Assembly: GCF_964204865.1 (NCBI RefSeq)
Contig: NC_135264.1
Location: forward strand, 11,780,001 to 11,844,000
Reading direction: 5' to 3'
DNA: 64,000 nucleotides
Source of the DNA: Styela clava
Taxonomy: Eukaryota
Positions 1 through 64,000 of the stretch are shown piece by piece (position 1 is the stretch's first letter; every line of letters begins with the position of its first letter). Made by a program: the position numbers and the translations under genes. The notes beneath the pieces were generated by a model. It was not told the origin of the DNA. It made no database searches and saw only the letters and a list, made by a program, of their open reading frames with translations.

Positions 1-25
1 TAATACCCATTTATAAACTTTTCAG

Positions 26-2906
26 GGAAATCCAAGAAAAATGGTTGCCACTTGGGCAGAAAAAGAAATGAGAAATCTCACAAGAATGCATCAGGCTGGG
101 TTACCTTGTCCTGAACCCCTTATGCTGAGAAGTCATGTTTTGCTAATGAGTTTTATCGGAACAGATGGCTGGTATATGTTCTACGTTGTTTCCAATAATA
201 TTTTTAGTGATGGTACAAACTAAAAATAATATTAAAAGCAACACATAATAAAATATCAATTCAACTGCCTTTTTCTCTTTGTGCTCTTTTACTTAGGTAT
301 ATCAATTATTGCGGCATCTACTATTCGATAGAATTTTACATTATATAATAAAGTTTAGTAGCTTTTGAACCTCCTTCATTGCTCTTATCTTCTCAATCTA
401 CACCATTCACTGAAACTCAAGTAATTTTTACAAATTTGTTAATTTTTTTTCGAAATAAAACTTGAAGCAAGAGATACTAAGATATTGTATAATGAACTGC
501 AAGTCTTTCTCGTTCATAAATCGTTATCTGTTTATGAAAGATTATAGATATACCTAACAATTTTGTGAAAAATAGGCCTAGACTAATCCTGGTAATAACA
601 GTACTCTTTATTCTTATTCGATAGGCCTGCACCATTGTTAAAAGATGCTGCTTTATCAGAATCCAAATCAAGGGAATTATATTTTGAATGTATTCATTTG
701 GTAAGAAGAATGTATCATGACTGCAAGTAAGATTGTTAGAATCGCAAGATGGGATTTTTTAATTTATTCTGTGTAAGGGCAAGACAACTCAATCATTGGC
801 AAATGTTATTCTTTTATCATGTTCCTAGTTTATGTTGGGTCTACTGCTAAACTTACCTTTAAGATAGTTTCCAATTTTATAAAAATCCTGGGAAACGTGT
901 AAGAAGATAAGCTGTTATTTGGTTATATTCAATTCAAATTACAAAATCTCCACATTTTTATTTGGTTGAATTTCATGTTAACTTAATCAGTACTACATCA
1001 TCATGGATTTATCTTATCTTGTTTCAGATTAGTTCATGCCGACTTCAGCGAATATAATATTTTATATCATGATGGGGGATTAATCATAATTGATGTTTCT
1101 CAATCTGTTGAACATGATCACCCACATGCTTTGAATTTTTTACGAAAGGTTTGTAAAGTTAGCGGTATTAGATAAATTGACAATTCAATGAATAAAAATT
1201 TGCAGAAAATATATTCCAATATGGTTATTGAATCATATTTTAACACATTTATACTGTACTATATAGGCCTATTATAGTTTTTTTTTCAGTTATGTTCCTT
1301 TCATACGAGAATATGATCTTGACAGTCTCATAATTCTATGTCATTTTGGAAATACACTGCCTAATAGTCAGTTTTTTAAATATAATGCACATATTTCATG
1401 ACTCTGTTTCTGAAGAATGATCAGGATAACTATAGGTACGTATATTTTATCGATCATGATTTGAAATTTTCAGGATTGCAATAATGTGAATGAATTTTTC
1501 AAAAAGAAGGGAGTTGCCGTTATGAATTTGAGAGAACTCTTTGAATTTGTTACAGATGTTGATATAACAGAAGAAAATATCGATTCATATTTAGATAATG
1601 TAAGTAAAAAAACATTTTTTCTGTTTCCAATACATTGGCACTCAATTGTACTCAGAAAAGCAATGCGTGTAGGTTCGTCCCCAACTCAGATTTTGAAATT
1701 TTTTTGTGCAAATCATCAACTGATTCTAAGGATTTGAAAGTTCTCACAGTCACAACTAAGGGAAAATATCTGGCCCAGCATGATCGATGATTACTGTGAA
1801 TCGGAACTCATTTTTCATGAATATTGCTAATTATGAGACGCAGATTTTGACAAGAGACAGATATTTGATAAACTCAAATATTTTGTAACTGTACGTGTAT
1901 TTAAAGAAATAATTTATTATTTTTACCCTTAAATTCAAAAGCTGCTTTATATCAAAATATTCTCTTCTATTCAACTTTTCTTATAAATGTCAGGCTATGA
2001 AAATTACGTCGGATCGAGTATCTACACTCGAACAAAAAGACGAGGAAGAACAGAATGCTGATTTAGAGGAGCAAATATTCAAACAAGTTTTTATTCCGAG
2101 GACGCTGGATGAAGTTCTGAATTTTGAACGAGATGTCGATGCAGTTATGCATACTGGAGATGACTCACATGTACGTAAATATATTTTAAACTATTAGCTT
2201 GTGTCTATAGAGATTTCTAATATATTTTTCTTCTTCCCAGATATTGTACCGATCTGTGACAGGAATGAATGTAAAGTTATCTAAAAATAAAACTACAGAA
2301 TCTGATGAAGATGAGGGTATATATCCTAGTGATTTTTTTTTACTAATTTGAGTTTATTTTTAAAAAAAATTGACTACTATGACAACTTGAAGGACAACAT
2401 ATAAAAATAGGTGGTTTTCTGTGCAATATACGAAACATTTCAAAATTTAAAATCTCTTTCGATTTATAATTATTGCAGTTAACAAAGTACGACGACAGGC
2501 CATCCACGTCGTTGAATATCAATCTATCCTTCATGAGATTAAGGTTACGGCCAAAAAATTTTGCTTGATATTCTCAATGGGCCAAGTTTTATAGCCATCT
2601 TAGTCTACTCAAAAATCTAGGCTATTGTGGTCTTTGGTTTAAATGCTATCAGTATATTTATATGCAGATGACAACTCTGAAGACAGCGACAATGATAGTT
2701 TGAAGTCTGCTGAAGATGAGAATGAAAGTGAAATTTCCACCTCATCCTCTTGTACAGTTTGCGTTAGAAATATGACAAAAGAAGAAAAAAGATTACATAA
2801 ACAAAAAGTCAAAGAAGAAAATAGAGAAAAAAGAAATAACAAAGTTCCGAAACACATAAAAAAGAGAAAAGAAAAATTAGCTAAACTTAGGAAACCAAAA
2901 ACATAA
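26..2906 (+). CDS. RIOK1: RIO kinase 1, 3' part (gene starts before the window); 7 exons approx 26-171, 625-726, 1028-1148, 1474-1599, 1994-2170, 2241-2317, 2668-2906
   Basis: Spliced translation gives [66 protein letters not shown] and the basic C-terminus [17 protein letters not shown], all RIO1 hallmarks; GT-AG introns. Confidence 0.95.
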
Positions 2907-4183
2907 TTTGAAGGTGCATTGATGGATTTGTTTTGTGTTCGTTCGGGATGGTTGAAGCCAGGTATATTGCAGTATTGTGCTGCTTAGGCAGGGATTGCAT
3001 TCTGTCATATACTTAAAAACAAAGCAATGGCCAGAAATACTTCCCTATACGGTCTAATATGTTCATGACATAGTTTAATCCGGAGCGTATATGCTAAACA
3101 GGCGACGGCACAAATCGCAGGTAAAAAGGTAAATTTGAGAGGAATGAGGTCGCTGTAAATGTAGGGAAAATACACATCACATTAGGAAAAGATTGTGAGG
3201 CGAACTGATCCTAGGGTAAAGGGTGCATTGAATGACCAGACCAGAAATTCCGCAGTACAAGCCTCGGCGTGACAAACGCCGGAGCCCAAGCGCGAAACGG
3301 CCGAGAATGCGTGCAAAATCTAAATTTAAGCGTGTAAAAAATAGGACGAACAAATAGATACATTAGTATTGAAGGGGAGCGTCCCAATTCGTTGCAACAC
3401 TGGCGCTTTGATTGACGCAGAGCATTGGGTCCCAATTTGGCGAAAGGACGGCGACATTGGGTAGTTGAGTTATTGCCCAAAATAACGTGATGGAGGCCTC
3501 TTGCGTTTACCTTTCATCCGTCCGCTCAATATATATATTGAAACGAAATATATTACAGTAGTTAACATCCTTATACGGCCAGTGCCTTTATTGGGACAAT
3601 TGAAAATCCAAGTCAGAGACTTATCCAGTTTACAATTCTGCTATTGTAGTCTGATCGGTCTGATGTAAATGACTGTTCACAGGATTGATGCCTCGCCCCA
3701 TGATGGCGCCATTTATGACGAAAGTTTCGCCGCATCAGCGTTGAAAAATATATTACGTTATATGAATGTGAGTTTCAAAATCTGGATTACAAAAAGTATC
3801 ACGTTCAGACGTTTGAAGTAATGCGCGTTTAGTATTGCCTGGGAACAGTCAGTTTGTTATGTTAGAATTTTCAGCACTTTTTTCTCGGACCGGACGAGAG
3901 GCCGCCGTGGTTTGCCATCTATTTTATACCGTATTGTGTATACATAATATATTCCCTTTTATTTTAAAAAAGCTTTCATTTTTCTAAAGACGATCTGTAT
4001 TACTGCAGTACTGTGATACCAGCCAAAGCTGAAAAATATTCCTTTGTGCCTTTTAAGCATAGCTTAAAAGTTGTTCGTTCTTCTGAGTATTATTCATGCA
4101 GAACTTTACATTATCAGTTATATGACCAATTAGTATTTGTAAGTTACTAATTTAACTAGTTCAACTTTATTAAAGTCTTTATT

Positions 4184-4738
4184 ATGTCATATAAGGACAG
4201 AAGACCGAGTGCTCCACTCGATTGCAAAGTGTACGTTGGAAATCTTGGAGATGGAGCTTCACGAAGTGAATTGGAAATTGAATTCGGACATTTTGGAAGA
4301 TTAGTAAGTGTATGGGTTGCCAGAAAACCACCAGGCTTCGCGTACGTTGAATTTGAAGACCCAAGAGATGCTAAAGACGCTGTCAGAAGTTTAGATGGAA
4401 CAACGCTTTGTGGACGTCGAGCGAAAGTTGAACTTTCACATGGGCAAAAAAGAAATAGAAATTTTCGACCCAGTTACAGTGATCGACCACCGAGACGTGA
4501 CATGTCAGAAGTCCGATGCTATACATGTAATCAAACTGGACATATCGCTAGGAACTGTCGGGAAGGTGGCAAATCACGTTCTCGATCTCCAAGAAGAAGA
4601 TACTCCCGCTCCAGGTCTCATTCTCCGTCTCGTTCCCGAAGTCCGTCTCCGAAATATTCACGTTCTCGATCTCGAAGCAGAACGCCTGAAGATAAACGCC
4701 AGAGTCGTTCTCGTTCACGCAGCAGATCTCGAAGCTGA
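4184..4738 (+). CDS. SRSF7: SR splicing factor of the SRSF7(9G8)/SRSF3 family; RRM + CCHC zinc knuckle + RS domain; CDS intronless
   Basis: [10 protein letters not shown]...[47 protein letters not shown] knuckle (SRSF7-type), RS/SP-rich tail in one uninterrupted 184-aa ORF. Confidence 0.9.
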
Positions 4739-5792
4739 ATATTTAAACAAAAAAACACAAATGACGCCATTAATTCGAAGAAGGAACCAAACAACGTCAA
4801 ATATAAATCGCAGAGTTTAACTTTGCGAAGTTTGCAGATGTTGGATAGCTCAATATGGATTGGAGATTGTTATGACTTATTGGACTGTATATATACTGTC
4901 TTTTTGTTAATGATTTGCTATGTACAAATATTTTCGTACTTGAATTATTGTGGAATTTGACGGCCAATATTAAGTATCTAATTCTTGGTTTCAAAGGTTT
5001 TTTTTCGTACTGCGCCATAATTTTAGAGATGTATCTAACCCAACGACTGTAGCTTTAATGTTTGAGCGAGATCACAATCATTCATCGATGAAATGCTGTA
5101 TGAAAATTTAAGGAAAGACTTAATTGTATATTTCTAAGTATACCGTGCCACAATTATCTTGAAGAGTTCAGCAATTTAATTTCTTTTGCGTCATTTTGAA
5201 TTTAGAAAATTCAATGCAGAATTTGCTGTCAACCATTCGAATTAGTGAATGGCTACTATTCGTCTCTTTCTCTCTTTCATTTGGCATAGCTTGTTGTCCA
5301 ATATGTTACTGTCATTGGCTTGTTTTTAAAATAGGATAACATGAAAAATTACAAAACTAAAATGGATGAGGTCACTTTTCATAGGGTATGCGCTATGATA
5401 ATTGTCATCAGGGATGTCCAAATTTGGATTTGACTGGTTATCTATCAAAACAATGCTTATCTTACAGTCTTATCTATTCTACATTACCAAATTTAGTTTC
5501 TATCAATTTACAGTGCTTTTTATCAATTTTTTTGCAGTACGTTTTCCAGCTCATTATATATCAATAGCCTACTCGAAAATATAAATGTAGAATGTATTTG
5601 AAACATTGAACTATTCAATTTTGGACATGCTAGCTTATTATTTCTATAAATACACTTTCTGGATTCCCATTGCGTAATGTCCGATAAGCTTTGAATACAT
5701 CTGATAACTGACTTTTCATGTAATATTAACACTGACTTCTTACTGCCGTGATTTTAGAAGATATATAAATTGTCTAGATATAGTTGTGAGGT

Positions 5793-8700
5793 ATGGCTGA
5801 TGGAGGTGGCGACGTCCAAAACAACCAATTACCGAATGAACCCATCCCGGTTTGTACCCTTTTCAGTGATGGGTCAATCGACACAACATTATCTCAGAAA
5901 GAATTGAAAAAAGATTTTTCTGGCGTGTCCAATTCACAAAACGTGGTTCAAGTTAAAGAAAATGAATCAAAAGAGCCTGAGTTGTGTGATGTGTTTGGAA
6001 GTGGCAATTCGATTCCTACATCATCTGGTGATGATATATTTTCGAAAATTTCAGAAGACGCAAAAGCGGATGAAGCCGCTCACGATCATTCATTTACATC
6101 TGAGAGCATAGATGATAGCAGTATTTCAACCCCAATGACAGAATCCATAAAATTAACCCCTTCAATGGAAACGCTGCGATTGAATCGCTCAGTCGATTCA
6201 TTCATTGTCGAAGAATTAATAGAATCTGATGAAATTCCTGAAAACCCAGGTAAAATGGCTCAGGATGTATTATTAAATGAATCACAGCCAGTGCCTTCGG
6301 CAGGAATACCATCGTTTTCAATATCGCCAGATGATATGGTGAACACAGAATCTGCTATCTCTGATTTACCAAACGATATTGAAGTGGATGATATCATTGA
6401 AGACGCTTCAACGGAAATTGAGAAACTATCATTAGAAGATCCAAATGTAAAACAACTTTCAGAAAATGAAAACACCTCGATACAAGAATCTAAAATGACT
6501 TATGAAGAATCGAAAACTACCGAAATCAACGAGACTGAAGAAGTATCTACGCAACAAACGGCTACTGAAACCGAAATTCAACCTGAAATTCCAACTACTG
6601 GTTTATTATTCACCTCTGTTCAAGATAAGCAACAAACTTTGTTTCCAAGTCCAGTGTCTGAACGACATGGTATAGAAATAGAGGAAGGTAAGTAAAGGGT
6701 TAATATCTGCTTGTATTTGCATTCTTATTATATGTTAATAAAGTACTTTTCAGCTTTTGGGCTCAGATCTAAATAATTTACTCAATCTGAAGTGACCGCT
6801 GATAATTAATATATTTTGCAATAGCTGGCAAAATGTTTTTACCATTTGCTAGTGGTTTTTCTCCTTGATGAGAATAAGATATTTGTTCAAAAACTTCTCT
6901 TAAAATCTTATTTTCAAATGGTATGCCAAGTGCTTTAATAAATTCTACGTTTTATTCTAATTGTAAATATCAATTATGAACTAACATTGCTTACATATGC
7001 AAAAGTTTGTCTTATATTTGATCGTCTGTATCAAAAATTATGTTGTAACAATTGCGTATACTTTCCCAATTTTCCACAGATGACCCGTTTGCTGCCGCTT
7101 TGAGTAACAGTGTTCTTGATCGAAGACGTGATGCCTGGCTACCTTGTGAAGACACTAGAGCCATATTGACCGCTGCAATTGTGAACCATAAATCTCCTGA
7201 TTTAGAAATGGAGAAGATTACTAGACCAGGATTATCTACCAGTGAATTGTTAGGTTTGTATTATTGGTATGATTTGGAGTTTTTCATTGAGGTTTGAATT
7301 TCTAAAATGATTTTCCGTCCCTTGAAAATGATAAATTGGAACTTTTTCGGCATTTGGCTTTTCTCTTAATTTGCCCTAACCCTGTGGGTTTGCAGGTTCG
7401 TATCATGTGGAGGATAGTCATATACTATCGATTTGCTGGACGTCATTGCTGTCAAAAGGTGGTTCACATAATAACCATTGGTCAGTTACAGCTTCATGCA
7501 TGTGAAACAACTGATCAACATTTCGCATACCAAGATTGGTAACTGAATGAGGGGCCCATGATTCATAACATGAATACACCTTACTGTTGGCTTTTCCAGA
7601 ATAAATATAAATATGAAAAATTTTAAATTACCGTAGATTGGTATTCTTGTTTTGTGCCTATTTTCTAACCTCACAAAAATTTTTGTGTGATATAAAATAA
7701 CAGTTCCCTTTTTCTGTAGAGGATCCAGTCAAAGAGCTTGTCGTAAGAATGACGGGGTCAGAGAATGTTGTGAAACGTGGCAATCTGACAATGGACGATG
7801 TCACTCTCAATAAAGATGGAATCAAAAAACTGATGGTACATTTTCAATCATAGCACAAGAATGGAATTTTATGATTTTAACCAAATTTTTAATTTGATAC
7901 ATTTCAAAATCAGGCGCAGAATATAATGAAGTCAGTTTTTTTTTTCATTTTACAGGAATCTGGCAATCTACGATCTGCTGCAAACCTGTGTGCTAAACTA
8001 TTAACAACTCATGGTCAAGGATTTGGTCAAGTTACACGAATGACACTCAATACATCAGAAACATTACAGGTTTGATTTTACTTAGTTGCAGCCTGTTGGT
8101 AGAAAATTAATAAGTCAATAAGCTGTCAATGATACTGATTTTTATTGTGGGCATGATATGGTATAAAGTAGAGCTAATGAAAGCAATACTCAAATGGAAA
8201 GCTAAAAATATTATACCGAATAATAAAAACGGAGTGAGTATTCATGCAAGTCAAAACTATTGGCAAATTTAATATTGCATTATTTCTTTACTAGCTAATT
8301 TTGAATATGTTTATTAATTTGTGTTGTTTTGTTTGTAGTTGTGGTACACTCGCATATATATCCTCACAAAATTAAAACTATATGACATGGCTACAAGTGA
8401 AATTTCTACTTTCAAAAATCTCGACAATGCAGACTTGTACTATGAATTTTATCCTGATGTCTATCCAGGTGAGAATTATTTTTATTCATATATGATCATT
8501 TAATTATGCCTTTAACTTAACGTAGTGCTCAAGATGGAGGGTAGTGCCCAAAAAAAACAGGGCATCGCATCCTTCAAAGTGTTAGTAGTCAACATACTGA
8601 TTACCCTGCATTGGTTTGACTTCTATGTGGTTGATTATATTATTATGAACAAATTAGCTCTTCTCGTGCCTAGGCTATTGGAGTGGCTGTGGTCTTCTGC

Positions 8701-11652
8701 AGTATTCTTCTAGCTTATACTGATTTCCATAAAATTTTCTTTCCATTTTTAGGTCGTCGAGGATCCATGGTTCCATTTTCATTTCGACTTCTCCATGCTG
8801 AGTTCCCACGTCATGTCGACAGAGCTCAATTATCATTGGCTCGTCTGCACAGAATATTAAATGTTTGTGATAAGGTAAGAAGTTTATTTGATAAACAGAA
8901 ATGTATTTTTACAAAATTTTGCACAAAAATATGTGATATAATGACAAACTTCAATATGTCAAAAAATAATCTTTTAATGCATTCGAATCTGAGAATCTCC
9001 CACTGTTTAAACATTAGCACCAGAAATTTACTAAACGAATCGAATATTCTAATCTATAGAAATTCATCATTTCCAATATTTCAAACTCTGAATTGAATTT
9101 AATCCATGAAAACTGTAAAAATAGAAAACAAATCAAAACACTGTTTATCTGCATTGATTTTGACTTGTATGTATCCTGTGAACATGGCCCAATTTAGGTA
9201 TTCCATTTTCGAATATTATCACGAATGTTTTCAGAATTATCCTAATTTGCCATCTGCCTCATATTATCATTTTTATTGTCATACACAGATATTACAAAAT
9301 TTAAACGATGGAAAGACAGAAGTTGGGGAAATGACCGTTCTGAATTCCAATGATGTCGAAGCTTCCATCAAACTTTGGAATGAAAGAAAAGTCAGAACTT
9401 TGTTCTCTATTGGTAAGAATGGATGAAATTAATTTAGGTAAAATATAGCTTCCTTTTGATACATATTTATTATTAGATATTAAATTGTTATTCGGTGTGA
9501 ATTCAGAGTTTTATACACTGTATATATAGTCATTTTCATTCTTGCTACAGCATTCCCGCATGAAGGCATTGCTTTTCAATGGCTCTTTTTTATGAAATTA
9601 TATATGTTTGGTACAAGGCTTAAGAAGGTATTTTGAAATGTTGTAGTATACTTATACATACCTAAATGCAGCAGTTTTTAGGCGGGGGGGGGGGGGGGGG
9701 GGGGGATATGACTTGCATAGGGTGTAGATTTTGCAGGTAGGTAGGTTCATAGCCAAATGTAGCTGTTGGCCACATAGGAGACTGTAAAGTAATCTTGTGT
9801 GCAACTGATGTTTTTATGCTCCCTTCGCAAAAAGGTTGTATCATCTTTTTTTCATAAATTACTTACTTTTTTCACATTTCACTTTTAAAAATTTGCCAAA
9901 GTGTAAAGGGGAAAATAAAGGTTGAGAATCTCTAGGATAATGTTATGTTGATGGTACTTTTTAAAATAAATGATGAAATTTTACTATACTGTATTTAGGT
10001 AATACGTTGATGCAATTGAAAGATTATACTCTTGCAGTTGAAGTTTATGACAGAATATTGAAAATGCATCCAGAGTGAGTAACTTTATTATTTGAATTGA
10101 AGTCTAGTTTATCATTTTCTAGTCAAATCGTCAGCTTACCATACAGCCAATTTCACAGATTTACTCATTTTTCAGGAGTGCTGTTGCTCTACAAAGTGGT
10201 ATCGGTCGGGTTTATCTGCACCTCGGCGATATACGAGCTGCACAAGTACGATTCACAGAAGCTGAAAAGGCTGGTGGCAATGAAGCAGAACATAAAGTGC
10301 AATTAACATTAAATAGGTGAATTAACTAATGTTATATTATGTAGTGTTGTTAAGAGCACTAGCATCGTATTTCGCATCAAATTTTATTTTGTTATTAATG
10401 CGGAAAATGCAGCTGAAAACTTGTTGCATCAATGTTTTCGACTCTTAAAAATTCTCTTTATTGATTTTGTTTATCCAATATTAGTTTTTTAAAAGTTTTC
10501 AATTATTTTGCTGAGAATTTCATTTATGCCATAATATAAGTATTTACCGGTAATTACTTTTTTGCTTCTTTATTTCAGGGGATTCATGTATATAGGAACA
10601 AATAACTGGAAAGAAGCTGTTACGCAATTCGAGTCAGTTTTGGCATTGCAGCCTCATAATATCATTGTAAGTTTTAAAAATCATTGAAATTTTCAATAAC
10701 AAAAAACTTATGAATTTCAAAATTTATTGTAAAAAAGTTTTGATTCACAAAATTCAGATACCGAGAAATAGGCCATCAAATGTTTATTTCTCAGCAATTC
10801 TCCAGTTTAATATTATTTGTAGTTCTTGTCTATCTCCTCACCCAAGAGTCCTGCATCCTAGAACTTGTGGTAAAGGGTATTGTTCAATGCATGGGTGTCA
10901 AACTCGCAGTCTACCCGGGGCCATGTTGAAATTGTGTTGCACTATTGCAGTCCTCATGCAATTTTTTGTTCTAATTTTATAATTTTTTCTTGTTGTAGCA
11001 TATTAGGTTGGGTGTAGATTGTGACATAATTTATGAGTCCGACGGCGTTTCGTTATTTAGCAATTTGTATTTTTTCACAAAACTACTCTTTGGAAATTTT
11101 AGAAAAATTTATTAAACTCATTCAGTTTTTGCAACATCTGTAATAATCAAAAGTTTTCAAAACGTACTCTATTTTCCTTCTCTCAGGCTCTGAATAACAA
11201 AGCTGTTTGCATGTTGTATCTGGGCAAATTGAAAGATGCAATCGCAATACTTGAATCTGGTGCAAATGAGCAAACTACTCCTGATATTTTCGACAAAGTT
11301 ACAAACATAGACTGGCAACAGGTAGAATAGCTTCATTTCTTTTTGGACACAAAGTGGACCTATTAATTTTTAATTATTATGTTGTTCTTATTGTTGTGAA
11401 AAATCGCTTTTCTCCTTAACTATTGAAACTGAAATTTTCAGTGTTTAAAGATTGTAATTTTCTGTCTATTCTGTATTACAAAACTAACATTGCTTATTTC
11501 AGATCATGCTACAAGGTCTTATTTCTAATTTGTCAACCCTTTATGAACTCGAATCATCAAGATATGTCTTGAAGAAGCGCGGGATATTTTTGAAGCAAAT
11601 TGCACCAACATGTAGCGACAGTTTCGATACAGCCTGTTTCAAAGAAATTTAA
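5793..11652 (+). CDS. TRAPPC12: TRAPP complex subunit 12 (TTC15); about 12 exons: 5793-6688, 7080-7253, 7720-7834, 7956-8069, 8339-8468, 8753-8874, 9289-9411, 9999-10074, 10176-10315, 10579-10666, 11187-11321, 11503-11652
   Basis: Acidic disordered N-terminus, then [47 protein letters not shown], TPR-like NNKAVCMLYLGKLKDAI and C-terminal NLSTLYELESSR...DSFDTACFK. Confidence 0.93.
7385..7570 (+). mobile_element. Diverged tRNA-derived SINE-like element in a TRAPPC12 intron
   Basis: B-box-like GGTTCGTATC; colinear motif matches (TTGCTGGAC, AGGTGGTTCAC, CATACC, GGTAAC) to the reverse complement of 59816-60030. Confidence 0.5.
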
Positions 11653-12697
11653 TGTCAGTCTATTTAATTGAAAAGTTCTTTGAATGATTGTTGAATATTT
11701 TATAATGTGCAATAAAATGTAGTTAAATGAAGTTGCAGTACAGTGTACGGTTTGAGAGGGTTGGTCAGGCAGATTTGCGTCGATTTTTGAAGACCCATTT
11801 TTTTTTAATTTCGTTCCTCTAATGATCATACTGTGGTGTTAATCAATTTCGTGCCAAATATAGGAAAATCTAATCCTTGGTTGATATTTGAAGGTTTGTT
11901 TTTCACAAAGTCTCTCTTTATTCACCTTTGTAATTATACCTAATACTTGTTACTATGTATTCTATTTACATTTAATATTAGAATTTGGCCTCGAACCTAA
12001 GAGTTTGCATATAACATTGTAAAAATTTTTTTCCGATATTCTTCGTGTTCCACTAAAATGTATTAATTTTTGTTTTTTCTTTGTGCAGACCTATTCTTGT
12101 GCTTCTAGGTTACCGGTATGTGATATAAATTTATATATTTTTTTGATTATCTGTACCAGTTGAATGTGCTTAAACGTATCTTTTTTTTTCTTCGGAACAT
12201 TTGATTCGGAGTAGGATCCATTTTTTCGTACCGCTTGGGAAACGTTTTAGCTGGCGCCAACTCAAAGCAATTCAAATAGACGCTGCTAATATTCAGATAT
12301 TACAGCAAGGCGGTAATTCCGTAATGCGGACAGTGTCATATACTTTATTTAATCGCATGATTTCATAAACGTGTCTATATATTTTGTTAGCTTATATTTA
12401 AAACATTCAAAACGCTGCCATCATGAAATGCAAAAAGATAATCTTGAAGCAAATGTATGATTGATTGCCGAAGAAGGCTGATTTTGAGATCGTTGCAGAA
12501 GACATCGCTGAAGTGCCTGAAGATCTACAAAATGGAGGTCTGTAATAGCCAATACATACTGAAACATTGTTATAATCAATATATTTTTATTGAGAAACTT
12601 TTTCCCTTCAACTGTAAGCAATGGTACTCCGATTGGTTAGTGCAGTAGTGAGAGATTGGGTATTCGTTACTGGTATTGACTGTAGACGTTGTTTCAT

Positions 12698-13311
12698 GGT
12701 CTTACTACTTACTGAATACAGCGCGACACACCGTAAAGAGTGCAAAACGGAGGGAAACAGTGGGAAGCTGAAAAAAATTTTGCAAAGAGTCCGGGGAACC
12801 TTGTTTTGAGTTGGAGTACCACGGCAGCAAATTAAAAACACAAACCAACGTATGTAGCCAGTAAACATTTTCCATATGGACATGGTTGGCTTTAGGGTTA
12901 GGTAAAAAGGGATCTCCAGAAGTATGTGCACCAAAATGGCGCACAACCTGAAAATAGTATGTGTGTGTAGCGGATTCAGGTTGTGCGACATATTGCTGCA
13001 CATACTTCTGGAGCACCAAAAAGGTAGATATAATTTTGCATGATGACCTATAATCTGGTACATAACCTTGTAAATATACCGGAAATAGCGCCATAAAACC
13101 ATGGCGAGAGGCGCCGTGGTTCTTTTGTGGCAGGAGGGGGTAATGACTGCGTCTCCTGTTTTGCGCAGTTTCCCTCTGGTTTGCGGTGTTTCCCTCTGTT
13201 TTGCGGTGTTTCCCTCTGTTTTGCGCTGGTTTCCTTCTGTTTAGCGCTGTTTCGTGCTATTTCGCGCTCTTTGCGGTGTTTCGCGCTGTATTCAGTAAGT
13301 AGTAAGACCCA
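12698..13311. mobile_element. Non-autonomous TIR element (Mutator-like or other 8-9 bp TSD family) with subterminal tandem repeats, in PTGR1 copy 1 intron 1
   Basis: TIR GGTCTTACTACTTACTGAATACAGCGCGA at both ends; flanking duplication TTGTTTCA(T) at 12689 and 13312; absent at the paralogous site in copy 5. Confidence 0.85.
12910..13017. mobile_element. Short GG-terminal palindromic MITE nested in the previous element
   Basis: GGATCTCCAGAAGTATGTGCA / TGCACATACTTCTGGAGCACC inverted ends; AAAAAG on both flanks; same family as 25015-25250. Confidence 0.7.
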
Positions 13312-14646
13312 TTGTTTCATGCTCCAATCTTCACTCAGTTATTGGCGCATGTTCAGACAGATTGCACCGTAATACTTCGTTTTGTCCGAAGTGTTTCTAT
13401 ATTTGAGCACCGCTCTCTTGTTTTATGATCGTAGTTGAGACTAAGACATATTTCTGGAAAGGGTTGGTCCCTTTATGACATTATGAATCTCAGAAATTAG
13501 TTCGGTCGGTCATCAGTTTAGGGCCCATTCACGCTATCCCTAAATTTGTACATTTCCCAGTAAATCACTGATGGCGTAGTGAAGACAAAAAGAATCCACT
13601 GCTACCGGTGCTTCAGCTAACCCCTGATCACCTATATTTAACTATTCATATATTTCACCCAACATGCTTGGTGTTAATACAACTCGTCCTGATATATTTG
13701 GGGTCATTTGACATTATAGATTGACAGCCTGGATCGGATGGATGATCATTTGTGAAATAAAAGAAGGGGGAACAATTTTTATCAGTGGCGCAGCAGGAGC
13801 AGTCGGAAATGTTGCAGCTCAGATTGAGAAAATTAAGGTAACTTAGAAGTATGACTTAGAAAAACTAATTTAGTTTTACAAGAACGCAAGTACGCCACTC
13901 AATCACATTTTATACAATTCAGGGATGCACAGTTGTTGGATCATGCGGAACAGACGAAAAAATAGAATTTTTTAAGAATATTGGATATGACGCAGACACG
14001 CAGTATTCAACTACAAAAAAGAATCGAGAAGTTCAGATGCAGCTGTCAAACGGATTGCCCCGAAAGAAATAGATTGCTACTTTAACAACGTAGGTTTTTA
14101 AGCAGACTGTTTTACAGTATTTTGACGTTCAATTGCTTGCCAAGAGAGATTTGTTTGGCAAAGCAGTATGCCATTTTGAGGAAACCTAATAAAATTTATT
14201 TTTACAACTTTCCCAAACAAACTCCATTCAAACAATAAATAGTTACCAACTGTCAAACAATTTTCAGGTTGGAGGTTCTTTTTCAAGCACAATTTTACGT
14301 AACATGAATGCTGGTGGACGAGTGGGGGTATGTGGATCTATATCCGCTTACAACGAAACTACTTCTGTACTAGGTAAGTAAACCGTTTTCTGCAAAAATA
14401 CATTATTCCCATAAGACTTTCTGGTTTATCCTTTACAAAATGTATTGTTCAGCTCCCATCGTTCAACCTTCCATTGTGTCAAGTGAACTGATGTTGAAAG
14501 GATTCCTTTTGAGATCTTATGTGAGTAACTATAAGGAAGCATATGAAGATCTGAAAAAATGGACGATTTAGGTAAGATAGACATCCTGTGTAATTATAGT
14601 TCATCAGTGCAAATATTTATTGACTATCTATTTTATTCATTTTTAG

Positions 14647-14754
<108 letters not shown>

Positions 14755-15330
14755 TAAATTTCAATCACCATACTATCATTATCATTAAGAAATATATTGT
14801 ATCAATTTAACAGTATTACAATTTGATTCGTACGCCCTCGTACTAACCTCATATTTTGATGATGTCATAATATCATGCCCGGTTAAACATATGCCCTATG
14901 TCAGACTAAAACAATCATGCAAGGCCTTCTAAGCTAATCAAACTGAATCATTGTTTGCAATTTATTATCGACTTTTGCTGCTTTTTATAATATTACTGAT
15001 TACAATTGATTTCAGTTTTATCAGCATATTTCTTGGTACAATATCGGCGATTAAAATAATTGCTCTGTGGATCAAAGAAAATATTTCTGTTCCCACCTTT
15101 TAACCTAGATTTTCTGTTAACCTCTATTGGTTACATGGTGAACCACATTGTTTCTTTTCATAATTCGGTTTTGCTGTCAGATTTATCTAAATTGAGTAAG
15201 GTCCAGCATCAATGTTCCCTCTAATTTTTTGTAGTATGTGTGCGCAGAAATTTTGGTGTGTGCGCACTTTTTTGGAAATGACTAATATTTGTGCGATTCA
15301 GTTTTAATAGGACATGTAAAGCCTGTAGAT

Positions 15331-17229
15331 CAGTGGTTCTTAAACTGGGGGGCGCGAGATGCTCACAGGGGGGGCGCGAGAAGTCACAAGATGGAATCGG
15401 AAATTTACGTGTAACGGCTCCCGAAACGGTCTTTGCATTCATTAAAAATACCGGCTTTTACGTGGTATAATAAATTTTTCTGTCTCGTAATAACTACAAG
15501 AATTCAAAATGTCTCTCTATTTTAATTCATTTGTGTTCAAGGTAACTCGCGGTTCAGGCGACTCATGTCAAAATAAACTCATTACCGATCTAAAATACCA
15601 CGCCAATCCGCGGACATATTAAAAAAAAGTGTGATCAACTGCCCGATTATATTTAGTTTTGATATATATTTCACTCATGCGAATTCGTTGTCGTCATTAG
15701 AAAGATCTGGTATGATATCCCAGAAAGTATATTTGATTTAGTACAATTAAAATACATATTCATCGACTCGAAATCCTCGCGGTACGGCCCCTGAGTCAGT
15801 ACAGGAGTCGTAAAAAGCGACGACTTTTTCAATGGATATGTAATGGTTTTTCTGTTGAATAAAAATAATCAATCCATGACGGATATACTTATTTAAAATG
15901 GTTGCTTTATTCATTTAATTGTGATAAATCAAATCTGCGATTGCGTCGATAAAATAAAAGCACCATTACTCCAAAATGCCACGGTAATTCGCAACAATAA
16001 AAATATGTGGCAAAGTGCCCGGTTACATTTTGTTTTGATTTGTATTTTTGCCACTTTTACCAATATGAGCTGTCCCTGCAACTCATACTCCGCTCTATCG
16101 CATTGCTGCCAGTCGATTAATTTTAAGATATCACCTTTACAGAGATTCCTAAGTCTGCGAGTAAATATCCCACGGAGTAAAATTTATTTCAAGTCGGTAG
16201 TTTTAGAACAGTACTGGTGTGCCGCAGGCACAAAGAATTTATGAGATTCGCAATGTCTAAAAAGTGTTCGCGGTCCACCCTAAAACAAAACTCATGGTGT
16301 TTTCCGTTTTATTTTTAGTATTTTATAATGCCGCTTTTACAATAAAGAAATTTTTGGTTGCGAATTCACTTTTTTATTCTATCTTTAGCATCTCGTCGCT
16401 GATAATTATGTAATAAAAACGAACTCGTTTTCCTCAGAGGTGTCATGGTTCCATTCGAGAACAAAAAAGTAATTATAATCGTCGCGGCACAAGAATATGT
16501 CACGGGAAATTTCTGATTTAGGAAGAATAAACACCGAAATCAAGATTTTTATGGCTTAATAACACGCCACGCTGACGAAAACAATCGAGATTTAAACAAA
16601 ATGCAATCGTAAACACCTTAGCGACTTTCTTTTTCAGCGGTCAAGAGCCGGGGAAACTTCCACATTCATAATAAATATTAAAAAATGAACTGCTTTTATG
16701 TTTTACATAAATTCATTTGCACTTCGCCATTTTGTTTGAGACGTTAGGCGCAAGCCAAGAAGTCTGTAATTGTTGCTTATTTTTAACACACAGTACCGGT
16801 AAATAATTTTTGCATTGCTCAGTAGTGATGAGGCAAATTTTTGATCGAAATTTTACGTGTCTTATGTAAACGTTTAGGCAGAAAATACATTAAAGCATAG
16901 GTTTATTGCGTGTTTAGTTTTACTTGAAAATTAGTTTGACCTCACCAGGTATTGCAAACTGAGCGGAAAAACGAGAATGTATGACCAACCAACCACTATT
17001 TGGCTTTATAAATACGACAGTGAATGGCGAAGTTGCGTTATCCCATGCATTTTATGCCTAAACAATCTGAGCAATGACGCTATGAGACCAACACTCTTCT
17101 AGCGCCATCTTAATATATAACAACATGTCCATCACAAAACCATTTTTTTAAAGCAAAAAGAGGGGGGGGGCGCGAAGTTTGTAAAATATTTCAAAGGGGG
17201 GCGCGGCTCAAAAAGTTTCAGAACCACTG
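15331..17229. mobile_element. hAT Charlie/Buster-type non-autonomous element
   Basis: TIRs CAGTGGTTCTTAAACT / AGTTTCAGAACCACTG; 8-bp TSD CTGTAGAT/GTGTAGAT with central TA; internal block near 16320-16630 shared with 52630-52950. Confidence 0.88.
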
Positions 17230-17519
17230 GTGTAGATGCTATTTTAATCCTATTCACTAGTCTTATGTTATTTTGTGTAAATTTCAGCAAAATAATAACA
17301 ACTATCAATATAGATAAAACTGTTGCTCAAGTTCAAAATTGCATTTAAAAATTCCAAGCTAGTTTGATGACTATAATATTGTTAGTGTACAACAGCCATC
17401 AAAATGCAAAACTGCAATTATTTGTCTTGGTATATAGATGAATAATACAGTAATGCCATCATAAGAAATTACAAATTCCATTCGAAGAAGGTATTGCCAT
17501 GATAAGGATCCCAAAACAC

Positions 17520-19879
17520 CTGAATTGATAATAGAAATACATAATTTGAAAGACAGGAAGGCAGTTGGTCCAGACAACATACCAGCACGTTTCCTTAAAT
17601 TAGTTGCTGATCTCATTGCACCATGTTTGGCTGAATTCTTCAATTGTTCACTTTTGTTTGGAATCTTCCCTGCATGTCTCAAAATTGCCCGAGTGATCCC
17701 TCTTTTCAAATCTGGCAATAAAAAATGTATGTCAAATTACAGAGCAATTTCAATTCTTTCATCAATAAGTAAAATATTTGAGCGTTTGATTCATAAGCGA
17801 CTCAATGCTTTTTTTACGAAACATGATGTAATAAATAAATCACAGTTTGGCTTCCAAAATAATCTATCTACATCACATGCTATCTTAGACACAATATCAT
17901 ATATCTACGATAAACTAGAGAGGAAGGAGTTTGTCAGTGCAACATTCCTAGATCTAAGGAAGGCCTTCGATACCGTAAATCATAACATCCTGATTTACAA
18001 GTTGAGACATTTCGGTATCAGGGGTACAGCAAACAAACTCATTTCTAGTTATTTAAGTAATAGATCACAATATGTTCAAGTTGGGTCGTGTCGTTCCTCT
18101 CCCTTACCAGTGACTCACGGAGTTCCTCAAGGTAGTTGCTTGGGTCCTCTTCTATTTCTAGTCTATGTAAATGACATAACTTGTTGTTCCTCCTTCTTTA
18201 CCAAATTGTTTGCTGATGATACCAATCTTCTCGACAGCGACAAATCTTGTGCAGTTCTTCAGTTGAGAGTAAATTCTGAAATTGCGAAAGTATCAAATTG
18301 GATGCGGTCTAATAAACTAACACTGAACATTGGCAAATCAAAAACTATGTTAATATCTCCACACCAGTGCAAATCTAAAAATGAAACAGTAATACAAATT
18401 GATGACAAAGAACTTGAAAATGTCCATTCTTATAAATATCTTGGCATATATTTAGATAGTAAAATGAATTGGGATGTTCACTTATCCAAATTATCCGTTA
18501 AATTATCTAAATCGGTTGGAATACTTTACAAGCTTAGACGATTTACATCACCAACAACACTAAGGATGGTGTACTACTCCTTATTCCAGAGCCATATCCA
18601 ATACGGCATAATTGCTTGGGGTTCAGCTGTTAAAACATTATTACATCGCATTGAAATTATGCAGAACCGAGCAATCCGTGCAATATCTGCCGCTAGTTAT
18701 TTTTCACGACTCAGTCCTATTTATTATAACCTTCAAATTATTAAATTGGCAGACATTTACAAAATAGAAGTTTTGAAATTGATGCACCAACACCACTGCA
18801 AAAAACTCCCTCCTGCGTTCACAAACTATTTTTCAAAACAAAGCAATGTTCACTCATATGGAACACGGTCCTCTATTAGCAGTTCTTATTATGTAAATCG
18901 TTTTAGCACCAAACTCACCCAAAACTCAATCAAGTTTGTTGGTGTTAAATTGTGGAATAATCTCCCCAATAGCATTAGGACCAGTACCTATAACTTGTAT
19001 AAACATGCACTGAAGAGCCTATACCTAGATGCTTATAAGCCCAGTTGCAATTAGTCTAGAAATATTATATTTGTATACCGGTATGTACCGTACCTATCCC
19101 TGTGGTGCTGCTTTTCCCATCCATGTTCGTCAAGTTGTGTGCTCGCTGTGTACTGTTCTTGTTTTAATATTTTCCGCCCAACCTATATGCCACGAATACT
19201 GCAGAACCCATAATTATTCTGCACTACTCTAATAGCCACTAACAATCGCTTTCAACATAAAAATCCGTTAAATACGGTATTGATTCTCGCAGCCAGAAGC
19301 CCGTTGCTGGGCACGCCATATTGGTTTACTGTGTATGCTTAGTCAGCATTATTCCGCAATTCTTTGTTGTCATTGAGGCATATACTTCTTACAGATGTCG
19401 CTGTTAAGTCATATAATACGATGTGATCATTGTAGTATCTCGGTGTTTATTTCGATTTTATTTTGTTCTTACTCTGTATGATCGAGTTTAATTAGGTAAA
19501 TATCTAATACTCCATAGTTATTATGACATCCTGTATTTTATTTTTCAAACTTTGTTGTTCCTTTTTGTGATTGAGGCTAATTAAGTGAATGTTTAGGTAA
19601 CTTTTCGTGGTCATTGTGGCATTCTTTTTGTTGTCCCTTTTATATATATGATTGTGTCGAATTTAGTGACTATTTAATATTGAGTTGTTCGGTTGCTATA
19701 TTTGCTGCTTCAATGCAGCTACAAGGTGTCGCTGACTGGATGACTCTTTGAGTCTTTCGCGATCCCTCGTCTATTGCAACAAGCCGATATCTGTCTTCGT
19801 AATTTGTTATATGTCTTTTTTTATTTTTTCATATCGTATATTGGTTTTGCATGACGAAAATAAAATCTGAATCTGAATT
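17520..19879 (+). mobile_element. 5'-truncated CR1/L2-group (Crack-like) LINE
   Basis: Uninterrupted RT ORF; long 3' UTR ending AATAAA plus (TCTGAA)2; CTGAATT at both junctions. Confidence 0.9.
17525..19054 (+). CDS. LINE ORF2 fragment: reverse transcriptase domain plus C-terminus, endonuclease missing
   Basis: KAVGPDNIP, NYRAISIL, QFGF, FLDLRKAFDTV, GVPQGSCLGPLLF, LFADD, YKYLGI motifs. Confidence 0.93.
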   Translation: MIIEIHNLKDRKAVGPDNIPARFLKLVADLIAPCLAEFFNCSLLFGIFPACLKIARVIPLFKSGNKKCMSNYRAISILSSISKIFERLIHKRLNAFFTKHDVINKSQFGFQNNLSTSHAILDTISYIYDKLERKEFVSATFLDLRKAFDTVNHNILIYKLRHFGIRGTANKLISSYLSNRSQYVQVGSCRSSPLPVTHGVPQGSCLGPLLFLVYVNDITCCSSFFTKLFADDTNLLDSDKSCAVLQLRVNSEIAKVSNWMRSNKLTLNIGKSKTMLISPHQCKSKNETVIQIDDKELENVHSYKYLGIYLDSKMNWDVHLSKLSVKLSKSVGILYKLRRFTSPTTLRMVYYSLFQSHIQYGIIAWGSAVKTLLHRIEIMQNRAIRAISAASYFSRLSPIYYNLQIIKLADIYKIEVLKLMHQHHCKKLPPAFTNYFSKQSNVHSYGTRSSISSSYYVNRFSTKLTQNSIKFVGVKLWNNLPNSIRTSTYNLYKHALKSLYLDAYKPSCN

Positions 19880-20224
19880 TCAGCTTTGAGTTGCCTGTAC
19901 CATGTTCCTATGATAACTAACTCAACAGCTTCAAATCGATTCTATTTATAGAACTATCGTTTTTTCAAATTGTCTCCTTTTTCTCCTTGTTCTCTTTCAA
20001 AAACGTCATGACGGATTATACCTTGTTATGATGACCATGCATGAAATGGCTAATCACGTGCCACCGGGCGGGCATTAGTAATGACATGTTTATCACAAAA
20101 TGAAGGCGAGAGAAATATCGGGAAACCAATTAGGCCGGGAGCGAGAGTGGTCTGAGCTCGGAGCGCCGTTGCTTGCCCAATGAAAAACATCCTGTAAAGG
20201 TGGTTTCCGCTTTATGTACCGGTA

Positions 20225-20318
20225 CCTAATTTTAGCGATTCGAAAATTAGCGAAAAACGATTCGAATAATTTGCGATTCGATTCGATTTCGAATATTTGG
20301 TTCGCTTGGACAGCCCTA
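20225..20318. mobile_element. Single end of an Ac-type hAT element with ATTCG subterminal repeats
   Basis: Repeated GATTCGA/ATTCG followed by TTGGACAGCCCTA (reverse complement TAGGGCTGTCCAA); partner end not found. Confidence 0.5.
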
Positions 20319-20453
20319 GTTACATTACATCGAAATAAATCCGTGCGCAGTAAATCTATGCGTGTGCACGTGCACACTTTAGAGGGAACACTGTCCAGCA
20401 TATAAACATACACAAATTATATAAATTGATTCTTTTCGTACATTGTCCTAGTT

Positions 20454-21120
20454 CAATGTTTCTTAATTTTATTTTTGGATTTTACCCCTTTACCAAATTA
20501 GATTACAAGAGTAATCCCCAATACAGCCATTGGTGATCATTTATTGAAAACTCGTAAAGCAAACTATAAAGAACTTTAGAAGTCTTTCTCTTTCTTCCTT
20601 CTACCCTCCTCTTTTTACCCCATCATATCACTGCATAGCCATCCATTCGGCGAGGAAATGGGAGAGTGAGGTTTGCTGGGAGAGTAGAGGGGGGAGAGCA
20701 TTTTTCTTTAAAATAAAATATTCACGACGGTGAGAAATACTTGGTGGAATCATTCAAGCATTGTGATTTTGTTGAGGTCATATTCCGGGGCTTTTGATCC
20801 ATAGGCACTGTATCAGAAAAATTTTGGAAGTTTCTGATACGAGCAACGCAGAATTCATAGAGATAAAAAATGAGATTTCTGAGACGAATGGATAAGAGAG
20901 GAGTCTATGCCATGGCAATTTTATACCCTTGTTTAGAAGACGTCGCTCTGCATATCAATGACGCTTCCAGCGTATAGGTTGCACCATCAGGTGTGCAGAT
21001 AAACAAACCTTTGCTGTGGATCTATTCGCCTACAATCCTCTATAAACTCCAGTTCAGAAAAATTTCTAAACTTGTTCACATTCTTATTTCACTTTTCAAC
21101 TTGCCTCATGACCATTCCAG
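20454..21120 (-). mobile_element. Eroded right end and C-terminal transposase remnant of a Buster-type hAT, part of the duplicated PTGR1 unit (paralogues at 25431-26116 and 35977-36350)
   Basis: Charlie-like terminus CAATGTTTCTTAA after TCCTAGTT; minus-strand peptides VIDMQSD and YLYE..SALLV resemble the hAT dimerisation region. Confidence 0.55.
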
Positions 21121-21220
21121 GTAGGCCCTACTTTTAAGTCGCATGCTTTTTTTAATGTGTATATATAATTTGTTAGTTTAGATTTAAAACATAAAATAAA
21201 CTATTCAAAACGCTGCCATC

Positions 21221-24688
<3,468 letters not shown>

Positions 24689-25014
24689 ATTTCAATCACC
24701 ATACTATCATTATCATTAATAATTATATTGTATCAATTTAACAGTATTACAATTTGATTTGTTCGCCCCCGTACTAAACTAATATTTTGATGATGTCATA
24801 ATATCATGCCCGGTTAAACATATGCCCTATGTCAGATTAAAACAATCATGCAAGGCCTTCTAAGCTAATCAAACTGAATCATTGTTTGCAATTTATTATC
24901 GACTTTTGCTGCTTTTTATAATATTACTGATAACAATTGATTCCAGTTTATCAGCATATTTCCTGATACAATATCGACGATTAAAATAATTGCTCTATGG
25001 AACAAAGAAAATAT

Positions 25015-25250
25015 GGGGCTCCCGAAGTATGCGAACCAAGATGGCGGACATCGGAATGTAATATGTGTACTAGGTTGGGGTTAGGCCATAATTTTAGCTA
25101 TGAATACTACGGGAGGCTCTTGGCTAGTCTTCGAACTGATAATAGGACTAAAATAAGGAAAATTGGAAAAAAATTATCGCCTAACCCTAACCTGTTGCCC
25201 ATGTTACGTTCCGATGTCCGCCATCTTGGTTCGCATACTTCGGGAGCACC
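25015..25250. mobile_element. Palindromic GG-terminal MITE (Merlin/Mutator-like ends)
   Basis: About 80-bp inverted arms GG(G/T)GCTCCCGAAGTATGCGAACCAAGATGGCGGACATCGGAA; TSD GAAAATAT; empty site in the paralogous 3' regions of copies 1 and 3. Confidence 0.92.
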
Positions 25251-26116
25251 GAAAATATTTCTGTTCCTACCTTTTTACCTAGATTTTCTGTTAACCTTTA
25301 ATGGCTACATTGAGAAAACCACATTATTTCTTTTCATAGTTCGGTTTTACTGTGAAATTGAGTAATGTCCAGCATATAAACATACACAAATTATATAAAT
25401 TAATTTTACTCTTAGTACATTGTCTTAGTTCAATGGTTCCTAATTTTTTTTTGTATTTTACCCCTTTACCAAATGAGATTACAAGAGTTCCCCCCAAGCC
25501 ATTGGTGATCATTTATTGAAAATTCGTAAAGCAAACTATAAAGAACTTTAGAAGTCTCTCTCTTTCTCCCTTCTACCCTCTTCTTTTTACATCATCTTTT
25601 CTCTGCATAGCCATCCATTAGACGTGGAAATGGGGGAGGGAAAGGTGTAGATGGTGGAGTTGGTGGGAGATTAGAGGGGGTAGAGCATTTTTCTTTCGAA
25701 TAAGTTAGAGCTATTCACGACGGTCAGAATCGTACTTGGTGGAATCATTCAAGCAGGGAGATTTTGTTGAGGTCATATTCCAGTGCTTTCGATTCCATAG
25801 GCACTGTATCTGAAAAATACTGGAAGTTTCTGGTACGAGCAACGCAGAAATCGTAGAGATAAAAACAAGATTTTTGAGAGGAATGGTTAAGAGAAGAGTC
25901 TATGCCACGGCAATTTTGTACCGGTGTTAGGAAGCCATCGCTTTGCGTATCAATGACGCTTCCTGCGCATAGGTGGCACTACCAGGTGTGCCGGTAAACA
26001 AACCTTTGCTGTGAATCTATTCGCATCTAATCCTCTGTAAACTCCCGTTTGGAAAAATATCTAAACTTGTTCACATTCTTATTTCACTTTTCAACTTGCC
26101 TCATGACTATTCCAGG

Positions 26117-27512
26117 CAGTGGCGTATCTACGTAGAATGGCTCCCATAGCAAAGTTTAAAAATGCGCCCCTTGATAGTTGTTTGGGTACTTATAATGACT
26201 CTTATTGAATTGAGGTACTTGTACGTTAATATTTGTCCAAAAATACGAGTTTCAATTATTCCCAATTTGAAATTATTTTATTGAAACTTTTTTATGATAA
26301 TTACTTTTTGCAGGCTTAGCGCCAGTGATTTCCCTACACCCCCCCTATAGGGGGTGAACACCCCCCCTAAAATTTCAAACACCCCCCCTAATTTTGAGGT
26401 GCGATTCCACACTGAGGGGTTCTAAACCGCAGTCTGCGGGCCAATTACGGCCCGCGTGACCATTTAAAATGGCCCGCCGAACTTGAGTGAAATAGTTTAA
26501 CCCTTCATGTGGTACCTTTTGAGTTTTAAATACCGTCTATTGTTACATCATTATCACAGTTTAAGCACGTTTATTTCGTAACAATTGAATTATTCCGGTA
26601 TCTTATGTATAGGTATGGGTATTATGATTACACATTGCAGTATTTTAGATATCAGCCGTATATTAAGAAAGCTTAAAGATGTCACAAAACGAAAACTAGG
26701 CACTGAAAACAGACGTTTTTTAGATGAATGACAGCGTTTTTATTTCTTTATTGAAAAGAATCAAACTTCAGCGATTTGTCTTCTTACCAACAAAATATTT
26801 CAGTTCTGAAGGAATGCGACATTATGATCAGTTGACGAGCGTATTTCAAAATTTAATTCATACAAAAGTCAAACAAACATGTTCAAAAAAATTAGAAATG
26901 TGTAACAAAACTAGCCATAAGTAGCCATTCATACAATGACAGATGAGCAAGTAACTTCATTAGTCACTATCATTTGCAAATTACTTGTTGAAACGTAGTA
27001 GTATATATTTACGGTTGAAAGCCGAGCGCTTGTTATCTATTCCCCGGGAATTCTATCAGCTAAATATTATAATTATTGATTTTATTACATAACAAACTGC
27101 GATGCTAGGTGTATCCAAAGTCAAGCTTAGAGCCTATTTTGGTGCCTATTTCTCAAATTTTTCTCAGGGCGCTTAAGCGCGCCCTGAACCCCAGCCGTGT
27201 CGTCCCGCACTTTTCTTCGCTCCCCTTTTCTGGCCCTACAATTTCATTCTGCTGTGGATTTTGGCTCGCCGTCAATCAGCTTGGGGGGGGGGGGGCTGCC
27301 ATGTACATCGTCTCTTAAATACATACCATTTTTTTTTAAGAATACAAATAGCCTAGTTTTATCTCTGATAGCAAATTATTTACCACCCCCTAAATTTTGA
27401 AACTCCCCCCCCCCCCCTAAAGAGAAAAGCTGGGGAACATACTGCTTAGCGCCCTTGTTCAAACGACGCCCATGGCACAAGCCATGGCTGCCACACCTTA
27501 GATAGGCCACTG
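26117..27512. mobile_element. hAT MITE carrying nested elements
   Basis: TIRs CAGTGGCGTATCTA / TAGATAGGCCACTG; perfect TSD ATTCCAGG; empty site at about 21114. Confidence 0.9.
26323..27444. mobile_element. Nested hAT element, itself holding a Charlie left end and a SPIN/GTF2IRD2-type transposase start remnant
   Basis: Ends CAGTGATTTCCC / GGGGAACATACTG; perfect TSD CTTAGCGC; remnant KRKLGTENRRF near 26680-26720. Confidence 0.8.
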
Positions 27513-27825
27513 ATTCCAGGCTACCCTACACTCGGGGAATATTGAAACGATTTACATGCGTCATTCTAGTTCCAACTTCTTGCAGGCGCATTGCGTTGTC
27601 ACGCATTTTATTGATTCTGGATTTATAGTGTATTTTGACAGCGAAATTTGTTATATTGTTTGACATGCTTTCTCTCCAAGCATCAACTTCACACTTTCTC
27701 AATACATGCAAGGTTTCAGTGGGGTTTCACTAACGTATGTGCTTTTGTCGGATGCCTGAAAAGTGTCGGATCCGTCTGGCTCCAAGTATCAACTTCATAC
27801 TTTTCAATATGCAAGGTTTCAGTAG

Positions 27826-29123
27826 TAGGCCGCGAGCCGAGGCCATTTATCTTTCAGTTTCGTAGCGCACATAAGGTAACTACCTGAAAATGATTTTAAA
27901 ATGTTCCTTGGAAATTTAGTAACAAATATTGCCTTGTTCCCACTTACAAAAGTTGCACGTTTTACGGAAAAGACGCTTTTACTACAAGAAATATGTGCTA
28001 CGATCTGTCCTATATTCTCTACATTTTCGGCAATGAACAATGACTTCTGCATGACGTAACAATTGAATCGAATCAGCTGTTAGCGAGCGGATGAATATTA
28101 GTTATTACTGCTCGACCTTGCGTTCAGTTGGGCAGCCTTTCCATGGCGAGTTAGCCCTCTCGAACTCGCGATGTCGATCGTCAATTATAGAGAAAATAGA
28201 CATGGCGAGTTAGCCCTCTCTCTCGAACTCGCGATGTCGATCGTCAATTATAAAGGAAATAGACATGGCAAGTTAGCCCTCTCTCTCGCGATGTCGATCG
28301 TCAAATATAGAGAAAATAGACATGGCGAGTTAGCCCTCTCTCTCGCGCGATGTCGATTATAAAGAAAATAGACATGGCGAGTTAGCCCTCCCTCTCTCTC
28401 GAACTCGCGATGTCGATCGTCAATTATAAAGAAAATAGACATGGCAAGTTAGCCCTCTCTCTCTCTCGAACTCGCGATGTCGATCGTCAATTATAGAGAA
28501 AATAGACATGGTGAGTTAGCCCTCTCTTTCTCTCGCGATGTCGATCGTCAATTATAAAGGAAATTGACATGGCGAGTTAGCCCTCTCTCTCTCTCTCGAA
28601 CTCGCGATGTCGATCGTCAATTATAGAGAAAATAGACATGGCGAGTTAGCTCTTTCTCTACCTCTCTGCTCGCAATCAACGTCTGTTTAGAATAAAATGA
28701 GACTGCCGGTAGCAAAATAGAACTTTTGATATATTTAGCATTGTTGTTGATTTAGTGCTCATACAATCAATTAATATGATGATATATTTAGCATGCTTAG
28801 ATGAAAATGATAAGTTTAGACTTCCTTTGCGCGTCGAGTACCGTACGGTACCGGTATGCCTTCCGACATATGACATATAAGCACGTTTTCTTGTCACTTT
28901 GTTACCATTTGCACAGTAGGTATTGTAACCAAACACATTTAATTTAATATATTTAATATCCTTACTATTGAAGTTGTTAGTATAAACAGCCACCTTTACA
29001 TCTCCCATTACAAAAAGAGCCTCCACACAGTTGCAGGCTAACCCGTTAACCGCCGTCGCATGGCAAGTGGTCCATGGCGAGTTAGCCCTCATGGCGAGTT
29101 AGCCTCCACCCGCTCGCGGCCTA
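27826..29123. mobile_element. TIR insertion carrying a minisatellite
   Basis: Inverted ends TAGGCCGCGAGC / GCTCGCGGCCTA interrupt one unit of the host repeat between CAGT and GGGTTTCAC. Confidence 0.65.
28142..28660. repeat. Minisatellite, 9 units of about 52-69 bp
   Basis: Unit CATGGCGAGTTAGCC(CT)nCGAACTCGCGATGTCGATCGTCAATTATAGAGAAAATAGA; two more partial heads at 29073-29105. Confidence 0.95.
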
Positions 29124-30953
29124 TTGGGTTTCACTTATCGTATGTGCTTTTGTCACGCACAAAGCGATGAAATAAGATACGTGTACAGTAGTGTTGTTAG
29201 TCTGCCAAAAAGTGCCGGATCTGTCTGGCTTTTGACGGGACAATATTGACTCAGAAAAATACTAGCTTTTTCTCCAAGCATCAACCCTCCAATTTTCAAT
29301 ATGCAAGGTTTCAGTAGGGTTTCACTGATCGTATGTGCTTTTGTCGGATGTCTGAAAAATGCCGGATCCGTCTGGCTCCAAGCATCAACTTCACACTTTT
29401 TCAATATGCAAGGTTTCAGTAGGGTTTCACTCACCGTATGTACTTTTGTCACGTACAAAGCGATGAAATAAGATACGTGTACAGTAGTGTTGTCAGTCTG
29501 CCAAAAAGTGCCAGATCTGTCTGGCTTTTGACGGGACAATATTGATTCTCCAAGCATCAACCCCCCAATTTTCATTATGCAAGGTTTCAGTAGGGTTTCA
29601 CTGATCGTATGTGCTTTTGTCGGATGCCTGAAAAGTGCCGGATCCGTCTGGCTCCAAGCATCAATTTCACACTTTTTCAATATGCAAGGTTTCAGTAGGT
29701 TTCACTGATCGTATGCGCTTTTGTCACGTACAAAGCGATGAAAAAAGGTACGTGTACAGTAGTGTTGTTAGTCTACCAAAAAGTGCGGGATCTGTCTAGC
29801 TTTTGACGGGACAATCTTGACTCAGAAAAATACTAGTTTTTTTTATCATACTTTCATGAGCTTTTGCTAGATGTTATTTTAGTGGGGCAGATTTCATGGT
29901 ACTGTTTCCAAAAGGTTTCCATGTAGGCTACAGAACACACTGAAGACCATCCCGAATAAGGTACGTTACCCAAAATCTAAATAAACGTCCTGATACTTTC
30001 TCTTTTTACTTGACATTCTGTTTCAACAAATTCTAGTGTGCTATTTTTGTGGTTAAAAGAACTCGACTTATTTAAAGGTGTTAGTTTTTAATTTCGGTTA
30101 AAATATAGTTCTACTGATAATTAATAGGCTAATACCGATTTCTTGTACCGCCTGTAGTTATGTAATATTGGATCATTATTGCCAGGTGATATCGAAACAT
30201 AAGATAATTTACACAGTTTTACAACTGGTTATCGAGCACCGACACCCGAGGTTCTACGATCTGAATAAAGGAAGAATTTTAGAGTTTTGAACTACTATGC
30301 CTTATGTTGACGGTGAGCACCGAATGAAGTATTTGAGAAAGAGCTTCGGAAACGATCGTGTCTGAACAATGCAACCATTTAAGGGGTGCACGGGACTAGG
30401 GGGTCATGACCTCTTCAATGAAAAATATAAGAGGAAACGGGAGCCAGCAACTACACTCTGTCTAAGCGGATAAAATTCCCACTGAATCAACTAATATATT
30501 AAAGTAGCAGGTTTAGGTGTATCGGGTCCGGTAAAATGCAGAACTAACTTCAAAAGTAATCTTTTAATCAATTTGAATTTGATTAGTTTGCAGAGAAGGG
30601 AATTCTTTTATAAAAGGACCCCGCTTTTTAATGCAAAAATGTTAGGTTTGAGGAAAACGCTGGCGCCACGTTTTAAACGCTGCAGATTGTTTTTCTTTTG
30701 TGCGTGTGTGTTTTTGGCCGGGCCTCCACAAAATATCCGGAAAATTCCATTCGCAACCACTATCACCCGAAAAACAACAACTTAGAAAACGATTATAATA
30801 TATTATGTACATATAGTTTAGAAGTACCACTGGAGGGAGGTATATATAAAGACCAGGTCACACATTCTTGCTTTTCTATGCTTTGCCATAACATGGCCTC
30901 TGCTATTTTCTTCTCGCTGTTATTTTTCTCATTTTTATAATACAAATATTCTG

Positions 30954-31054
30954 GTTGCTTCCCGTAGTATTCGTAACAACCTGAACATAGTATGTGTAAC
31001 AGGTAAGCGTTAGCAGGTTGTGCGTCATCTTGATACGAATACTATGGGAGCGCC
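30954..31054. mobile_element. Short GG-terminal MITE (paralogous copy at 36772-36884)
   Basis: CCCGTAGTATTCGTA / TACGAATACTATGGG inverted ends; TATTCTG flanks. Confidence 0.65.
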
Positions 31055-31813
31055 CTATTCTGTACTGCTCTGACGTACGTTAAAAGGTATTTGCATTCAA
31101 ATGTGTACACGGTGAATTCGTTTCATTTTTTGCGCGTGTTCACTTGAGTGTGGCAGAATAATATTATTATTTATTTTAAGTAATAGGGTTCGCAAACCCA
31201 AATGTTTATCGTCAATTCTCACACTTATCTTGATCTTGTGACTAAAATGAAGTACTACGATAATTAATTAATGAAAAATTCGTAGAATATGAATCGTAAG
31301 TGATAAATGTCAAATACAAAGTACAAGGGCAGATACAAAACGCCATGATTGATCACTGAAATAACGACGTTTGGCAAGCATATCTATGACATGTCGACTT
31401 TAGCAGCAGCTTGTTTTTGACGAATGAGACGCGTTTTACTTGGACTTAATTGGGAAAAAGAATATTTGGGATGTCGATACCTTTGTACATGAGTTTTTTG
31501 AAATGTTTTCATGTTTTTTGAATCTCTAATGGTGGAATAATACGTATTCTAGTAAGTTCTGATATGAGTGTAAATTTTGACAGTATGAACGACGAACATA
31601 GGATACTTGCCAGTTGCCACAGATAAATACCAATAAAATATTCGTACTCATTCATTTTCGTAACCGATTGAACCGCGTTGACAAACATATCTTGCATAGT
31701 ATTTTATGAATTATTAATCTGGTATACCCGTTAAATCTAGCAAAGCTAATAGAAATATACATTATATCGAGTATTAGGTGGACGCGTTAATATATAGATG
31801 AACCAGGATGCAA

Positions 31814-31829
31814 TCATAATGACTCAGCA
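31814..31829 (+). promoter_or_regulatory. Antioxidant response element (Nrf2/sMaf) upstream of PTGR1 copy 3
   Basis: TCATAATGACTCAGCA matches extended consensus TMAnnRTGAYnnnGCR; about 450 bp upstream of the ATG. Confidence 0.6.
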
Positions 31830-32276
31830 TGATTTTAATTTGTGCAACGTCATTCTAGAGAAAGGATGACCCTACATGAAAGACGATCAGGGTTGTTTGC
31901 TTTGGTTGAGTAGACGCGTTTAGGACAAAGAACTATTCATCTTTCAAATAAGTCTGGCATTTTGGCATAAGTTAAGCATTTTTACCTGAAGGGGGAACGT
32001 ATATTGGCAGAGGGAGTCACAATCGTTCACTGACGCGCCTAAAAGCTGTATATATTGAACAGTCTCTGCAGAAAGCGTGGATTCATTTTAGCTGGCACAG
32101 ACTCAAAGCAAACACAATTAAACGCTGCTAGTGTTACAGCGAGGCGGAAAAGAATTCCATAATGCAGAAAGTGACACGTAGGCCAGGCCCTACTTCCTTT
32201 TGATCGCATGCTTTTATAAATGTATATATATAATTTGTTAGTTTAGATTTAAAACATAAAATAAAACGCTGCCATC

Positions 32277-35468
<3,192 letters not shown>

Positions 35469-36771
35469 ATTTCAATCACCATACTATCATTATCATTAAT
35501 AATTATATTGTATCAATTTAACAGTTTTGCAATTTGATTCGTACGCCCTGGTAGTAACCTCATATTTTGATGACGTCATAATATCATGCCCGGTTAAATA
35601 TATGCCCTATGTTTGATCAAAACTATCATGCAAGGCCTTCTAAGCTAATCAAACTGAAACATTGTTTGCAATTTATTATCGACTTTTGCTGCTTTTTATA
35701 ATATTACTGATAACAATTGATTTCAGTTTATCAGCATATTTCTTGATACAATATCGACGATTAAAATAATTGCTCAATGGAACAAAGAAAATATTTCTGT
35801 TCCCACCTTTTTACCTAGATTTTCTGTTAACCTTTAATGGCTACATTGAGAAAACCACATCATTTCTTTTCATAGTTCGGTTTTGCTGTGAGATTTAGCT
35901 GAATTGAGTAATGTCTAGCATATAAACATACACAAATTATATAAAGTGATTCTACTCTTCGTACATTGTCCTAGTTCAATGTTTCTTAACTTTTTTTTTT
36001 GTATTTTACCCCTTTACCAAATGAGATTTCAAGAGTTCTCTCCAATACAGCCATTGGGGATCATTTATTAAAAATTTGTAAAGCAAACTATGAAGAACTC
36101 TAGAAGTCTCTCTCTTTCTCCCTTCTACCCTCCTCTTTTTACCCCATATCTCTGCATAGCCATCCATTAGACGTGGAAATGGGAGAGTGAGGTTTGATGG
36201 AGGAAAAAGTGTAGATGGGAGAGTGGGAGATTAGAGGGGGTAGAGCATTTTTCTTTCAAATAAATTAGAGCTATTCACGACAGTGAGAAATACTTGGTGG
36301 AATCATTCAAGCAGGGTGATTTTGTTGAGGTCGTATTCCGGTGCTTTTGATGCATATGGGGAAGGGAAGTCGCGGGAACCAATTGAGCAGCGACACCCGA
36401 TGTTCTAATATCTAATTGAAATGAAGAATTCTAGAGTTTTGAAACTACTATACCTTATGTTGACGGTGAGCACCGAATGAGGTATTTGACAATTTGAAAA
36501 AGAGCTTCGGAAACGATCGTGTCTGAACAATGCAACCATTTAGGGGGTTGGACGGGACTAGGGGGTCATGACCTCTTCAATGAAAAATATAAGAGGAAAC
36601 GGGAGCCAGCAACTACACTCTGTCTGAGCGGATAAAATACCCACTGAATCGACTAATATGAGCAGGTTTGGGTGTATCGGGTTTGGTAAAATGCTTATGC
36701 TTTGCCATAACATGGCCTCTGCTTTTTTCTTCTCGCTGTTATATTCTCATTTTTACAATACAACCATTCAG

Positions 36772-36884
36772 GGTGCTCCCCGTAGTATTCGTACCAAGAG
36801 GGCGCACAAGCTGAACGTAGTATGTGTACCAGGTTAGGGTTAGCAAGTTGTGCCTCATCTTGGTAGGAGTACTACGGGTGCGCC
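36772..36884. mobile_element. Short GG-terminal MITE
   Basis: GGTGCTCCCCGTAGTATTC / GAGTACTACGGGTGCGCC inverted ends; internal GGTTAGGGTTAG. Confidence 0.65.
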
Positions 36885-38119
36885 CTATTCTGTACTGCTC
36901 TGACGTACGCTAAAAGGTATTTGCATTCAAATGTGTACACGGTGAATTCGTTTCAAATTTTTGCGCGTGTTCACTTGAGTGTGGCAGAATAATATTATTA
37001 TTTATTTTAAGTAATAGGGTTCGCAAACCCAAAAGTTTGGTTAGTTCTGCCCGAAGCACCCTGTTTATCGTCAATTCTCACACTTATCTTGATCTTGCGA
37101 CTAAAATATGCGTCACGATAACTAATGAAAAGTTCGTAGAATAAGAATCGTAATTTATAAATGTCAAATGCAAAGTACAAGGGCAAGTAAAAAATGCCAT
37201 GATTGATCACTAAAATAAACGATGTTTGGCAAGCATATCTATGATATGTCGACTGATGATCCTAGAGCAAAATCTTTTGGCAAAATTACAAAACATCAGT
37301 TATTTTAGCAGCAGCTTGTTTGTGTATTTGACGAATGAGACGCGTTTTACTTGGACTAAATTGTGAAAAGGAATATTTGGAATGTCGATACCTTTGTACA
37401 TGAGATTTTTGAAATGCTTCCATGTTTTTTAAATCTCTAATGGTGGATCAATACGTATTCTAGCAAGTTCTGATATAAGTGTAAATTTTGACAGTATAAA
37501 CGACGAACATAGAATACTTGCCAGTTGACACAGATAAATACCAATAAAATTCGTACTCATTCATTATCGTAACCGATTGAACCGCGTTGACAAACATATC
37601 TTGTGTAGTAATTTATTAATTATTAATCTGACATGGCCGTCAAATCTAGCAAAGCTAATAGAAATATACATACTATTGAATGTCAGGTGGGCGCGTTACA
37701 AAATATTTAACTTAAAGATGTAATAATGACCCTATACGAAAAAGGTCAGAGTTATAGACGAAGAACGCAAATTACTCGTCCTTAAAATAAGTTTAGCTGA
37801 AGCAACTTCGTGACTCACAATTTTACCTGAACGGGGAACGATTATTGGCAGGAGGAGGAGGAGTCACAGTCGACAACTGACGCGCCTAAAAGCTGTACAG
37901 GATATAAAATAATCTCTGCAAGAGGCGTGAATCAATTTTAGCTCGCCCAGACTCAAATCAATTCAAATAGACACTGCTAGTGTTACAGAAAGGCGGAAAA
38001 GAGTTCCAAAATGCGGAGAGTGTCATATAGTTCCTTTTGATGGCATGCTTTTATAAACGTATATATATAATTTGTTAGTTTAAATTTAAAACATAAAAAG
38101 TATTCAAAACGCTGCCATC

Positions 38120-43502
<5,383 letters not shown>

Positions 43503-43557
43503 ATTCCAATCACCATACTATCATTATCATTAATAATTATATTGTATTAATTTAACA

Positions 43558-44439
43558 CAGGGGTCTCAAACTCGCGGCCCGCGGGCCAATTGCGGCCCGC
43601 AGGACGATAATTTGCGGCCCCCGCCTTGGTATGAAAGTTTAATGTTAGTGCGGCCCCTAAATCACTCAGCTCAGTTAGAATGAATAATACATTTAATTAT
43701 AATCAGGACACGTAGAGCAAAACAAAATATTTATAATCTATCCCCCGAAAGGAATATGCGGCACGGTAACCTACTAGTACCGTACCTGTAGGCAGGGTAT
43801 TCGATGGACCTTTGACCCCGAAGAAAATTTTCTTATGCTTTACCATTGCTAATTATTGGTGCTTATTTTAGAGGTGGCTTCGCGAGTTGAAGCCTTTAAA
43901 CTGGGGTATATGTTTCACGTCATCATTTTGATTCAAAACATTCAACAACCTGTTTTTCAACAGTACCGGTAGAGAAGTTTAGCCTAGTCTATCACAGCTA
44001 TTACTAGACTTATTTTTGATTACGGCAATTAAGCTACGACGCCCGCAATCAGAATGATCATTGAGTTCTTTGATTCATACTTGAATTTCTGAAACACAAC
44101 CCAAAACTAACAAATAGCATGCAAAAACGAGGTAATGTTTACGAACATGCCTGAAAATCTTCCTGGTTGACAAGTGTCTGAGCGTTTGCGAAAAAGTCTA
44201 TTGGTACGTCACATTTGCGTCTTGCTGATTAGCCAATGTTACGGAATAAACAAGGAAGTAGATGCTCGGGGAAAGGTTCATCGCGGAATTACTTACATTT
44301 ATGTTTTGCGTATAGAAAAATGGAGGAAAAGATTTAACTTTTTAAGTTTAATGCTTTTATTGTGAAAAAACTGATGCGGCCCGGACTCACTAAGGCTCCG
44401 TCTCGACGGCTCTCAAGTAAATTGAGTTTGAGACCCCTG
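43558..44439. mobile_element. Charlie/Buster MITE just 3' of the copy 4 stop codon
   Basis: Perfect TIR CAGGGGTCTCAAACTC; perfect TSD ATTTAACA; empty site in the other copies. Confidence 0.93.
43806..44279. mobile_element. Nested MITE with AT flanks (ISL2EU-like ends); same family as 53421-53919
   Basis: GGACCTTT / AAAGGTTC ends; internal sequence colinear with 53421-53919. Confidence 0.75.
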
Positions 44440-44590
44440 ATTTAACAGTATTACAATTTGATTCGTACGTCCGCATTAACCACATATTTCATACGTAACA
44501 CATTTTGATGACCTCATAATGTCATGCATCTCCTTTAAACGGGTAAACCGGTTTGTCGAGATTAAAACAATCATGCAAGACCTTTTAAGC

Positions 44591-45953
44591 CAGGGTGGTC
44601 CAAGGTTGCGAAGTTGGCGGGCCGCAAAAACTTTTGAGAATGTCTCGCGGGCCGCAGTCGGAGAGAAGAACCCAAATATGATCAAAACATCGCGAGTTTA
44701 CTCAATTTAAATATATTTAGAAAAGAGAGTTTACCGTTCTAATCAGCTGCATGGAGATATATGAAGCCTTTTAGTTATTTTTAAATTGCTCCCCGAGAAA
44801 TACTGTGGTATTTTCGGTATCTTTTCTCGTGTTTGGTTTTGTAATGTCGCTTCAAATTATATTCTTCCGTGACAGGTATTACTTGAAGTATACACTTTTA
44901 ATTTTGATTTCTTTCCCAGGTACTCATCATAGAGTGTTGATTTCTTCAGAAAACATAGTATGGAGAAGTAGTAAAATTCAGGTATTGTTTGCATTTTTCA
45001 TCAACCCACAGAATGACAAGAAGATTAACCCCAAAAATGAGGAGCAAAATTGCTGTTCGGCAAGAAGCTTATAAATCAGTAAAACAAACTCTTTACCCGA
45101 GAATTTGGAATTAGTTCGGCTCCTACACGACGAACAATTCATCGTAAATTTATGGAAAATGGATCTGTAGTAATGCACAAATATCAGGAAGTCCAGAGCG
45201 GACGCTCTGAGGAAAAATATTCAAAACGAATTAATTCCGAATTCTGAGGAGCTGAGTTTTCCTTACTGATTTATATGCCTTTTGCCAAACAACAATTTTG
45301 CACCTCATTTCTTGGGTTAATCTCCGTGTCATTCTGTGGGTTGATGAAAAATGCAGACAATACCTGAATTTTACTACTTATATATCCATATAATACTGTG
45401 TTTTTTTAAGGAGATGAACGCTTTATGATGAGTACCTGAAAAGCAAATCAAGATTAAAAATGTGTATATACTTACTTTTATGTATTTGACTAATTTTAAT
45501 ACTTGCAGCATGAGCAGGCCTTGTGCTATCAAAGAACAACCAAGTCTGTCTAAGTTGACTCCGGATCCAGCTAAAAAAAATGGAGCGTGGCGCTAAGTCA
45601 GCTCTGCGGTTCGTCACTACTGTCACATAGCCAACGCTTAAAAATGGAGGAGTGTTTTTACTAAAATGAAGGCCCAAAACGCCTCTCCAAATGAGGAGTG
45701 AGGTTACTTGACGCGAGTTTAAAGTACGAATTTTAGATAAAAAATCATCGCCTTGGTCCTATCTGCACAAGACAATTCATTCTTCTTGTATATACCAATT
45801 ACAGCACGACTTTCCCATATTTACACCTTCTTGAAGTTTATGAAAACAACATTGAAAATGTTTAGTAAATATCTGCGAACGATTTAGTGCACGCTGAAAT
45901 ATCTCTGCGGGCCGCACGGAATGTGTTGGCAGGCCGCGGTTTGGACCACCCTG
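44591..45953. mobile_element. Charlie/Buster MITE
   Basis: TIR CAGGGTGGTCCAA; flanks TTTTAAGC / TCTAAGC at the site read TTCTAAGC in other copies. Confidence 0.85.
44893..45464. mobile_element. Foldback element with about 200-bp inverted arms and TA flanks (Tc1/mariner-like), nested
   Basis: 44893-45092 is the imperfect reverse complement of 45254-45464 (e.g. GCATTTTTCATCAACCCACAGAATGAC / GTCATTCTGTGGGTTGATGAAAAATGC). Confidence 0.85.
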
Positions 45954-46889
45954 TCTAAGCTAATCGAACTGAATCATTGTTTGCAATTTATTATCGACTT
46001 TTGCTGCTTTTTGTAACATTACCCATAATATCAGCATATCCTTGGTGCAATATCGAGGATTAAAAAGTATTTTTGTTCCCTTTTTTACATAGATTTTCTG
46101 TTAGCCTCTAATGTGTACATTGAGAAAACCACATTTTTTTCTTTTCAGAGTTCGGTTTTACTGTGAAATTGAGTAATGTCCAGCATATAAACATACACAA
46201 ATTAAATAAATTGATTTTACTCTTAGTACATTGTCCTAGTTGAGTGGTTAATATATATACATTTTTGCATATTTTACCCGTTTATCAAATGAGATTACAA
46301 GATTTACCCCCAATGTTTGCTGTGGATTGGTGATCATTTATTGAAAATTTGTCAAACAAAGTATAGTGAGGTTGCTTAAATTATTAAGAGGTTGCTTAAT
46401 TAATTTTAACGTTTGGCAAGCATATCTATGACATGTCAACTGATGATCATAGAGCAAAATGACGTCAGTTATTTTAGCAGCAGCTTGTTTTTGTTTTTAA
46501 CGAATGAGACGCGTTTTACTTGGACTTAATTGTGAAAAAGAGAATTTGGAATGTCGATACCTTTGTACATGAGTTTTTTGAAATAATTTCATGTTTTTTA
46601 AATCTCTAATGGTGGTTCAATACGTATTCTAGCAAGTTCTGATATGAGTGTAAACTTTGACAGTATGAACGACGAACATAGGCTACTTGCCAGTTGCCAC
46701 AGATAAATACCAATAAAATTCGTACTCATTTATTATCGTAACCGATTGAACCGCGTTGTCAAACATATCTTGCATAGTATTTTATTAATTATTAATCTGG
46801 TATACCCGTTAAATCTAGCAAAGCTAATAAAAATATACATTATATCGAGTATTAGGTGGGCGCGTTAATATAGATGAATCAGGATGCAA

Positions 46890-46905
46890 TCATAATGACA
46901 CAGCA
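46890..46905 (+). promoter_or_regulatory. Antioxidant response element upstream of PTGR1 copy 5
   Basis: TCATAATGACACAGCA matches TMAnnRTGAYnnnGCR; differs from the copy 3 site only at a free n position. Confidence 0.6.
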
Positions 46906-47376
46906 TGATTTAAATTTGTGCAACGTCATTCTAGAATCTAGAGAAATGATGACTTTATACGAAAAAGGTCAGAGTTGTTTGCTATGGTTAAGTAGACGCG
47001 TTTAAGACAAAGAACAAGAACTATTTATCTTTCAAATAAGTTTGGCCAATGCAAATTCGCGACTCAGCATTTTTACCTGAACGGGGGACGAATATTGACA
47101 GAGGGAGTCACAATCGTTCACTGACGCACCTAAAAGCTGTATATATTGAATAGTCTCTGCAGAAAGCGTGGATTCATTTTAGCTGGCACAGACTTAAAGC
47201 AATTACAATTAAGCGCTGCTAGTGTTACAGCGAGGCGGAAAAGAATTCCATAATGTAGATGTAGAGAGTGTCATGTAGGCCCTACTTCCTTTTGATCGCA
47301 TGCTTTTTTAATGTGTATATATAATTTGTTAGTTTAGATTTAAAACATAAAATAAACTATTCAAAACGCTGCCATC

Positions 47377-50967
<3,591 letters not shown>

Positions 50968-51582
50968 ATTCCAAATACCATACCACCATCATCATTATTA
51001 ATTCTTTTATATCAATTTTGCAATAATACAATTTGATTCGTACGTCCGCAATGACCATATTTTTATTGATTCTGGATCTTATATTACACCGAGAAGAATC
51101 AATACATGAAAACAGATGATACCTTGTTTTAGATTGTGACGTAACACATTGTGATGGCGTCATAATATCATGGGTAAACCGGGTTGTCGAGACTAATAAC
51201 AATTTAAAAATATCATCATCAAATATGAGCCCTTCTAAGCAAATCGAAACTGAATCGGTGTTCATAAGGTATTATTGACTGCATATCGACTGCATTATGT
51301 TATATTACTGATCAATATGAATTCAGTTTATCGTCACATGTCTTGTTACAATATCAATGATTAAATTATTTGCACTGTGTAACAAAATCGTTTTTTGATT
51401 CCAGCTTTTTACCAAGATTTTCTGTAAGCCTTCGATATGTACATTGTGAAAACCACTTTTACCACGGAGAGGTTGGAAATGTGACAGTTTTAAAAATAGC
51501 TTTGGGAACGATCTTGTCTGAACAATTTAACTATTTAGGGCTGTACGGGACTAGGGAGCCATTGCATTCAGGTGATCTAAGT

Positions 51583-53240
51583 CATAGGTTCTTAAAGTGC
51601 TCCGTACGGAGCCCCAGGGCTCAGCGAGAGAAACCCAGGGGCTCCGCGAGCTATTCGGTTACTTTTCAAAATACTGACTTGGCTAATTTTGTAACTGTTC
51701 AAAGAAGCAATAACAGCTTTGATAAAATTGGACAACAATATAGCCTCGAAATATGGCAAAAAGGCGGAATTAAAAAATGACATTATTTATAAGTAGGAGC
51801 ACAGCCAGGATTCTTAAGAGGGAGGGGTTCAAAATTGGAATTGGAAATTTCTACGCAACATTCTTCATTTAAATTGCATTTAAAGTGTCTTGTCGTAATA
51901 ATTCTAATTGTGCTCATCGTCACTCACGTTTGATTCGAGATTACTATTAGGATTACTAAAATGAAAGAATACTATTCTAAAACAAGAGAGCTACGCACAA
52001 ATATATGGACACGTTAGACCAGAGCGAATCAGTCTTTACCGGTACCTTTGACGCTACCGGTACCCTCAAAAAAGTTTTGAATTTCCAGTAGCAAGAATTT
52101 TGCCGAATCAAAACGTACAGCCAGTCATGACACTGACTAAAATCCGTGTTCCCATGGATAAAAAATAATACAGCAAAATTTTAGACGAAATATCAAATTT
52201 CATAGAATTCACGCAAAATTTTGAAATAAATAAAAGTAATAGCCTTCTAGCGAAGAAATTAATCTTTAACCACTGAAAATTTCAAAGCAATTGGTCCAGT
52301 ATTCGAAGAGAAAAGCGATTTTTTTAAAAACGTGTCAAAGAACAAGAACAACAACAACATAATATTGAAACGATCGTTATGGCCACTAAACGTGTCCAAT
52401 AACATAAAATACCCAAGGTCTGGGCAAAATATGAACGATTGTAATTTATTTTATTGCATGCGGCTAAAAGGTACAACGCATGCACAATTGACTGTGTTTC
52501 GATTTCGCAGTTACTATGATGAATAACCAAAGTAAACATAAAACTAAATTTTGTGATTCACAATGTCTATAAAAGTCTGCTGAAACAACACTTATAGTGT
52601 TATCTCCCATTTAAGTTTCAGTTTTAATATTTTAGAATGCCGCTTTCCAATCAAGAAATTCGAGTTGCGGATTCAACTCTTTATTAATTATTATTTTTAG
52701 TATTTCGTCGCCGATGACTATAATATGATAACATGTTTTTTTACATTGAACTCATAATTCCCCACGAGAACAAAAAAGCAATTATCGTTGTCATTGTGGA
52801 ACAATACACGTATATGTCAATGGAAATTTTTGATTTAGGAAGAATAAACATCGGCGTAAAGATGTTTAAGGTTTAAAACACGCCATACTGACGAAAACAA
52901 TCGGCGATTGTAACAAAATGCAATCGCGCGCGTTTTTAGCGCCTTTTAAGTCTTCCAAAAATGTCAAAAGGGAAAAGATTCGACCCCTAATTTATTAATA
53001 TGTTTGTCAAGTGTCAAATTTATAGCTTTAGTATATATAATTTATCTTTGAAATTTAGATTCATTTATGACTTGTATTAACCCTATTAAAAAGGTGTTGC
53101 ATTCAAATTAAGTAAAGTACTTTTAACTTACTCAGGAATATTAATTGGAAAGTAACAATTTTAACATTTATTTTGGGGCTCTGTGAATAATGGTCAACCT
53201 TTTCAAGGGCTTCGCAACATCAAAAGTTTGAGAACCCCTG
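51583..53240. mobile_element. Charlie/Buster non-autonomous hAT
   Basis: Ends CATAGGTTCTTAAAGT / AGTTTGAGAACCCCTG; perfect TSD ATCTAAGT. Confidence 0.85.
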
Positions 53241-53420
53241 ATCTAAGTGGATGAAATTTCAACGAAACTGAACTTCAAATTACGAAGTAGTAGTTTAGCA
53301 ACCCTGGACGAAATTGAGAACACTTCACCACTTTTTAAAACAGTAGCATTGGGAATACTTTTTCCGGTCACGCGGACCAGAGGCCACTAGCCGTCCTGCG
53401 AGTTCATCTGTCCGAATTAT

Positions 53421-53919
53421 GGACCTTTCCCCGACCTTCGACCCTTGAAAATTTTTTCCTATACTTCACCATTGCAAAATTTTCGGGGCTATTTTAGGAA
53501 TACTTTTGCGAGTTAGCGCCTGTAAAATGGGGTATGTGTTTCAAACCATCACTATGATTCATCGCATTCAACAATCTGTTTTTAAAAGTACATGTGAAGA
53601 ATTTTAGCCTAGTCTATCACAGCTATTTCTACACTATTTTTTTATTACTGCAATTAAATTAAAAACTCCTGAAAAGCCAGAGTGATCATTGAATTATCTG
53701 ATTTATATTTAAGTTTCCGAAACACAACAGAAAACTAACAAATAGAGTTCAAAAAGGCGAAAATGAGGTAATGTTTACGACCACGCTTGAAAATCTGTCT
53801 GAGTGAGAAAAGTGTCTGAACGGATGCGAAAAGGAAGCATTGTTACGTCACTTTTTGCATCTTGCTGATTGGCCAATGTCACGAAGTAAACAAGGAAGTC
53901 GATGCTCGGGGAAAGGTCC
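53421..53919. mobile_element. MITE with AT flanks (ISL2EU-like ends)
   Basis: Perfect TIR GGACCTTTCCCCGA; AT on both sides. Confidence 0.85.
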
Positions 53920-54616
53920 ATTGGCCTGACATATTACAGATTCAGATTCAGATATTTATTTCCGTCATGCAAGAAATATTGTACAAATAAACAGTAAAAA
54001 TAAATCGAGAGAAGAAATAACAGACGTACAATAATTCGACTGCAATAGACGAGGAGTCGCGAATAAACTATAAAGTTAACGTGTCAGCGACACCTAAATA
54101 GCTGTAAACAGCAGCAGATGAAGTTAAATAAACAGGATTTAAACATATATATTTTTTGAATGAACACAATTTGGAAAATGTAAGTCGAATTGGGGAAGTC
54201 AGTTAGGAGAACATAGTTAAATCGAAGATAATCATGAGAAACGAGAGAAAAACAAGAGCGCGTCAGGAGGGGAAAAAATGCTCAAATTGTCAGCGTCATG
54301 CTCGGGTCGGCACCGTCACAGCTGTCGGGCTTCTGATTGACATGACGCTGCCTTGCGGAGATAAATTACGGGGAATTCCCAGCAAACCACAATAAGGGAA
54401 TTAGTTTTGGAGGTATAAATACATAATGAAGTTTGGGCAACAGAATCACAATACGAGAGGTTAAGTACACGGCGAAGAGATTTGGGGTAACGTAGCTTGT
54501 GGAAGAATAGTGAAAATATTCAATAACACTGGAAATGAATGATATGAACAAATAAGAAAAACATCACATTCAGCAAAATTGTCATCAAATACAGGATTGA
54601 TGACCAGTGAATTAGA

Positions 54617-57559
54617 CTACTGGATGTTATAAGCATTGAGGTAGTGATTTTTTAATTCTTTTTTAAATGTATTATAGTTCTTAGAGCGTATGGTAACTGG
54701 AAGCATATTCCAAAGTTTTATACCAATGAACTTAATGGAATTTTGTGTGCGGCTAGATGAATAGCGAGTCATATAATATGAGCTATTGGCAGAAGACCGA
54801 GTTGCATGAGAGTGAATGACGCTTTGCTTAACAAAATAGCCGGAGAATGCAGCCGGCAGTTTTTTATTATGATGTTGGTGCATAATTTTCAGCACTTCAG
54901 TTTTATAAATATCTGCATTTTTAAGTATTTTCATCTTATAATAGTAGGATTCTAAATTGCATCGAGGTCCGGCGTGTGTAAGAGCACGGATTGCCCTGTT
55001 TTGCATGACTTCAATACGATGCAGTAACATTTTGCTTGCTGAACCCCAGGCCGCAATGCCATATTGGATATGGGACTGGAACAGAGCATAATAAACCATA
55101 CGTAAAGTTGACACTGAGGTGTATGATCGAAGTTTATACAACATTCCTACCGCCTTAGATAATTTAACGGTAATGTTGGATATGTGAATATCCCAGTTCA
55201 ATTTATTGTCAATATCGATACCAAGATATTTATACGATTCCACATTTTCCAGAATAGTCCCCCCAATTTGGATTTTTAAACCATCAATGCGTTTTGGTTT
55301 TTTAGGAGTTATCAACATAGTTTTTGATTTATCCACATTTAATGTTAGTTTGTTAAGTTCCATCCAATGAGCAACCTTTTGTATTTCAGTATTCACCCTG
55401 GATTGAAGCACAACATGAGACTTATCACTATCGAGAAGGTTTGTATCGTCAGCGAATAATTTGGAAAATAGAGTGGAGCTACGTGCAAGATCATTAATAT
55501 AAATTAAGAACAGAGCCGGACCCAAGGACGAACCCTGGGGAACCCCATGGGTCACAGGTAAGACAGAGGAGCAATATGTACCTATTTGAACATATTGAGT
55601 TCTACTTGTCAAATAACTAGTAAGGAGTTGATTTGCTACCCCCCTAATACCGTAATGCCACAACTTATACATTAAAATTTTGTGGTTGACAGTATCAAAA
55701 GCTTTTTTAAGGTCGAGAAATGTTGCACTGACATATTCTTTCCTCTCTAATTTATCATATATATGAGAAATAGTATCTAAGATGGCATGTGACGTGGAGT
55801 GATTGCTTTGAAAACCGAACTGTGATTTATTTATAACATCGTGCTTTGTAAAGAAGTCCATTAGCCTCCTGTAAATTAGACGTTCAAAAACCTTATCAAC
55901 AGCAGATAATATGGATATAGGTCTGTAATTTGAAATTTGTTTTGTATTACCAGATTTAAAGATTGGAATTACTCTGGCAATTTTCAGTGAAGATGGAAAT
56001 ATCCCCAATCGAAGTGAATTATTAAAAAACTCAGTTATACAAGGTGCTATGATGTCTGCCACATACTTAAGGAAACGACTGGGAATGTTGTCAGCGCCAA
56101 CCGCTTTACCCTCATTGAGGCATACTATTTCCATGGTCAGTTCATTCACTGTTGCAGGACTTAAGAATATGGATTGATTTACACGCTTGCTAAGAAATAT
56201 TTTAAAGCCATCCATATCATTGGAGAATTTAGTACCAAGGTTGGACCCAACAGTGGAAAAATATTTATTGAATTCTTGTGCAATCAAGGACTTATCTTTA
56301 ATGGTTCTGTCATTTTCCAAATCAATTTCATTAACACTTTTGGTTTTTTTATTTTTAGTAGATGCTATTTGATTAACAATTCGCCAAGTACACTTGGGGT
56401 TGCCTTTGTTTTGGGCAATCAATTTTTGAAAATACATTTGTTTAGCATCTTCAATGGCATGTGTTAGTGAATTGCGATATTTTTTATAGTATGAGGATTG
56501 AGAACTATTGCCGCATAAGTGGTGAGATTTGAACATTTTATGTCTTAAACAGATGCTGTCACTTAATTTTTTATTTATCCACGGTTTTTGCTTTATCTTT
56601 ATTTGTCGACGTGACAGTGGTCTCAATGGGGCATGGCGGTTGATTAGGCAAGCAATAGAATGCATAAATTCTGCAAATAGTCTATCAAAATTATGACAAT
56701 TCAAGTTTAACGCGACAAAGCGTTCATCAACTATGTGTAGTATATCTGACCGAAATTCATCGATAGAGAATGAAGACATATCCCTTGATAATATGACATC
56801 ATTTATAGTGGATGGTTTAATGCCTTTAAGACAGCACATTATGGGAAAATGATCAGTGATATCAGATGATATCACATATGAATTAACTTGCACATCTGTC
56901 ATGTTTGAATACATGTGGTCTATAAGAGTGGAAGAGCTACGTGTAACTCTAGTAGGCTTTGAAATGAGAGAAATAGCATTATAGGAAGTAAGCATATCAG
57001 AATAAGATGCAATTTGGGTGTTGGTATTTGATGCGAGTAAATTGATATTAAGATCTCCCACTATTATAAAATGTTTTTTAGATAATTTTGACATGCAGTT
57101 TTCAACAATGCTTGTAAATTCAGGAATATCACTTCTCGGATGTTTATAAATAATGCCAATGCTCATATTATTGAATACATTTGTTAGGCTAATTTCGAAC
57201 CATAAGTCTTCAGAATTTGGATAATTGAGTTGATAGTCACTAACTTCACAATAAGTAATGTCGTTTCTGATGAAGGCACCCACACCCCCTGCTTTTGAAG
57301 CAGAAGGGGTATGAATGAATCTGTATCCATCAATGCTTATATTGGAGGAGTGACTATTACCGGTATGTAATTTTGTTTCACTAATTGCTATTATATGAGG
57401 GGGAATAGTGAATTTTGACAACAGTTCAATTAATGGGTCAATATTTTTTTGAATTGATCGAATGTTGATGTGAATAATTGTTAAATCAATATCAACTGGA
57501 ATATCATTCAAATTTGAAACTTCTATGTTGTCACATAGACAATTAGAAATATTAGCCAT
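54617..57559 (-). CDS. LINE ORF2: APE endonuclease + reverse transcriptase, 980 aa
   Basis: HINIRSI, ISETKL, GGVG, VGDLNINL, LIDH, ITDHFP endonuclease motifs; NYRPISIL, DLKKAFDTV, GVPQGSSLGP, LFADD RT motifs. Confidence 0.96.
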   Translation of the reverse strand: MANISNCLCDNIEVSNLNDIPVDIDLTIIHINIRSIQKNIDPLIELLSKFTIPPHIIAISETKLHTGNSHSSNISIDGYRFIHTPSASKAGGVGAFIRNDITYCEVSDYQLNYPNSEDLWFEISLTNVFNNMSIGIIYKHPRSDIPEFTSIVENCMSKLSKKHFIIVGDLNINLLASNTNTQIASYSDMLTSYNAISLISKPTRVTRSSSTLIDHMYSNMTDVQVNSYVISSDITDHFPIMCCLKGIKPSTINDVILSRDMSSFSIDEFRSDILHIVDERFVALNLNCHNFDRLFAEFMHSIACLINRHAPLRPLSRRQIKIKQKPWINKKLSDSICLRHKMFKSHHLCGNSSQSSYYKKYRNSLTHAIEDAKQMYFQKLIAQNKGNPKCTWRIVNQIASTKNKKTKSVNEIDLENDRTIKDKSLIAQEFNKYFSTVGSNLGTKFSNDMDGFKIFLSKRVNQSIFLSPATVNELTMEIVCLNEGKAVGADNIPSRFLKYVADIIAPCITEFFNNSLRLGIFPSSLKIARVIPIFKSGNTKQISNYRPISILSAVDKVFERLIYRRLMDFFTKHDVINKSQFGFQSNHSTSHAILDTISHIYDKLERKEYVSATFLDLKKAFDTVNHKILMYKLWHYGIRGVANQLLTSYLTSRTQYVQIGTYCSSVLPVTHGVPQGSSLGPALFLIYINDLARSSTLFSKLFADDTNLLDSDKSHVVLQSRVNTEIQKVAHWMELNKLTLNVDKSKTMLITPKKPKRIDGLKIQIGGTILENVESYKYLGIDIDNKLNWDIHISNITVKLSKAVGMLYKLRSYTSVSTLRMVYYALFQSHIQYGIAAWGSASKMLLHRIEVMQNRAIRALTHAGPRCNLESYYYKMKILKNADIYKTEVLKIMHQHHNKKLPAAFSGYFVKQSVIHSHATRSSANSSYYMTRYSSSRTQNSIKFIGIKLWNMLPVTIRSKNYNTFKKELKNHYLNAYNIQ

Positions 57560-57646
57560 TTATCTTAGGGAGAATATGAAAAATGGATATATACACACTT
57601 GATAATATTAAAAGTTAATAAATAGACATGAATATCATATAATAAC

Positions 57647-58639
57647 CTACTTTATTAAAAGCAGATCATCTTCAGTGATTATGGGGATGGTAGCAGTATC
57701 CAGGTTCTTTTTGATAAGAACTCTTCCATTATTTGTCCATAAAAATTTATATCCACAAGCACGCTTTAAATCCCTGGCTTTAAAAAATAGGTCTTTATTG
57801 GTATCCGAAAGATTTTCGATGACAAATACTTTGGTTGACCTGGAGATTTTTGGAAAAACTGTTGAAATGTCAAGTGATTTGATTTTGCTCCGATTCTTTA
57901 TTATTCGGTCTCTCGTTTTTCTATTGATAAATTTGGCAATTATTGGTGATGGTTTTTTTTTATTATTTTTTGATAATCTATGGCAGTTTGAGATGTCGAA
58001 TGATTGTATGGGGACATCAATTTTTTTACACAAGTCGGTAATCAGATTTTCACAGTTTTCACCGGTTGAGAATGGTATGTTGTGGAATTCCAGGTTATCA
58101 AGTCTGGAGCGACGTTCATGGTCTTGCTGTCGCTCTGTTAAAATGTCAATTTCCTCCTCTAGTTCTTGTACTAGATTTTCTAGGTCAGCCACTCTTTTTT
58201 TTGTTTTGATTGCTAATTTTTTGAGCTCACTTTGGCTGGAACAAAGCTCATCAAACTTTTTTGACATGAAGTGCTGGCTCTCTTTTATTTCATGAATCTC
58301 ATTTTTGATTTGACCGAAGGATGTTACTTCTGTTTTGATCTCGTTTATAGAGTCTTTCAAAGATGTTAAAGATTCTTCTAAGCATGCACTGTTGGTGATG
58401 GCATGTGTCGAGTCAAAAGTAGATCTTTCTAGATGTTTCTCAATATGTTGTTCAATGATGGCAGGTATCTCGATGCGTAAAGTCTTAAGGACTGTACTTT
58501 CGAGAACAGACACCAAATTTGTAACGTCGTCTAACTCAATAGTGTTGGTCATTGTTGCAGCAGTACGCATAGGTTGATTGCTTGGACTCTTTCTTCTGGG
58601 TGGTGGAGAAGGAGCGCTGGGTTTGCTAGGTGTATCCAT
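57647..58639 (-). CDS. LINE ORF1: coiled coil + L1-type RRM + C-terminal domain, 330 aa
   Basis: Heptad region then ERRSRLDNLEFHNIP, DISNCHRL, PIIAKF, VIENLS, YKFLWTNNGRVLIKK. Confidence 0.92.
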   Translation of the reverse strand: MDTPSKPSAPSPPPRRKSPSNQPMRTAATMTNTIELDDVTNLVSVLESTVLKTLRIEIPAIIEQHIEKHLERSTFDSTHAITNSACLEESLTSLKDSINEIKTEVTSFGQIKNEIHEIKESQHFMSKKFDELCSSQSELKKLAIKTKKRVADLENLVQELEEEIDILTERQQDHERRSRLDNLEFHNIPFSTGENCENLITDLCKKIDVPIQSFDISNCHRLSKNNKKKPSPIIAKFINRKTRDRIIKNRSKIKSLDISTVFPKISRSTKVFVIENLSDTNKDLFFKARDLKRACGYKFLWTNNGRVLIKKNLDTATIPIITEDDLLLIK

Positions 58640-59309
58640 CTTCCTCTACAGCTGCAATTGGAGTTGACTGTCACAAATTCACAATTGATCCGAACATCGG
58701 TTCAGCATTACCAATATTATATTTTATTTATTTATCTATCATCTTAATCAAATAGCGAATGAATAGCAAAGTTTGGTATTCGCACTCGGGGTTTGCCTGT
58801 ATAGAAACAGGTTGTACTATATAGCAGTAGTAGTATAGGCCTCTACACTGACTCAAAATATAGACGATATAGAACAGCATTTTCATATTTATTCAGGGGA
58901 AAGAAAATCTTATATTGATATATATGTAATACGAGTCTGAACGTCCGCGAACCGGTCATCGTCAACCTTCCTGTCGGTCCGCCAAATATATTCCAATTGA
59001 AAAATGCAAGGCATTGATGGCCTTCCCATTTACACCTGATTTTCACCTTCTGTTGATGCCTAATTCAAACTTGGCCAGAGAGTTCTACCGTAGTAGTATA
59101 TATTTACGGTTCTACACACAACCCTCTATAGTTCTACGCCCATTTAAGCCCGGGACAGCAAATTTTTCATTGAATATTCTGCTTTTGAATTGCATACTTT
59201 TGTCGTAATTACATTCGTTTAAATATGTTTCGTATTTTTGACATTCTGGGTTGATTTTGGAGGTTCACCGATCCGCAGAATTAGTTTGGAAATTTAAAAA
59301 CATAACATA

Positions 59310-59323
59310 GGGGAATCCCCGTG
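59310..59323. promoter_or_regulatory. kappaB-like palindrome upstream of the GDPD gene
   Basis: GGGGAATCCCCGTG; identical 14-mer at 63790. Confidence 0.4.
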
Positions 59324-59647
59324 TTTTCTACTTTCTGAAATCCACTGCAGAGTGCAGACTGCAGGTGATGTAACAAAGAACTCAATTTCTTTTCGAAATT
59401 TGTAACTTACATGGTGTTTTTCATTTTATTTGTACCACTTCATATCTAACAGCCACTATCAGTGAATATGTGTGACACTCAGTTACTGGTACGACAGGGG
59501 ACAGCTAAATTTAGCACTTACGGTAGGTAACCATTTTTATGTTTAACAATACAATATTATGCATGTTTCTGTTGTTTAGTCGGTTAATTATGTGACGTAA
59601 TAAAAAATATTTTTTCAGATGTGATGACATTGTTGACACAGAAAGTC

Positions 59648-61509
59648 ATGATTCTCTTTCTAATGATTTGTATTATTATTGGTCCTGTTGCTCCATTGGA
59701 ATCATGTGACAAGCGGCCTTTGATTATTGCACACAGAGGAAGTTGTGGTTTGTAAAAAGCTTTCAGTTTTGTTGTTATATTCAGTAATCTTCTCATATTA
59801 CAGGATAATATTTACCTGTAGGAAAGCTAAGATAGCATAACCATGTGGCTTACCACGGCCTTTCGTCCGGTTACCCGTCTATGTTGGGTATGGGATTAGT
59901 TAATCAGTTATTTGTTTTAGGTGCGTGAACGCGATGTTGGGAGAAGTCGTCACAGTTACATAAACCAACCTGCAATGAAGAGGAGTCTAGCAAGTCTCTC
60001 GCACATATTTATCTTCCCCTGCAGGGTAATTAAATAGTGCGATAATGCTTAGAATGATGTGTCATACCCCTTAATATTTTTAAATATTGTTTATTAAAAG
60101 GAATGCTTCCTGAACACACAAAAGAAGCTTATGAACTTGCTATTAAACAGGAAGCAGATGTTATCGAATGTGATGTTGCGGTCTCAAAAGTATGTAAAAT
60201 GGTTCTTCAAAGCAAATTTATATTTCTTATAGAATAAAATGCTCACTTGCCGGTAAATCAAAGACACAAGAATACAAAATATTTGTATTGTTTTTGATGA
60301 ATGCATTTCAATTAAGCCAGCATGATGTTTCAGCTATAACAATAGTTGTATTAGCATATGAAAAAAACCATGGCCCATAAATATTTCCTGAATTTGACAT
60401 TTTATGAAAGTTGGATAATATTTCTGTATGGCAAATAGGTCTTGTATTCCATATTTATATTTCTTTCTTTTTATAGGATCTCAGACTTCTCTGCACCCAT
60501 GAATCATGGCTAAATTTAACCACCAATGTTCACTTACGGCCAGAATTTCAAAACAGAAGTCGCACATATTTTGTTCCGGCACTTGGTGTCAATATCACAG
60601 ATTATTTCACAATTGATTTCACACTGGATGAACTATTGTCTTTGAAAAGGGTAAACAAGGGGAAATAACGTTATTGATTATATTGGTGCTCCGTACCTTA
60701 ACCTTTTGAAGTCGTTTTTTCTTGATGCGTAGCTATATAAATCAGCCTGGGCCCTTTATTTTTAGGTTCAAGTTGTTAAATTCAGAGATCAAGAAATGAA
60801 TGGTAAATATGGAATGGCGTCACTCAATGATTATATATCAATTGCAAAAAATCCACACAACGCCAAAACAATTTCAATTTATGTGGAAACCAAAAATCCT
60901 GATTTTTTCAACAATTTTTTACAAGAACACAAAACAAATATGGAAGATATGCTTCTGGAAGCATTATCACATCATGGGTATAAAGATTCAACATCACCAA
61001 GTTTTATAGAATCATTTAGCTTAAAAAGTTTAGAATATATGTCGAAACGCACCACAATTCCACTCGTGTTCTTGACCAAAGTACCATTGTCTAATGGAGA
61101 AATGGAAGAAGTTGCAAACTATGCGTCTGTGATTTGCCCCGAAAAATCTTTAATAGTTGAAGTAAATCCGAAGACAAATTTTGTCGAAAATGTTACAGAT
61201 TTCGTGAAGCGAGCTCGGCATTATGGATTGAAGGTGAGTCAATCAAGAGTTTTCTCGCCTTCTAACTTGGTCCTATTAACATTTTATATAAATTATTCGC
61301 AGGTCCACACATATGCACTCCGTAATGAATATCAGTTTCTTGCTTATGATTATGGAGCTGATCCATATCGTGAATACGAGGTGTTCATTTCAATGGGGTT
61401 AGATGGCATGTTCACAGACTTCCCCTGGTCTCTATCTAACTACCTGGAAATGAGAGACCAGAGTGCTACTACTCATCATAATGTTTTATCAAAGTTTGGA
61501 AGTTTATGA
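59648..61509 (+). CDS. Secreted glycerophosphodiester phosphodiesterase, GlpQ/plant GDPD6-like; exons 59648-59747, 60101-60189, 60477-60650, 60766-61233, 61303-61509
   Basis: Signal-peptide-like MILFLMICIIIGPVAP then RPLIIAHRGSCGMLPEHT, IECDV, CTHE, DFTLDEL, IYVETK, VHTYALRNE, GLDGMFTDFP. Confidence 0.9.
59816..60030 (-). mobile_element. SINE-like element in GDPD intron 1
   Basis: GC-richer block whose reverse complement is colinear with 7385-7570. Confidence 0.5.
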
Positions 61510-62177
61510 TAAACATCCAAAAATTTTCTATGTGAGGTCGATGTTACTCAAGCTTCTCAAATGCCCTATAACAGCAATACTAACTAAGTTGGAAGTTGAT
61601 TAAGCATGAAAGTTGAGTTATCATTGTATATGCCATTACTTTCAGGATCATTTTTATCTATATTTAATGTATGTTTAGACAAGTCATCATTAATTAGGAC
61701 TTCTCTATTTTGGGAGAAGAATGCTCCCAATATTTTTATGGAGTAATTTGATATCTCTACTGTAAGTAAATAAGGTTCTTCCGCACAAGCAGCTGCCAGT
61801 GGTGGGCAAGGAATTTTTTAAAATCTTTTTAACTGGCAATAAATACACATTCATGTATTAGGTTAGAGGAATCGAGATAGTTTTATTTTTTCTTCAATTT
61901 TAAGATGTAAAACATACAAATTATTCAAAATATGGCATCTATTATAGTGTGGCTTATGAAAAATCAATTCAAAAGATTTAAAAAAAAAAAAAATTTGATG
62001 TGATTGCAGGTTGAGTCTTGGGCTCGATGCATGATTGGGATAATGTGTAGCATCTGATGCTGGAAAAAACTGCAAATAAATCTCGAATTAAATTCAAAGA
62101 AGCGAAAGAACATTTAATGTTCTGTTGGCATAAAATTAGAGCCCATTTGTCTCGACTTTATTCATTCATTGCTAATG

Positions 62178-63635
62178 TCAGGCAGCAGTTTTTATAGATA
62201 TTTCCGCAAGATCTTGTACAGAGATAGCTAACCAGTATAACACGTAAACATTGGACACCATTGCTGCTAGGTTGAGTAAAGTACTCATTCCATGAATCTT
62301 TCCAAACTTCTTCTTGAGATCCCTGTATATGAGATTCTGGTCAAGCTTGTTCTTGTCTGAAAATATATGAATATGAGAGATCAGGATTAATACAAATTTA
62401 TTCTATGCTTTCAATACTAATAATATATATATATAGCAAACCATTTTCTTCTTTCTCCATTTTATGCTTCTTCATCATTATACTGGTTGAAACTGGTCCA
62501 AGCCAGAATTTATTCAATACGTTTGCCATAACAATCACAGCTACTGCACCGATCTATAAACAGGTACAGTATTGTGAGTAAACACTGCAGTTGTGTAGTT
62601 ATTAGACAAAGAACTATCGAATATTTTTAAAAATATGAAAGATATGCTTCTAAATGCATTATCACTACATGGATATAAAGATTCAATCATCACCAAGCTT
62701 CATAGAATCATTTAGCTTGGAAAGTTTGAAATATATGTCAAAACGCACCACAATTCCACTCGTATTCTTGATCAAAGCACCATTGAATATTTAATCGACT
62801 TCATCGAATTTGAATTAGAGATAGAATGTACTAATTTCTTACTAATGTCTCTTGGTCATACGTCAGTTTGTTTAGGCTTCTGATTTGAAAAATTGTTACT
62901 CCCAGCATAATGACTCCAGTTAATAATCCAATAGTGAAGTAAATCGGAAACAATTTGCTTTGAATCTGTCCAAAAGTATGGAGGTGAAGGTTTCGGTACA
63001 TCACAAGACCTGAAAATTGAACATTTAAGAGCTTGTCTAGAGGACATTTTTCTTATAATTGGATAATAAAAGCTTATATGTAATATATCACGTATTCTGT
63101 TAGACAATCATTAGCCATGTACACTTCAAATACCTAATAGTTCAACCATTAGTGTTGCCCTGCAAGAAATTCGCCATGTTTCGCAACACTATTACACACT
63201 GATGATTGCTTGATTGGCATTGATAAGTTTTAAAATTAAAAGCAGTAAGTCAACTGACCTGCAACAAATGACACCCAAAATGTCATGCCAAAGTTCATAG
63301 CAAAAGCTGCTATAAACAAAAGCCCTTGCAGGAAATGGTTGCCAAAAACAATATCAATGCTTCTTGTGGATGTGTTTTCTCCAGAATGCAACACTCCCTT
63401 CAGAAAATATGGTGATATAACCATTGCCAGCGACAAAACAATAATAAACCATATTCTTGCAAATCTAAAAATGAAGAAATTATTGAATACAACAGAAAAA
63501 ATTAAAATATTGTGCTTTAAAAAAACGGAAATAACAGGGTACAGGAATAATGCTGCCATACCACAAATAAAGAAATACGGTAGTTATGCAACACACTCAC
63601 CGCCTGAATAAACCATCAGAATCCGCGAATCCCAT
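62178..63635 (-). CDS. TMEM205: Transmembrane protein 205; exons 63635-63601, 63464-63259, 63009-62843, 62553-62442, 62356-62178
   Basis: [60 protein letters not shown] match TMEM205 family motifs; exon phases are consistent. Confidence 0.9.
62631..62785 (+). pseudogene. Duplicated fragment of GDPD exon 4 inside TMEM205 intron 3
   Basis: Colinear with 60936-61089, with substitutions and a 1-nt insertion. Confidence 0.9.
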
Positions 63636-63789
63636 TTCGACTTTTCTTGAACGCAAAAATCCAGGCAGTCTCAATATATATAATGGATGCACTGATCAGC
63701 TAAAGCAGCCAAACTCAAACTGTGTCGTGTAACTTTCGTGCACTTGGTCACGTAGCTCGAGATCTGATCAAGTCTGCAAACATTGGCAT

Positions 63790-63803
63790 GGGGAATCCCC
63801 GTG
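63790..63803. promoter_or_regulatory. kappaB-like palindrome upstream of TMEM205
   Basis: GGGGAATCCCCGTG about 155 bp upstream of the ATG. Confidence 0.4.
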
Positions 63804-64000
63804 GGGTTGATCGTGTTACAAGAGTCGGCAACGCGTGGGCCAGTTCCAAATAGGATTGGTTTTGAATATCCATAATTTTTACTATTCGGATAACAGATAT
63901 GTCCGCATATTAACAGGATAGTTACTTCTAATTGTTAGAGAATCGTGAAAGAATTGATCAAAAATTACGACACAGTTTCATTGTAAATATATTCACATAC

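What the first reader, a model, noticed from the sequence alone, without database searches (positions are those of the whole stretch)
31814..31829. Nrf2-type ARE retained in copies 3 and 5, deleted in copies 2 and 4
Seen: full extended ARE consensus at 31814 and 46890; the block is deleted in copy 4 (about 37700-37725) and missing in copies 1 and 2. A second site reads GCGACTCAGCATTTT in copy 5 (47059) and GTGACTCACAATTTT, an AP-1 core, in copy 4 (37810); their consensus is another perfect ARE. Known: mammalian PTGR1 is an Nrf2 target. Inference: conserved or convergent electrophile induction, with regulatory subfunctionalisation among copies.
Basis: partly seen in the sequence, partly recalled or inferred. 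Interest (0 to 1): 0.7.

Follow-up and report, generated by a model that had tools for sequence, protein, structure and literature searches.

The report
Antioxidant switch on sea-squirt PTGR1 duplicates
Two of five side-by-side copies of a lipid-detoxifying gene in a sea squirt carry a textbook antioxidant-response DNA motif that likely lets the Nrf/Keap1 stress pathway switch them on, as in mammals, while the other copies lack it, most likely through ordinary decay and reshuffling of duplicates rather than a shown division of labour.

Summary
The motifs are there. The window is a Styela clava array of five PTGR1 copies: four intact, and copy 1 a pseudogene. Copy 3 has an exact NRF2 ChIP-consensus site (31819-29). 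Copy 5 has a one-mismatch version that loses the AP-1 core. The site is likely functional. The distant PTGR1 paralogue on another contig has its own ARE 155 bp before ATG. Nrf (with DLG/ETGE), Keap1, Bach and small Maf are present. Perfect AREs sit at the Keap1, Nrf and Bach loci, and GST upstream regions are ARE-enriched over Ras controls (p=0.002).

The 'retained versus deleted, subfunctionalised' story is not shown. Copies 3 and 5 share the site by descent or conversion, so it counts once. Copy 4's promoter block is an old divergent lineage, so loss versus gain is unresolved. Copy 2 lost everything more than 96 bp upstream of ATG, not just the ARE. No induction data were available. The scan earlier noted a similar ARE cluster at a shark GCLM duplicate, on other DNA. 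Verdict: a new member of a known kind and a neat natural test series, of modest interest.

The parts
31814..31829 (+). Copy 3 distal ARE/CsMBE; core ATGACTCAGCA at 31819-31829 (-458 from ATG), exact NRF2 ChIP consensus with embedded AP-1 TRE
   Evidence: consensus from PMC5305174 (passages); unchanged in a contig of another sample, X3, 31722-32083, 0 differences
31843..31853 (-).
46890..46905 (+). Copy 5 distal ARE; core ATGACACAGCA (-482 from ATG), one mismatch to the ChIP consensus, AP-1 TRE lost
   Evidence: no substitution in X3 contig 46800-47181 (2-base insertion behind 46931)
46919..46929 (-). Copy 5 second, inverted ARE core ATGACGTTGCA
47059..47069 (+). Copy 5 proximal 'site 2' GCGACTCAGCA (TGA core broken)
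37810..37817 (+). Copy 4 proximal 'site 2' GTGACTCA: AP-1 core without the GC of an ARE
31968..31978 (+). Copy 3 position homologous to site 2, degenerate
   Evidence: alignment
37629..38043 (+). Copy 4 divergent promoter block (0.70-0.83 identity to copies 3/5); 37699-37725 stands in place of the ARE block, net 49 bp shorter than copy 3
21119..21130 (+). Copy 2 junction: 3'-flank sequence of the repeat unit joined to the last 96 bp before ATG; whole upstream promoter missing
12423..14757 (+). PTGR1 copy 1, pseudogene (exons 2-4 not found, premature stops, frameshift)
21221..24688 (+). PTGR1 copy 2, intact, 9 exons, 330 aa
   Evidence: copy-2-type exon 6 and 3'UTR pieces in run X12
32277..35468 (+). 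PTGR1 copy 3, intact, 330 aa
   Evidence: one X6 contig (1619 nt) with joints across all 8 introns
38120..43502 (+). PTGR1 copy 4, intact, 330 aa
47377..50967 (+). PTGR1 copy 5, intact, 330 aa
   Evidence: copy-5-type contigs in X10, X12, X14

Best explanation
Copies 3 and 5 of a five-copy Styela clava PTGR1 array carry a pair of ARE cores 430-480 bp before the start codon that likely binds the animal's Nrf-small Maf dimer and would switch these detoxifying reductases on when electrophiles inactivate Keap1, while copies 1, 2 and 4 lack it, most likely through ordinary duplicate turnover. Shown: the sites, the gene models, the promoter junction of copy 2, the mosaic divergence, the pathway genes and ARE enrichment at pathway targets. 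Inferred: binding, induction, a weaker response of copy 5, and neutrality of the losses. Copies 3 and 5 hold the site through one shared origin or a conversion event. Whether copy 4 lost it or the 3/5 lineage gained it is open. An ARE at Styela PTGR1 in some position likely predates the array.
For: Exact match of copy 3 to the NRF2 ChIP consensus TGCTGAGTCAY (PMC5305174 passages); such a site occurs 252 times in 377 Mb, about 3e-4 per 500 bp. Independent test: the sister PTGR1 gene on C16 (52% identical; same clade 100/100) has ATGACTAAGCA 155 bp before ATG, the only strong site in 8 kb; that variant occurs 297 times genome-wide, so either variant is about 7e-4 per 500 bp. Trans factors present: Nrf with best PDB match NRF2 and DLG/ETGE motifs, Keap1, small Maf, Bach-like. 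Perfect sites at 3 of 3 of Keap1, Nrf and Bach loci (about 0.007-0.013 expected per locus scanned). GST upstream 1.5 kb: 24 cores in 14 of 30 loci, against 3 downstream, a shuffle mean of 8.9 (max 15), and 3 in 18 Ras-family 5' regions (p=0.002); spacing controls are flat. Mammalian PTGR1 is NRF2-regulated and protects against 4-HNE (PMC3726381, PMC10899170, passages). Turnover: pseudogene copy 1, dN/dS 0.15-0.34 in copies 2-5, conflicting segment trees, copy 2 junction at a short shared sequence.
Against: No binding or induction data. The ARE is no more conserved between copies 3 and 5 than its flanks (0.95), so selection on it is not shown. Genome-wide the motif is not above base-composition expectation (252 vs about 224; extended form 15 vs about 12), and of the other 14 extended hits, those whose neighbours could be named lie in or beside unrelated genes (aminopeptidase, lectin, ERp29). 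16 of 30 GST loci have no core, and many GST loci are tandem paralogues. Proteasome upstream regions show no enrichment of the general core (12 vs 9.7). The Nrf and Bach sites were spotted after the fact, and 1 of 7 non-Keap1 BTB loci also held a perfect site. Copy-2-type transcript pieces exist without any ARE. The transcription start is unmapped.
Confidence: 0.65

Rival explanations
1. Adaptive regulatory subfunctionalisation: selection keeps inducible copies (3, 5) beside copies run by AP-1 (4) or by a basal promoter (2).
For: Four ORFs are intact with dN/dS below 0.35. The four promoters differ in kind: ARE+AP-1, ARE only, AP-1 only, none. Copy-2-type pieces are present in an RNA-like run.
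Against: Purifying selection on the coding sequence may predate the promoter changes or be maintained by conversion. Copy 2's loss is a whole-promoter junction. One copy is already a pseudogene. No complementary expression was shown.
Confidence: 0.17
2. The site is bound, but mainly by AP-1 (Jun/Fos) or by repressive Bach-Maf or Maf-Maf dimers, so it does not confer electrophile induction.
For: Copy 3's site embeds TGACTCA; Jun, Bach-like and two small-Maf-like loci are in the genome; these factors share the motif (PMC9756947, PMC5305174, passages).
Against: Copy 5 and the C16 paralogue break the AP-1 core yet keep the GCA end. Nrf2-MafG binds CsMBE about 200-fold more tightly than AP-1 proteins do (PMC9756947, passages).
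Confidence: 0.1
3. A chance match with no function, copied by duplication or conversion.
For: 252 such 11-mers exist genome-wide, near expectation; the two copies are one event; no excess conservation.
Against: Position in front of a known NRF2 target; an independent ARE at the sister gene; enrichment at GST, Keap1, Nrf and Bach loci.
Confidence: 0.08

Closest known systems
Vertebrate NRF2-small Maf ARE/EpRE/CsMBE, consensus TGCTGAGTCAY (PMC5305174 and PMC9756947, passages)
   Same: Copy 3 is an exact 11-bp match; the Styela Nrf basic region and small Maf match NRF2 and MafG best in the PDB.
   Different: Single Nrf gene in ascidians (Ciona; PMC6155405, passages), so it is not specifically Nrf2; binding untested; copy 5 has one mismatch.
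NRF2 regulation of mammalian PTGR1/LTB4DH/alkenal-one oxidoreductase (PMC3726381, PMC10899170, passages)
   Same: Same gene family (best PDB match PTGR1, E 4e-84, against PTGR2 3e-44); ARE upstream of the gene.
   Different: Styela has a lineage-specific array plus a second locus. The position and sequence of the mammalian PTGR1 ARE could not be compared (paper not held).
Keap1-Nrf pathway of invertebrate chordates (amphioxus, PMC11989980; Ciona, PMC7031352; passages)
   Same: Keap1 and Nrf orthologues present; sulforaphane induces phase II genes in amphioxus; loose ARE cores were predicted in Ciona.
   Different: In the passages seen, Ciona AREs were predicted with the loose core only, which is at chance frequency here; no PTGR1 and no copy comparison.
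Birth-and-death evolution of tandem gene arrays with gene conversion (recalled concept)
   Same: Pseudogene, truncated promoter, segments with conflicting relationships.
   Different: Here the affected cis-element is identifiable and its state differs in each intact copy.

Membership tests
ARE/CsMBE (CNC-small Maf element) | Match to RTGACTCAGCA ChIP consensus | tested here: met
   Copy 3 exact; copy 5 one mismatch, still RTGACnnnGCA
ARE/CsMBE (CNC-small Maf element) | Extended consensus TMAnnRTGAYnnnGCRwwww (recalled) | tested here: inconclusive
   16-base part met, W tail 3 of 4; the extension is not enriched genome-wide, 15 vs about 12
ARE/CsMBE (CNC-small Maf element) | Lies in the promoter or enhancer region of a cytoprotective gene | tested here: met
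   -458/-482 from ATG of intact PTGR1 genes with spliced transcripts; start site unmapped
ARE/CsMBE (CNC-small Maf element) | Cognate factors encoded (Nrf with DLG/ETGE, small Maf, Keap1) | tested here: met
   the DLG/ETGE motifs searched for are named in PMC11989980 passages
ARE/CsMBE (CNC-small Maf element) | Bound by CNC-small Maf and needed for electrophile induction | not testable with these tools
   needs EMSA/CUT&Tag, reporter and induction data
ARE/CsMBE (CNC-small Maf element) | Conserved above neutral flanks or across species | tested here: inconclusive
   Copy 3 vs 5: 15 of 16, same as flanks; intact in one other sample; no related genome available; non-alignable ARE at the sister gene
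PTGR1 (MDR superfamily) | Full-length ADH_N_2 + ADH_zinc_N protein closest to PTGR1 rather than PTGR2/3 | tested here: met
PTGR1 (MDR superfamily) | NADPH-dependent enone/alkenal reductase activity | not testable with these tools
   enzyme assay needed
Regulatory subfunctionalisation (DDC model, recalled) | Ancestral element present before duplication and lost in some copies | tested here: inconclusive
   No outgroup for the ARE block; copy 4 is the deepest lineage there
Regulatory subfunctionalisation (DDC model, recalled) | Complementary losses and complementary expression among retained copies | not testable with these tools
   Only assembled contigs of untreated or unlabelled runs were available; no element unique to copies 2/4 was identified beyond the AP-1 core

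The most novel reading that the evidence does not exclude
The array is a caught-in-the-act ARE turnover and a natural dissection of the composite element. An ancestral proximal ARE (site 2) was duplicated or replaced by the distal pair; both sites have ATGCAA just upstream and a T-run behind. Selection now keeps four near-identical enzymes under four different inputs: Nrf+AP-1 (copy 3), Nrf only (copy 5), AP-1 only (copy 4) and basal or read-through (copy 2).
Probability: 0.15. Interest if true: 0.65.

Novelty: new member of a known kind. Interest (0 to 1): 0.36.

Why it matters
If induction is confirmed, NRF control of PTGR1 reaches back to the vertebrate-tunicate ancestor, or re-evolved with the same motif, and ascidians gain a first set of strong, testable AREs (PTGR1, Keap1, Nrf, Bach, GSTs). 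Four enzymes 86-93% identical with four promoter states in 30 kb make a cheap test of ARE grammar and of how duplicates lose inducibility, in an invasive harbour animal exposed to pollutants. It would not overturn anything: ARE-controlled detoxification genes and promoter decay in tandem arrays are expected.

Tried and rejected
(1) No RNA holder was listed on record; the RNA label of X5, X6, X10, X12 and X14 is the tool's guess, supported for copies 3 and 5 by GT..AG joints. (2) The bins holding copy 4's first exon had no cover in X5, X10, X6, X12 or X14, and X6 had no cover in the copy 2 bins checked (exon 1-2 and exon 5-9 bins). Contigs show presence only, so I draw nothing from this or from depth. 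(3) An X14 joint from copy 3 exon 1 to copy 4 exon 2 is uninformative: exon 2 differs by one base between these copies. (4) X7 (organism B) was laid in the hope of a related species; its listed long pieces differ by 0-4 bases on single-copy stretches, so it gave no footprint. X15 (about 6% read) was too thin. (5) Start-site mapping failed: contigs begin at 32243 (X5) and 32263 (X10), and about 24 letters at the 5' end of the X6 contig are unplaced by my bin arithmetic. This fits either a start near a TATA at 32215 or spliced-leader trans-splicing at 32246 with the real start further upstream (Ciona precedent, PMC3074122, passages); no Styela leader paper was found. (6) Neighbours of the 14 other extended-consensus hits (51 of the ORFs listed scanned) showed no detoxification genes. 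(7) A search with PF16884 found nothing in the genome (exons too short). (8) A transposon origin for the ARE block was rejected: only the array matches, although the search skips very common words. (9) Keap1 was not among the 30 best BACK loci checked in part (8 of 30 printed); it was found among 8 intron-split candidates. (10) No paper on Styela PTGR1 or on ARE partition among tandem paralogues turned up (listings only); two papers sought were not held. No supplements were read.

Full report
What the window is. A neighbouring SR-protein ORF is 99% identical to a Styela clava protein, and an exon of the repeated gene matches S. clava 'prostaglandin reductase 1-like' at 100%. Self-comparison shows five tandem copies. 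Copies 2-5 have nine exons with GT-AG introns and 330-residue ORFs, 86-93% identical, with dN/dS 0.15-0.34. Copy 1 lacks exons 2-4 and has stops and a frameshift. Database proteins P0125-P0128 look identical, by eye, to my models of copies 4, 3, 2 and 5, so they are not independent support. The best solved relative is PTGR1 (E 4e-84; PTGR2 3e-44). The promoter sequence occurs only in this array.

The observation. The two 16-mers and the two 'site 2' sequences are at the stated places. Copy 3's core, ATGACTCAGCA, is the exact reverse complement of the NRF2 ChIP consensus TGCTGAGTCAY (PMC5305174, passages). Copy 5's ATGACACAGCA has one mismatch, which removes the embedded AP-1 site. Both copies also carry an inverted core, ATGACGTTGCA, 14 bp further on. 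One other DNA sample, X3, carries both distal sites and copy 5's site 2 unchanged. Window statistics alone are weak: 3 extended matches against 0.5 expected, two of them paralogous, and the loose core is at chance. Genome-wide the perfect 11-mer occurs 252 times against about 224 expected from base composition (the tool's reversed control, which contains a CG, gave 81), and the extended form 15 times against about 12. The motif is therefore not rare; its position matters, at about 3e-4 per 500 bp.

Is it likely functional? Four lines of context say yes. First, S. clava has a second PTGR1 locus (contig C16; 52% identical; one clade with the array, 100/100, in a 33-protein tree without other named tunicates). 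Its non-alignable promoter has ATGACTAAGCA 155 bp before ATG, just upstream of a TATA-like run, and this is the only strong site in 8 kb. Either variant is expected at about 7e-4 per 500 bp. Second, the factors exist: an Nrf whose CNC-basic region matches NRF2 best and which has DLG and ETGE motifs, Keap1, a MafG-like small Maf, a Bach-like gene and Jun. Third, perfect sites lie about 580 bp before the likely Keap1 start codon, in an Nrf intron and at the Bach locus. About 0.007-0.013 would be expected per region scanned, but two of these were noticed after the fact, and 1 of 7 other BTB loci also had one. Fourth, the 1.5 kb upstream of 30 GST-domain loci (30 of 38 matches) holds 24 cores in 14 loci, against 3 downstream and a shuffle mean of 8.9 (max 15 of 100). 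The 18 Ras-family 5' regions (those of 30 fetched loci that start at the domain's beginning) hold 3 (p=0.002), and wrong-spacing controls are flat. Against: many GST loci are tandem paralogues, 16 of 30 have no core, and 14 proteasome genes show no excess of the general core (12 vs 9.7; 3 vs 0.15 for a stricter pattern chosen after seeing the hits). In mammals PTGR1 is NRF2-regulated and needed for protection against 4-HNE (PMC3726381 and PMC10899170, passages). Sulforaphane activates amphioxus NRF (PMC11989980, passages). Ciona has one Nrf locus (PMC6155405, passages), so 'CNC-small Maf' is the right label. Bach, Maf homodimers and AP-1 can occupy the same site (PMC9756947, passages).

How the copies came to differ. 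The array is a mosaic. Upstream of about -550, copies 3, 4 and 5 are 0.93-0.94 identical. In the ARE block copies 3 and 5 are 0.89 identical but copy 4 only 0.70-0.78, and in the next 175 bp 0.94 against 0.82-0.83; the more diverged intron pairs run 0.71-0.84. Coding sites mostly group 2 with 3 and 4 with 5 (22 informative sites against 9 and 6). So copies 3 and 5 share their promoter block through descent or conversion, and the ARE is no better conserved than its flanks. It counts as one event, not two retentions. Copy 4's block is as old as the deepest splits in the array, with 27 poorly aligning bases where copy 3 has 76. A deletion between two ATGAC repeats is possible, but without an outgroup gain in the 3/5 lineage cannot be excluded. 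Copy 2 did not lose an ARE block: everything beyond 96 bp upstream of ATG is replaced by the repeat unit's 3' flank, joined at a short shared sequence at 21124. Copy 1 keeps only about 180 bp of homologous leader. The claimed perfect consensus of site 2 needs copy 4's T and copy 5's G both to be ancestral; the T/C difference is a CG/TG change of unknown direction.

Expression. One X6 contig has joints across all eight introns of copy 3, and X5 and X10 also hold copy 3 pieces. Copy-5-type pieces occur in X10, X12 and X14 (6 and 9 differences from copy 3 where copy 5 predicts 6 and 8), and copy-2-type exon 6 and 3'UTR pieces occur in X12. So a copy without the ARE can apparently be transcribed. 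These are assembled contigs of unlabelled runs: they give no level, tissue, treatment or start site.

Mechanism, committed. Electrophiles modify Keap1, Nrf accumulates and pairs with small Maf, binds the distal pair in copies 3 and 5 and raises PTGR1, which reduces reactive alkenals and enones. Copy 3 would respond best and could also take AP-1 input; copies 2 and 4 would not respond. Sequence, factors and regulon context are shown; binding, induction and enzyme activity are inferred (0.65 for the whole). Adaptive subfunctionalisation remains possible (0.17), but nothing tested here favours it over ordinary birth-and-death.

Novelty. An ARE before PTGR1 is a new member of a known kind. My searches found no paper on Styela PTGR1 or on ARE partition among tandem paralogues (listings only; subscription papers and supplements not seen). 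The scan's own notes hold a related case on other DNA, an ARE cluster at a second shark GCLM, which I did not test. The value here is as a ready-made test series and as a pointer to strong candidate AREs in an ascidian.

Noticed in passing
G000:C5:1695899-1824752 (L009, L093-L095; similar L010): 13 perfect RTGACTCAGCA sites, all on one strand and about 7-17 kb apart, each sampled one just behind a similar lectin-like exon (no Pfam hit for the 2 such exons scanned): a tandem array that carries the motif in each unit.
   Followed up: partly
L186:1979-1989; L089:4478-4488; L091:8433-8443 and 2088-2098: Perfect or near-perfect AREs at the Keap1, Nrf and Bach loci, suggesting conserved feedback loops in an ascidian.
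   Followed up: partly
L187:8401-8411: Perfect ARE about 120 bp before an intronless short-chain dehydrogenase ORF resembling peroxisomal 2,4-dienoyl-CoA reductase (label recalled).
   Followed up: no
L021:1500-1516: Extended ARE in the 5' region of an ERp29 gene.
   Followed up: no
window 32240-32247: Copy 3 transcript contigs stop near a TTTAG acceptor-like site 30 bp before ATG, with about 24 unplaced 5' letters in X6: possible spliced-leader trans-splicing, which could also let promoter-less copy 2 be expressed by read-through.
   Followed up: partly
window 37727-37749, 46951-46973: TGACCC/TGACTT and AGGTCA half-sites in everted orientation 10 bp apart in copies 4 and 5 (degenerate in copy 3): weak nuclear-receptor-like element.
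   Followed up: no
window 47049-47056: Perfect octamer ATGCAAAT directly before site 2 in copy 5; ATGCAA also precedes the distal ARE, hinting that the two sites arose by local duplication.
   Followed up: partly
window 54617-58645 (ORF2 54620-57559 minus; ORF 57647-58645 minus), 17465-19054, 39000-40270: An apparently intact 980-aa endonuclease/reverse-transcriptase ORF with a neighbouring 332-aa ORF1-like frame, and two truncated relatives inside the array.
   Followed up: partly
P0121, P0130: Annotated isoforms that mix exons of different copies (copy 3 start with copy-4-like end; copy-4-like exon 1 with copy 5 body): either chimeric alleles, cross-copy splicing or annotation artefacts.
   Followed up: no
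window 4160-4738: Intronless SRSF3/7-like gene.
   Followed up: partly
G000: Very large expansion of mostly intronless BTB-BACK genes (499 candidates, 150 scored) in arrays on C1, C5, C6, C10.
   Followed up: no
window 28142-28666: About 67-bp minisatellite, 8 copies, between copies 2 and 3.
   Followed up: no
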